In this document: positions 1-64,000 of the stretch, in pieces
How positions within the stretch are numbered: the first letter of the stretch is position 1
How the letters are laid out: every line of letters starts with the position of its first letter
Assembly (NCBI GenBank): GCA_021613535.1
Contig: CP075497.1
Span: 11,036,001 to 11,100,000 of the forward strand
Length of the DNA stretch: 64,000 nt
Reading direction: 5' to 3'
DNA from: Adineta vaga
Lineage: Eukaryota; Animalia; Rotifera
Notes under the pieces: model-generated
Told to the model about the DNA's origin: nothing
The model's database searches: none
Seen by the model: only the letters and a program-made list of their open reading frames with translations
Position numbers and translations under genes: made by a program

Positions 1-1513
1 AATGTCTTTCAACATCGATTTGATAACGATGATCACCAGTTGCACGTAATAACCAAGCTGCAGCCCATGCTAATTCATCACCATAACCAGACCATGATTT
101 ATAGAAATTAGCAGCATTGGCAATTGAATCTGAATATGCACCACGATTTTCATTAGCAAAATCATATAATTGTCGAGCATGAGTCAATAGAATAGATGAA
201 TAAGCTGGATCAGCTGAACGAAAAACGATTGAAGCAGCAGCTAATGCAGCAGCTGTTTCACCTACTAATTCAGAACCAGGTTGTGTTCTAGTTACTTTCC
301 ATGCTGGACGTGCTTGTGTCCAGTCTTCTGGTCTACCCCAAGAAGCATGATCAGCATTACCATCACCAACTTGTCCATAGAATTCACGTTCGCTAACATG
401 TGCCTATTAGAAAGAGGAGAGAACAACAATATATATATATATATTTTTTTTTCTTCTCTTCATTGAAATAGGGTAGAAAAATCAATCTTTCGTTCGTCAA
501 TGATCATTTTATAATTTAATCTAGTCCCAAAATCTGTCTAAATTAACGTATTGTTTTCACGATTCATGAATTAATTTGAGAAACTAACCTTAATGAAATA
601 ATCAGTTGACCAACGAATTGCTTGACGCATTTGATTTAATTCACCCGATGCAATATAAGCATCTTCATAATCGATAGCACCCCAGGCTAATAATGTTGTA
701 AATCCTGCCATAGGAAAACCAAATTTAACGTAATCACCTGCATCAAAATATCCACCAGTTAAATCTTCTCCATTCTCACCTTTATCCATCAACATAGAAT
801 CACCTCTCCAACTGATACGATTATCTGCTGGAAGTTTACCAGCACGTTGAGCTTCATAGAATAGAAGTGATGCATGAAGAACACTTGCATAATTATATTT
901 GCCATCGACAACTGGTGTAACTACTGGTCCAGCTGTTGATGTTGTTGCTGGTGGGTCTGTTTCAAATGTTGGTGTACTTCCTGTTGGATTTATTGTACTT
1001 CCAGGAAGTGTTACACTTTGTGATCCCACATTAATAGGTTGACCATTGAATAGAACAGAAATAAGATTACTTGGTACAACACCACCATTGGCAACAAATT
1101 CAAAATTGAATGTTGTACCAGCTGATAATTGTGCATTCCAATCTTTATTTCGATAAATATAGATTCGATCGTCAACTTTTGAATCAAGATCACCAAGCCA
1201 TGCCTAGAATATAAAATAATAATTAGATGAGAGATACTTGATAAAATGAATGTTTGTCTTTTTTTCTTTATATTTACATCAATAGAAACGGGTTGATTGA
1301 ATCGAATCTCAAGTTTCCACCCATTATTGACTGAATTCGTAATTGGAATTTCTATGGCTGCTTGAAATCCACCAGTCCATTCATTGTCTATTCGTAAATT
1401 AGCTTGACTTACGCCAACTGCAAGCGTAAGCAAAACAACTGCACAACTGAACTAAAACACATATTGACGAGAATAAAATTTTCCAAAATACTCAACAAAC
1501 TTACCAATGTCAT
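1..1513 (-). CDS. Secreted endo-beta-1,4-glucanase (cellulase): signal peptide + CBM2 + Thr/Pro linker + GH9; 3' part runs off the window start
   Basis: 9-nt first exon (ATG ACA TTG|gtaa, 1513-1505) splices to give MTLFSCAVVLLTLAVGVSQA, then CBM2-like EWTGGFQAAIEI...GWKLEIRF. GH9 motifs SLLFYEAQRAGKLP and DLTGGYFDAGDYVKFGFPMA follow, and the exon at <=404 encodes PGSELVGETAAALAAAS and YGDELAWAAAWL. Confidence 0.93.
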
Positions 1514-1851
1514 TTGTATATCAATAACAGTGCCATTAATAATCGTTCGTATATATACGTATCATTCTTAATCTTCAGTGATTATTTTTCTCTTCAATAC
1601 AAAACATATCAATTTACACCGTGATTTGTTCCAGTGCAAGTATTATATAATTAATATTCTTCGTGACTTTTATACACCTGTGGCATCTTTATTTCGTTGA
1701 TTCTTTTTTTGAGAAGAATAATAAAACTGTAAATAGATTTCTTTTGATCGAATAGAAAACAAAGAAATATATAGAAGCATTTGTAAGAATTTCTTATTTA
1801 TTTCAAATACAAAAACAATACGAACAAGAACAAGGACATTCGTATAGAAAT

Positions 1852-2972
1852 ATGATGAAAAACGAACGTCGAGAATTTTGTTTATCACCTATATCCGTAG
1901 CAAAATCAAATCATGCAGTGAACAAAAGTTCTCGTATGATTCATTATGAAGTAAGAAAGAAAATAGATATTAAATATGATAAAGATTTTGGTTTATTTAT
2001 GTAATAGCGACCAGCAACGGCAGTGGCACCGGAGAGGCAAAGTGACACAGAAGAATATCGACGTCTTCTATTAGAAAATGATATGACTGATGCACATCAG
2101 AAAGGTTTAAGAGTATGTCGCTTATGGCAATTACTATTAATTCTTAATGTTACAATTATTTTCATAACATTTACTCTTATATTCTTACTTCTATTCATCA
2201 TTGGACCTCTGTGTAAATAGATTTGAATTGAAAAAAACGCACTGCTATATCTATTCTTTAGTTCCATATCAAACACATGGTCAATCATGTCGTACATCCC
2301 CATGTAATCTTGGACAAGGACTTGTTTGTAATACAAAATCTATCTGTGCATGTCCATCATCAAATTCTTATTGGTCACATAATGAAACTGGTTGTCGTAC
2401 GTAAACTATTTCAGTCTAAAATTCAACAAAAATATATCATATTTGCTTAGGAATTTGTCCGAATGGATGGTCTTTCATAAATGGGAAATGTATATTTATT
2501 TCTACGTTTTATTTAAATTGGACGGATGCATTTACTTATTGTAAATCATTTACAGCACAATTACTAACCTTATCACCAGTCGAACTCTATCCAAGTTTAA
2601 CATTATCACAAATAAGTAGTTTAGTTTCATCGAATACGAATTATTTTATTGGATTATCTGAACAACCTGGTGATTTGTTTGTTCTTGTTTTTCATGTTTT
2701 TTCAATGCTTTTCTTTATCGTAGGTAATTGGCAATGGGTTGATGGAAGTTTATTACTTTCATCATCAATGAATTTATTTTGTACAAATGGTTCGATCAAT
2801 CAATTTGATAATTTCTTTCGTACTTATATGAATTGTGGAATCTATCGAATGGATTCATGTTTAGCTCGTACGACATGTCAACGAGTTGATATGAATTTTA
2901 TTTGTGAAAAAAGTAAATGAAATTACTATTGAATAATATCTTCTTTCTTATTCGAATTTATTTTTAGTTTAA
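1852..2972 (+). CDS. Type II membrane C-type lectin (cytoplasmic tail, TM, Cys-rich module, CTLD), paralog 1
   Basis: Spliced exons: MMKNERREF...IHYE; TM LWQLLLILNVTIIFITFTLIFLLLFII; Cys-rich PYQTHGQSC...CACP; CTLD CPNGWSFINGKC...WTDAFTYC...WQWVDGS...FICEK. Confidence 0.8.
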
Positions 2973-3054
2973 TCAATACTTTGTTTGATTTTGAAATTAT
3001 TAAAATAGCATAAAAGAAACTATATGCATCTTGTAAGTAATTGTGTTTTTTTAG

Positions 3055-4204
3055 ATGAGTTCTGAAACAGCAGATTTAGCAGCATTTCTTCAAGATGATA
3101 AAAAAACTAATCTTATCGTGTATGAAGTAAGCTACTTGATTGAATGAATGAATCAAAAGTTTGCATGATCTGTCTAAATAGCTAGAATTTAATGAATCTG
3201 ATAATCCAAACGATAAACTTCGTGCTTATGCAAAAACTCAAGGACAACGTCCATGTCGATTATGGTTGATTCTATTTTTAGTCAATTTAGCTATTCTTAC
3301 GGTCTTTATATTCTTAATACTACTACTTTTAGTTGAAGTTGGAGCCGTGCGTAAGTAAATGAAGAAAAAAAAGAGGATTTCATCACATCCGAACAAATTG
3401 TTTTCTATTCAACAATAAAAACTAAATTGTCACGAAGAAATTACTTTGATTGCATTGTAGCTCCATACCAAACTTATGGAAAACGATGTATAGTTGGTAA
3501 ATGTGATACTAAACAAGGATTAATCTGTACAGATGATAGTAATCATTTAAAAACATGTCGATGTCCACCAGGTAATTGGTTTTGGTCCAATGGTGTTAAA
3601 TGTCGTATGTAATTCATAAGAGAATAGAAAATATTAACATTTATCGTTTTAATCAGGTGAATGTCCACCGAATTGGATTATTAGTAACGAAGGTACCAGT
3701 TGTTATTTCGTTTCACATACGAATTTAAATTTTACTGATGCCAATCTTTGGTGTATGAAAAGTCAAAGTCATCTTATTGAAATTTCTAATGAAAATATCT
3801 TTATAAGTTTACAAGAAATTAGTACACTGAAATTTAGTTTAACGAATTTATATTGGATTGGTTTACGTGAAATTGGTCCGAATAAAAGTTTGTTCGTTTT
3901 CAGCATATTTCAATAGAAAAAAATTGAAGATTTTATTGTTTATAGATATCTATCGTTGGGTTGCATCGCAATCAATGTTTTCCAGTTCGAATTATTTTTG
4001 TTCAGGTCAACCAGCACATACATATAATTATTATTTTCAACAATATGATCAATGTATTGCTTTATATATTCAATCAAATACTTCCTCATGTCTACATGAT
4101 TCAACCTGTCCAAATGCATTACCATTTATTTGTGAATTGTGTAAGAACTTGGAAGAAAATGTTCCTTTCAATTATCTACATTTTCCTCTTTTTCTTTAGA
4201 TTAA
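3055..4204 (+). CDS. Type II membrane C-type lectin, paralog 2 (tandem duplicate)
   Basis: Same exon layout as 1852-2972: MSSETADLAAF...VYE; TM CRLWLILFLVNLAIL; PYQTYGKRC...CRCP; CPPNWII...FTDANLWC...YWIGL...LPFICEL. Confidence 0.8.
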
Positions 4205-4653
4205 AAGGCTAAACGATTATCATAATATGGTGAACGCTGTTTTATTAATTACTAAAGAAATAGAAGAAAAACTTTCTAAAAGATTAAATGAATAGCAACC
4301 AATAGAAAACTGGTTTTCTTTACAAACCTGAAAAAGACTATTGATATACTTCGGCTTAGTTTTTCTAGGAGAGTACATTAAATATCTCTCTTTCAATCAA
4401 TAACATGTTGACTTCAGGAGAAAGAATTCTTTTTCTTTTCTCGATGTTAGTTCATCAAAAAGGATCTTTTTCCCAATCCATTTTTCTGCACAAATACGCT
4501 TCGTCGAATCAAACAAAAACTCTTTCTTTCTTTCTTCATTTGTTCTTTTCTATTTTCCTATCGTAACCGACAACAAGTAACGTATGCAAATATATTACTA
4601 TTTCTCAAAGAATTCTTTGTAGTAACTCTGATCAAGTAACATTAATCAATAAA

Positions 4654-5963
4654 ATGATCATCGTTTATAATAACACTCCACTGAAGATCTGTGTGGATAA
4701 CATAACGTATGATAATGCACTTCATGTAAATAATACAATATGGCATATATTTGGTTTTCTCGCTGTTGTCATTGGTATACCTGGCCATATTTTGCAAATA
4801 ATTCTATCGTTAAATAAAACGAATCGAAAAGTACCAACAGCAATGTACTTTATTGCTATTGCAATTTTTGAAACTATTTTTCTATTAGGTTTGTATAGTG
4901 ATGAAGATTACTAATGTTAATTAGAAATGTTTCGAGAATGAACTTATCATGTAGAAAATCTTCTAAATGCTTTCTAATTGTCACGTCAGGAAGTTCTTTT
5001 TCATTTTCAGTACAAGAGGTGCATTGACAAAACTATTGCAAAGAGTTTCATTGAGTTTAGTATTATCGCAATGGATAAAAAGGAAAATTACCAGTAAAAA
5101 CTTGCAATATATCTCATTTGTGATATTTCTAGCTTTATTTTGGCTATGGTGTGCGAATATGTCATGGATTCAAGTCGATCCTCGTGAAGTATTATCATGT
5201 GGTGTTTTCTATAGTATCCTAATTGGTTCAACAACACTGTCCAATCTTTATCTAGCACTTTAGCAATTGATCAAAGTATATTGATTCTTTATCCAACTCG
5301 TTATCGTTCAATCGTAACACGATCACATGTTCTCATACGGATTTTTCTCATTCTAATCATAGTTTTAATTCTTGTCATACCTCATCATTATTATTTTTAT
5401 TATAATCCACAAACTACACTGTTTCTTTGTGATTTTTATCCATCTCTTGATGGACGACGTCTACGCTTATTTTCATTAATACATGCAACATTTTGTGCAT
5501 TACACCTTCGTTAATCATTTGTATCTGTTCAGCGATTTTACTTCATAATCGTTGTAAATATAAACGAAGATATAACAATAATTTAAGTATAGGTGCACGT
5601 CGTATGCATAGAAATTCAATAATAATATTCGTTTTTTCATTTGGATTACTTTTCTCTCTATTACCATCATGTATTTTACAAGTATTTATTATTCATGATC
5701 GATTCTATTATGATGCTTTACTTTGTTCAGCTCGTTGGAAACTTTATAAAGTTTTATTACGATGTTTTTTGATCTTTTCATCAACAAATTATTCGAATAA
5801 GTTTTATATACATTTGCTTATATCCTTATCGTTTCGGCAACAGTTTATTCAATTAATAACTTGTCAATCGAAACAACAATCAAATAGACCGAATACAACT
5901 AATCAAAATGAACAATATTTACTTTCAGTTCGTGGTCAAAGAAAAGAGCAAAACATTGAATGA
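4654..5963 (+). CDS. Rhodopsin-like orphan GPCR with two apparent -1 frameshifts (pseudogene or assembly error)
   Basis: TM1 IFGFLAVVIGIPGHILQII; TM2 AMYFIAIAIFETIFLL; intron ~4889-5131; TM3-7 split over ORFs 4967-5263, 5281-5514 and 5493-5963, with breaks at T runs near 5260 and 5492; TM7 NYSNKFYIHLLISLSFRQQF. Confidence 0.75.
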
Positions 5964-6257
5964 AATAGAAAAACAGACAATGAGTAATCTCAAATGATTT
6001 ATCAAATATTTTATTATTCCTCGTGAGACTACCATATTGGCAATAGAATTTGTTAAACTTATGTTATTTTAGGTAATGTTAAATGAGATAGAAAACGAGT
6101 TTGATTGTATCTTATTTAATACGAACAATAATGATAGAGTTTATTTGAATGGACAAGTTTCTTTCGTAAAATAAACTAGCATCATCATTTAATCAAGAAT
6201 ACATCATATACATGAAGAAAAAAAGAGAAGTTGATCCAGCGTTTTTTTTTGTTTTAG

Positions 6258-8212
6258 TTATTCATTAGTTTCTTCTTCGTCATCGTCGTCCTCTTCTTCT
6301 TCTTCTTGTTCTTGTTCCTGTTCTTCATCCTCTTCTCCTTGTTGAGCATCTTCTTCTTCGTCTTCTTCTCCTCTATGTTCGACTGTCTCTTCCGCTTCTT
6401 CTTCTTCTTCTTCCTCTTCATCTTCTAGAAAATACGCAAAATAAATTTTATTTTCAATTCAAATAAACTATAACTTACCGTTCACAGTATCCAATTCTTC
6501 TTCGTTATCAAGGGCTCTCAAGCGTTTTCTCTAAAATAAAACAAAAGATTGTGTTTTTTCGATAGAAAGTGTATTTCAAGTATTCTTACTTGATTTCTTT
6601 CTTCAGATTCAAGAAAAGATCGATAACGTTGAGTTAATCGAAGATTAGCTACTTTGAATCCAGATGTCATCGGTCGACGTTTACTTAATCGTACTCTAAA
6701 TGAATTATATCCAAAGTATTTCTTCAACAATTTCCTCATTTTTTGCTTTTACCTGGTTTCTAATTCATTATAAACAATTGAATCATCTCGAAGACTAAGA
6801 AAATAATTTTCTTCATAACCACTCATTGTTTTATCCTTTCGAGTCCAATTATATTCACGGATTAATTTAAAATCATAAGTTTCATCAGCTTCATCTTGAT
6901 CTTCTCGTGAACGTTTTGCACGAGTTTCAGGTGTTGGAAGAAAATAACCAATATATTCTTTATTTTCATTATCAACTAACGCTCTAAAAGAAAGATTATA
7001 AAGAAAAACAATCAATTAACATTTCTAATTTACTTAATGACTGCTTCGGACATTTCTTCCATTTGTTCTTGTGCAGTAATATTCGGATCTTTACGTGATG
7101 GATCATCATCAAATATAACTTGAGCAAATGGATATTTCCAATTCTAAAAGAAATCATTTGTAAATCACTTATTTTTTTCAATTCAAATATATGTATTGAA
7201 TTACATCAAAATCAGGAAATAATGGCCATTCTTCTATTTTAACAACTGACGGTTTACTATAATGTTTTTCCATCTAATAAAAACGAATTATTATTTAAAA
7301 AGAATATGAAGAGAAGAATATTTACAGGCGCTTTTGCCGTTTCAAAACCTTCTTCAATCAATTCTAATATACGATCTTTTGTTAAATATTTAAGAGATTC
7401 TTCACGAAGTTTTTCTTTAACAGAACTTGATCTAAAGAAATGAATATATTTATCAATAAATAGACATTTTTATTCGAAACAATTGTTTTTACCTTGCTTC
7501 ACCTGTTTTTACAGATGATTTGATTGAAGTTTGTTCTGTTGAAATATATTCTGTTTTACGAAGCCATGGAACACTTCGTTTATTTAATAATGAACTGAAA
7601 ACAAACTATGGACTTATAACACAGATCGAATCATTATCTTTGATTACCGTTTAAGATTAGCTGGAGTTGCAGTTTCTTCTTCTAACAATCTTTCATCATC
7701 TTCTGTAAGATTTCCTGAAAAGCACAAGAGAGAAAATGATCATCTTTCGTCTAACATAAAAGAAAAGCAGACAAACAAATGATTCTTACCAGTTGGTGCA
7801 TATGCATCTGGATTAATTAAATCGATTTCTACTCCTACATCATGTTCTGTTAATAAATCCCAACGATAATTTTTTTCTAAAGATGTTGGTTTATAACGAA
7901 CAAATCTAATGTAAATATTGACTTGATGATATAATGAAAAAAGAAATCAATCTACCTGTCTTGACTGAAAGGATATCGAAGAAATTTGGGATCAAATGGA
8001 AGATCAGGTAGAACATTGGTGTAACGTACGCGACAGACAAGATCGGATCTAGACACATAAGAATGATATTTAATGGATAAAAGAAAATGAGAATAGATTT
8101 ACCGTCGATCATGTTTTTTTGCGTCACGTTCAAGTCGATTTGTTGGTACGGAAGTACCGGTAGCCGTTGAATTGGAGTTTGTCGTTGCTGGTTGAGTAAT
8201 TGGTGGTGCCAT
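6258..8212 (-). CDS. PAF1: RNA polymerase II-associated factor 1 (PAF1 complex subunit)
   Basis: MAPPITQP...[20 protein letters not shown]...[12 protein letters not shown]...[12 protein letters not shown]; [11 protein letters not shown]; [11 protein letters not shown]...GYEENYF...[14 protein letters not shown]; acidic C-terminal tail; multiple short introns. Confidence 0.95.
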
Positions 8213-8482
8213 TGATGTCAAAAAGAATGTGAAATCAAATCAAAATTACTTACTTACAAAATCAATTGAATTGATAAGTTCGAAGATGAACCAATCATAG
8301 ATTTCTTATGAGTTCAAAAGTAAAACAATCTAATTTTTTCGAAAATAGAACTATTAACAAAAGGGAATAATTATGAAAATAACTTGTAAAATTAATTCAA
8401 TAGATGTCGCTTTATATCATTTTCAGGAGATATTGATAATTCTTTTTTTTTCTTCTCATGAAAGATTGAATACATTAAAAAA

Positions 8483-9430
8483 TTACATTGATGTGTTCAT
8501 CTCTATTTCATTACTACTCGACGTAATTGTTGTATCTTCATTAATCTTTGCGTTCAAACTTTCAATACCATCAATTGCTTTGTTAATTGTAATACTTGTT
8601 CTCTTATCTGATGCATATAAATTTCTATGAATTAATAATGCTTGTCGAGCAATATTATTCACATGTTGTGTTTTAAAATGAAATGGAAAAAATTGTAAAA
8701 TAATAATAACATCACAAAGTATGGCTGCAGCAAGTTCAGCTAGCACAGAAACTTGTTCATAGATATGTGTATGATGATTAAAATAAAACCATTCTGTTGC
8801 AACAGATATTGTTGTTGTTATGGCAAATAAGTACAATGCTGATTTGATCCAAACACCTTGAAATCTTGCATATGAATCAGAAAAAAAATCGAATAATAAA
8901 AAATATGCAATCATATTTCTTGTTAAAGATGTATATTTGGTATTCATATAAACTGGTATAAAGATTGTTAATATAACTTCTAAACGTGACATAAAATGAA
9001 ATAAATGTTTATTTTCTACGACAATATGTGCTTCATATTGTTTAACAACACGACAATAGATCAAACCAGAAGTAAATAATATATCAAACAAAATAGAACA
9101 ACTATTAAATATGATATTAACAACATCTTTTTTCTTAATGTAATATAATAAATAACCGATTGTTGCTGTTTCTGTGATTGACCATAAAAATATGTAATAA
9201 ATAGTTAAAGCTTTACGTGAACGTATTGGTACACAATATTGTAAATAGGAAAAAACAATCACAATTGTTGATAGAAGACCTTCATAACTACGTTCTTCAG
9301 TTGTATTGGCGTAATGATACCAGGCATCAAATAGATAAGTTCCGGAAGAAAAAATCGGAAGAAAAATCATAGCATATAAAAAAAATCGATCTTGTCCATC
9401 TTCTGGTTCGTGTAGATCAAAGAAACCCAT
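8483..9430 (-). CDS. Intronless orphan multi-pass membrane protein (~8 TM), paralog A
   Basis: 315-aa ORF with about eight hydrophobic segments. Shares blocks KHLFHFxSRLEVILxIFIP and FFSDSYxRFQGxWIKS with 9849-10760. Confidence 0.85.
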   Translation of the reverse strand: MGFFDLHEPEDGQDRFFLYAMIFLPIFSSGTYLFDAWYHYANTTEERSYEGLLSTIVIVFSYLQYCVPIRSRKALTIYYIFLWSITETATIGYLLYYIKKKDVVNIIFNSCSILFDILFTSGLIYCRVVKQYEAHIVVENKHLFHFMSRLEVILTIFIPVYMNTKYTSLTRNMIAYFLLFDFFSDSYARFQGVWIKSALYLFAITTTISVATEWFYFNHHTHIYEQVSVLAELAAAILCDVIIILQFFPFHFKTQHVNNIARQALLIHRNLYASDKRTSITINKAIDGIESLNAKINEDTTITSSSNEIEMNTSM

Positions 9431-9848
9431 TGTTCTTTTTTTTCTCTCAGCTGAGTTTGATATTATATAGACATGATTAGATATCGATCAACACTCATTA
9501 GAATAAAATAAAAAAATGTTTTTAATACTTGATTCTTATATACGTAGAAAATAAAGTTTTATTTGCATGCAGTTTTCTTTACTTACTTAGTATCATATTA
9601 CTACATATTCTCTTTCCTTTCAAAATGTATTATCCTATGTTAAACGATTTTGTATTCGTAATGATATTCAGTTGTTACTGCTTTCGTTATTCGATGTACC
9701 GTCAATCGTGTTTTCGCAAATTGTTGTCAAAATTTTCTTATGGTACCTAATAACAATGTTATTATTTAGAGAAAAACGAATGAAATCAATTGCTAGAAAG
9801 TATATTTTATTGCTTGTTTAAACAAAATAACTAAATCTTCGTTTACAT

Positions 9849-10760
9849 TTAATCTAAAGGTACTAAATCAATAACTGTATCTTGTGAATTGATATTGTCC
9901 GCTGTTGATACAGAAGTCAAATCTATTTGTGAATCACCGCTACTCAATTGTTGAAAAAGTAAACCTTCACGAGCAATTTTTGAAATACTCATTGGTTTGA
10001 AATGATAAGGACTAAATTGAAGAATAATTAATGTGTTACATAAGATTCCAGATATTAATTCGAATGATGATGAAAGTAATTCAAAAACTTCATTGTGTTC
10101 ACTAGAATAGACCCATTCGGATGCGACACAGACAGTTACCGTACATACGAATACGTATAAATTTGATTTGATCCAAAATCCTTGAAATCGTACGTATGAA
10201 TCCGAAAAAAATTCAAATAAAAGAAAGAATGCAATCGAATGTTTTGTTAATGTAACTGACATATTATGAATAAAAAATGGAATAAAGATTGCAAGAATAA
10301 CTTCTAAACGTGAAATAAAATGAAATAGATGTTTACTTTCAACATGAAAATTTGGTTGACAACGTTCATAAGCTCGATAATAGATTAAAAGTAATGTTGT
10401 TATTAATTCTAATAGAGCCCATCCAACATACACTACAATATGAAAGTTATCTTTCTCTCGATAATAAACAACAATATAACCAATTGTACCGATTTCATTT
10501 AATGCACATAATGTTATATAAAAACAAGCAAGTGTTTTACGTGATTCAATGGGAGAACAATAACGTAAATATGTAAAAACGACAAGAACTGTAGAAACTA
10601 ATCCTTGATAACGATGAATTTCTGAATTATAAATATAATACATTGCATCGAAAACATAAGAACATTCAGCAACAATTGGTAAGATAACCATACTCCAAAG
10701 GAAGAACGTATCTTGTCCTTCATTAGGAGCTTTCAATGATAAACGAAAGTGTATTGTCAT
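9849..10760 (-). CDS. Intronless orphan multi-pass membrane protein (~8 TM), paralog B
   Basis: 303-aa ORF colinear with 8483-9430 over nearly its whole length. Confidence 0.85.
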   Translation of the reverse strand: MTIHFRLSLKAPNEGQDTFFLWSMVILPIVAECSYVFDAMYYIYNSEIHRYQGLVSTVLVVFTYLRYCSPIESRKTLACFYITLCALNEIGTIGYIVVYYREKDNFHIVVYVGWALLELITTLLLIYYRAYERCQPNFHVESKHLFHFISRLEVILAIFIPFFIHNMSVTLTKHSIAFFLLFEFFSDSYVRFQGFWIKSNLYVFVCTVTVCVASEWVYSSEHNEVFELLSSSFELISGILCNTLIILQFSPYHFKPMSISKIAREGLLFQQLSSGDSQIDLTSVSTADNINSQDTVIDLVPLD

Positions 10761-11145
10761 TTTACTGAATGATCAACAAACGTCGTGAATGAGTTGATTA
10801 TATTTAATTGTCTTACGTTGTTACAGTTCGTTGCACAATGACACGCCCGATGTATTCCGCACATCGTTATTCTAATAGAACATAAGCGATTGTTTTTGAA
10901 TCGGAGAAGAAGGAAAACAATCATACAATTGATTGTTTTTTTTATTATGAGCCGATTCAAAAATCATCTCAATTAAATAATGACTTCTATCATTAAAACT
11001 ACGGCATTCCTATCGAGTCTATTTTCATCAAAATCGAAAAAAGAATTATTATGTGACATGAAGTTTTATTCAGAGTGAGTTTCATTAGACAATTTTATAG
11101 ATAAACTTTATCAAATTAATGTCTTTTCGACTGCTTTAAAATTCA

Positions 11146-11987
11146 TTATCGTCTAAGCCATAAGACCAAGACAACAGCTACTGCGATTCCAACAGCTAGA
11201 AGTCCAATAACAAAACCAAGTAAACCCAATTTACAGCGAGGTGAACAACGTTCAGTGAGGAAACTTGATGATTTATCCGCACTAAAGATAATCAATTAAT
11301 CGATTTTATTGAAACAATTCTTGTCCTACCTCTTTATCATTTTAACGTCGGATGACGTGGTGCTGATTGTAGTATTCGCAGTTTTATTAAATGAATTATT
11401 GGGTGTCCATGGTTCACTAGGTTTACCAAACATATTATTGGATGACGTTCGTTCGATGATTTTCGTATGTGTTGTATTTGATGAGAAGCGATCGTTTGAT
11501 TTCGTATCATTGCGATTTGAGTTTGAAGATGACATCGGTATCCATTGATCAGGTGGTTTGCTGTAGTTTTGACTGCCTCTATATTGATTATTGGATGTTG
11601 TATATACAGTATTTGCTGTTGATGGTGGTGGTGGTGAATCTACCGATTTCACAGCATATGGACTGTTTTCTAATTGTGATGGTGACCATTGATCATTGGA
11701 TTTGGAATATAGATTATTTACTGAAGAACGCTCATAACCACGTGCTGATGAATTATTGAAAGAATCCATGTATGATTGTCCAGTGAATGGTGGCGGTGAA
11801 TTTGGCAAATTGGATTGTGGCATCATGCGATCGAGCGGTGGTGAACCATTCGATTCTGCTAAACTGTCAAAAAATCCTTGTGGTAGTTGTAATGGATCTT
11901 TAACTGCGCCATATGGTTGATTGGATGCCTTTCAATTAAGACATAGAAAATAGATAAATATAATGAATTGAATAGTAATCTTACCAT
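11146..11987 (-). CDS. Ser/Asn/Pro-rich disordered protein with C-terminal TM (tail-anchored-like), unknown function
   Basis: ATG-only first exon (11987-11985|gtaag), long low-complexity exon including ORF 11326-11826, and a last exon ending LGLLGFVIGLLAVGIAVAVVLVLWLRR*. Confidence 0.7.
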
Positions 11988-12646
11988 CACTGAATGAAGA
12001 ATAAAGTTCGCTTTCACTACTTTTCGGATTTATGATTGAATTGTATTATTTCATCTTAGTTATAAGATGATTGATGGAGCTTCGGCAATGCGATTATTTT
12101 TGTATGTTTTATGTACTAATTAATATACAGAATAATACTATCGGTTGCTCGACAGAAATAATAAAAACCTACGTGATCAAGAGCCAATGCGAAACCTTAC
12201 TCAACTATTTCGTTACTTGTTTTATACGCAATGAAACCTCTCGCTTTTGTGTATTCTCTTGTTTTATTGAAAAGAAAAGATTTGTTCTTAATACGAACAG
12301 ATAATGTTCATAAAACTGATCCACATATTCATGATTTATCTACTAGACAATTGAGTTGTTATAATGAACAATTTCGAACAAATATTCTCGATAAACTTAA
12401 CGAAATACAAGATAAAAATTCAACTTGAATGCAAATATGTTATTAAAAATAAATACAAAAATAATCAAGTAAATAATAACTATGAGGATGGCTTATAATG
12501 TCTATGATTGGTAGAAATTTGTCAGGTGCATTCAAAATACTTCTGAATAATCAAGAAATAATTGAAAAATACTGGCAAAAAAATAGAACGAAGTTTTCTT
12601 TCGAACAAGTATTTATTAAGATGAAAAACCAAGAAAATTTTCTTTT

Positions 12647-14913
12647 TCAGATGAAAAGGTTCGATTGTCTTTGAAAGAGTTGTTCATGAATAATATTTTC
12701 GAAGAAGATCGACATTTGATAAACGCCAATAAGAACACCTATGATACATAAGTGACAAATATATATATATATGTAGTTAGTTTTGATAGTATTACCAAGA
12801 GTAAGTGGTGTAAGTTGATCAAGTGAGATAACTGTATATGGAGAAGAAAGTTTTTCCATGATAATAAGTTTCATTTTGCCAGGAATAATATCAGATTCAT
12901 TTTTTATATGATTACGAATGATAATAAAATCGTATGAGACAAAATTTTCATCATCTGATATTTTCTGTTCATTTATATTCTCATATTTAGTCAATAAAAT
13001 TTGAGTAAACTCCCCTAGAATCGTTACTCTTCATAATTTCAAAAGATTTTCTAACCAATTTACTTACGAAAACGTTCTAATTCATCATTACAAGTCATAA
13101 TTCGAATTGTTTTATTCGAACATAAAGTTAACCATATACGTAAAAGTGCCATTTGTATGCAAACATTTCTTTCCATTATCATTTCTCGACAATGGTTATC
13201 GACAATAGTCATACCATCGATTAAATTCGAATAGATTCTATAAACATAAGAAATGATAAATCGAAAAACTAACTATTGTTTACTCATCATTGATTGTTAA
13301 TGCAGTAGGTAAGATTAGAATGGATGAAATAATAATTGACATATGATCTAAATCATCATGTTCTGTTGGCCAAAGAAATAAATTTGTTTTTGGTATAGTA
13401 AAACACTTTTGTGCATATTGATAATCACATGTTATCAACCAGAAATGTTCAATAACATCAGATATTGTCGCTTGTTTGGATTGTAGATTTGAATTATGAA
13501 GAATATCAATGTACCATCGAATAAGCTAGTCATTTCAGAATTAGATAGTTATGTATTTCTGTAAAACATACTGCTTGGAAATAATTTTCATCGAATTGTT
13601 TCATGAATATGAGAATGAGTGATGATAATCGAAAGTATGTTGATTTTTCCAATAATCTTGCATGATATTGAAATATTCTTTCTATATTGATGATAAAGAA
13701 AATTTCTCTTACTCAGATTCAACTGTATTTTGATTTTGCTGTGAAAATGATTCGTTATGAAGTGTCTTCTGATCGGATAATTGATATTTTAATAGAAATG
13801 GTTTGATTTGTTCAAATGTCAAGTATATAATCGAAATATTCGAAGAAATATATGGTTTTAATAACGATTCTAATAGTTGATAGATTTGTTTCATTTCTTG
13901 TGAACATAAAACAAGTAGAATTGGTTTGGAATTAGAGTTCAATAGATCATGATCTAATCTACTGAAGATCGTATGTGTTTCGAAAATTAGTACATATCAA
14001 AATTTACTTAGGATTGATAAAACTATGGAAACGAAGGCAAGTATCTCGTATAATAGTTCGATCATAATGAAATCGAGGTGATATATCAATGCCATTGAGA
14101 ATAAAACAATGAGTTAAACTACGAAAATGTACAGCTTTTGCCATTGTTAAATAACAATTCGTTTTCTCCTTTGAATTCAATCTTCTATTCGAATCAAAAA
14201 TATATTTCATTGAATAAATGCGAATAGTCAGAGTATTTACGGTGAAATTAACGGAGAATGCAAATGAGTTGAGTTAGATTTTTGATCAAATCGATTCGAA
14301 GATATTTTATAATAACTTTTCTGTTCGTTTTGCAATTCAATTCGACGTTTTTCTCCATAATCAACATGATGATATTCATCTGAAATTATCCTAATTATTT
14401 ATATCGTTTACAAGACTTATTTCATGAAAACTAACTTAATTTATCGAAGATTTTTTCAATAAATCTATCTAAATTAGACAAACGGACGAATTGCAGTAAT
14501 CTCATATAAATCTCATCATTAATTGATTGTTTTGAAAAATCAAAAACTATATTTCCATCTTCCGTGATCATGGAAAAAGTAGACGTATAAAAATCTTCTT
14601 TTTCTCTCAATTGATTGTTTATATGTAATTGTTTCAGTGAATGAATGTGTGATAATAACAAATCGATTTCTACTGTATCGTCTGTTTTATTATCTGAACT
14701 CCATGGATTACATGGTTGACTTGTTTCCATTAGTTGTTTCATTGTATTATCTAATGGATTTGCAGAATCGAATGAGATATTGATTGGTGTTCTATACAAT
14801 TTTCGTTGATGAATGTGCCCGCGTTCAGATGAAGATCGAAGTTTTTCAAAATAACATTGATCACCTCCTAGAGAACTTGTTGACAACATATCATTTTTCG
14901 GACTATTCATCAT
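12647..14913 (-). CDS. Highly divergent glucose-6-phosphate isomerase-like protein lacking catalytic motifs (pseudoenzyme)
   Basis: Spliced ORF colinear with PGI: IVFDFSKQSINDE (cf. ILVDYSKNLVTED), AVHFRSL..ILNGIDISP, ESLLKPY, EHFWLIT, NLFLW, DNHCREMIMERNVCIQMALLRIW, DQLTPLTLGVLIGVYQMSIF. Confidence 0.75.
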
Positions 14914-15265
14914 TATCAGAATTGATCATCAAACAGAATATTAATAATGTTGCTAAGTAAATAAATGAGAATATTATCTTGTAATTTTCATGAAAATCTA
15001 TTGTTTCTTGAGTTTTCGTTTTTTTTTCATTAATAAATCACATGTCGAAATTACAATCAATTTCGCATGCTCGCCAAGTACAGAGTAATCAGAAAACAAG
15101 GAGAAAAAAGCTCGCGAGAAAGAAACAAGAAACAAAGAGAAGAAGTTTGTCACTCGAGTCAAGTAATTTCATATAGAGAAGTTTTAATGTACAATAAGCA
15201 CCAGAAAAAAATTATCTCGAACAAAAAAGAAAAAGGAAAACCGAACAGAACTGTATTTTCGTTTT

Positions 15266-17295
15266 CTAGTAATGAAAGTTAGGCGTAAAATGGGCTGGTA
15301 ACGTTGAAGGTTGATAAAGATGAGCTGGTGGTGGAAGATGAAGTTGTTGTTGATGCGACTCAATTTTCGATGGAATAGGTTTATATATATGTGAACTTGT
15401 TTGTTGTTGTTGATGGTGATGATGTTGTTGTTTATTTTCCTCATCACTGTCATCATCATTATCGTCTTCGTTTTCATCATCATCATCATCGTCGTCATCT
15501 CCAATATTATCAACTTGTCGAGATAAAATATCATCACCATCAGGTTCATTCATAGAATCATCATCATCATCGTCATCGTCTGACTGATTCGTTCGCGGTG
15601 AACTCACCGATGATGGATTACCACCCATTCCATGAGTATTTAGCGATGGATTATGATAATTATTCATCATATGATTAGGATTATTATTTGCATGATTAGA
15701 CATATCTTCTTCAAGAAATCTTGTGCATTTCTTCTTTCGTCGACAATGTTTACACCATTGACTTTGACCTTCTAAACCAAATCGAGCTCGACATTTCTTT
15801 TGATTTAAACAATCTGAAAAACAAATAGATGTTCGATAATTTTCCCCCAGTTCATTCTATCTCTTTTTACCATTCTCTAATTGCATTGGATTTTTATTCG
15901 AATTCATATGTGGACTATTGATTAAATGATGTTGATGTCCAAATCGATGTGGACTACCATGATGCATATGTCCAGGACTATTTACCATCGAATTATTTTC
16001 TCTTGGTGGTTTCTTATTTGAATTATTTAATACAGGTGTATGACCACTTGATTGTCGTTTCTTCTTCAAACCATAATTGTCTCTTGCTGACCAACCAGGA
16101 TACAATTGCATATGACGATTACGTTCAACTTTAGCTAGTTCTATAAAATTCACAATGAAAACGTTCCGAACACGAATTCTGACTTTTTCTTACCGTAATA
16201 TTTATCTTGTTCTGCTCGTGGTAATTCTTTCCATTTCTGTCCTAGAACTTTATTTATTGCAGATGATTCTTTTAATGTACATTCTTCAATAACATGTGCA
16301 CGTTGTTCTTTCATATAAAGCATGAAAGCGTTTAGAGGCTTTTTTATATGAGGTTTCTTTGGACGTTGAGCATCAAGTAACGCACTGAGACTATAGGAAG
16401 AAGGTATAAAAATGATCTTGACAAAAACAAAATTCAACATACTTTCGAGGAGATCCATCATAGTTTTGATGATGACGATTCGAAGATGTTGAAGACGACG
16501 ACGATGCAGAAGGAGGTGGAGGAGGTCGAACACCGGGTGTAGGAATAGGAATACCGAATGGATTGAAAAGATTTGGTCGAAATGATTGATTAACCATTCC
16601 AGGTGGATATAGTGAAGGAAAAGGCATACCTTCGAATATAAATGATTCTTAATTATTCATAAAAACTTAAATCAATCCTTACCTGGATTAAAACCAGTAA
16701 ACGCCGAAGGTCCAGCACCATATGGATTTGAAGGTGATGGGGTCGATCCATCTGCTGCTGACTTATCCTAAAAAAAAGCATTTTAGTTCAACGCTACAAA
16801 ACAAATAGATTTATTTACTGTAGATGAAACAGCAGCATTTGCTTGTGCAGCTGCAGCCATTAAATATGGATGAAACATCGGATGAAAATATGGATAAAGA
16901 AATGGTGATGCGTATAAACCCGAAAGACCACCACCTAATCCATCATTCTTATTTGGACTTGTCTAAAAGAAAAACAAATTCATAGAAATAATCTCATCCT
17001 AATTAAATAAACTTACTGGTTCTTCAACAACCGGTGAAAGTCGATCTTCAATTCCATCAACATCAATATCATCATCTGGTTCATTCTTTTTTATTGTTGA
17101 TGCAGAGAATACTTTGACTTCATCGGTGCCATCTTCCATTTTAATTGTTGTTATTGTTTCATCATTGGTATTGCTACTACCTGTAATTGAACGTTGTTTA
17201 GGATTTGTTGATGTCGTAGAAATTGATGAGGGAGACGTTAATGGTGATAAAGGACGTTGTTTTTTAGTAGGTGTTTGAAATTGAGATGCCATCAT
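15266..17295 (-). CDS. TCF: TCF/LEF (pangolin) Wnt effector: beta-catenin-binding N-terminus, HMG box, basic tail, C-clamp
   Basis: DEVKVF motif; [23 protein letters not shown]...[13 protein letters not shown]...[15 protein letters not shown]; KKKR; C-clamp [25 protein letters not shown] (~15725-15800); poly-Asp and His/Gln C-terminus. Confidence 0.96.
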
Positions 17296-17338
17296 TATGT
17301 TTCTTTTTTTCTTTTAAAATCGAGACATTATTGCTTGT

Positions 17339-17681
17339 CTTTGATCATTGAAAACGATGGGTGGAGTAAAAGAGCAGTCGCAAATCGTCCTTTTTTTTGT
17401 TTTACAAAGCGGCAGTATGTTTGAACTGACCTTCAAATAGAACAAGAAAAGAAAAGGGAATGATGTTCATTCACCATCCACTCATTTCTTTCGTCGTCGT
17501 CGTCGTCCGTTCGCTGAGAATGAAGAAGAAAGAACAATGACATGGCTCACTTCGTTCTCGCTCTCATTTGGCGGCCACTGGTCAAGGCCGACGGACGGTA
17601 GTCGATAAAAAAAGAAAACGAACGCCAACCGACTGTCAAAAGAAAGTAACACATTGACGGCAAGACAACATTGTCGGCGGC
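17339..17681. promoter_or_regulatory. Putative Wnt-response element upstream of TCF: HMG site plus GCCGCCR helper sites
   Basis: CTTTGATC at 17339-17346; ACAAAGCGGC at 17404-17413; TGGCGGC (=GCCGCCA) at 17569-17575; CGGCGGC (=GCCGCCG) at 17675-17681, in AT-rich DNA. Confidence 0.4.
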
Positions 17682-18239
17682 AAGAGTGAGAGAGAACGAA
17701 GGAGAAAGAGAAAGAGAAGAAAACAAAATTAACGCCACGACGAATACATCTGCGTTCATCATATTTGTATATTCGAGCGAAAGAGAACGAGAGAGAGAAA
17801 CGAACAAATGGCCTCTATATTTCGATGAAATTTCGATATCGATTAGAAGCAATGAGCAAATAAAATAGATTTGAAATTTGTTTCATGTTTTTAAACGATT
17901 GTTAAATATTAGGAATGTATCAAAGATGAAAATTAATACTATATTTTTCACTAAATTATTCGTAACATTAACATATTCATTATAATGAAAGTGATATACT
18001 TAGAGATGCCCTTTGATTGAAATTAAGTTTTATTAGAAAGATTCATTGTATTGTATCAGTGGTACAGTGCTCGGCTACTAGAAAGCAATTGGTGGAAAAA
18101 ATTTAGATGAAATTTTTATTTGTGTATTTATATAATGAAAATAAACTACAAAAGTAGTAAAAAGTCTATACTAGCGATATATAATAGCTAAGAATCTTTA
18201 TTAGTTTAGATATAATTCAGGCAATGATCAATGAAAATC

Positions 18240-18602
18240 TCTTTTTCGAAAAGATGAATGAGTTGATTTTTTATCAACGTTAAATAATACAAGACAATAT
18301 AGATCAGACTAATCAGCAGCATTTAAAACACGTTTCATTGATGTAGATTTAATAGCCATATGTTGGATTTTATCATGAATTGTAGGTAAAATTTGTGAAC
18401 AAAATCGATGTAGTATTGTTTCATCAGAAAGTCGATCAATAAAACTTAATTGTTTTATAAAAATTGATTTTCGAATAATTCGATTTAGTCGTTGATTAAC
18501 ACCTTGTAAAGAATAATGTATATCAAAATTGTTTAATTTTCCTAAAATAATGAGAACAATTTCATCAAGTAAATCATTTAATGTAATATTGAAATCTTCC
18601 AT
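18240..18602 (-). pseudogene. Truncated F-box-like gene of a rotifer-expanded family
   Basis: MEDFNITLNDLLDEIVLIILGKLNNFDIHYSLQGVNQRLNRII is F-box-like. In-frame TAG at 18311-18309, after which the frame briefly continues (SDLYCLVLFNVDKK) and then decays. Confidence 0.65.
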
Positions 18603-19832
18603 ATTTATTCTAATTTAATCCAATGAACATATGATCGATATTTATATATGTAGTTGTAAGAAAATGGTTCCAATAAACGTTCTGATAGTTATAATGAAAA
18701 AAAAAGACAACTGATAATCGGAAAGAAAATTTCATCAGGGGTATTCTGAGAAGAGACAGTATAGTTATTGTTTGTCGATGAAATTCTTCGTTCTAAGGAG
18801 ATAATCACGGCATTAATTTCATACAATCGTTTGATTTTATAATTCATTTATCACTTATGATTGAGATTTATTTTTTGACAAAAGAAAATAGCTTTTCTTT
18901 ACCATGGTAAGACGCTAGAGTTTATTACCATACTTATATGCGATGAGTTGACTCGCTTATGTCACAATTATCACATCAATTTTGAATGTAATTTTTTTTA
19001 TTAAAACACATCTCACCATAATTTATTTGTATTCTTGATATTGGTAAAGATGAACCTGAAGAAGATCTATCTTCATCCATCTGAGTAGGTATATATTATT
19101 CTGAATGTTTTCGATCTTGCTTTAAAAAAGTCTTTTTATGTTCTGAGATTCATCATTCAACCCTTTTAGAAAATTCGTAGCTTCCAACTTTAACTTTCCA
19201 TAGTTTTGTAATAAATGGCAAAGTTCCATATATTCACGACGAAGTCACTAACAGTTTTAAAAAAATATCAGAATTTTGTACATATGCTGCGGAATAATCA
19301 ATAGTTATGTATTAAACAAGCAATTCTGCATAGATGACTAAAATACTCGTATTGTTGTCGAAGAAATTCGAATTGAAAATTATGTTGAAATGAAATGTTT
19401 GTTTAAATAATTCTTCATATTTCATTTAAATTCAGAATAAAACAAAAAATCATATTTTCTCAGATTTACTAGCTTCACCTAGTGGATAATACACATATGA
19501 GGAAAGTAATGAATCATCTGATACTCTTTTAGAACGATAACAACGTAAATATTGTTTGTAGTGATATTAAGATAAATCCTTGAACTGATCATACTGATAA
19601 AACAAAGTAGATGTCATGAATAAATCATATCTATAGTTTATTGATGTTCTAAGTAAAAGCTAAAATCATTCACCCGTAAACAATAGGAAAATATTGACAA
19701 AAACAATCTATCTTGTTGACGTAACGAACAAAAATTATCAACGATTAACTAAAAATCTGTCATGCATAACTGCTTAGAAATATTTTTTACATAATACATT
19801 GATATATTCAGCTTGTGTACTGTTACTATCTC

Positions 19833-20027
19833 ATGGATAGTTCTAAAGACAACGTGGAACATGACATTCAAGGAAAAGCTCTCGATGCTAAAATCGACAA
19901 AGATGATGATCCTGCTAAACCACCATCGTCACAAAAAGATTCGATTTCAATAACATCGAAAGCCGAATCTGCCAAAAATCCCGATGCATGTAAAGGTGAA
20001 TGCAAATCATCGGATCCAAAACATTAA
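19833..20027 (+). CDS. Small hydrophilic protein, diverged paralog of the adjacent Grg1-like gene
   Basis: MDSSKDNVEH...DPAKPPSSQKDS...KAESAKNPDACKGECK...KH aligns with DPRQKPSDRVDA...KAAIKADEHGCKAECHKEKH. Confidence 0.6.
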   Translation: MDSSKDNVEHDIQGKALDAKIDKDDDPAKPPSSQKDSISITSKAESAKNPDACKGECKSSDPKH

Positions 20028-20499
20028 AAATAAAGCAGTTTTCTATTTCAATTTGTATTTAATTAAGCAAAACTCTATTTTTCTCTTAAATAAATATTCA
20101 ATAAAAATATAACGTATACACACGCACACCTCTTTCCTATCTTTGTACTAGTTAAAACAGTGTCATGCTATAGAACACGTGCTATGGAGGAACATGATGA
20201 ATCATATTATTTCTATTCTCTGACCTCGATTTTACTTAACTCCGATCAATTTGAGGAAGAAAACGTTCGAGAACAGTTGGGAAGAAGAAAAGAGAAAAAA
20301 AACAAGTCCGAGAAAGAAAAAAGAGTACGTTGTTTCTTCCTATTTCTCCTACTATATATAGAAGTGCGTAGTTTAGCTGCTCTATCACATTTTTTTCTCA
20401 CACAAACTACTATATTTCATTCTTATTAAACAAATGTATGTATGAAAAAATATTTTTATTTGCGTTGTTTTTATGTTATAATTTTTATCAATAGAACAA

Positions 20500-20706
20500 A
20501 TGGATGCTATCAAAGCTGGTATTGAAAAAGTAAAAGAAACTGTTGAAACGAAAAAAGTTGAAGAAAACGTAGAGAAGGCTCATGATCCAAGACAAAAACC
20601 AAGTGATCGTGTTGATGCTGCATTTGAAGCCGGTAAAGCTGCAATCAAAGCTGATGAACATGGTTGCAAAGCAGAATGTCATAAGGAAAAACATGCATCT
20701 AGTTAA
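20500..20706 (+). CDS. Small hydrophilic helical protein resembling fungal glucose-repressible protein Grg1/CCG-1
   Basis: 68 aa with pattern E.N.E.A.D..Q....R..AA..A.........H..KAE.HK; TATA-like box 20353-20361; 5'UTR intron 20436-20494. Confidence 0.75.
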   Translation: MDAIKAGIEKVKETVETKKVEENVEKAHDPRQKPSDRVDAAFEAGKAAIKADEHGCKAECHKEKHASS

Positions 20707-22525
20707 ACAATCGCAATAATAGATAAAATTTCAATATCGCTTTTGTTATTTATTCCAGCATTTTGCCTTTATTGTAAATACTATATTGGTATTTTGTATA
20801 CTTCATTTTTATGATGTAATTGTGAATAAAAAATTGAAATAAAGCAATATCTTTGTCTCTATTTTGGCCAAATGGCGCACTGTCATCACGTCGGAATAAC
20901 CGCAAAGTTATTCTGTTATAGATCAGCAAGTACGGAAGTGCAGAAGAAAATGTTGTAACGATTTTTTTGTGATGCATTATAAATACGATAAGTTTCTCGA
21001 TGGGGGAAAAACTAATAATGTGATAGTATCATCGTTTTCTCGTTTTAATTCATATTGACGAATTTCCTATAAGTTATGTTTTGAAGAAATGTACTTGTAT
21101 CAGATGAATTGTATAATATTCAAAGTATTTTCATAATTACTTTCTTTTCTGTTCTAGTGTTACCTTGAGGGATGTCATCTACTAATCATAAAACTGTAAT
21201 AGTAAGAGTAAATCGTTGTTCTATCTCTTTTCGGATATTGTAAATACAGATAAAGAATTCACATTACATGATCTTCTATACTTTCATTCGTCCACACAGC
21301 GTTGATTTGTTGTTAACGTATCATTATGTGAGAGAAGAGTTTGATCAAGCCTCGTAGACTTTATAATATGCTTTTGAAAGATTAAATCTCAATATTTTGC
21401 AAGAGGAACATTTTGCTAATCACTGACTTAGATTTGAATTAAAATCTATCGACAAGTAAGTTACCAAAATGTATCAACAATCTTTTCTGCTTCATTATTT
21501 TAAAATTTATGAAGAGATCAATTTTGTATAGAAACAATTGAAAATGAGAAACCGTTTGAGTTCAACAAATCTAAATGATTGAGTCAATGAATGACAAAAT
21601 GCAACTAAGAACTCGTCATTAGATACAACCGATTGATAAAACAGTCTATTTTCTATATGAAAAGCCTATGAAAAAGATGTTTTTTTTTCCGAACTAGAAA
21701 GTGATAATGAACAGAGAAATCAAAGATACAGCAAGTTCATACTACATTGCATTTATCGTCAAACAAATAGTATAGACCAGGAAAGATACTTATGTTAACA
21801 GCTAAATAATTTTTAAATATAGTCTTTTCATTTCAAGCTGATAAAGTGCAATTATGCTCCGAGTTTCTATATATCTACAATGAAAACAAATTCTTCTTTG
21901 AAAAGTTTATATATGATATTTTGTGAGTCTAATAATTACAAAAAATACTCGAGTTTCTCATTGACAACAGAAACCTAAAATAAGTTCAGTAGTTTCTTCT
22001 TCCTATGCTTTCTGTATGGATACTGTCTGCCAATTGTACGTAAAAAGGTCATATGGATTTGACATGCATGTATAAATGATGTTAGCTTTTAATATGAAGT
22101 TCTCCTATCTTTTTTTCATCAAAGAAAGAAACACGAAATAGAACTCTCGCTAAAAACATTTTCAAAAATGCATATGAATAAGTCTACAAAACTGGAGAAA
22201 TTCGCACAAAAAGAACGAATCTTGTAAGTAAAAATAAATAGATAATATGAAGTACTTTTAAAGGCATGCTGCTTTTATGAAATCGTGCACGTGAAAAATC
22301 TTAATACGTGCTGTAATTGACATATACAATGAGATACTTGTATATGACAGCAAAATTATCAGAACTCAGCTGGTTACATTGGTGAATAACTGTAAACTAA
22401 CGTTTCTTCTCGGAGGAAAATACTGCTTTCTAGTTTCCTTTAAACATGACTTCCTCTTCTATCGTTATACAAAGAACTCAGCATACGGTTTGAGAATGAT
22501 TCAATGTAAATAAAAATAGACAACG

Positions 22526-23455
22526 ATGCTAAATATTACAAAGGATTTGACGATAATTCAGACGGAAGTATGGTTTCTTCCATTCGATATTATTATGATT
22601 ATATGTACGTCTTTATCGATTATAGCTGGTCTTCTTTTCTTATTTCTCGCAGTTACAGATCGAACAGGTTGGTCAGTTCAAATGCTTTTAGTTTGTAATT
22701 CATGTTTAGCTGAAATATTTTTAAGTTGCGTATTATTGAGTATGGCAATTTTTACAATACAACAAGATTTAAAGCAAAATACACCTAATATTTCATTCTG
22801 TCGGAGTATAGGTTTTTTAGGCTACGTTTTTGATAGTCTTCAAAATTATTCATATTTTTTAACAGCCATTTATCGCTATATAAGTGTTGTCTATCCAACA
22901 CGAATCGCATGGCAATCAAAAAAATCTCAAATTATTCTTCTTATTATCCAATGGGTGTTTTGTGCCGTTTATGCTTTACCATTATTACTAACTGAACAAA
23001 TAACTTACAATATAGACAATCAAATATGTCAAATTCCTCTTCATTTATCTGTTCCGATAATCTATGTTTCAATAGTGCTTTACTTCATTCCAAATGTTGG
23101 TATTTTTAGTATTTATATTAAACTAACTCGATATGTTCATCAAATGAGTCATCGTACGACAACAACTAATACTTTATTTCATGCACGACGAGAATTAAGA
23201 CTTGTTCAACGTACATTTATTCTTACCAATACTTTGATTATTCTTGGTATTCCGTATGCAATTTTCATTTTTATTTCCTTCTTTACAATACCACCAAAAT
23301 ATCATTTTCGTATTGCATATTTCTTTGCAGATATATCTGTCTTAGCAATTATGATAATATTATACTGTTTTACATCGCAAATTAAAACAAATATTCAACA
23401 GAAATTTAGAACAAGAAATGCAGTTGAGCCTATAGGACAAACAGCTAGAACATAA
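22526..23455 (+). CDS. Intronless rhodopsin-like orphan GPCR
   Basis: 309 aa with seven hydrophobic segments; AIYRYISVVYP (DRY-like), CQIP in ECL2, ILGIPY in TM6. Confidence 0.85.
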   Translation: MLNITKDLTIIQTEVWFLPFDIIMIICTSLSIIAGLLFLFLAVTDRTGWSVQMLLVCNSCLAEIFLSCVLLSMAIFTIQQDLKQNTPNISFCRSIGFLGYVFDSLQNYSYFLTAIYRYISVVYPTRIAWQSKKSQIILLIIQWVFCAVYALPLLLTEQITYNIDNQICQIPLHLSVPIIYVSIVLYFIPNVGIFSIYIKLTRYVHQMSHRTTTTNTLFHARRELRLVQRTFILTNTLIILGIPYAIFIFISFFTIPPKYHFRIAYFFADISVLAIMIILYCFTSQIKTNIQQKFRTRNAVEPIGQTART

Positions 23456-24160
23456 GATTATTCACTTTGAAATACTTTCCTAAATATAAAAAAAACTATT
23501 TTAATAACGTTTTCTTTTGGTTCAATAAATTCATACTCAAATCAACTTGCATTCTAAATACTATAAATACACTCATCACTTCCTCTAAACCGGTCTCTTT
23601 GATATGATCATACACCAGAAATCTATTATTAGATAGATAAAACTATCATAGAAATTTCAGTAGAAAAATTCAATTTCAATCATAGTACAAGCATTAAATT
23701 ATCATAATTTTACCAAAGCTATGCGTTTATTAATATATAATTATTGTTTTATCCTTGACAAAATTTGTAGTACATTACTTATTAATGATGATTTTAATTG
23801 AAGATAAATATATATGTATTCAATGTGAGCTAAGTGCTTAATTAGAGAATATTACGATGTTCTTATAAATGAGCATTGAATATCTGTATTGTATGTATGA
23901 AGCACACAAATTCTCCCAGAAATTTATTGCTAACAGGAGAAGATGAGAATAAAAAGAAAAGAAAGGGAAGAAAATATTCTTCATAAGACAAACACAAGTG
24001 AATATTAGTAAATAATATCGAACAGAAAAGAACAAAATGAGATCATATTTGTTTTTGATGTCTTTTTGTTTTCTTTGAAGCCCAAAAAATTGTATTATGT
24101 AAAAATAGAGTAGAAGAGAATGTCTGGAAAGTTTGTTTCGTTTTGTATATACAAGAATAA

Positions 24161-27100
24161 TTATTCAACAATGCCTTGTTTAACACGTTCAAGTCGTTGA
24201 CGAAGTAATTCCCGTGTACGTTGGGCTGAAGCATCCACTGGTGTTGATAGAGAAGGAGATGGATCAACTGAAGGTTCAGTTGTTTTATTTGATCGTAATG
24301 CTGCTAATCGAGCATTGACACCAGTTGTATTATTAGCAGTTGTTCCACCATTATTTAAACGAGATTCAAGCTAAATTAATTATAAAAATAAAAGTTTATT
24401 AAAGAATTAAAACTAAATAACATACTTCAACATCAAATGCATCCTAAAAAGAGAATTCGATGAGACAAAAGAAAATAATGACAAAACAAAACAAACTTGT
24501 CCTGTTGTAATTGGAGTTGCAGCAAGACCACATTGTTGACGCATTTGTGTTAGATGTTGTGAATAAACTTGAGGATCAATTGGTGTTGATGATGTTGCAA
24601 ATGTATTACCAAGTTGATCACGAAATTTTTCTTTAATTGCATTCATACGTTTATTATAAATTGCAACGAAATCATCATCTGAAACAGGTTTTTGTTGTTC
24701 AATATTTCCTGATGTTGGTAACGTATCAATCCAAACAAATTGTTCTTTTAATGCACGTAATTTGTCTTCGTGAATTTGTGCATATCTAAAACAAATGTAA
24801 AACTTAGATTTTCAAGTTAAATTGACAAATGATCTTACTGAGAGTAGAATGAACTGGGTGCACCTTGATTTGGCATTGATGTTATTGTTTGTGTTTTATC
24901 TCGAAGAATAGTTGATGATGGTGATGATAAATTTGATGTTGTCGATGTTGCTGTAGCAGTACGTTGATTGTGTACTCGTGCTAAACCTTCATGAATGAAT
25001 TTTTGAAAAGCATCTGCTGTTGTTGCTAAGAATGGATTAATATCCACATTTGGAAAGCGTAATTTGAAATCATATAATTCTTCTAGACCAACTTTAACTT
25101 GATCTCGACGAGCAAATTTTTGAAAAATTGTTTTTAACATTGTTTGATGTTGTTGAGTAACTTGTTCATTATTTATTCCCGATGTTGAAACTGTAAGAGC
25201 TTTTAATTTACGATGAACATAATGGCGCATTTCATCGGAAATTGGTTGTTGATCAGCTGGTATACGTGATAGATCATCAAGAATTGAACGTTGACGTTCG
25301 TCGACTAATTGTTGAAGATAGGTTTTGATTATTCGAAGTGGAAAATCATTTGTTGGAGATGCTTGCCAACGACGTGATGGAAGTTGTTTGAGAAACGATG
25401 ATATTTCAATTAAAATTTGTGTAGCATCGATTTCAGATGGATTATTTTTAAGTGATAATGGAAACATTCGAACCAAACGATAATGACACTACAGAAAGAG
25501 AAGAAAAAATAAGTAGATTTGTGAAATATATAATTTACTTTTAGAACAAGTTTAACAAATGGATCATTAATCGAAAAATCATTTTGAAGACAACATTCAG
25601 TTAAAAGACGAATTAAGGCTGTTAAAACATTGGTCATATGTGCATGTTGTAAAATTTTTAATACAATTACATTAACAATCCGAATAAAATCTTCGTTCGA
25701 TGATGCATCAACTCTTGGTGCTGTATGATGATGATTTGTATTCGTTGAAGGTGTTATTGTTACAACAACGAATGGTAAAAGTACATTGAGTAATTCTTTC
25801 AAAGTATCACGTGTAGCAATTTTAGCGAGATGTGAACGTGAAAAAAGATCAAGTAAAACTGATAGAATGCCACGAAATAAACGTTCAACACTATCACTTG
25901 GTAATGATGAATCATACAAATGATTTTGTTGAGCAATACGTAATTTCATCGAAAGCATACGAAGAAGTTTATCAACATGTTGTTCAAGATAGATACATTT
26001 TGCTGCATCATTAAGGACTTCATCGATTTGTGCTAAAGATGATAAACTATTATTCACTTCATGATCAGCAATAAGTGCAATAACAAGATCAATAGATTGA
26101 CGACAATCAGATGAAGCAGCTAAATATGAAACTGGAATTGATGTAGTAGGTACACTAAATAGATATATGTCAAATTATTCTTTCGAATATTCAAATAAAA
26201 AACAACATACGTTCGTGGTGGTAGATCTGGAAGCTCATAATCATTAGGTAATTCACTTGAAAGTAAATCAGGTAAACGAAGTGCATCCATATGATCATCA
26301 TTGAGTGCCAATTGAAATTGTCCTGGTTTCTTTTCAGTTTTTGATTGCATACGTTGTGCAGCAGCAAGACGTTGTTGATCATCTTCATCTTGCATTGTTG
26401 ATGCTAAATCTGAATCTGTTTCCATTGCTTGTTTTGGTGGTGATGGTGCTGTAGCTGGTCGACCTTTTCCTGGAACGGGTCGACCACCTTTGACTGTTGT
26501 TGCAGCAGCACTACCTGGAGGTGTTTTACCGGTTGCAGCTACATTAGCCTAGAAGAAAATACATCAATAAGGGATGATTGTAAAATAACTTTACGCTTGT
26601 AGATGAAAAACAAGACATACCTTTCCTTTCGCATCTTTTTTCTTATCATCTGTTGTTTCAGCAGCTGCACCAGCTTTGGCACCTACAGCTGGTTTCTTCT
26701 TATTAACAACTGCAGCTCCTTTTGGTGGTGACGATGGTAGTACGTCTTCTTCATCATCATCTCTGTCAGGGATTACAACCTCAGGTTTGACAACAACAAC
26801 AGCACCGCCACCTTTAATAGTTTTTACCACTGTTGGTGCTGGTGGAGGCGGAGCAGCTGAGGGTGGTGGACGAGGTTCACCACGAGAATTGAGTAGAACT
26901 GCTTTTTCTGCATATTCTTTGATCTAAATCAAACGCTATTTAGAACACTTTTTATCTCTTCTGAATTAATTATTACTTTGCTCAGTTTAAGATCATCTAA
27001 ATCCGTTATATTTGGAAGAATATGCTTTTCACCAAGACATTTCCATAACATTCCAAGACTTTCAAATGCACTATCACGTACACTTGGATCTGCATCACCC

Positions 27101-30100
27101 GTATTCTGCAATTACAAATCAACAGATATTCAACATCAGTCACTATTTCGTTCCGATCATCGCTTACCTTAATCAAAGGTGGTAGATACAATTTGAGAAC
27201 TTTTTTAGGTAAAGTTGTTTGTGTCGCCATAGCAAAACATTTGGTGAGAAATTGTTCAGTAGACTGTCGAACAATCGGAGTTTTATGAGCTAATGCTGCA
27301 ACTGCAGTTTCAGCCATTTGTTCGAGATTAGTCTACAAATAAATATATTCAATACATTTTGTTCAATATGAAACAAAAAACATACTCCAGGATAAGCTGC
27401 TTCACATGTTTCACGCAATACTTCAATAACATTGGTTTTCTTTTCTCGAAATCGATCAAAGCATACTTCAAGTACCTAAATAAAAATAGTGAAATAGTTT
27501 CTTTTAGTAAATTTAGCACGATGATATTTACTCCAACAGCATGATTTTTAAATGCTTTTCGTAAACCTTTAGCTAATCCTGTTAAACATTTGGCTGTTAC
27601 AAGAACTACAGGTACATTACTATCTTTTGAAATGATCTAAAAGAAAATGAATCCAATCAGAAATAGAGCAGAAGAAACATAAAGATATTCATCCAAACCT
27701 TGGATAATGCTTTGATCAATTCAAAATAATCACCATCTGTTGCTAATTTTGGATTCTGAGTTAATAAGGTTAATAAATCATCTAAAACTTCTTTTCGATC
27801 TTTCCATTGTTTTGATTCCTATGTAAAAAATAATCAATAGTTTTTAGCGAATAAAGAATGGATCTATTGACACTTACAATTTTTTCAAAGAAATCCTTTG
27901 GTAATCGTTCAAGAATGTTTGCAGCTTCTAACATTTCAAGTGGATCAAGTTCTTCTTGTGCTAAATATATAAAATGAAATTGAATAGAATTGATGATTTC
28001 TGTTAAAAATATACCTTCCGCTTCAACTTCATCAACAGCAACTGATGCAGCTGCACCGCCACTACTTGCACTTGCTTGTCCTTGTTTTTGTTTAGAACTT
28101 TGCTGTGAACGAAGAAAACGAGTTTGTCGTGGTTTATCAGCACCAGTTAGATCTAATTTATCAAACTCAGTTTGTAATTCTTGCATCTACAACAATACAT
28201 CATTCGACATTCCTATGGATCATTTTATGATAATCATACCTGAATAGGTTTAACATTTTGTATCATTGGCATCAGAGTTTGTTTACCGATCCATTTATAG
28301 ATTTCCACAAGTAATAATTTGGCTTCATCACGAACAGTCTTATCTCGATCTTCAAGTAGTGGAACGACTTTAGGAAGGAATGGTTTAATTGGAAGAACTT
28401 TGGAGCCGAATTCTCTGGAAGAACAAAATCGACGATTATGAAATAAATGTAAAGAACATGAGAACGTACGATAATCCTTTTCGAAGAAGTTCAAGACAAG
28501 CTTGAACAATCTTTGGTTGTTTATTTTCCAATCCTTTAACTAATTCGTCTTCAATTTCAGTATTTTTATCAATTTCAATATACATAAGAAGAATATCGAA
28601 TGCACGTTCTTTAATTTTTGCTCTGCCACTAAGACATTTACTAACTAATATTGGAACAATTTCACCAACAGTTCTATTTTATAAAAGAAAAGATAGATGT
28701 CTTTTAAACAAATCTAATCTCTTGAGATACTTACGTTCGTGCAACATAAGCTTCTTGAATGAATATAACTAATGCTTCAAGACCTTTTTCTTTCGCATTT
28801 TCATTAGCATCTAATGCAAATCGTGGTAAAAGATCTAAATAATCTTCAAATTCGCCACTTTTGCTTGAATCTTGTGTCGCAAAAACTTTGCCACATTCTT
28901 CGTAGCCAGCCAAACGTGCATTCCATAACTGGATAAATGAAAATGAATGAATAGAATCGATTGGCATTCTTTTACTTACTTTGTGTTGTACTTTTTCGTC
29001 ACATGGCAATTTCTGCCATTCGGGATCATCAATAGGTTTTTCACTACGAGCCTAAGAAGAACAAAAAAAACGTTCTTAGTGAATAAATTCATTGAAATTC
29101 ATATCTGATAAGCAGAACACTATTGCGTAATTTCTCATAGGAAGCTATAATAATGAAAGATCAAAACAGAAACAGATGCGTGGATACCCAGGAGAAAAAA
29201 AAGAAATCAATTATAATAGAATAATAAATAAAATGAAAGAACAAAGAGAGAGAAAAACAAAGTGTAACAAATGATTAAACAGTCGTTGTATTCGTTAAAA
29301 GAGGAGTAAAATACAAATGTCAAGGCACGATTAAGGAAGAAAAAGAATAAGAAACAAGAAATTTTATCACATAATTTGAATATAAAATTTGCTATGCCGA
29401 TGATTTTTTAATAATTAATGTTGGAATTGATCGCATAGGAATACGACTTTTTGTACTTAGAGTTCCATGAATAGAAGAAGAAATGAGATTGCTTGATGTT
29501 GGACGAGAAATTGAAGGTGGTAATGCTGATGATGGAATTGATCCTTGTGTATTTGTACTACTTATAGATGATGTTGAACCTCCGTTTGACGTTGATTGAC
29601 GTTGGAAATTTAAGGATGGTGAACTCGAGGGTGTGAGCGATGAACGTCGGGCATTGGCTGTTACTGATAGAGTAGATGGTATTGGTTGGGTTGTAAGTAA
29701 AGCATTTGGACGTTGTGTACGGATTTGATTATTGTTTGATATCGATTTTGTTGATGATAATGGAGCAGTTATTGGTCGAACTTTTGATGAATCAAGTTTT
29801 TCATTTGCTGTGGATAAACTTGTAAGAGATGGTTTGGTACGAGAAGAAATCATACGAGATACTGTACCAGTGATCGGAATAGACGCCTGCAATAGCACAC
29901 AAACATATACACGAATGAAAAAAAAAAACGATACTAAAAGGTATATGTATATGTTTGTATGTCTTCATTGAACGAACAAAGAAGAGAACGCACACACAAA
30001 GTAAAATCAAAGAAATAAGGAATGTTCGAAGAGTAAATGTAAAATTAATTAGAGGCAAATTTACCTTTTGAGGTCGTGATTCTCTTTTCTTCTCTTCTAT

Positions 30101-32508
30101 TGGTTCACTAGTTGTTGCTGCTGGTTTAGCTGTTGTCGCTGGTTTTTTCTTTGTGGCAACAGCTGCTGGTTTAGCTGTCGTTGATGGACTTGCTGTTTCC
30201 TCATCTCTATCAGCAGCGATATCTGATTTCGATACTGTTGAACTCGATGGTTTCTTTGTCATTGTTGCTGAATTAATAGATGATGCCGTCGATTTTGGCA
30301 CTGCTGCTGCTACAGAAGCTGTTGAACGAGGTTCTCCACGAGAATTGAGTAGAACTGCTTTTTCTGCATATTCTTTGATCTAAATCAAACGCTATTTAGA
30401 ACACTTTTTATCTCTTCGAATCAATTATTACTTTGCTCAGTTTAAGATCATCTAAATCCGTTATATTTGGAAGAATATGTTTTTCACCAAGACATTTCCA
30501 TAACATTCCAAGACTTTCAAATGCACTATCACGTACACTTGGATCTGCATCACCCGTATTCTGCAATTACAAATCAACAGATATTCAACATCAGTCACTA
30601 TTTCGTTCCGATCATCGCTTACCTTAATCAAAGGTGGTAGATACAATTTGAGAACTTTTTTAGGTAAAGTTGTTTGTGTCGCCATAGCAAAACATTTGGT
30701 GAGAAATTGTTCAGTAGATTGTCGAACAATCGGAGTTTTATGAGCTAATACAGTAGTTGCTACTTCCGATAGTTGTTCAAGATTTGTCTAAATGAAAAAC
30801 GAATTCGTGTTTTTTATTGAAAATAGCTTGCTGAAAATAGTCACCGATGGATATGCAGCATCACATGTTTCACGCAATACTTCAATAACATTGGTTTTCT
30901 TTTCTCGAAACCGATCAAGACATACTTCAAGTACCTAAATAATTATATCGAACAAATAAATATTATTTTCAACATTGAAGAAATACTTACTCCAACAGCA
31001 TGATTTTTAAATGCTTTTCGTAAACCTTTAGCTAATCCTGTTAAACATTTAGCAGCAACAAGGACTACAGGTACATTACTATCTTTGGCAATAATCTATC
31101 CAACAAGAAAATGCATTCAATTATGATAAATCTTCATTTTTTGCATACTTTTTTCAACGCTTTGATCAATTCAAAATAATCACCATCTGCTGCTAGTTTT
31201 GGATTCTGAGTTAATAAGGTTAATAAATCATCCAAAACTTCTTTTCGATCTTTCCATTGTTTCGATTCCTAGAACATTTGTATGTATTCACTAATCAATC
31301 TTGTTTTTTGAGAACTTCATCTTACAATTTTATCGAAGAAATCTTTTGGTAATCGATCAAGAATATTGACAGGTTCCATCATTTCAAATGGATCAAGTTC
31401 TTCTTGCACTAAAATATCAAGAAGACAGTCGACATAGTTCTATATTTATAATTACAAATATATACTTTCAACATTGACATCTTCAACAGCAACCGATGAA
31501 CTAACTGTTGTGGATGCTTGAGTTTGTTCCATTTTTTGTTTAAGATCTTGTTGTGAACGAAGAAAACGAGTTTGTCGTGGTTTATCAGCACCAGTTAGAT
31601 CTAATTTATCAAACTCAGTTTGTAATTCTTGCATCTACAACAATACATCATTTGACATTCCTATGGATCATTTTATGATAATCATACCTGAATAGGTTTG
31701 ACATTTTGTATCATTGGCATCAGAGTTTGTTTGCCGATCCATTTATAGACTTCTACAAGTAATAATTTGGCTTCATCACGAACAGTCTTATCTCGATCTT
31801 CAAGTAGTGGAACAACTTGTTTCAGGAAAGGTTTGATTGGAAGAACTTTGGAACCGAATTCTCTGCAAAAATAAATTCAATAATTATAAGATGCATACGA
31901 AGAATATAGAGGCATACGATAATCCTTTTCGAAGAAGTTCAAGACAAGCTTGAACAATTTTTGGTTGTTTATTTTCCAATCCTTTAACTAATTCTTCTTC
32001 AATATCGACTTGTTTTTCGATTTCAACATACATAAGCAGAATATCGAATGCTCGTTCTTTCATTTTTGTACGTCCATTTAAACATTTACCGATTATTCCT
32101 GGTGCTACTTCACCAACAGTTCTAAATAAAATGCAAATGTGATAATTTACTTCTACAGGAAAAGGAAGAAGAAATTACTTACTTTCCTGCTACTTGTGCT
32201 TCTTCCACAAAGGCAAATACAGCATCCAGTGCTTTTTCTCGAGCATTCTCATTTGTATCAATAACAAATTTTTTTATAAGTCCAAGATATTTACTAAATT
32301 CAGGACTTTTATCTGAATCTTGTGTACGAAATAATTTGACACATTCTTCATATCCAGTTACACGAGCTTTCCATGCCTAAATATCCAGTAAAAAATAAAC
32401 AATGTTAAGTTGTCACTCATTGAATAGTTTAAGTACTTTATGCTGCACTTTTTCATCGCATGGCAATTTTTGCCATTCGTTGTCATCACCACCACCGCTA
32501 GTTGCCAT
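24161..32508 (-). CDS. CKAP5: XMAP215/ch-TOG/Msps microtubule polymerase, long isoform TOG1-TOG2-TOG1'-TOG2'-C-terminal domain
   Basis: [75 protein letters not shown]; C-terminal helical domain (GLEELYDFK..P.VDINPFL...FQKFIHEGL) ending LRQRLERVKQGIVE*. Confidence 0.93.
26870..32490 (-). repeat. Intragenic direct duplication of the TOG1-TOG2 unit (~26870-29051 vs ~30326-32490, offset ~3.45 kb)
   Basis: Near-identical blocks 26870-27294 vs 30326-30749 and 28104-28415 vs 31552-31865, including introns; intron positions are shared throughout. Confidence 0.95.
29392..29886 (-). CDS. CKAP5: Alternative terminal exon of XMAP215: Ser/Thr/Arg-rich tail with SxIP motif
   Basis: Phase-0 acceptor (ttgcag|GCG TCT ATT CCG) matches the phase-0 donor at 30065 (CAA AAG|gtaa). 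Open ~164 codons ending TKSRIPMRSIPTLIIKKSSA*. Confidence 0.7.
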   Translation of the reverse strand, partial: ASIPITGTVSRMISSRTKPSLTSLSTANEKLDSSKVRPITAPLSSTKSISNNNQIRTQRPNALLTTQPIPSTLSVTANARRSSLTPSSSPSLNFQRQSTSNGGSTSSISSTNTQGSIPSSALPPSISRPTSSNLISSSIHGTLSTKSRIPMRSIPTLIIKKSSA

Positions 32509-33513
32509 CTAGAAGAAAAACGAAATGATGTGTCTCCTTGAATTAAAATATGACATGTAAAAAAAAAGATGAGCTATCAATAGACGGTTGAATGAACAAC
32601 CTTAGATATGTAGGTAGGCAAGATGATGTCATAAGATATGCCGATTTCTCACGACATTTAAAGGACAGAAGAAAAAGAAAAACAAAATGTAAAAAAAAAG
32701 AATAACGAGACGAACGAACGAACGAATAAGATGAAGAAAGAAACGAAATTACACCGTAGTTCAATCAATAGTTTAGTTCGTTCGTGTATATGTATTGATT
32801 TGAATTGAATCATTCATTTTTGGCGAGGAATATTATTCATTATTTGACCAATCAAATTCAATATCGATGAATAATACGAAAATCCTTTCTTATCGAAAAT
32901 TGAAATTATTTCAATGAAATTAAAAACGAAACAAGACTAAGAAATATTATAAAATCGACAAATCCATCACTAATCGTGAAATCTGTTATGATAGATGTCG
33001 CTAATTCTTGTCTAATGAATATATTTATTATTCATAAAGAACTCACTTGTAATTATAGACTTCTTTTAGAATTTGTTAGTGAAATTCCGACTCTGAACCA
33101 ATTTTCTCGATGTTAATGAGAAAATTCGACACCTGTTACCAAATGTTAAAAATACATGTTACAAATAATCAATATGGAAATATTTAAATCTGTTTCTCTA
33201 TTCACAAGATTTACACACAACGACAGCATACTGAGGAAAATGTCTGATTTTTTAAAAATTTATCGGTCCTTCGATGATGTTTATTCTAGACAAGTTTCTC
33301 GAATTGACACTATTGTTTCGGGTACACAACAAGACTGTATGTGGAAGGAACCAGGAACAATCGTAATAGTCTAAGTCGATCAATGCTTATATGAACTGAT
33401 ATTCTTTAAACTTTCGATTAAGATTTCAAAAGATAAATATACAGTTATTATTTATTTTTTTTAATATACCTTTTTAAAGTCCACAAAGAATAAATAAGAA
33501 TAATATTATTATT

Positions 33514-34178
33514 TTATTTTTTTTGTTTGACTGTAAAAGCGACTTTGCCACATCCATATGGTGCAGGTGCTGATGGATCAACTTCGGAGACTGTAACAGT
33601 CATATTAAAGTTACCAGAAGCTAAGAAAGTTGCTGCTGTTTGTGTAGCATCAGGAAGATCAATTGGATGATCAATGAGATTGATTGTTTGAGGTTTAATA
33701 TCGAATGGGCATGTGCAATCTATACCATATTCGGCCAATGCTGCTGGACAGTTCTCTGGTGAAAATTCTGTTAAGATCCCTTGAAGAAAAGCGCACAAAT
33801 CAGGATAAGTACATGAACCAACATTTTGTCCATTAACGATATAGCATTTGACTGGAAGTTTAATTCCATTAACACTACGTATGATATCTAAACTTACTTT
33901 TACAGTTTCTAGAATAGAAATTCGAAAGACAATATCATTTATGTGTCGCTATGTATAAAAACAATTGAATACTTACTAACGGGACGTTTCAATATTGCGT
34001 TAAATGAAAAAAAAGCAGGACCTGGATTGTATAATGGCATTGGTTTAATATCGACATTTATAATGTCAGTACTTTTACTACCACAATCGGCAAATTGTAA
34101 TTTTGTGTAATCTTGAGCATATGTCGTTAATACCAAGACGACAGCAGCAAAGATCAATGAAGCAATGGATCTGTGCAT
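33514..34178 (-). CDS. GM2A: GM2 ganglioside activator-like ML-domain lipid-binding protein
   Basis: Signal peptide; FADCG...IKPMPL.NPG; one intron; VGSCTYPDLC...CP......GIDCTCPF...FLASGNF. Confidence 0.85.
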
Positions 34179-35577
34179 TATTTTATGTCTTTATCAATCG
34201 ATAGAAGAAAATAAGCTTCGATAATTATTCTGTTTTTCATCGAGTTTTTGAATAAGCTTTAAATACTTTACCATTCGTATGAATGAGAGCCCACACATCT
34301 GCTATGTACTACAACATTGATAAGTTTTTAACAGTTGGTAAAAACACGATCAAAGACTCCTCTATTTTCACACACCTCTCCAATCAATTTTAAGTACCAG
34401 TCTTACTTGTTATATTTAGATTGCGATTAAGAAAAGCAAACTTTAATGTACTAGACCTTTGACCAATAATAGTAAAATTGATCACTTCTGTCGTTTATTC
34501 TCATGCATTGATTAAAATTTATTCGTCAAATTCATGACTTTTCTAATGATAAACTTTCTAGAGAAGCACGTATTGTACCTTCTGAAAATATCTAATATAT
34601 TCTTTGATCTTTCAGTTTCTATATTCATGAAAATCGATTTATAATTACAATATGATCTATAATGTTTAATCTCTGTCGGATTTAGTGATGGGAAATCCCC
34701 TATTAATAATTATGGATACACATTGCTTATGCGAAGTCTTGAATAATGTTGTGGAACTTCCCTATTTAGTATTGACATTGTTTACAGTCGCATTGAAGGA
34801 TTCAAACAAAGATAATTTAATAGAATTTTCGTACTTCCTCGACGACTTCACCTAACAAAAACAGAATCGTTACATTCATCTTCTCATTCTTTGGTTCTTA
34901 TATATCAAAAATATTTTCCTGTTATGAAAGTTTTTCGAACAAATATGAAACTTTTTATCAGGTATTTTTCTTTAAACAATTATAGAAAAAAAAGAATTGA
35001 CTTCAGATAATTGAAATGTAAAATAATGTTGAAGAACGAAAAACTTACGAACTACAATGAAACAACATGCAGTTAAATAGAAAATCCTATTGCAGTAAGA
35101 TTACAACTAGCAACTATTACATTTCTAAGAACTTGATTAACAATAGAATAAATAAATGAGTAAAGACGTAAAAGTCTCATTTATATCATAATAATTTAAG
35201 TTTTGAAAAAAACTACTATGTTTTATTAGAATCATCGGAGAACTATTATTCATTGATATTTGTTTTTAACCCCTTAAGTATTATCGGTACGTTTAGTTGT
35301 CAGAGAAATCTTTATGAAAAAATGAAGAATATCATTTCTAAACTGTTTTTTTTTCTGTGGGTAAAAGATTAATTTTAACGTTTTACGATATTTTCTTCTT
35401 TGAACTTTTCTGTTAATGTCATTTCTCATCGTCAGTACCAACAGTATTTTGATTTATATTTAGTAAGGTATTATTTTCGTGGTACTGTTTGTAAATTGAT
35501 CGTTTATATATATGCTGATATACATTCACGTTTTGCAGCAATTAGTATAAAGGAAAAATAGTATCTCTGAGACCCCC

Positions 35578-35648
35578 GATGCGAGTGTAGGTGTGGATAT
35601 GAATATGCTTTGAGACAATGTATTCACACCCACACTCACTCCCACCCT
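35578..35648. repeat. Imperfect inverted repeat built from degenerate GGTGTG/TGTGGG hexamers
   Basis: Left arm gatgcg agtgta ggtgtg gatatg aata; right arm tattcacacccacactcactcccaccc; ~15-nt spacer. Confidence 0.55.
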
Positions 35649-36586
35649 CTTCAAAAGCACCTTCTTCTATGATCAGTCTATCAATAATCACTCTTGTTTC
35701 TTTTTTGAAAAATTCATTCTAATTGAATATTATGGTTATTAGTTTTTGCTTTTTTCACAAAACGTATATTAATAGATATGATTTCGAAGAAAGTTGACTT
35801 TATCGAAGTAAAAATGTATTAACATGCTTATTCACTGATGTGAAAGAAGAAGAAATTGATTTCATACTTATTCTTTCAAGAAATAAAATCTTATATTTTT
35901 AGATAATCGTGTTTCAAAACAAATTAGCGCCACTATATTTCGAATAAAATATTCAATATATCGAATTGGATAGTGTCATTACCAAATCGAAAAAAATCGA
36001 AGAATATTTTATATGAATCATCCAAGTGCATCAGTAATATAAACAATCGTATAAATTACTTTCCGTTGAGATACGATATCACAGATATATTTTTCGAAAA
36101 ACGAAGCACATGATGTAAAGCTTACAAAAGAATACCATTGCATTCTAGCGATTTTTTTCGATTAGTTATAACGACATTGTTTTTTTTAAATATAAGTGAA
36201 GAGATAAGAAATAAATGGTTCTATTCTACACTTTTTATCTCATAAGCTTTCTTTCTTTTTCATTCGGATCAGTTCGCTCTTTTTTTTTGTATTCTTTCGA
36301 CTGTCGAAATAAATATTACTCTGCATTTATCTTCATCATCATTACAACAATAGGCTTACGAATAAACATATCTAGTTGTAGGTTAAAGGTAAGAATCGTG
36401 TGATGTACGTTACGAATATCAATAAATTAGAACGGATTTAAATCAACATTCAAGAAAAAATGTTATCAATTATTGAATTGATTTCTGTAATAACATCGAT
36501 GATATAGTTCAATATTCACAAAAGACAAGTTCATCAAGTGGAGAATCTCTTTCATATTTTAGCATTGCTTCTTCTAGAAATTTTAG

Positions 36587-38081
36587 ATGCTTATTCATCG
36601 ACGTCTGCTATTATCTTCTAGATTATTTCTACTAACAAAACGAATGGCAGGACACTTATCAGCTGGTCTGCAAAAATATGATAAAGATGAAGAAAATCAT
36701 AAACTTCAAGACGAAACGCCTAGAACACATCTCGAAACAGATGCTATTCATGTTGGACAAGAACCTGAACGATGGCCAGGTCAAGCTGTTGTTCCACCTA
36801 TCTCAATGGCAACAACATTTAAACAATTAGAACCAGGCAAACCTCTTCTTTATGAATATAGTCGATGTGGAAATCCAACACGACAATGTTTAGAAGAATG
36901 TTTAGCTTCATTAGAAAAGGCAAAATATGCATTAACATTTTCCTCAGGTCTTGGTGCATCAACTACATTGATGTTTATGCTTAAATCAGGTGATCATATC
37001 GTATCTATTGATGATGTTTATGGTGGTACAGGTCGATTATTCAGGTTTGTTTCAATTTACCGGGAAAAGAAAAGAGCACATCATTTGTATAATTTATTTA
37101 GACGATGTATGGCTCAAATGGGTGTTGAAAGTTCATTTGTTGATATGTCAACCGATCCGTCATCTGTTGCTAAACATTTGAAACCAACAACACGTCTTGT
37201 CTGGATTGAAACACCAACAAATCCTTTACTTAAACTAGCAGATATTGAACGTATTTCATCCGTTGTTCATGAATATGATCCAAAAATTATGGTTCTAGTT
37301 GATAATACATTTGCTACAGCTTTCTATCAACGTCCATTAGCACTTGGTGCTGATTTAGTTTTACATTCATTAACTAAATATATGAATGGTCACTCCGATG
37401 TTGTAATGGGTTGTTTAATGATGAATAACGAAGAACTTTATAAACAATTAAGTTTTCTTCAATACGCTATGTAAGTTACGATTTCATTCATCTACATCTT
37501 CATTAAACTAAATTACGAAAATGTTTCTTTCTAGTGGTGCTGTTCCATCGCCATTTGATTGTTATCTTGTCAATCGTGGTCTTAAAACTTTAGCTGTACG
37601 AATGAGACAACATATGACATCTGGTTTACGTATTGCTAAATATCTTGAAGCTCATCAACATGTTGAACGTGTTATTTATCCACCGTTGGAATCTCATCCT
37701 CAACATGCATTGTATAAGAAACAAATGTCTGGTTTTAGTGGAATGATTTCTGTTTATCTGAAAGGTGATGAAGTAGAAAAAAGTCAACGATTTTTAAAAC
37801 ATCTTAAAGTAAAACAAAAAAGACAAATAGACATTTAAATTTACATTTTTTGTTCGTTTTTATAGTTATTTACCACAGCTGAATCACTTGGAGGTTATGA
37901 ATCTTTGATTGAACTTCCTGCTGTGATGACACATGCAAGTGTTCCTGAAGAACATCGTCGTTTATTAGGTATTACAGATGGTCTCGTTCGTATATCCGTT
38001 GGATTAGAAGATGTTCGAGATTTAATTGATGATATCGAAGCTGCTCTTCAATTTGCATTTTCCGATAAAAACGAGAAATAA
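36587..38081 (+). CDS. CTH: Cystathionine gamma-lyase (PLP-dependent)
   Basis: AVVPPISMATTFKQ, YEYSRCGNPTR, FSSGLGA, DDVYGGT, WIETPTNP, VDNTF, HSLTKYMNGHSD (PLP Lys), AESLGGYESL, LVRISVGLED; three short introns. Confidence 0.96.
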
Positions 38082-39503
38082 AAAGAAAATACATTCTAGT
38101 TTTGTTTTTAAGAACACTGTTTTGTGCTTTCTATTCTTTTTTTATCTGGATGCATACAACTTCAAAATAAAGATAGATAGATAGAATACATCTATGTGTT
38201 TAATTAACTGTCTGATGAATAGTTAGTAATGAAATACTTCCTACTCTTAATTTAATACTTTCACGTCTGAAATGAGAAGGAAAGAAATAAAATGAAAACC
38301 TCAATATTGTCTATTTATATTAATACATCAACGAAGCGTACTTCTTCCTGTAATCTCTCCGGAAAGAAGTTATATTCAACATTGCATGCGAATTCTTTCG
38401 AATATCGTGTCGTAATTAATTTAAGTATACTGTTCATTCAAGTATAGAAACTCTTGTTTCGAATAATGAATAATCAGAAATGTGTAATTAATAAAGACAT
38501 CTACACACGAAGAACCATCATTTACCTGCGCAATGAATTCAAACGTAAAATTTATATAATTGAATATCTATAGACAAAAAACACATATAATATGGTTTGA
38601 ACAGATAGTTCTGATTGAGACAAGTTGACGTTTTGAACAAGATTTCAATTCATTAAAAAATGTTATTCAAATTTTTTTATTTTCTTCTTACTTTTGTTTG
38701 TCTTTCAAAAAGATGTTTCGTTGATATCTGAATGAATGCGTAGTGTACCTATCACTTATTGACAAATGAATTAGAGGATAAAAATAAAAGACGAGATTCA
38801 GTTCGAAGAAGAAGAAGATTGAATACACATGATTCAGAAAAGTAGTTTCATTTCCGATTAAATAACACCTCACCTACAATTTAAGTTGATCCATTTTGCT
38901 TTCTTTTCTTCCTATACTCTTGATAATCACACATTTCTACTTCGGAAATAACAATAATCTTATATACATGAAAAAAAAACGCCAAAGAATAGAATCCTGT
39001 AAGAGACAACATCGAAGAAATAAGTGAAGAAGAGAGTTGTTAGCATCCTTTCTTCATCTTTTTTTTCTTCTCTTCTCCTTTATTTGTCTTTTGTTTTCTT
39101 ATCAGACAACATCCTATTTGACTAGTTTGCTTCTACTATGAACCTAGACGATCATTTTTATTCAATTGAAAAAGTGCGAGGTCTGTAAAAGAGTTCTTTT
39201 TGTCTCTAAATGCTATCTTATAAACACAAGTTTTTCAATAATGATTAGATTTCATCTTTGAAATAGATTGAGTGTCGAAATGGAAATCGAGTTGCTATTC
39301 TATCTACATGAAAATCTTTTATAAATAATTTATAGACACAAATGGAGTAGTTGAATTCATTCGATAGTTGCGTGTAATCTATTTGATAATGAACAAAGAC
39401 TAAATATTTCTTTATTTTCTTTTTTTCTTTTTATTATCTTAGAAGTGCAAGATACTTTTCTTTTATCATAGAAAAAACGATTCTTAATTAATAACATTAG
39501 ATA

Positions 39504-40700
39504 ATGTACAATGTGACAACGGAGATTTCAGTTACAGTTAATATTTTTCGTCGATATTTATTAGGTGAATCATTGAAGAATAGTTTAATTCGTTTAACAG
39601 TCATCTTATCAGCAATTCTTCTTGTTTGGGTTGGTATGATTTTTGCTTTAATTATTCATTTAAAATGTCAACGATCACGACAAATATTGAAATCTTCGAC
39701 GTCACATCATTTATATGATAATGAACATGATTCAATAAGAAAACGATCGGAACAATTAGTACGTAATCGTCGTTTTGATTCATCAGTATCATCAATATCT
39801 TCAACACGTTGTTATTCAATTCGACGAATATTTATACGATTAAAACGATGTTGTATCTTTTGGCCATCGGTAGCAAATGCGAATGATGATTCAGAAAAAC
39901 GATCATCAATATCAAGTAAACAACGAGATACTATACGAATGAATTCATGTACAGTACCACCAAAAATTCAAATTATGATTGAAAATACAGTCAAACGACC
40001 ATCGACAAATGTTGGACGAAAATTATCATCATACTATGAAGGCGATAGTTCAAGTAGTGAGGAATTAAAAACTCTTTGTTCATCTGAAAATAATCGTGAA
40101 ATTCAAATTGAAATCAATCGTAAATCATCAAATGTGACTGAATTGGTATATTTAATGAAAATGTTTAATAGAATAATCAAAATCTTTCAGATTCACTTTT
40201 TCTTTTTCTTCTAGGTACAACCGAAATCTTATTTAGAGCAACCATCTTTATCTCTTCCCGTTGACCAAGCAAATCGTGTATGTCCATCTACTGAACAGTT
40301 ACAAAAATTACATGAATTCAATACCAAAGCAACACTTTTATTCCATCCCATAACTCGACGTTTATCCAATGCGAATGCCGATTCTTGTCTTCCACCAATA
40401 AATACCATTCAAATGCAACAACGAAAATCTTTATTCGTCGTTTCCTCCGCTCGTGAATTAACTTCAGTTAATAAATGGAAATGGAAACATTCATTAGTCA
40501 ACGATCCGATCATACGTGATGAACGTATTACATCTAGTGCAAGACAACTACCACTAGTAATGATTACAGATACAAGTTCATCGAATACAAATATTGTCGA
40601 ACTTGAAACCTACGAAGATAATCATCGTTTAATGACTGATATAGAAAAACGCTTAGCTCATCAGTTAAGATCATCGTATCGACCACGACATTCGACATGA
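39504..40700 (+). CDS. Single-pass membrane protein with long Ser/Arg-rich cytoplasmic tail, unknown function
   Basis: TM LTVILSAILLVWVGMIFALII; intron ~40147-40214; continues in frame into ORF 40413-40700. Confidence 0.7.
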
Positions 40701-41530
40701 AAAGAATTTCAAACATGCAATCAAACTGTGATTAAACCAAACCAAATACAAAACTAATTTATGGTGCACTATATGGTAAAACCAAGTAGACAGAAAACAT
40801 GTTATGAACTAAATTTAGTAACATCTAATGATGACATGTTACACTTGTGGAATCATATAGTTTATGAATTGATTAGAGAAAATAAAAACGACAGTAAGAA
40901 GATTTCAATTCTTTTGTTAAGTATACCTTTCTTCGTTTTCATTTAATTATATATGACATGTAAATATGTTTTTGTATTAATGAAATTTGTTTTGATTGCT
41001 TCTCTCTTCTTCGATGATTGACAAAGTATTCTCATGTATATATAGTTGTCGAAAGCAAACAAATCAATTGAAGATAACTCTATAATTTTATACAAAACTA
41101 TGTAGGTGTTTTTTCTTCTCTTGAAAAACAAACCATCATTTCGTTCTAATGTTATTCTATTGAAAATAAAGAGTTTGATCTTGATTGTAGATAATATTCA
41201 CTTGTGAGTATCTACCTATCCGATCAATGATGCAGATTATTCGTTGCTCTTGAGAAAGGATAATGACAAAACAACATCATAATAGAATCTTGATTCTAGA
41301 CAAACATTCGATTATTTTAGAAGTCAAAATTATGCATGATTATCAATTGACTTTTATGCGATTATATTATTCAATCGAGCGACTCTTTTATTTATTTAAT
41401 TAATCAAATGAAAGAACGATGGTTTTTCTTTCTCAGCGCATTATTTAGTTTTATTTGTAATTCAGGATTAAAAAATTTCAACGGACTGGAAAAAAATTGA
41501 AATAAATTGTTCATAAAAATGAAATTGTTT

Positions 41531-42072
41531 TTAAGCATCACCTTCACTGCTGTCTTGGGCTTTTCCTCCGACGAGAGATTGAATGATTTGAAAAAACAAT
41601 CGACCAGCTGTTCGTTGAATTGACCATTCTTGTTCTTGAGCTTGTCTATCAAGAGTACGAGCAGCATTAAGACCAGTGAAGAATTGTGTACAATTGGATG
41701 ACAAAACACCTGTATTGTTGGCATTATTAATATAATTGATTTCATTTTGTCGTTTTTCTAAAACTTTATCATATGTACCATTTGCTTGAAGATCAGTGAT
41801 TAATTGACGAGTTTGTTCAAGAAATGCTTCAGCTATTGAAGCATTGGCACAGACTTTTGTTTCCCATTGATTTTTAGGACCATGTGGTCTAGGACCGAAT
41901 CCAGGTGGACCTCGGTTGCCATCACCAGGACCATGTTTTTCGGAACCACGACGTGGTCCACAATGAACAATAGCAAGGCCATACATAACTATGAAGAAAA
42001 TAGATGAACGAGATTCCGAAAAAGCAGAAAAATAAAACTTACGAGAGCGATAGATACAATAAATTTAGCCAT
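41531..42072 (-). CDS. Secreted protein with Gly/Pro-rich N-terminus and helical two-Cys domain; apparent 1-nt deletion in the signal peptide
   Basis: Exon 1 MAKFIVSIAL|gtaag; exon 2 begins LCMA, then one extra base is needed near 41976 to reach LAIVHC-GPRRG... (ORF 41531-41986). TATA-like element ~42121-42130. Confidence 0.65.
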
Positions 42073-43445
42073 GTTTACAAAGAATGTTTGAATTTAACGG
42101 TAACTCTTTTTTTCCCTCCTATATTTATATGCGGGTTACCGGTAAGAGAACATCAAAGAACGGCGCAAAAAAAGAAAAAAGTACATTTCTTTTCTTTCTA
42201 ATTACGTCAAAAATTGAGTACAAACTGCGAATGAGTAATCTTTTTTCAGCCAAACCTATTACTCATCTCTACCCAGATTCCATTGGTTTTGTCAGGTCTG
42301 TTTAATTATAATTTCTATTGAAATATAATACACTCACTGACATTTATATTTTCGATTACTCGATTTCGCGATGACTTCATCGAATATATAAAAATAGTAC
42401 GAGCATGACATCAACGCCTATGAACCGATACGACTTTGTACTTTCTTCTCAACGAGAATCCGTAAGTTCATTCTTGCATATGGAAATAAATTCATATTAA
42501 TCAAGAAGAAGAACTTTTCATTTTATTTTCTCATGCGTAGACTTAAGCTTTTAATCAGAAAATGTTTTGAAGAGAAATTCTATTAAGAGATGCAATGTTT
42601 GTATATATTTTTCTATCGATAAAACAAAAGCATGAATTCTTTCCAGATGCTTCGATATAAACAAATTCTCAGACGAGGAAAAATTGAGAAAACACTTTAA
42701 AGGACATTTGCCAGTAGAGAATAAATCGTTGCTATCGGCAACAGGTGAAACAATAAGCGGAAAGTACATTTGCAAATATTTTTTCACAACAATAAAAACC
42801 AAAGTTTAGAATAATTTATATTCAGAGCACATTAGCATATCAAAAATTAATGATATTCAAGTACTTTCCACTGTTAGGGCATATGGTAATCGTTTTAAAT
42901 AATAAAATACTAAACTGATCATATATCTATATTTCTCATAGATAAAAAGTGACATCTATCAAGTCATCATTTATTCGTTCAAATATTCTTAAATGTATGT
43001 CCATTTTCTTATTAATTCATCATCGTTTCAGTTTCATTTCCTTTTCTGAACTGAGTCATGGTGTCAGTTTAATATATTGTAATTGTAACGTATATATGAA
43101 ATTCTATTGAAGTTTTCGTGATATACTTAGTCATTCAAACGAAAAACAGGTAATTGACGAAAAAAAAAGAACTTGGCTAGTCAAATTATTCATATTGATG
43201 GCCTTGGTCTATTTTTTGTTTGAAAATATTGATTTTATTTAGGAATTCTTGGATCTAAACGAGATTGAAACCGAGATAACTAATTTGTTTTCTATTCCAC
43301 TCACAATCATGTACGAGACCACTTGTACTTAAACGAATTTTGTGGCGCATATGATTGTTCACTATGGAATTTGAGAACAACTTTTCGTCTGAATTTTTTC
43401 TTTTCCATCTATTTTTATGTTTATATTCCAGTTAAACCAGAAAAT

Positions 43446-46400
43446 ATGAGCAATAACAATCAATCTAATACACCAAATCCACCATTATTTCCACCCTTAC
43501 CATCTATACCACCACCCTCAACACCTGCAACAGCTGCTGCATTTCAACAATCGTATATGCAAGCTGCTATGTATGCATTCTACCAGCAACAACAGCAACA
43601 ATTTTTTCAACAAATGTTTTCTGTTCCTCCACCACCTTTATCTACGACGAATATTCCAGATCGACAAACGGTTTCACTCGAGAATGGACAAAGAAAACCG
43701 CCAACCGGTAATTTTGTTTTGTTAGAATTTGAGAAGATTATTTATTTATTTATTTAAGATGGAAAACAATCATCGTCTGCAAACAAAAATTTTCAAGATC
43801 GAAGACGATACTGTTCTACGTCATCTTCATTTCGTGAGAATAATCATAATAAACGTTCATACGATCAATCTTCTCGTAATGATGATCGACGTCGTGATTT
43901 ACCTTCGTCACCAGCAACAAAAAGACGTCGAACTAATGATAATAGCATTGACGATGAATACAATGAGTATGAAATAGATTTTGTTCTTCTATTTGATCAA
44001 TTTCTATACGATTTTTTCTAGTTCAAGTTCTGATGAAGAAACAATTGAAGTTTCTACAACAAAAGCAAAACCACAATATGTACGAACATGTACATCAGAG
44101 TTGTATTATCGACGCGATGAACAAGTGCGATTGATTTATTGATTGATAAAAATTGAAAATTTTCTATTTAGAATTCTCGTTTAATTCATGGAACACAAAA
44201 ATTGAAAGATCTTTGTGCAAAATTTCGATCAGAAGTGTTATCCTATCGAGAATCGTTTCGTAAAGAAAATAAGATTTTTGATGAACCTGATCACATATAT
44301 ATGTTTCATAAAGCCAAACAATTTGATTCGCATAGTAAAAATTCAAAAACAGAAACAAAATTGAAAGGTATGAAAATCTGAAGTAAAACAATACGCTATT
44401 GTCTATTCAATTGCGTTTAGATACTTCGAGTGAAAGTGGAGAAGAAGAAGACGAAAGTGAAGAAGAAGGAGAAGCAACAGCAGCAAGTTTAGCAAGTGAT
44501 AATTTATTAACATTAGAAATTGAACGTAAACAACAAATACCTAATCGTTTGCATCCTGAACTTTGGTTTAATGAATATAAACAAGTATGATATCAATCAA
44601 ATTGTCTAACTAATAAAACATATCTTTTGTAGGGTAATGATGGACCAGTATGTCGATGTAGTGATGATGATCGTAAATTTGGTATTCGTCATCAAATGTT
44701 TTATGGTGAAAAAGTATGAGAATAGAATTTAGATTTTTCAAAGAAAATCTTTGTCTATTTTGAAAATAATGAGTGTCTTTTTAGACGATTAATTCGTGTG
44801 AGAAATGGAATAATAATGCTGGTCGACTTTTTCATTATCGGATTACATTAAAACCAAAAACAAACTTTGTGGTAAGTTGAATGTTTTTTTTTCTCTTTCT
44901 TTCTTATTTGATCAAATAATTGTGTATTTTTAGTTAAAAGACCCAACAATCATAACATATGATGATCATGATTATATCTTCGAAGGTTTCTCTGTTCTTT
45001 CTCATGTATCATTAACAAATGTAATTAAAACTTCGTCTTTTCATAATATTTTCTCTTAATCTTCATTTATTTGTCTTCTAGGTAAATGATTGTATTGTTG
45101 TTTATCATAATATTGATTATGCTGTTGGTTTAGAAGAAGAATCTCCTTTAGAACATTTTACCATTGAAGAACTTGATCTACTTCAACAATATCTACTCAT
45201 TGATGTTTGTGAATTATATGATATTCAATGGCGACCATTGAATAATAATAAAGATATATCTACATGTACATGTTATCATTTTTTTCCTCGTTTTGCACGT
45301 ATTTTACCTGATAATGGCAAAGAATTACTTTATCCTGCTGAACAAATTCAATATTTTCTCAAACATTTAAAACCTTTAATACCAAATGATTTACATACAC
45401 GATGTAAATCAATGTCCAGTGATGCATGGGATAAATATGTTACAAAAGTTCAAGGTTCTATCGTATGGTTTCCAAAACATCGTCCAGCAGCAATTCGACT
45501 TGATCAACTCGATCGAGAAAATAGTTCATATCCACTTATCGTTCATTTCGGTAAGCATAATCACATTCTTCTTGAAAATAATCAACAAAAATCTGGTGTT
45601 CTTCCTTGGAAATTGAATAGGTATTCGTCCTGCTGTTTTATCAATACAATATAATCAAGAATATCGTCAAGCATATAAATCTTATTTGAAAGTCTTTTTT
45701 CTTCTGAAAAATCGAACACCAACTGATGAAGATAAAGCCAATTTACGTGATAAAGAACAACGTTTAAAACAAATTGTTGCTAAACATGCTGAACAATTAA
45801 AACGTGAAACAGTTGTAGAAGTTTCATCGGAAAATGCGTATCGTACTGGTTTCAAATCAGATATTATTCAATATTCTTTATTACTTTCATCATTACAAGA
45901 TCATTTACGTTTTCATCACTCATTAACAGAATTAGAAACACATCTTGTCGGTTATCAATTTCAAAATCGTTGGTTAATGCAATTAGCTTTAACACATCCA
46001 AGTGGAAATTATGTTTTGCATAATAATCTTGGTCCTAATCCAGATCATGTGAAAAATACTCTAGTAAAGAATATTCTATGAACTTATCGATTATTGTTGA
46101 TCTTAATTTTAGGCAAATTGTCGAATAAGAAATACAGTTTATGGTGATCGGAAACAATTATTTCGACCAGTAACGAAACGAGGTGTATCAACATTATTTC
46201 GTATCATGGCAAAAAAAGCGAAAACATGTGAACAAATATCTGAAATAACCAATTATGAACGTCTAGAATTTCTTGGTAATTATGAGAAGAAAATTAAATT
46301 TCTAAGTAGAAAAATACATTGATTTTGTTCTATTTAGGTGATGCTCTCTTAGAATTACTTGTATCGATACATTTGTTTTTTCTCTTTCCACAATTTGATG

Positions 46401-47752
46401 AAGGTCGTCTCTCAACATTTCGTGTTGGTTTAATTCAAAATCATTTTTTCACATCATTAGCACGAAATCTTTGTTTACAACATTTTATTATTTACAATCA
46501 TGGTCCAGATCTTTGTTCACATTCGGCACTTAATCATGCACTAGCTAATTCATTCGAAGCATTGATGGGGGCAATTTATCTCGATGGTGGTTTAGTAAGG
46601 ATTTGCTTTGTTCGAGAAATAATCCACAAGAAATAAATGTTCTGTTTTGTTTAGGAAATTGTCGATAGAATTTTATCGAAAATACTTTTTAATCAAGATA
46701 AACATTTAACAGAAATATGGAATAATTTACAAGAATATCCATTGAAAATTCAATATCCTATTAGTGATCGACATTTAATTGAACAAGTACCTCTGTTGAA
46801 AAAATTAACCAAATTTGAAGAAGATATTGGCGTGGAATTTCAACATATAAGAATGTTAGCACAAGCTTTTTGTACGAGACCCATACCACAGAATGATTTA
46901 ACAATAGAAGATAATGAACGATTAGAATTTCTTGGTTAGTTATTAGAATTGATTCTCTTTATTTCTTATCAAAGCTTTCTTTTAGGTGATACTGTTCTTA
47001 ATTTTGTTGTTAGTGATTATTTATATCGTCATTTTCCCGAACATCATGAAGGTCATTTATCCTTACTTCGTTCATGTACAGTTTCAAATCCAACACAAGC
47101 TGTGATCTATGATGAATTAGGTATGCAAGTTTATGTTGATTATGTTCGTGATCAACTTCGTACAACAACACCACGAATGATTGAAAAATCTTTGAAAGCA
47201 AAAGCAGATGTTTTTGAAGCATTTATAGCTGCATTATTTATTGATCAAGGTTTAGAATCCATTTATGCATTTTGTCGTGCAACAATTTTTCCACGTTTAC
47301 AAGATTTTATAACAACACAACATTGGAATGATCCAAAATCGAATTTACAACATTGTTGTTTGGCATTACGTGATCCGAATGATCGAAATCCTCCATTACC
47401 TGAATATGTTGTTTTAAAATCCATTGGATCATCCAATAATGTTCAATATCGTGTTGGTGTTTTCTTTCGTAAACAACGTTTATCTGTTGGTCTTGGCCGA
47501 TCTGTTCATGAAGCTGAAATGGCTGCAGCAAAGAATGCCTTAGAACAACATGCTGAAATGTTTCCCTTATTACATTATCAAAAATCAGTTTTAACAACAC
47601 CAAGTTCAATGCATTCAAAACGACGAATGTTAACAAATTCAACAGTCAATAGTAATGAGAATAATCGACAAGAACTATTTTCATTAAGAAAAATGAAAAC
47701 TCGAAGTGAAATTGCAGCAATGATAACTACATCAACAAAAGTCAAAATTTAG
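43446..47752 (+). CDS. DROSHA: Drosha (class II RNase III of the Microprocessor)
   Basis: Pro-rich N-terminus; LHPELWFNE..GNDGPVCRCS...GIRH; RIIIDa YERLEFLGDA...ANSFEALMGAIYLDGG; RIIIDb NERLEFLGDTVL...ADVFEAFIAALFID; dsRBD DPKSNLQHCCL...AEMAAAKNAL. Confidence 0.96.
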
Positions 47753-48006
47753 ATAATAAAAAAATATTCTGGTGCTTGGCTTCTCTGGTCGATCTTTTCC
47801 TTTGTTTCATTCGGATGATGATCCTGCAATGTTTTGTGTATGAAAATCTGTTTTTTTTTGGAATATTATTTAATAAAGAAAGGAATCGTCTCTGTATGAA
47901 GAAAAAAACATAATTTAACATTTGATGCGCGTATGACTCATTTGAAAAACACGACTAATGAGAGCGTAAATTACTTAGAAACACAGACAATCTATTGACA
48001 AGAAAA

Positions 48007-50881
48007 ATGTCTAGACGATCGAGTGAAACATCACGACCGATAATCTTCGAAAATTCTCAACGAAGTTGTACTGATTGGCCATGTTTATTAATCTTCATAG
48101 TACTTCTTATTCTTTACATTCTCTTTGCAATATTTGTATTTCGTGAAGGTTCAATACATCGTTTTATTTCTCCAACTGATAGTCGAGGTCGTGTATGTGG
48201 AGTAGATTCTCAAACTAATCGACCATATTTACAATTTTTTGATATCATTAAATGTATTAAATATATCTTGATTGGTGCACGATGTCCAACACCACAAATG
48301 TGTGTAGAAAAGTGTCCATCAACTTTTTATCATTATAAACTCTTATACGCACAAGAACTGAAATTAGCAAAGAATAATAGAGATAAAATCAAACAAATTC
48401 GTAAACAACTTTCAGTATGTTCCTAAATTTTGAAAACAAAATCGAGAAAGACACAAATCATGTATGAATTTGTTCTATAGTGCGAAAAATTTGCGCAATC
48501 ACAAGTGGAAAACCCAACAGTATCTATCTATAATCTTGTAAAGGAGCGTAAAGTTTGTGCACCTTATTCTTTCCCATCAAAACCATTGTACGGTAGATGT
48601 ATTCCATCTATTATTGTTCAAGCATTGAATTCAACTATCAAACAAGCGGATGATATTATTAAAAATCAAGGTGGAAATACTGTATGTATTTTCAACTAAA
48701 ATTCTAATTCTCTTTATAGAAGAGTATTATGAATGTAGACTGATGACGATATCATTCCAGGTAAAGATGCAATGCAAACAAGTTTAGAATATTTCAAAAA
48801 AGCTTTACAAATCAAACGACTTCTCTCGTATATGTTCGAAGATTTAATTCAAAGTCGTTATGTTCTTCTTATATCTTTGGCTTTTGCCATGGTTATACTT
48901 GTCATCTATATGCTTTTGTTACGTTATTTAGCCAGATGGATGATATGGTTATCTCTAATCTCATGTATTATCGTATTTGCACTTGCAGCTACCTTTTGTT
49001 TTGTAAGTCGAGCACGAATGAAAAACTATCCGACTAATAAAAACAAGAATAATACATTAATTGATCTTGATATAATGAATATTACATTTGATTTAAATCA
49101 ACTCAGTAATAATCATTCGAATATAACTATTAATACAAATCAAATAACATCAACAATGGAAAAATTTGATACAGCAATGATTCTTTTAGAACAATTTGCA
49201 CCAATGAATGTTGTATGGTTAATTTTAGGTATTGTTTGTTGTACAATATGTGCAATATTAATGATTTGTACATGTTGTTTATGGGAACGAATTAGCTTAG
49301 CTGCAGGTAAAAAAATAGGAACATTTTCAAAGAGACATTTCTCGAATTATTGAAGTTTTCTTTTAAAAGCTTTAATTGAAGAAGCAAGTAAAGCAATTTG
49401 TCATGCATTAACAACTCTAATTTGGCCTATTATTACATTTTTTCTTAATATTGGTTTTACCATCTTAGGTGTTCTTGTTCTTGCTCATTATTCGACTTTA
49501 GTAAGATAAAAAAGACAATTTTTTTTTCGATTGAGAAATGTTTTATTGATGAAAAATAGGGTCGACCTATCTATCAAATCAGTTGTACACAAGATTTTGG
49601 AAAATCATGTCAAATAGAATCCTCACGTTCTTATCTTCTTTCCAATGAAACTCACCAACTCACTCTTCGTACAATTCCGAAATCATGTTTTGATTATCAT
49701 GAAGGTGATAGTTGTACACCTGATGATTTTGCACAATTAAATTGTTCAACAGATCGTATCCGATGTGTTTATGTATCCTATGGGTTTATTGAGGGAACAT
49801 TTGAACAATATTTCAATTCATTATGGAGTCATCGTTTAGCACAATTTCTTAGTCAACATCCATGGTTTGTTAATATTTTCAATCTATTTATTATCTATTG
49901 GTTATTAGCATTTATTGTCGCATTAGAAGAAATGATCTTAGCATGTACATTCACTTGTAAGAGTTATAGGTACATGAAAAGAAATGAATATAGAAAGGTC
50001 TTCTATTCTAGCTTACTATTGGCAATTGAATGAAAGAGAGAAAAAATGTTGTCACAGTTATTTTCATCAATGTCTTTGTTTACAAGGTGTATCAACAACA
50101 TTTCGCTATCATTTGGGTACGATTGCTGTTGGTAGTTCAATTATTACTATTATTGATACATTACGAACAGTAATTGATTTGATTAAAGATCGATTAGAAG
50201 GAATAAAGTTTGATAGTTATGGAAAATGTTGTCTTCAATTAATAAACAGTTCACTTAGTTGTGTTCGTTTTTGTTTTCAATTCCTTTCAAGATATACATA
50301 TGTAATGGTAAGAGAATCTTTCTATTTAAATAAGAGAATATATCATGTTTCTTTTATTAGACTGCCGTTAGTGGTAAATGGTTTTGTCCATCAACAATGA
50401 TTGCAACAAGATTATTATTAGAAAATTGTTTACGTGTATTTGTACTTGATCGTGTTTGTGCAATTCTTTTATATATTGGACGAATAACTATAACCGTAAA
50501 AAATACTCTTCATCATAAAGAATAAAAAATAATACTGATGTGTACTTTTGTTTGTTGTTTTTTTAGATTGGTTCATGTGTTTTTACTGGTTATATGCTGG
50601 ATAGAGTTGAATTAAATACGCATTTACATTTTTCATGGTTTCCCGTTCTTCTCATTGGCATTTGTGTTTATATTAGTTCAGCTATCTTCCTTCATGTTTA
50701 TACAACAGCAACGTCGACACTATTCTTTTGTGTTTTATATGATTTAGAATTGCATGATGAATTGAGAATGGGATCAGATCGATTAAAAACAATTCTGAAT
50801 AAATCCAATGATTTTCGTAAAAGTAAATCTCAGCTAATTAATGATCAATCGATCAGTGAGAAAACACAATCAAAATTTTGA
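48007..50881 (+). CDS. Choline transporter-like protein (SLC44/CTL family)
   Basis: RSCTDWPCLLIF, PTDSRGRVCG, CPTPQMCVEKCP, RYHLGTIAVGSSII, TLFFCVLYDLE; multi-exon, multi-TM. Confidence 0.9.
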
Positions 50882-51975
50882 TATTCTTTGATCAAATCAA
50901 CTCGAATGTCTAATTACAAGTTAGAACAGGAAACATCCAACGGTGAACGACGTATTATTCGCTTGAAAGAATTTCAACTAATTTTCAAAAGAACTCGTAC
51001 TTTTTTTCTTTCTTTCTTTCTTTCCCGATCATTACATCGAATTAGAAAATAAAACTGAAGAAGACAGTTGTCTTTCTTGTTCTATCTACATATGTTTTTC
51101 TTTTCTCTATCATTGGGACAGTTGGTTTGCTCACCAGGACAAGTGAAACAACTCTATAGATTGGAAGAGAAATAGACGAACAGCTTAAGTGTGTCAAAGA
51201 GGTTCACTGAATATACTCAGCAGGCAATTGAATAGGAAAAAAACTAAATCAGCATGATCTAGACAAACAGAAATGGAACTAGAATTCGAAAAAAAAACAA
51301 ACAGTAAAAGAAAAATCTATATCATTTAGAATAATCAATGAACCGGTTTTGTCTCTATTATTATGTGTCTTTATTCAACTATAGATTTCTTCCAATTAGC
51401 TTGATGTTCATATCCGGACACGACACGATTCACTTTCCTTTTCTTTAACTTTGATTAGCATGAGATGTCAATGCGCGAGACGATAGATTCATTGCTCTTT
51501 CATCGCCGTTGGGGGCCTTTCCCGACTTTCGTCTTCTTCTGTCAACTGAGAGTTTTGTTTCACTTACAAGACAATGTAAATAAAGAATCCGCAATCTAAT
51601 TTAATTAACAAAACTCTCTTGTCAAGAGAGAATTCGGTCAATTTGTTGAAGAGATAGAAGAAGAAGAAGGAGATGCTCAGAGCATCACATGTGTTCAACA
51701 ATTTCTTCTTGTCGTTTTAATATTTGCTGAACACTTGAGATTATTCACTTGATCAACGAAGATTATTTTTGATGCCATATTGAAACTTTCTTTTTCTTCG
51801 TTTCATTAGTTATTTCATTGGTTGACAGACATTTTTATGAACATTATAATTATTACAATAGCCAATAGGAAGTAAGAGCGAGTCTATCTTTTCCGGAAGA
51901 AAGAGAGAGAGAGAGAAAGAAAAAGAAGAAGAAGAAAAAGAAAAGCAAATAACAAGTATCTATTCATTCGTGAGG

Positions 51976-53785
51976 ATGGATGACGAAAGTGCTACTAATC
52001 AAGTACATACTAACAAGGTACGAAAAAGGAAAATCTTCAGATCAATTCTTTATTTGATTAATTTCCTCTTTAGTTAACTCAATTACTTTTACTTGATGAT
52101 ATTAAAAATGAAAAGGTAAATTTCTATTCTAACTTTTCTATTTTACTTCTTTGATTTTTTTATTGAAGATCTTTGAAACAAGTGATGAGGATCAAAATCT
52201 CTGTCATACATGTAATGCTTGTAAAAATCCTATAATTGATCAATTTTATTTACGTGTTGGTTCGAAAATCTATCATGAATCATGTTTACAATGTGCTGTT
52301 TGTCAAATAGCACTCGATAAACAACAAACATGTTTTCTTAAAGGTTTACAAATCCTATGTCGACAAGATTATTACAAGTAAATGAAAAATTGTTAAGAAA
52401 ATTATCAATTGATTTGTTTTTGTATTTTGAGAAGACATTTCGGAAATAAATGTTCGAAATGCGGTCGACTTATTCAGCCAAGTGATTGGGTTCGTCGAGC
52501 GCGTGAACATGTTTATCATTTAGCTTGTTTTGCATGTAATACATGTAAACGACAATTATCCACAGGCGAAGAATTCGCTTTACAAAGTAGTCATGTTCTA
52601 TGTAAAACACATTTTATTGATCCAAATGAAACAAATGATGGTAAAGATGGTAAGAAAATATTTGAATTTGTGTTGAAAGAAAGAGAAAATTTTGTGTTTC
52701 ATAGATACAAAACAAGGAAAAGCAAAACGAGTGCGAACGACATTTACCGAAGAACAGCTGCAGATTTTACAAGCGAATTTCGAAGTCGATTCTAATCCAG
52801 ACGGACAAGATCTTGAACGTATTGCACAGATAACAGGTATGAAATATTTATTTATAAAAGAAAAATAATAATCATCATCGAAAGAGCGAGATGGAAAATA
52901 GCGATGAGAAGAGTTGAATGTAAATATGAGCTTTTGTATGATTTCAAATACTATTTACAAAGATGTCTTTTGGACAAGTTTATCCAATCGATCTTTGTGA
53001 TAGTATTTGAAATTTATAAAATATATATCGATTTTATTCATACTGAGAATTCTTGTTGATTATATTGCTCTCGATTTGTATGATGATGATGATGATGATG
53101 ATGTTCGTGCTATTTAATATCGCCTCTTTCATGTGATGTGTTCTAGGATTAAGTAAACGGGTGATTCAAGTATGGTTTCAAAATACTCGAGCTCGCCAGA
53201 AGAAGGTACGCGATCGAAAAGCTCCGCACGAACATCATCTTCATTCTCAGCCGCATCATTGTTATATTTCACAAGAAACAAATCATCGAAGACGAAATAC
53301 ACGTAGCACTAGCAGCAGTTCCAATTCCAACAAAAGTGGTGATAGTGCGTGATTTTCTTATTTTCATTTTCTTTTTTTTATCAACTTACATATCAAATAA
53401 CAAAACTTCTCTATTCTATTAATTATTATTGATTTGATTTTCTTCTCTTACTCAATAGCTTTAACAAAACGAACAACACAAATCTGGTTTCAAAATGCTC
53501 GTGCTCGAATAAAAAAGAAACCATGTGCGACTACAAGTTCGCCACCTACCTATGCTGCATTAACAAATAATAATCTTAATATTGTTGATACACTTCATCT
53601 TTCTACAGGTAAATACGTTTATTTTCTATTTGCATTAATGAATCATTTGCTTTTGTTTAGAACAACATTTAGACCCAAAAATGACTCAACATATGCAATG
53701 GTCACCGTCACAAACATCACCCGCGTCATCATTGATTTACGATGGTGAAAATAGCAATGATGAATATTCAACTGGATACATTTAA
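51976..53785 (+). CDS. Awh: LIM-homeobox protein Arrowhead (Lhx6/8 class) with two alternative 3' ends
   Basis: Two LIM domains ([29 protein letters not shown]); homeodomain [33 protein letters not shown]; helix 3 in exon 53147-53352 or in exon 53459-53608 (followed by 53661-53785). Confidence 0.94.
53080..53103 (+). repeat. (ATG)8 microsatellite in the Awh intron
   Basis: Direct reading of atgatgatg... tract. Confidence 0.85.
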
Positions 53786-53979
53786 ATATTTATCTGAGAA
53801 CATGAATCACCTGTGTAGGATAGTTTTGAAAGAAGAATTACGTTCGTTTCTTTTTTTTCTCTCTCTCTCTCATTGTTTCTTATCTAACAGTCAATATTTT
53901 TTGTTGTCCTTGTATAAATCTTGATGTTTTAACCGGATAAATTCAATATAACGAAGAAAATAAAAAAAAGAAGTTAGAT

Positions 53980-54996
53980 ATGAGTACGAAAAAAAGTGCC
54001 GTTTGTTATCTTACACGAATACCAGACTCGGAAACCATTGAATTTGCTGAACAACTTGCACGTGATTCACGTTTAACATCCAATGTTGATATTTATATTA
54101 TGATCGATGATAATAATTATCAAATTCCAAAAAATTCATCGATTCATTTTATTCAAATTAATAATCAAGAATGTATTGCAAATGGTTATCATTCATCAAA
54201 TAAAATTGAAATGAATAAAGATTGTATTTCTTGGGATAAAGCAATCTATTATTTTTGTCAAGTCAAAAAATTAGATTATTCATTTGTTTGGTTGATTGAA
54301 GATGATACATTTATTCCATCAGTCGATGCTTTCGTTTTTCTACATGAAAAATATTCGAAAGATGGTTGTGGAGATTTAATTTGTCAGAAAAATGATGAAA
54401 ATCTTCATGGAAATACGTCGGGATGGAAATGGGCGGATGTAGTCGGTAAATTTCAACCACCATGGTATCATTCGATGGTTTGTGCAATTGGTTGTAGTCG
54501 AAAATTATTAGATGGAATTGCAACTTATGCTCAACAACGACATTTTCTTCCATTTATTGAATATATGTTCAATACAATAGCAATGCAAAATCATTTGAAA
54601 GTAGTTAATCCTCCTGAATTGAATACAATTGTCTTTCGAGAAAATTGGACATGGGAACATGTTCAACAAAGACCAAATAATTGGTTTCATCCTTTCAAAA
54701 ATGAACATATTAGACGAGAAAATCGTTTAAAGTTAGTAGTTTCATGAATATTATCAATTCATATTTTATTTTATTAAATTTTAAATAGAATCGCGAATGC
54801 ATGGCAACCTCCTTCACAAAATATGGATTATACAGCAAATGTAGGATATCAAAACAATATGCAATATCAAGGAGGGCAAATGCCTCAATATCCGTACTTT
54901 ATGCCACCTTCCCAAGGTGCAATGTCAAGCAGTGGAAATGTTATAACATCTTTAGTTTATCCACCGAATATACCTCCACCATATCCAAAACACTAA
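53980..54996 (+). CDS. GT-A-like putative glycosyltransferase (non-metazoan-looking) with spliced Pro/Gln/Tyr-rich tail
   Basis: YIMIDD, SWDKAIYYF, YSFVWLIEDDTFI (DxD-like), HPFK. Intron 54732-54788 (aa|gttagt...aatag|a) joins in frame to IANAWQPP...PPNIPPPYPKH*. Confidence 0.7.
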
Positions 54997-56048
54997 TTTA
55001 CATATTTGTTCCTTCTTAATGAATAAAATCAAGCGCAAAGTTTTATTTCTAGCATCTGTTACTGTATTCAATGCAGAGAAATTAATTCAATTATATAAAT
55101 AGAATTTTTATTTTTAGGAAAAATATAATTGTATTAGTAATAGAATTGATTTGAATAAATAGAATAAAAGAACATAATAACGTATACAAAAACCAGAGTA
55201 AAATTCAATGATAGTCACTATCAAAGAAACAAGACGTATCAATGAATTTTATTGTTATGATTTTCGACTACAAATTTAATTATCAAACGATAAAATGAGA
55301 ATGAAAACATACGTTTTTGTGTAATATCATTCAGTAAAAACGTTATTATTTTGTATCAAGGTATACGATCGTCTGCCATTCATCTTAGAATACACCAAAT
55401 ATATTTTAGATGATATTCACATTTCAAACATGCTTTTCAAATTCAGTACAAACCGATATATTCATCATAAATTGTATGTCTAATGTACAAAAGTGTCCAT
55501 GACCTTTTTATACAATAATATAGGTTACTTTTGTTTTCATTCTGTAGCTCATGATACAAAAAACATCAATATAATGATAAATCATAATTATAAAAAAATG
55601 CGCTAACATTAATGTATATTGTTTTTTCGATTGGAGAAACTTCGACACTGACCTGTATAAAATAGAGCAATGACATAGTTAAGTACATATTTAGAGAGAG
55701 GAACATGTTTTTGATGGGACAATATTACATCACGAAGATGCTTATGCTTCGTTACAGTCTGACGATTTGTAATTATAACATAAAAAACATAGAAAAAAAA
55801 GGTGAAATACCTTTTTCTTTCTTGCTGTTCGATTGCAATCTTTCTAAATAAAACCTTTGGAAAAAAAAATCATGCATTCAACCGTTTAATTAAACTCATC
55901 TATTCATTACTCATAATCAAATATAAACAGTCAGGTGAAAAATTTCAAATATATTGTCATTAATATCAAAACACGAAAACATATCGGTTATATCTAACTT
56001 CTCCTTGGCCACTGAAAAAAACACAAGAAAACTGTTTGACGTCTGAAA

Positions 56049-58748
56049 ATGATCTTACCTATTATTTTGTTGTTTTCGATCTTTCTCACTATTAATGCAG
56101 AAGCAAGTAAGGGAGAACAATTCAAAATTCGTTTCATATTCAATCGAATTCTTTAGATTGTTCAATTCATAATCCATGTGGATCTCATGGATACTGTTCT
56201 GAATTGGATGACAATATTACATGTAGTTGTAAATATTGGTGGGAGGGACAATTTTGTGATCAACGTAAGTTTATTTCGTAAAGTTGTTTATCGCCACATC
56301 GAATGTATAATTTTTAGAATCTGCAAATGGTAAAGAAGTTATTATACTTGGTTCATTAACTGCAGCTCTAATATTTATATTTTATGCTTTGAAAATTGGT
56401 CGAATAATATATTTGAAAAGTAAAGCGCCAAAAAAAGAAAAAGTCAAGTAATTTGTTCATTAAACTGTTCGTCTTTTTTCTATTTCAATCAATATTCTAG
56501 AGAAATATCAACTTATCCGAAACTTAAGAATGTATTCGTTACATATGTCAAACAAACGTATCCTTTAAAATCTCTCGGCATTGCTCTTCTGGTCATTATT
56601 ATTGCTGCAGCGACTCTTCTAATTAAATGGAGTTTATTGAAAAAAATTCACAATGAAGTTATTGATAAATATCGAAACAACGAAGGAATCTATTTTACAA
56701 GTGCATCGGTTTGTGAAGTATTCAACGTCGAATATATTAATCTTATAACATTTCCTGTAGCTGTTTTCGTCATTCTTGTATGTATTGTTGTTAATCAACG
56801 AGCATCATTTATGCGTGATAAATGTAAGGGTTACGGTGCACCACCCATGCCATTAGATTTTTTCTCTCATATCGATCGGAAATTTTCCATGGTTGTCTTT
56901 GCTCTTATTGCTAATGATTTATTAGAAATTTTAAATGGAGATAGTAATACAAAGGGTAGAGACATTGGTATTCTGATGAAATTTGTATTACGTATTTTTA
57001 AAGTCTTATTGATGGGTTTTCGATTTTATCCAATTTTAGCTGGTGTTTATATTAATTCAATAATTACATTAGTAGTTGCGACACTTTATTTTTGGCTTCA
57101 TCATTCAATAACAACTGTGGAACATGGAATGTGTACACCGGTTTTCTATCCCAATCATGATGATTTTGTAGCCGGGATAGATAAGATCTATACATTTTTA
57201 AAATATTTTGGTGATGGAAACGCACTCTTAACATTTGAAATATGTATTGATATTCCCAAGGCATTATGTTTAAGTTATATTACAGTCAAACTTCCGTTGA
57301 TGTTAATAAAAAAAATTCGTGAACACCGAAATAAGAACACTTCGACCGAAAGAAAAATGTGTGATTTATTAACAAGAGAAGAAAGTAATTTCTTACGTTC
57401 ATCCAGATTCAATAGAAATGCTTTATGTACGTAACCTATTTCGTTCAGCTCATGAACGACCACGAAGTCAAACATTATTTGGTCGATTAATACCCAAACG
57501 TATATACGAATGGCGAGATGATTTTCTACATTCTGCACGTGTTCTATGTATTTATTCATCAATATATCTACTACTTTTCTTCGTTACAATTCGATTCAGT
57601 ATAAAAATTATTCCCAAACTCGATACTTTCCAAGATAAAATTCAAAGTACCTTGAATACGATGTTTGGAGCAGGTGAATCATTAGATGATGCAGTAGAAG
57701 AAGAAAAGGCCGATCCAGTTCCCGTATCTTTACCACTACCAGATTTAGTAAATACCTATGCTTTTGCAGTTGCATTAACATTGACAATAATGATTATTCA
57801 ATTAACAATTTTATTAGCTAATATTCGTCGAAATCTATTGCAAGCATTTCGTGGTGATGATAGTGAAATACCACGACGACATCGAGCGAATTATTTAAAT
57901 TACGCACTTGGAAATTTTCATTTTGCTGGTTACTTTATTGGTTTCTTAGTTTGGGGTTTTGCTATTATTGCTATATTTTCGACGATTATTTCTGCATTTG
58001 TTGGTGCATTATTTATATTTGATAAAGTTAAAATCATGGAACTTATTATTACATCCGTCACACCACCTTTGTTATTGTTTCTTTTTAAAAAATATTTAAA
58101 TTTATTTCTTGCACAATATGTTTTCTTACAAGATTTCGGCGATGTCTTAGCAATGGATAATCGTCGATTTCTGATGATTTTCTTATATTTTAATTTCTAC
58201 CTCGATGCATTTCTCGGTTTGATTTCGTCAATTTTTCGTTTGATCTTCAGTGTTATTGGTGGAATTATCTATATGTGTCGATTAGATTACTCAACTTTAG
58301 GTCGAAAATTAGAAATGTTCGATGGTGGTTTCAATGCGTATTATGGTTTTATACATACAGAATGTACGCATCACATCCGGTTATGTTAGTCTTTGCTTCA
58401 CATTTATATAATGAAGTTAAAAAGAAACAATATATCGCATCTCATGATAGTGAAGTTCCTATCGAACCAATTGAAGAAAAAGCAGTACAACAAAGAAAAT
58501 CTTCGCGATATCTTCGTAAATGGAGATTAGCTGCTTATCTTGTTCGAAATCCAGCGATTGTCTTTTTTCGAAAAACATTTTTGAAAAAATTAACTCTCGA
58601 TGATCTTCGAGCAATCAATGATCATGATAATGATAAAAATATCAATGTACATCGAGGAGCGGTATTCTATACACGTCAAATGGCAGCTCAAAATCCAGAT
58701 TTTATACAAAGTATTGATTCAACTCAAATACTAATTCAACGATTTTAA
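56049..58748 (+). CDS. STRA6-like multi-pass membrane protein with N-terminal signal peptide and EGF domain; two apparent frameshifts
   Basis: MILPIILLFSIFLTINAEA; EGF CSIHNPCGSHGYC...CSCKYWWEGQFCD; STRA6-type P.PLDFF, YVRNL, YEWRDDF..SARV, HFAGYFIGFLVWG, MDNRR, CRLDYS, FDGGF..Y, HPVMLVF, KWRLAAYLVRNP. Frame breaks at ~57402 and ~58372. Confidence 0.85.
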
Positions 58749-58857
58749 TGTACTAAACCTGTTTTCTATTTAACATAATAACATATGAAAATTTTTTGTT
58801 TTTATTTTATTACGTCAGAAATTACTATAAAACAATCAAATATAATCGAAATCTTTT

Positions 58858-59811
58858 TTATTCCGAAACAAGAGTTCGATTTCGAATTACTTTTGATCGA
58901 ACAGATTCATTACATGGATCGGGTAATGCTTGAAGAATTTCATCAGAATTTTGTGTAGATTGACTGGATGATAATAAAAATGAATTGAGAAACTCTCGTG
59001 CATTACCATTATTAAAATGATGAAAATGATAATCGATTTTATCCGAAAACTGTTTTATACTTGATAGATTTCTATCACCAATTTGAATGATATGTCCACT
59101 AATTTCCAATTGTTTCGTACAATTTTTTACAAAATTAATAAACTGTTGTTGATTTCCACTCGAACTAAAATCATCACCGCCATCGGTTAGAATATAAAGA
59201 CATTGTGCAGTAGAACGAAGAGTTATTTGATTTAAATTTTCGAATTTTTCTAAACCAAAACGAATTGCATCAAATAGAGCAGTATGTTTACCATTAGGTC
59301 GAAGTTCATCTAACATATCAATATGTTCTTGACGAGCCGTTTCAAATGCAAATCGTTCGATTGGATTAGTATCAAATGTTACTAATGAAATTTGATGAGT
59401 AGTTGAATTCCATCTAAATTAAAATGATAGAATCTTTTTTAAATGAACAATCTTTTACCGTTTTAGAAAAACATCTTTCAGAAATTGAATCGCCGTTTGA
59501 AATCGACTGACACCAAATAGGCTAATATACCAATCGGAATACCACATTGATGAACTTGTATCAAGAAGAAAAATTTCATAGGTATATTTTGTTGTTTGTA
59601 TTTGATGATCAATAAGATTTTTCAATTTTATATTCGATAACAAAGAATTTTCAAATACAGGCGCATTACATGGCACTATTGGACAGGTGGAATATTGAAG
59701 AATACATTCACGATCAAAGGAATGACCACATGGTGAAAGAAGAATTGGATTTGTATAAATATTACCACAGAGAGAACATATTAAATCAGAATTATTAATT
59801 ATCTTTGTCAT
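58858..59811 (-). CDS. RING/U-box-like + von Willebrand A domain protein (putative E3 ligase)
   Basis: CSLC...PILLSPCGHSFDRECI....CP; VWA FLLDTSSSM (MIDAS DxSxS), TALFDAI, YILTDGGD; 45-bp intron 59414-59458 keeps the frame. Confidence 0.85.
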
Positions 59812-62122
59812 TCTATGTTGGCTAGTATCAACACCCTTCTTTTATTTAAATAAAAAAATAAACTGAATATCATTTTTATGAGTCATGCATTGTTAAAAAT
59901 TCTGTCGTCGAATATTTATCCTTTATTTTGAGAGACATCTGGTTGGTCTTTTTTATCAAATTATAATAAAAACTTCAAACTAACTCTAAGCAATACGTAA
60001 ACAATGGAGTAGTCGGTATTTTACACCAATCGGCAAACAAGATTTCGTAAGTAACGAATGATAATAATTTCCGTAGTTTTGAAATCGTTTGAAACAAGAA
60101 ATGACATTAAATTTACTATTCTTTCGTTGTTCTAAATATGACTTTAAGAAGAGATTAAACCTGTCAGTTCTGTTATGATGAGTATTTGAATGAAAAATAT
60201 CTTTAGTGATTAGTCAAATTATTAGACCGTAATAATGAATCAAAGCATACAAACGAAATGAATAAAGGTGAATATTACAGCATAGTTATTTCCATCGGAC
60301 AAAAGTTTTATATACTTTAAATAAATTCTGTTTATTAAATGAAGTTAAAATGTTACCATTGTTGGGAATATTTAGTTCACTTCCGATGCCGTTGAGGCCG
60401 TTCTAGTCGATTGGTAATGGTTGTTCACAAAATCAAGAGAATTTTTGATAGCCTTAGAATAATTATTGACGAATTCACTGATTTTATTCTTATGAAATAG
60501 GATATCAATAGAAAAGAAGATTGATTCTACTCATTGAACTATTATTTTTATTATTTATTGTCTTTAATTTGTCGATGAGTAATATATTCTAAAATCTCTC
60601 AGAGTGTGCGATTGTTTTTATCTAGTATTTACTTAATGAATATGTTCAATATGTCTTTTCACTTATGTTCTATTATAAACTATTAATTATGTACAGTAGA
60701 ATTTAAATACTATACTGATTCTGTTTTATTATCAATCGTTTTTCGATAGTACACTCGAATGAATACAAGGACGAATAAAATGTTCTTTTCGTATGATAAT
60801 ATTAAGAATAGACGAGACTATTCGTAAAAATCATTAATCACATTGTGAAAACAATACCAAACATAGTTTTATCATAATTGACAGATAATTCCCATGATAC
60901 ATTATTGGTTTTATGTTGTTTCGTTATTTTTCATAGAATTCGATCTTGAAAATCGTTGATAGTTAACCATATCAATATAGAATTACCTATTCATTGCATC
61001 TGTCAACACTTTAATTTTAGAAGAACCTACGCTTATTCTTTCATCATAAACATTTCTTTAAGAAATCCTCCTTCGTCCACTAATCGTCTCACGTAAATAA
61101 TCGATTCACTGTTTTAAATCATTATCAAACAAGAATGAATAGATGTAAGAGACATACCAAGAACTTCCTATTGTTTTCAATGATATTTTTCTTTAACTAA
61201 TTTTTATCTGGAATAAAAAGAATACGTTTTCTTTTTCGACAAGCGACAATTTGATTACTGTCATAGCATGTTTGTGAAATACGGATCATTCTCGAACAAA
61301 CTTACATCCGCATATACTATATTTTATTCTTATTAATTCTCTTCCTGTTACTAAAAACATCGAAAGACGAGAGAAAGAAGAAGAACTGAGCCGTCATCTA
61401 TCAGAGCACGGATTATTCACAACTGACAAGTAAATAGATAGAAAATGACTTTTCTTATAATTAATTTCTCCCATAGTAATGTTTGTCGTAGATCTAATAG
61501 TATTACATATATTTTCTTCTATATTCAGTTGAAAGCATCGTTGCAACTTATTTCCGTCATTGATAAACAACATACCTTGTATTCAGTCGATTCTCAAGGT
61601 TATTTCAAACAATGTAAGTGCAGTTAACCAAAAAATGAATATAAACAACCATCCTTCTTTTACCTTGCATATTATTCGAATGAAAGAGTTTTTCTTAATA
61701 AGCTAGCACACAATTTTTTTGCTTGTCGACGTTATTTCTTTTGTTGATCACCAAAGGGGGAAACGACAGTGCATTGAGAAATTGCAGATGCATAGACAAA
61801 CATAATAGGAACTAGAAAAAATACGAACAGGCAATAAAAAATGAGAAACTATAGAATAAGAAAGAAAATCAGTCTTGATTGACAACGTGGAAAAAGCAAA
61901 GCATGTTGTTTCTTTTCTGACGATACCCAAATACATTGAAGGAAATTCTCCTCAATGAAAAAAAATAGAAAGCAAAGAAGAATACTAAGTGTCATGGATA
62001 AAATCTCAAAGTAGGGCGTGAAAAGGCGTTAATATACTTTTCTTTTTCTTCGTCTATGAATTGATCATGAAAATATCTTTTCATTATTTGCTTTCAGTAT
62101 TTATGAATAATATGTTTTAAGC

Positions 62123-64000
62123 ATGTCTCATCTAACATTACTCAATAAATATCCTCTTTCTATGGCATCAAAACGATTACTGTTCAAAGTAAAAGAGAGA
62201 ATTTTTTCTAAAGATGATTATTGTATTGTTTGCTTATTCTTGTAGTTCAGTACTGGCACTCAATCGTTTCGTCGGTTTTCTTTCTCGTCAAGATCTTCTG
62301 CTGCAGAAGTTATTCCACCAAGTAAGAACGATTTAGTTATGGTGTAGCAAAAGAATTCTTTTGATTTATTTTCTTAGAATTTCAAATTGATCTACCTGGA
62401 GTAGAAAATTATGGTTTTGAAGGTGAATCATCATTTATGAGATGTAAACATGGAGCAGTTGCTTCAGATTCTGAGGAAGCATCAAAAGTTGGCCGGTGAA
62501 CAACATATAACAAATCTTTGACATGTATAATTATCTTTTAATCTTTTAGACGTATTCTGAATCTAGGTGGTTCTTCTGTTGATGCTGCAATTGCTGTTCT
62601 CCTATGTGTTGGTGCACATAATTGTCATTCGAGTGGAATTGGTGGTGGATTTTTAATGAATATTTATGATGTGTAACTATAAATAAAAATTTATTGTATT
62701 TTTTAAATTATATATTGATGTATTATTATTATCAGCGGACGGAAAGAATGTGTATCTATCGATGCACGTGAAGCGGCACCATCCAATGCTCATCAACGAA
62801 TGTTTGTTGACGGTAATCCACCGCCATCATCAACAAATGGTAAATAGTGGATTATATACGGAAATGAAGTTTATTTGTGTTCTGTTCTTTGGATTTTATA
62901 GGTGGTTTGGCAATTGGTATTCCGGGTGAAATAGCTGGCTTTTGGAAAGCTCATAAACGATATGGCAAGTTACCATGGGCAGTATTATTTCGACCAGCCA
63001 TCGATATGTGTAATGAAGGATTTTCAATACGAAAAGCATTAGCTTTTAGTATATTGAAGTGTAAAGATAAACTTTGGGAACAACGATCATTTCGGTAAGT
63101 ATTTTGTAATACGATAAACTGATATGTGATGAGTTTTATTTGATTATTTTAGACGAGTATTTTTCAAAGGTGATTCAGATCATGTTTATGGTTTAGGTGA
63201 TACTATCTATCGACCACGTCTTGGAAAAACACTTTCAATTATTGCAGAAAAAGGACCGAGTGCTTTTTACGGAGGAGAATTATCCGATAAAATTTGTGAA
63301 GAAATACAAGAACATGGAGGAATTATTAGTCAATATGATTTAGAAACGTATCATGCAAGAGTTAAACCATCCATTAGCGTTACATTAGATGGCAACTATA
63401 CTGCTTATGGCGCTCCACCACCTGCCAGTTCTGCTATAACACTACTTATTCTTAAAGTAATGGATGGTGAGTGAAAGAATAGAAAGAAAAAGAGAAGAAA
63501 ACTCTATATTACTGTTCTATAGGTTATGGATTGACACCTCATTCATTAGATAGTGACGAAAAACAAGTGAGATTCTATCATATTCTTAACGAATTATTTA
63601 AATTTGCTTATGGAAAACGATCAGCTATGGGAGATGAATATGATTCACAAACAGAGAAAAATGTCAATATTGAAAATGTATAAGAAAAAAATCATTATGT
63701 TTTCCCTTTTATTTCTTGAAGAGAATATTTATTTAGTTATTAAAACTTGTACTATCTCCTGAATATGCTGAAGAAATTCGAGAAAAAATCAAAGAAGATA
63801 AAACTCAACCATTAGCATATTATGAACCTATGTTTGAACCTCAAACAGGTATGAAAAAATCACTAGATTGAATGAATCTATCGGATAGGTTTTCCTTTAA
63901 GATCATGGTACAAGCCATTGTTCAATAATTGATGCAGAAGGAAATGCAGTTGCTGCAACAAGTACAATAAATACTGAGTAAGCTTATAATTATTCCATTT
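62123..64000 (+). CDS. GGT: Gamma-glutamyltranspeptidase (3' end beyond the window); no N-terminal TM anchor visible
   Basis: GAVASDS...[15 protein letters not shown]....[45 protein letters not shown]|[21 protein letters not shown] (catalytic Thr at ~63910). Confidence 0.95.

Follow-up and report, generated by a model that had tools for sequence, protein, structure and literature searches.

In the 64,000 nt of Adineta vaga DNA analysed here (the window), an XMAP215/ch-TOG gene lies on the minus strand between positions 32508 and 24161, and includes two TOG1-TOG2 units of 12 exons each, unit A at 32508-30065 and unit B at 29051-26621. XMAP215/ch-TOG is an essential enzyme of microtubule growth, with five tubulin-binding domains. 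Under a GT-AG exon model, the coding lengths of units A and B are 1,821 and 1,812 nt, respectively, with no stop codons in either, and the following features could be distinguished:

32510-32509, minus strand: acceptor AG directly 5' of the unit A ATG (ttcttctag/ATG)
32508-30065, minus strand: unit A, with TOG1, TOG2 and basic linker 1 encoded by the 607 codons of exons E1-E12
32508-32437, 32376-32183, 32121-31918, 31862-31688, 31634-31466, 31408-31326, minus strand: unit A exons E1-E6 (GT-AG model)
31268-31149, 31095-30991, 30934-30845, 30787-30623, 30560-30432, 30379-30065, minus strand: unit A exons E7-E12 (GT-AG model)
30064-29052, minus strand: intron 12 of the long form (1,013 nt), with E13 inside it, donor AAG/GTAAAT and acceptor ttcttag/GCT, both phase 0
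29886-29392, minus strand: E13, alternative terminal exon, from RNA contigs, with a TAG stop at 29394-29392
29136-29091, minus strand: noncoding conserved block of ~45 nt, GAGAAAT.ACGCAATA ... TTATCAGATAT.GATTT, located upstream of the E1' acceptor at a distance of 40-85 nt
29051-26621, minus strand: unit B, with TOG1', TOG2' and linker 2a encoded by the 604 codons of exons E1'-E12', without initiator Met
29051-28980, 28928-28735, 28673-28470, 28414-28240, 28186-28015, 27960-27878, minus strand: unit B exons E1'-E6' (GT-AG model)
27818-27699, 27636-27532, 27475-27386, 27332-27168, 27105-26977, 26923-26621, minus strand: unit B exons E7'-E12' (GT-AG model)
26548-26211, minus strand: E13', linker 2b (112 aa), spliced to E12' in RNA contigs
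26154-25539, minus strand: E14', N-terminal two thirds of a cryptic TOG6-type helical-repeat domain, from alignment to five-TOG homologs
25488-24839, minus strand: E15', end of TOG6 and C-terminal helical domain, from the match to PDB 9f4c chain A
24785-24497 and 24370-24161, minus strand: E16' and E17', C-terminal tail with stop at 24163-24161, from open reading frames and splice sites

A preliminary description of this DNA had reported that TOG1-2 is followed by a second copy with the same intron positions, which is entered through a phase-0 acceptor at 29051 without a Met and leads into a basic linker and the C-terminal domain, and each of these points was borne out. Both peptides quoted there are present at the starts of units A and B, the two units share twelve exons with identical phases throughout and equal lengths in ten, the acceptor AG is found at 29053-29052, and E15' matches CKAP5. 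The basic linkers that characterise the family are present, with pI values of 9.9 for linker 1, 9.0 for linker 2a and 10.4 for the first 45 aa of E13', after which linker 2b continues with an acidic part (pI 4.3). BlastN comparison gives the tandem duplication a period of ~3,450 bp, with 26864-28676 matching 30320-32124 at 84.8 % identity over 1,845 nt and weaker matches extending up to 29022/32479, while a repeat search detected blocks of 86-99 % identity between the units. The stretches of high identity are gene-conversion tracts; the duplication is ancient rather than recent, and the similarity of its units has been maintained by conversion.

TOG domain classes and the C-terminal region

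All TOG domains of the two units belong to the TOG1 and TOG2 classes. Using phmmer, both units score 197-222 bits against canonical TOG1/TOG2, whereas TOG1' and TOG2' reach 10-30 bits against TOG3/TOG4. In the tree TOG1' and TOG2' fall with TOG1 and TOG2 (support 1.0), rather than with canonical TOG3/4 as had been considered in the preliminary description. Pfam PF21041 matches the single exons E2 and E3 (E ~1e-17), class-specific HMMs tile both TOG1 and TOG2 of unit A, and the bdelloid TOG1/TOG2 domains share 46-51 % identity with those of Xenopus. On alignment to Xenopus P0159, the tubulin-contact residues, equivalent to the HR-A loop Trp (W21/W292) and the basic K102/K373 in XMAP215 numbering, are retained in all four TOGs, with Trp at the former and Lys or Arg at the basic positions. 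A W21A/K102A construct is named in PMC13376574.

Neither the gene nor the window yielded a TOG3, TOG4 or TOG5 with class-specific HMMs in six frames, which returned only the TOG1 and TOG2 classes, and no open frame in the window best matches the TOG5 class, which in ZYG-9-type trimeric arrays is a domain with an extra HR0 located after TOG2. Searches of the genome with P0002:580-1470 and PF21041, which as split-exon searches are of limited sensitivity, gave no further locus for TOG3-5. The earlier proposal that TOG3-5 were lost agrees with these results at the level of gene, window and genome searches. The interval from TOG2' to TOG6 consists of low-complexity linker only, and the introns from E12' to E15' measure 50-72 nt, leaving no room for extra exons. 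The same compact layout occurs in L008, an independent 426-kb bdelloid contig.

As judged from its sequence, the bdelloid protein retains the cryptic TOG6 as well as the C-terminal helical domain. E14' aligns to ~1515-1700 of 2,000-aa five-TOG homologs, and TOG6 of ch-TOG comprises residues 1517-1802 (PMC6132821). The AlphaFold model of E14' is all-helical, of helical-repeat type (pLDDT 82.8), a fold search returned weak HEAT/TOG-like matches, and this exon, as part of the TOG6/CTD exons, occurs at one place in the genome. The C-terminal helical domain is a four-helix bundle and forms the TACC-binding region in ch-TOG. Residues 115-208 of E15' match chain A of PDB 9f4c (CKAP5, 141 aa; E = 2.5e-11), and the CTD of ch-TOG spans residues 1817-1957, also 141 aa (PMC6132821). 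E16' and E17' are conserved in L008, where E15' and E16' have become contiguous through intron loss, which confirms the E15'-E16' junction.

Transcript forms and the entry into unit B

Four studies provided RNA contigs that confirm the introns, with unit A introns 2-4, 6, 7 and 9, among others, recovered in three to four studies, and unit B joints at 28928/28980, 28673/28735, 28186/28240, 27960/28015 and 27332/27386. In these contigs E12 of unit A is joined to the Met-less E1' at 29051 in a long form of ~1,909 aa, and to the Ser-rich terminal exon E13 (29886-29392) in a short form of 771 aa. The identical 26-nt 3' end of E12 is attached at acceptor 29888 (runs X3 and X10) and at 29053 (X10), where the loose end of the contig corresponds to E12 with three allelic mismatches; the E12 to E1' junction is listed explicitly in this one run only, in the form of a contig overhang of 26 nt. 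X11 and X5 provide E1'-E2'-E3' contigs of 451 and 495 nt that are placed over their full length and reach 28 and 72 nt, respectively, beyond E1', which fits this junction. Contigs over E13 span 29282-29888, and the E12' to E13' splice is represented in 4/4 runs by a 255-nt loose end at 26620 matching 26518-26547. The same gene yields a short two-TOG isoform beside the long form, in proportions on which the contigs give no information. The 164 aa of the E13 tail are rich in Ser/Thr/Pro and basic (pI 12), and include a SRIP (SxIP-like) motif that is conserved. The exon end and its stop are shared by L008, Rotaria and the ohnolog of the gene on a separate contig (the C3 ohnolog).

E1' begins in phase 0 at 29051 and the adjoining upstream in-frame codon is TAG, and it therefore lacks a Met. 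A Met-less E1' behind an in-frame TAG is found in four bdelloid sequences, namely the window, L008, Rotaria sp. Silwood2 (L009) and the environmental ORF P0189. The AG directly before the unit A ATG, which also occurs in this position in L008 and the C3 ohnolog, probably serves as the acceptor for a spliced leader or a 5'-UTR intron. In bdelloids, >50 % of transcripts receive a 23-nt leader by trans-splicing (PMC1925144). The 45-nt block upstream of E1' occurs once in the window and has hardly changed among the window, L008, L009 and the DNA downstream of the C3 gene, despite a dS of ~0.6-1.0 between these species. It has no match in Rfam and could belong to an internal promoter.

Conservation among bdelloids and alternative explanations

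L008 has the complete layout and Rotaria a part of it, with unit-specific orthology. The Rotaria annotation divides the locus into two models, and no full-length protein annotated for a bdelloid was recovered. The C3 ohnolog (73-75 % identity) is an intact gene of unit A and E13; as it belongs to the A-type and encodes only the short form, the duplication is older than the genome duplication of bdelloids. Tree support is 1.0 for the bdelloid clade, 0.84 for the A-type clade, in which the C3 ohnolog is included, and 1.0 for the B-type clade. Both units are under purifying selection, with dN/dS values of 0.064-0.105 at dS 0.6-1.0 for orthologs over whole units. Given this demonstrated conservation and selection, together with the gene's anatomy, its splice junctions as seen in RNA contigs and the class of every TOG, we consider it highly probable that the locus is one gene, the bdelloid ortholog of XMAP215/ch-TOG/CKAP5. 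An ancient tandem duplication of a 12-exon TOG1-TOG2-linker block would have given rise to a single chain of TOG1-TOG2-basic linker-TOG1'-TOG2'-linker-TOG6-C-terminal helical domain (~1,909 aa), without TOG3, TOG4 or TOG5, and with two partners for the E12 donor, one for the long and one for the 771-aa form.

It is unlikely that two independent genes are present, with unit A and E13 encoding the short protein only, and unit B and the C-terminus expressed from their own promoter in the 340-bp spacer, trans-spliced at 29052 and translated from a later or non-AUG start, such that the E12 to E1' junction reflects rare read-through. This arrangement would agree with the stop and 3' UTR of E13, with the intact C3 ohnolog in which unit A and E13 stand alone, with the conserved block just upstream of the E1' acceptor and with the trans-splicing of most bdelloid mRNAs (PMC1925144). 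However, the search for a start exon of unit B, as envisaged in the preliminary description, gave none: in all species E1' lacks an in-frame ATG and is closed by the in-frame TAG, and RNA contigs attach E12 to 29051, with only the 3' end of E12 and no leader seen at 29053. Unit B does not have an in-frame Met before exon 3', but E1'-E3' are strongly constrained, with dN/dS values of 0.065-0.119 among orthologs, and E2' carries the tubulin-contact Trp. The donor and acceptor phases have also remained compatible in three species, and the 45-nt block also persists on C3, without a unit B behind it. A further possibility is that the fused transcript is minor or non-productive, and unit B decaying or a mere donor for gene conversion. 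While contigs cannot show isoform proportions, this is quite improbable in view of unit B being the sole route to the single-copy TOG6/CTD exons, its integrity in three species under the whole-unit selection given above, the retention of the B-type exon 2' in many environmental bdelloids and the presence of unit B exon contigs in 4/4 RNA runs.

Conversion between the units is active, with 96-100 % identity in introns 4, 10 and 11 versus 57-72 % in the remaining introns, and could in principle have overwritten an ancestral TOG3-TOG4 with TOG1-TOG2. Such an origin of unit B is very improbable, as all twelve exons match unit A in lengths and phases (lengths identical in ten), the least converted exons E1'/E2' are still assigned to the TOG1 class (62 bits) and do not match TOG3, and the B-type clade is nested in TOG1/TOG2, while the similarity of canonical TOG1 and TOG3 (13-22 bits) is far below that needed for conversion to start. 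Near-identical stretches can also mislead assemblers, and did yield chimeric RNA contig placements, but the mis-assembly or haplotype join raised in the preliminary description, whether a collapsed or a joined haplotype or ohnolog, is scarcely credible. The order of unit A, E13, unit B and C-terminus recurs in two independent assemblies of other species (L008 and L009) and is thus not an assembly artefact, the true ohnolog is on another contig, and the units differ by 15 % overall and 34-36 % in exons 1-2.

Proposed mechanism and comparison with known polymerases

In the single-gene reading, the phase-0 donor of E12 would be used with either the acceptor at 29052/29051, giving the long form, or E13 (29886-29392), giving the 771-aa two-TOG, SxIP-tailed form. 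The duplicated block probably carried a (trans-)splice acceptor directly before its ATG, and the copied first exon may have become an in-frame internal exon at once, with the Met lost later. By analogy with the family, each of the four TOG1/2-class domains would engage one tubulin dimer in its curved state, both basic linkers would hold the protein on the lattice, and TOG6 and the helical domain would provide gamma-TuRC and TACC targeting. The bdelloid protein may act like the dimeric four-TOG polymerases of yeast, but as a monomer and without a lattice-type TOG5; it is from such analogies that we infer its polymerase activity, lattice-binding mode and isoform regulation. A more far-reaching scenario is offered tentatively, namely that bdelloids run an essential monomeric [TOG1-TOG2]x2 polymerase without lattice-type TOG3-5, which might have arisen in one step when tandem duplication put an ATG-adjoining spliced-leader acceptor behind a phase-0 donor and made the first exon internal, and that the 45-nt intronic element might set the balance between the long form and a short two-TOG form binding EB1 directly via its SxIP tail. 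The short SxIP-tailed isoform and the short-form-only ohnolog suggest that tasks are divided between a polymerase tethered to EB and one targeted to gamma-TuRC/TACC.

According to the 'tethered delivery' view of this family, at least two free-tubulin-binding TOGs of any sort and a basic region are enough. The 'polarised array' view holds that distinct TOG classes in a fixed order, above all the lattice TOG5, are needed (PMC5461023, PMC13376574). An animal class with a 1-2-1'-2' array, no TOG3-5 and strong purifying selection since before its genome duplication represents a natural experiment separating both views and, if the proposal is true, nature has shown tethered free-tubulin-binding TOGs and basic linkers to be enough in an animal. 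The gene supplies ready-made constructs for in vitro assays, and is a clean case of domain-array remodelling through exon-block duplication and concerted evolution, where trans-splice acceptors may ease such fusions. No description of the bdelloid 1-2-1'-2' design was found in the literature searched, and it is apparently undescribed.

The metazoan XMAP215, ch-TOG (CKAP5) and Msps proteins are orthologous to the bdelloid protein and share with it the TOG1/TOG2 classes, TOG6 region and C-terminal helical domain. Like the metazoan pentameric array, the bdelloid protein is presumably monomeric, with basic inter-TOG linkers, but has a second TOG1-TOG2 pair in place of TOG3-TOG4-TOG5. Non-yeast members have been described as pentameric, with ZYG-9 a notable exception (PMC5461023), and XMAP215 is reported to rely heavily on TOG5 both to bind the lattice and for nucleation (PMC13376574); activity without TOG5 is therefore not guaranteed. 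The Caenorhabditis elegans ZYG-9 is likewise a reduced animal array which has lost TOG3-TOG4 and kept a C-terminal TOG6-like domain (PMC5461023, PMC13376574). It is, however, arranged as TOG1-TOG2-TOG3 (TOG5-like), with one TOG1-TOG2 pair and a TOG5-type lattice binder, where the bdelloid protein has two pairs and no TOG5. Two proteins of unidentified eukaryotes from metagenomes or transcriptomes (P0023 and P0040) combine TOG1-TOG2, a linker and TOG6/CTD without TOG3-5, and with their single TOG pair correspond to the bdelloid architecture minus its duplication; as their clade differs from that of the bdelloid units, they represent an independent reduction.

The TOG1-TOG2 homodimers of the yeast proteins Stu2, Alp14 and Dis1 likewise bring four TOG1/2-class domains into each functional molecule, with a basic Ser/Lys-rich region after each pair, and Alp14 is reported to bind four tubulins with its TOG1-TOG2 arrays in dimeric form (10.1101/340026). 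Stu2 and Alp14 dimerise through a coiled coil, whereas gene duplication has placed the four bdelloid TOGs in one polypeptide. The bdelloid C-terminus is moreover of the animal TOG6/CTD type, unlike that of yeast, and the likeness to Stu2/Alp14 is one of functional analogy only, not of shared descent. The engineered Msps arrays of Byrnes and Slep 2017 (delta-TOG3-4, 12341 and 52345) test removed or misplaced TOG classes, with full rescue by Msps TOG1-2-5 and partial rescue by 12341 (PMC5461023). While no 1-2-1-2 array without TOG5 is reported among them, the bdelloid protein is a natural version of this design.

The TOG1-TOG2 duplication and the domains of its products

The XMAP215 gene (24161-32508, minus strand) is a split gene in an AT-rich region (GC ~0.26-0.41). 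Self-comparison of the window revealed a tandem repeat with a period of ~3,450 bp (26864-28676 against 30320-32124; 84.8 % identity over 1,845 nt), with weaker matches reaching 29022/32479 and no further copies in the 64 kb. Identity between the two copies, unit A (exons E1-E12, 32508-30065) and unit B (E1'-E12', 29051-26621), is patchy, ranging from 99 % (26963-27262 vs 30418-30717) down to ~73 %. Under a GT-AG model with introns of 50-62 nt, each unit comprises twelve exons without stops, with all phases equal and lengths equal in 10/12, giving 1,821 (A) and 1,812 (B) coding nt. The second TOG1-TOG2 copy with shared intron positions reported in the preliminary description is thus borne out, as is its entry without a methionine through a phase-0 acceptor at 29051, the TAG of this acceptor being a stop in frame with E1'.

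Exon starts and short-form terminal exon, from the sequence
Unit A start, minus strand: acceptor ttcttctag directly before ATG
Unit B start, exon start 29051, minus strand: homologous acceptor ttcttag before GCT
E13, 29886-29392, minus strand: 164-codon Ser/Thr/Pro-rich frame ending in TAG at 29394-29392

Database, fold and family searches were run exon by exon or with stored proteins, and the joined CDS served for alignment, dN/dS, trees and local HMM scans only. Single exons matched Pfam PF21041 (~1e-17). Against five-TOG homologs, TOG1 and TOG1' scored at least 205-214 bits on TOG1 versus 13-22 bits on TOG3, and TOG2 and TOG2' 197-222 bits on TOG2 versus 10-30 bits on TOG4. A tree built from 39 TOG domains pairs TOG1' with TOG1 and TOG2' with TOG2 as sisters (1.0 support for each pairing), not with canonical TOG3/4, and the bdelloid domains fall within the canonical TOG1 (0.995) and TOG2 (0.647) clades, respectively. 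Class-specific HMMs applied to all six frames of the window distinguished TOG1- and TOG2-class frames only, each profile being tiled twice, with no TOG-like frame between unit B and the C-terminal exons. Genome searches with the mollusc TOG3-5 segment and PF21041, the sensitivity of which is limited on split exons, found no other XMAP215-type locus, in agreement with the proposed absence of TOG3-5. Equivalents of XMAP215 W21, K102, W292 and K373 (Trp and basic residues) are kept in all four TOGs.

TOG2' is followed by an 83-aa linker (pI 9.0) and by E13', which is basic and then acidic. Exon E14' aligns to ~1515-1700 of 2,000-aa homologs and therefore corresponds to the cryptic TOG6, which occupies residues 1517-1802 of ch-TOG (PMC6132821). 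AlphaFold models the encoded domain confidently as a helical repeat, though one only weakly HEAT/TOG-like in a fold search (Foldseek), with nothing significant among Pfam or PDB sequences. The solved structure of the C-terminal domain of CKAP5 (PDB 9f4c) is matched by residues 115-208 of E15' (E = 2.5e-11). Both the basic linker and the C-terminal domain of the preliminary description are present after unit B. From N- to C-terminus, the long product thus reads TOG1-TOG2-L1-TOG1'-TOG2'-L2-TOG6-helical domain-tail (~1,909 aa), and the short product TOG1-TOG2-L1-E13 tail (771 aa).

The 126-nt gap between the tail exons E16' and E17' holds a candidate 18-nt microexon (DAFDVE; 24426-24443, minus strand) with good acceptor and donor, which would leave two introns of ordinary length (~50-55 nt). 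Directly downstream of the gene lies an intronless, GPCR-like 309-aa ORF with several hydrophobic segments (22526-23455, plus strand), which is missing from the syntenic region on contig C3.

RNA evidence for long and short forms

The donor of exon E12, at 30065, is phase 0 (AAG/GTAAAT), and two phase-0 acceptors follow 3' of it, at 29887 (opening E13) and 29052 (opening E1'). Contigs of four RNA runs from four studies were placed on 26601-32600 (6,000 nt); they are spliced, and thus derived from RNA, and confirm many of the modelled introns. Contigs of runs X3 and X10 carry an identical 26-letter overhang at 29888, and X10 alone has it at 29053 as well. Read in reverse complement, this overhang equals the final 26 nt of E12 apart from three mismatches, the runs being rich in allelic differences there, and no other source was found in the window or at the C3 ohnolog. 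With the overhang representing the E12 end at both sites, the RNA thus contains both E12-E13 and E12-E1' junctions. The E1'-E2'-E3' contigs of runs X11 (451 nt, the length seen in X10) and X5 (495 nt) overrun E1' by 28 and 72 nt, yet are counted as fully placed; we infer that the overruns, the pieces of which are unlisted in the placement table, fit an E12-E1' junction with the reference allele. Contig depth cannot rank the isoforms. The RNA runs also carry two exon-12 haplotypes with up to nine differences per 283 nt (30065-30346), and this linker is far more polymorphic than the TOG exons.

A two-gene reading, in which unit B has its own promoter and a trans-spliced start at 29052, has as background that most bdelloid mRNAs are trans-spliced (PMC1925144). 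However, no additional start exon for the second unit is visible among the RNA contigs, coverage being absent from 29054 to ~29281. Searching a protein collection for transcript ORFs spanning E12-E1' gave only genomic ORF calls reading into introns, usable for conservation and not as RNA evidence. A degenerate pattern for the spliced E12-E1' junction had no match in metagenome contigs, and the E1'-E2' control was equally empty; these contigs thus contain no transcripts of the gene and the null is uninformative.

Apparent splicing between units (27472 to 30988, 27105 to 30623, 26923 to 30432 and 31267 to 27877) was rejected as placement or de Bruijn artefacts, since each joint has its short side in sequence that the two units share fully or almost fully. 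Such stretches (60 nt at the E8 3' end, 96 nt at the E10 3' end, and E11 at 99 %) account for the chimeric placements of the RNA contigs.

Conservation, selection and age of the duplication

Bdelloid loci were identified using exon 12 as query among genomic ORFs, and the Adineta exons were then mapped onto the fetched loci. A 426-kb environmental-assembly contig of another bdelloid (L008) carries the complete order A1-A12, E13, B1-B12, B13-B17, and a 3.4-kb contig of Rotaria sp. Silwood2 (L009) carries A11, A12, E13 and B1-B10. Exon 2 of the first L008 unit is 91 % identical to A versus 58 % to B, and that of the second units of L008 and L009 89-92 % to B versus 60 % to A. Orthology is therefore unit-specific, and this layout, shared fully by L008 and partly by L009, argues against a mis-assembly or haplotype join in the window. 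Two introns are missing from L008, where B7/B8 and B15/B16 are contiguous, providing independent confirmation of those junctions.

In each of four sequences (the window, L008, L009 and an environmental ORF), exon E1' begins with [AV]R[SH][ED], lacks a Met and is preceded by a stop in frame, and the E13 end (...KSRIP.R.IP..I.KK..stop) is shared by the window, L008, L009 and the C3 ohnolog. For unit A, dN/dS is 0.076 (window vs L008), and for unit B 0.064 (window vs L008), 0.105 (window vs Rotaria) and 0.072 (L008 vs Rotaria), with dS values of 0.6-1.0 between orthologous units; over E1-E3 alone, dN/dS is 0.065-0.119. The exon pair that opens unit B has no start codon and is unreachable from an upstream in-frame ATG unless spliced, yet it is conserved as protein, and must therefore be internal coding sequence. 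No argument for a fused reading frame is stronger than this protein-level conservation of the Met-less exon pair.

The annotation of the Rotaria contig (GCA_905332225.1, CAJOBN010020885.1) consists of an E11-E12 fragment (58-507) and a 601-aa model (708-3407) running from inside E13 into unit B. It splits the locus into two products, and existing gene models therefore do not display the four-TOG architecture. A search with mollusc CKAP5 (P0002) returned only molluscs and vertebrates, and no rotifer models. In L008, a second weak match to TOG6 and the following exons (35-40 % aa identity) lies at 17394-18539, ~1.3 kb past the XMAP215 stop; in the Adineta genome a single match, and no such second copy, was found.

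In the genome assembly searched (100.8 Mb in six contigs), a third TOG1-TOG2 unit with 73-75 % identity was found on contig C3.

Ohnolog, gene-conversion tracts and conserved noncoding block
G000:C3:5811234-5814138, plus strand: C3 ohnolog, A-type unit and E13; TOG1-TOG2, linker and Ser-rich SxIP tail only
Window 30336-30718 vs 26880-27263: gene-conversion tract, from intron and exon identity
Window 31550-31862 vs 28100-28414: gene-conversion tract, from intron and exon identity
Window 29091-29136 (minus strand), L008 ~11295-11345, L009 ~1372-1425, G000:C3 ~5814290-5814345: near-invariant block of ~45 nt

The C3 ohnolog is intact (dN/dS 0.13 against unit A), has an acceptor-ATG start and runs, across an intron 12 of only ~50 nt, into a homolog of E13 that ends at the same stop. 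The next gene, ~0.8 kb on, is the ortholog of that at ~20700 in the window, and unit B, the exons for the C-terminus and the GPCR-like ORF are thus all missing from C3; the TOG6 exon occurs at one place in the genome. The C3 unit is A-type (dN over E1-E3 of 0.123 to A versus 0.305 to B). The bdelloid sequences group together in the TOG1-TOG2 tree (support 1.0), with an A-type clade (window A, L008 A and C3; 0.84) and a B-type clade (window B, L008 B and Rotaria B; 1.0). This split and the A-type C3 unit date the duplication to the stem lineage of bdelloids, earlier than both the genome duplication and the split of these species, with later loss of the distal part on C3. Loss rather than gain is supported by the survival, downstream of the C3 gene, of the 45-nt block normally found just upstream of E1'.

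Introns 4, 10 and 11 are 98, 100 and 96 % identical between units (other introns 57-72 %), and exon identity ranges from 64 % (E1) to 99 % (E11); the gene-conversion tracts account for the locally young appearance of an old duplication. Homology between E13 and E13' was unsupported (local score z = 0.1) and the E12/E12' tails are homologous (z = 7.0), so that the distal duplication boundary lies between the E12 end and E1'. The upstream flanks of E1 and E1' have no clear similarity past the acceptor.

The 45-nt block (GAGAAAT.ACGCAATA ... TTATCAGATAT.GATTT, containing the palindromic TATC-A-GATA) hardly varies among three species whose synonymous sites are saturated, is kept also after the short-form-only C3 gene, and has no match in Rfam. 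A role in regulating splicing or polyadenylation, or as a promoter element, is possible.

Proposed mechanism and comparison with known TOG arrays

TOG1 and TOG2 bind free, curved tubulin, and yeast members obtain four TOGs by dimerising, with non-yeast members described as pentameric monomers, ZYG-9 excepted (PMC5461023). In fly cells TOG1-2-5 is a minimal array, and TOG5 deletion lowers growth rates (PMC5461023). There is a strong requirement for the lattice-binding TOG5, and TOG6 binds gamma-tubulin and, with the four-helix bundle, supports nucleation from gamma-TuRC (PMC13376574). By analogy, the long form may act as a monomeric four-TOG polymerase in which the basic linkers would stand in for TOG5 in lattice tethering, and its TOG6 and helical domain may retain gamma-TuRC and TACC targeting. 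The short-form exon E13, its junction and its conservation are confirmed; its product may be a two-TOG polymerase or tubulin shuttle, drawn to growing ends by the SxIP-like SRIP motif through putative EB1 binding. As to the origin of the fusion, besides the trans-splicing of most bdelloid mRNAs, the A-type units all have an acceptor immediately 5' of their ATG, and tandem duplication could have set such an acceptor behind the phase-0 donor of E12, giving an in-frame fusion at once.

A full-text literature search found no paper linking bdelloids or Adineta with XMAP215, ch-TOG, CKAP5 or TOG domains, and a 1-2-1-2 array without TOG5 is not among the engineered arrays in PMC5461023. The gene is a real new array variant, conserved and selected, of the well-known XMAP215 family, and its point of interest is how a four-TOG protein without TOG5 would function, the polymerase role being suggested by the family. 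Two eukaryotic proteins, P0023 (intronless gene, L010 5752-9321; 1,189 aa) and P0040 (transcript product, 1,290 aa), likewise lack TOG3-5 and consist of TOG1-TOG2, a linker and TOG6/CTD. As candidates for the rotifer ancestor they were rejected, falling in another clade of the tree. Their lineage being unrelated to the bdelloids, array reduction has thus occurred more than once, and the duplicated TOG1-TOG2 pair is, among the sequences examined, specific to bdelloids.

Follow-up and report, generated by a model that had tools for sequence, protein, structure and literature searches.

The XMAP215/ch-TOG gene of the bdelloid rotifer Adineta vaga carries, behind its first pair of TOG domains, a terminal exon with a conserved SxIP motif, and on balance we favour a reading in which use of this alternative terminal exon would give a short, EB-docking two-TOG form and its skipping a four-TOG long form with the ch-TOG C-terminal domain. 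A short two-TOG form with an SxIP tail has not been described so far for the XMAP215/ch-TOG family. The gene lies on the minus strand of the window (the whole stretch of 64,000 nucleotides that was analysed), and its features are given below in the order of transcription.

32437-32508, minus strand: copy A exon 1, encoding MATSGGGDDNEWQKLPCDEKVQHK, with its ATG directly 3' of the acceptor tctag/ATG
30429-32376, minus strand: copy A exons for TOG1 and TOG2, with PF21041 and Msps TOG2 matches
30379-30065, minus strand: copy A linker exon, basic and Ser/Lys/Ala-rich, with the C-terminal residues ...RESRPQK
30059-30065, minus strand: shared donor AAG/GTAAAT, phase 0; the linker exon ends at 30065
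29887-30064, minus strand: intron upstream of the tail exon, 178 nt, its 3' end ..gtgtgctattgcag kept among loci of the window type
29392-29886, minus strand: tail exon, 164 codons (29886-29395) plus TAG (29394-29392), Ser/Thr-rich, basic and predicted to be disordered
29437-29451, minus strand: KSRIP, with the SxIP core SRIP at 29448-29437
29052-29391, minus strand: spacer, 340 nt, predicted 3'UTR of the short mRNA and distal part of the 1013-nt long-form intron
29090-29112, minus strand: conserved block cttatcagatatgaatttcaatg, consensus TTTATCAGATATTGATTTTGAT
28980-29051, minus strand: copy B exon 1, 24 codons, full length, encoding ARSEKPIDDPEWQKLPCDEKVQHK
26864-28676, minus strand: copy B exons and introns of TOG1'-TOG2', with 85% nucleotide identity to 32124-30320
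24164-26120, minus strand: long-form C-terminal region, single-copy in the genome

Domain content and internal duplication of the locus

Domain searches identified the window locus as an XMAP215/ch-TOG gene. TOG1 was recognised by the Pfam model PF21041 on exons 32376-32182 and 31876-31685 (E 1.2e-17 and 8.9e-17), a model whose matches are confined genome-wide to the window locus and its paralogue, and TOG2 matched Msps TOG2 (PDB 2QK2) collinearly, exon 31268-31137 covering residues 25-66 (E 4.8e-5) and exon 30787-30620 residues 129-183 (E 0.018). Exon 25476-24838 matched a C-terminal fragment of CKAP5 (ch-TOG; PDB 9F4C, E 2.4e-11); a Pfam search of the tail exon and the C-terminal exons gave no match. 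The N-terminus is of XMAP215 type (DDxEWxKLP...), and a basic linker follows TOG2. Judged from these matches, the gene is a member of the XMAP215/Dis1/ch-TOG family by its TOG1, its second TOG and, in the long form only, its C-terminal domain. The TOG content is TOG1-TOG2 in the short form and the paralogue or TOG1-TOG2-TOG1'-TOG2', and the five TOGs of the animal type were not found.

Copy B exon 1 is a derivative of exon 1 with GCT in place of ATG and begins directly after ttcttag/. We rejected an assembly artefact as an explanation of this duplication, given the 15% divergence between the copies and the recurrence of the arrangement in independent assemblies. The acceptor before the copy A ATG (tctag/ATG) is probably a spliced-leader acceptor.

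One donor opposed by two acceptors

Direct reading of the splice sites revealed that donor 30065 is opposed by two acceptors, ...ttgcag/G leading to the exon start 29886 and ...ttcttag/G leading to the exon start 29051, and that all three sites are in phase 0, which bears out the sequence-only reading of a single donor with two in-phase acceptors. The layout of donor, two acceptors and proximal exon with its stop is kept in 10 contigs holding tail, spacer and distal exon. The linker donor is in phase 0 in 13/13 related loci with a linker-tail intron, and this intron has been lost from L012, a further locus, and from P0022. The predicted junction peptides are ...RPQK/ASIPITG... for the short form and ...RPQK/ARSEKPIDDPEW... 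for the long form, which would need an intron of 1013 nt compared with about 50-180 nt for the other introns of the gene. The long form (30065 joined to 29051) is supported by indirect evidence, and a splice switch between the short and long forms, with use of both junctions, is predicted.

The tail exon and its invariant KSRIP

The tail exon was found exactly where the earlier reading had placed it, as an exon of about 164 residues from 29886 with SRIP at 29437-29448 and then a stop. It consists of 26% Ser, 13% Thr and 9% Pro, with 18 Lys and Arg against 2 Asp and Glu (net +16), and its last 24 residues hold five Lys/Arg and no Asp/Glu. Fourteen residues and TAG follow SRIP, and the C-terminus, KKSSA, lies ten residues beyond KSRIP. 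AF2 prediction of the tail gave a mean pLDDT of 54.5 and a pTM of 0.13, without secondary structure or an evident coiled coil.

A lone SxIP is expected by chance in such a composition (P about 0.66), for at least one [ST]x[IL]P appeared in 66% of 20,000 composition shuffles and 16% had one within the last 30 residues; the evidence is therefore the conservation of the motif, not its presence. Comparing the homologous tails revealed that KSRIP is invariant in 21/21 of them, against a mean column identity of 52% with 23 invariant columns in total (alignment A1), and that the motif codons differ synonymously among relatives (ATT/ATA, CGT/CGC, CCT/CCG). The stop stands within three codons of a common position in every one of the 21 tails, three residues early in L012, and together with the 14-18 residues after KSRIP it is conserved as the C-terminus in the whole set. 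The reading frame is likewise kept, the indels being multiples of three and dN/dS ranging from 0.18 to 0.69, which for the tail overall is only moderately below 1. The retention of frame, stop and KSRIP in 21 bdelloid-type tails passes the test that had been proposed with the sequence-only reading, conservation of the ORF and SxIP in related species, and supports the tail exon as a real, translated, terminal coding exon with a conserved SxIP.

An HMMER search with the tail gave 12 matches, 10 of them real, with a common C-terminus in all, and word searches gave 14 more. Across the whole library, HMMER found no tail relatives beyond bdelloid-type fragments; three longer matches were bacterial repeat proteins and were discarded as spurious. 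Word searches with the tail and linker exon returned only ORF fragments from genomic contigs, together with a single truncated gene model under the label Rotaria sp. Silwood2, and no spliced transcript.

Putative docking to EB1

The invariance of KSRIP shows constraint and does not by itself fix the identity of the partner. Docking of SRIP in the EBH domain of EB1 is putative and the most likely role. The context requirements of SxIP motifs for EB binding were reportedly described by Honnappa in 2009. The rotifer tail has the [ST]-x-[IL]-P core in a disordered, basic, Ser/Pro-rich and acid-free context, and the EBH domain (PF03271) occurs twice in the same genome, on contigs 4 and 1 (63.1 and 61.9 bits). 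SxIP motifs require a basic residue before the motif and an acid-free, disordered, basic context (PMC5201023), and the net charge, acid-free end and predicted disorder of the tail agree with the earlier view that its basic/Ser context suits EB binding. A SLAIN search of the genome gave no match; the control matched nowhere either, so this is weak evidence.

With the same exon layout, KSRIP and the basic tail could instead serve a role other than EB1 binding, such as phospho-regulated binding to the lattice or to tubulin tails, contact with another short-linear-motif partner, or localisation, a real possibility that we nonetheless regard as unlikely. Chance alone produces SxIP-like strings in sequences of such composition, and the other invariant islands of the tail, namely K.RP.TAP, RRSS and the STS..GSTSS.SS..TQ cluster, are no EB motifs. 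The two-TOG XMAP215 relatives Stu2 and Alp14 bind the microtubule lattice via basic Ser-rich regions. Dis1, moreover, reaches EB by a non-SxIP motif (PMC5201023). Against such a role, the invariant core is exactly S-x-I-P after a basic residue within the acid-free, disordered, basic tail, and the EBH domain encoded in the genome is well conserved (63 bits).

A stand-alone paralogue

On the ohnologous chromosome (contig 3, C3:5811234-5814136) we found a stand-alone TOG1-TOG2-linker-tail gene with nothing TOG-like behind it and no downstream exon available for splicing. L011 and L015 hold the stand-alone gene type too, and there other genes follow immediately. A tree of the tails resolved two clades (100/99 support): tails of one clade have a second TOG pair downstream wherever the context is known, and those of the other never do. 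The short two-TOG protein with SxIP had been proposed as an isoform, and as such it is still predicted at the window locus; it is, however, not an isoform only, since the stand-alone paralogue and its bdelloid orthologues encode it constitutively.

Translation of the second TOG pair

The second TOG pair and C-terminal domain might also belong to an independent gene whose 5' exon went unrecognised or whose start is unusual, in tandem behind a complete gene of copy A and tail and without any splice switch. The paralogue shows that TOG1-TOG2-tail is complete as a gene, and only about 22-40 nt separate the last conserved 3'UTR block, 29090-29112, from the distal acceptor (about 40 nt upstream of it in the window and about 22-36 nt in related loci), a spacing reminiscent of a trans-splice acceptor behind a poly(A) site. 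Trans-splicing affects >50% of bdelloid mRNAs (PMC1925144). The spacer contains conserved blocks, three of them common to the 3' flank of the stand-alone paralogue, and no canonical AATAAA was found 3' of the tail exon. Block 29090-29112 also occurs without the second TOG pair, which makes it a candidate element of 3'-end formation for the short mRNA; the blocks common to the paralogue point to a putative poly(A) site in the spacer.

The start of copy B speaks against two genes. Eleven contigs read TAG/ and then G[CT]N CGN AGT GAN AAA CC..., with ATG in none, so that an in-frame TAG lies directly upstream of an exon that is constrained from its first codon; exons 1-2 of copy B have a dN/dS of 0.04-0.12 at a dS of 0.57-0.87, indicating strong purifying selection. 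There is no in-frame Met before one deep in TOG1', which is unconserved and is preceded by an out-of-frame ATG. No conserved ATG exon or ATG-plus-donor was found in the spacer of the window and related loci, and a mini-exon in the window's spacer (ATG AGA AAT TAC GCA ATA with an in-phase GT) was rejected, its ATG missing in other loci. Supply of the start codon by the spliced leader was rejected as well, the 59 copies of the rotifer leader gene containing no ATG. A search of JGI metagenome contigs with the pattern of copy B exon 1 gave six contigs, genomic throughout, as are all related contigs compared. With no start codon in exon 29051 or the spliced leader, and no conserved one in the spacer, the second TOG pair and ch-TOG C-terminal domain are apparently translatable only via skipping of the tail exon, and we consider two independent tandem genes quite improbable.

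A cassette reading, in which a donor inside the Ser-rich exon would let splicing avoid the stop and the exon would be a mere TOG2-TOG1' linker, is extremely unlikely: the exon does contain a few phase-0 GT dinucleotides, but these candidate donors are weak and unconserved, the stop and the residues after KSRIP are kept as C-terminus in 21/21 tails, and behind the paralogue there is no further exon that could be joined.

A proposed splice choice and its likely origin

In the reading that we favour, an alternative terminal exon with a splice choice, use of the proximal exon, with the mRNA ending within about 340 nt behind it, would yield the short two-TOG protein, whose SxIP would dock in the EBH domain of EB1 and recruit the polymerase directly to growing plus ends. 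Skipping of the tail exon (30065 to 29051) would extend the protein in frame by the second TOG pair and by the C-terminal domain of ch-TOG, giving a long form without the basic SxIP tail. The choice between short and long would be a competition of 3'-end formation with splicing. The locus likely originated when the 5' part of a gene trans-spliced to the spliced leader was duplicated in tandem; the acceptor directly before the ATG would afterwards have come to serve in normal cis-splicing, with loss of the ATG.

More tentatively, and with some doubt as to the whole, these elements may be joined into one reading: an EB1 hook built into the polymerase, a choice between hooked and four-TOG forms at one of two paralogous loci, and a distal acceptor that was once a spliced-leader acceptor. 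A monomeric two-TOG XMAP215 with a C-terminal SxIP would then be recruited by the EB1 dimer, replacing SLAIN/Sentin-type adaptors; the dimer would perhaps pair two-TOG monomers into a four-TOG unit, and the ch-TOG C-terminal domain of the long form would be a TACC-type targeting domain.

The coupling of XMAP215 to EB1 varies by lineage, with vertebrates and flies using adaptors and fission yeast an unusual motif that binds directly. If EB1 docking holds, the rotifer protein, an XMAP215 that naturally has a canonical SxIP, would add a third solution, and would allow a clean test of whether a direct tether to EB can take the place of extra TOGs or dimerisation. The paired loci provide a built-in evolutionary comparison between the short form only and an apparent switch between short and four-TOG forms. 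For trans-splicing animals, the change that apparently took place here, from spliced-leader acceptor to internal acceptor after tandem duplication, is a simple, testable mechanism of gene fusion and, if true, former spliced-leader acceptors would offer a general route for in-frame fusion of tandemly duplicated trans-spliced genes.

Comparison with known systems

The rotifer gene resembles XMAP215, ch-TOG (CKAP5) and Msps in its XMAP215-type N-terminus, TOG1, TOG2, basic linker and the 9F4C-type C-terminus of the long form. Animal XMAP215 members reach EB1 via SLAIN2 or Sentin and have five TOGs and no known SxIP, whereas the rotifer protein has two TOGs, or two plus two near-identical ones in the long form, and an SxIP in the short form.

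Like an alternative last exon, the locus combines a single donor, two acceptors and a proximal exon with its own stop and predicted 3'UTR; unlike a typical one, its distal acceptor apparently goes back to a first exon that was duplicated along with its spliced-leader acceptor, and both splice paths are predicted.

CLASP also has TOGs followed by a basic, Ser-rich disordered region with SxIP, and is the nearest functional precedent for a TOG protein with an EB hook. It belongs, however, to a different TOG subfamily and suppresses catastrophe without polymerising, whereas the rotifer protein is of the XMAP215/CKAP5 type in both its TOGs and its C-terminus; among solved structures these best match Msps TOG2 and the C-terminal part of CKAP5, and not the TOGs or the CLIP-interacting domain of CLASP.

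Fission-yeast Dis1 has two TOGs and binds Mal3/EB1 directly through an unconventional motif (L841, P844, F847) without SxIP (PMC5201023). It differs from the rotifer protein in this non-SxIP motif and in a coiled coil for dimerisation, none being evident in the rotifer tail, and is like the rotifer short form in having two TOGs and an adaptor-free contact of the C-terminal tail with the EBH pocket, a contact that in the rotifer is predicted.

Layout of the XMAP215 locus and duplication of its TOG pair

Re-reading of the sequence returned exactly the coordinates proposed by the sequence-only reading, including SRIP at 29448-29437, and its arrangement of one donor (30065) with two in-phase acceptors (29886 and 29051) holds, all three sites being phase 0.

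Features of the locus
32508, minus strand: ATG of copy A, directly behind the acceptor tctag
30379-30065, minus strand: basic linker exon of copy A, after the TOG1 and TOG2 exons; ends ...RESRPQK, then GTAAAT
178 nt, minus strand: linker-tail intron, 3' end ...ttgcag
29886-29395, minus strand: tail exon, 164 residues; stop codon TAG at 29394-29392
just behind the stop: spacer block GATCATGTGATA
29112-29090, minus strand: spacer block TTTATCAGATATTGATTTTGAT; its end and the distal acceptor are separated by about 40 nt here and by about 22-36 nt in related loci
29051-28980, minus strand: distal exon, opened by the second acceptor ttcttag 340 nt beyond the TAG; encodes ARSEKPIDDPEWQKLPCDEKVQHK

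The distal exon is a 24-codon counterpart of copy A exon 1 with GCT in place of ATG, and is followed by a second TOG1-TOG2 pair (copy B), a further linker and a C-terminal region reaching to near 24164. The TOG1 exons matched Pfam PF21041 at 1e-17, and in the genome searched (100.8 Mb in six contigs; the window is 11036001-11100000 of contig 6) such matches were limited to this locus and one on contig 3. Two TOG2 exons gave collinear matches to the solved Msps TOG2 (2QK2), exon 25476-24838 matched the solved C-terminal fragment of CKAP5/ch-TOG (9F4C, E 2.4e-11), and the C-terminal region of the long form is single-copy in the genome. Just downstream of the locus lies an intronless 309-aa rhodopsin-family GPCR (PF00001, 1.8e-13; 22526-23455, plus strand).

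The TOG pairs (30320-32124 versus 26864-28676) are 85% nucleotide-identical, introns counted. Concerted evolution is evident in the two pairs: identity is about 85% between copies within the genome, about 81% between orthologues (window versus L013, a related contig) and about 76% in cross comparisons. Exons 1-2 are exempt from homogenisation, suggesting that gene conversion has acted repeatedly on the stretch between exon 3 and the beginning of the linker exon. The first exon of copy B has the same length as that of copy A, its ATG replaced by GCT, GTA or GTT. The acceptor just before the copy A ATG is probably a spliced-leader site, and after tandem duplication the internal cis acceptor at 29051 seems to have arisen from what was once a trans-splice acceptor. 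The known bdelloid spliced leader has 59 gene copies in the genome (none in the control); its 23-nt sequence is TGCTTATTACAACTTACCAAGAG, with variants carrying one further change, and most copies are arranged head to head in pairs, spaced by about 154 nt, and cluster on contig 5 (example on contig 1, 2551160-2551336; A. vaga places L022-L024).

The tail exon and its SxIP motif

A lone SxIP within a single sequence rich in Ser, Pro and Ile carries little weight, since 66% of composition-preserving shuffles of the tail also had one or more [ST]x[IL]P matches; the second such match in the window (SALP) is unconserved. Searched against the whole library with HMMER, the 164 residues retrieved ten real relatives, and a word search added more. 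Nearly all of these are short ORF pieces on metagenome, Logan or ENA contigs. All have their own stop soon after ...KSRIP-x-R-x-I..., 14 to 18 residues past the motif. In the alignment, KSRIP is invariant in 21/21 tails (mean column identity 52%), as are the islands K.RP.TAP, RRSS and STS..GSTSS.SS..TQ.S.P. The KSRIP codons vary synonymously (ATT/ATA, CGT/CGC, CCT/CCG), indicating that constraint acts at the protein level. Frames are intact and indel lengths are divisible by three. The pairwise dN/dS of 0.18-0.69 is typical for disordered sequence in which motifs are embedded. AlphaFold2 run on the alignment gave pLDDT 54.5, pTM 0.13 and no secondary structure. The tail has a net charge of +16 and no acidic residues near the motif. 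Conservation of frame, stop and KSRIP in the 21 tails strongly supports a real tail exon and SxIP, as the earlier reading had supposed.

Of the RRSS and QRQSTSTGGSTSSLSSTNTQ islands (window about 29640-29540), the former resembles a basophilic-kinase site, RRSS[FL], and the latter is densely packed with Ser and Thr; we speculate that both may serve phospho-regulation of the tail, as in CLASP SxIP regions.

A stand-alone paralogue encodes the short form

A second tail copy lies on contig 3 within a complete TOG1-TOG2-linker-tail gene, whose ATG stands right behind an acceptor, whose tail exon is preceded by a 59-nt intron and whose product ends ...SKSRIPIRKIPMTIVKKSSA; neither TOG-like sequence nor the C-terminal domain was found downstream. 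The related loci L011 and L015 are also stand-alone, unrelated genes starting within about 150 nt. Two stand-alone lineages (L012 and P0022) have lost the linker-tail intron (L012 1065-1100), which hard-wires the short protein, and all loci with a second TOG pair downstream possess this intron with a conserved 3' end. The maximum-likelihood tree of tails splits into two clades (support 100/99), one of 11 rows with a second TOG pair downstream wherever the context is known, and one of 10 rows never followed by it. Stand-alone genes across assemblies and this split establish the two-TOG SxIP short protein as an independent, conserved product of a bdelloid gene. It had been proposed as a splice isoform; the tail and SxIP stand, but the short form is not only an isoform, since a constitutive paralogous gene encodes it too.

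The contig 3 paralogue (L005 8137-8400 versus window 29391-29052) keeps the spacer blocks until just before the would-be distal acceptor, where similarity stops, suggesting that its chromosome lost the second TOG pair and the C-terminal domain by deletion, rather than having lacked them from the outset.

Probable joining of the second half to the first

Homologues of the distal exon occur in ten further contigs (L007, L008, L013, L014, L016-L021), nine of which run from tail exon through a 302-325-nt spacer to distal exon; the remaining one, L019, is cut within the spacer. In 11/11 loci the distal exon starts right behind an acceptor TAG that is itself an in-frame stop, reads [AV]RS[ED]KPIDDPEWQKL and lacks an ATG. 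Exons 1-2 of the second half show dN/dS of 0.04-0.12 (dS 0.57-0.87), showing that this frame is translated, its first codon included.

Three blocks (GATCATGTGATA, CTTCCACTTTATTTATTAT and TTTATCAGATATTGATTTTGAT) occur both in the spacer and in the 3' flank of stand-alone paralogues, and several more were found in two-part loci only. Since the next gene begins shortly past the last shared block in stand-alone genes, TTTATCAGATATTGATTTTGAT is the probable marker of the short mRNA's 3' end, and its distance from the distal acceptor fits 3'-end formation competing with splicing. The same interval (about 40 nt; about 22-36 nt in related loci) is the geometry expected under the main rival explanation, in which the second half is a separate downstream trans-spliced gene. 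A missing start codon speaks against such a gene: no conserved ATG or ATG-plus-donor was found in the spacer of the compared loci, the spliced leader neither contains an ATG nor creates one at the junction, and the first in-frame Met, unconserved and preceded by an out-of-frame ATG, lies deep within TOG1'. All loci containing the linker donor have it in phase 0. The simplest reading, already put forward in the sequence-only reading and considered probable here, is that tail-exon skipping joins ...RPQK to ARSEKP... to give TOG1-TOG2-TOG1'-TOG2'-C-terminal domain, and we infer a well-motivated splice switch between short and long forms. The long form is without the basic SxIP tail; its sole SRIP (25269-25258), within the ch-TOG-like C-terminal domain (..ILDDLSRIPADQQ..), is unlikely to be an EB motif given its acidic, probably folded context.

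Proposed mechanism and comparison with known systems

In the short form or paralogue, two tubulin-binding TOGs would be joined by a basic linker to a tail that is basic and disordered, and the invariant SxIP of this tail is predicted to occupy the EBH pocket of EB1; the genome has two EBH-encoding genes. An EB1 dimer pairing two short molecules is a speculation. The long form would carry four TOGs and the ch-TOG C-terminal domain, the tail missing. No SLAIN-like adaptor was detected in the genome by a search run without a positive control, and the literature searched contained no paper pairing rotifer with XMAP215.

CLASPs, like the rotifer short form, carry TOGs together with SxIP, but their TOGs belong to a different subfamily. 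In animals, ch-TOG and Msps are reportedly recruited to EB1 via SLAIN2 and Sentin, whereas the rotifer short form is predicted to dock directly on EB1 through its own SxIP. Dis1 of fission yeast binds Mal3 directly through an unconventional motif and without an SxIP (PMC5201023), whereas the rotifer tail bears a canonical SxIP through which binding is predicted.
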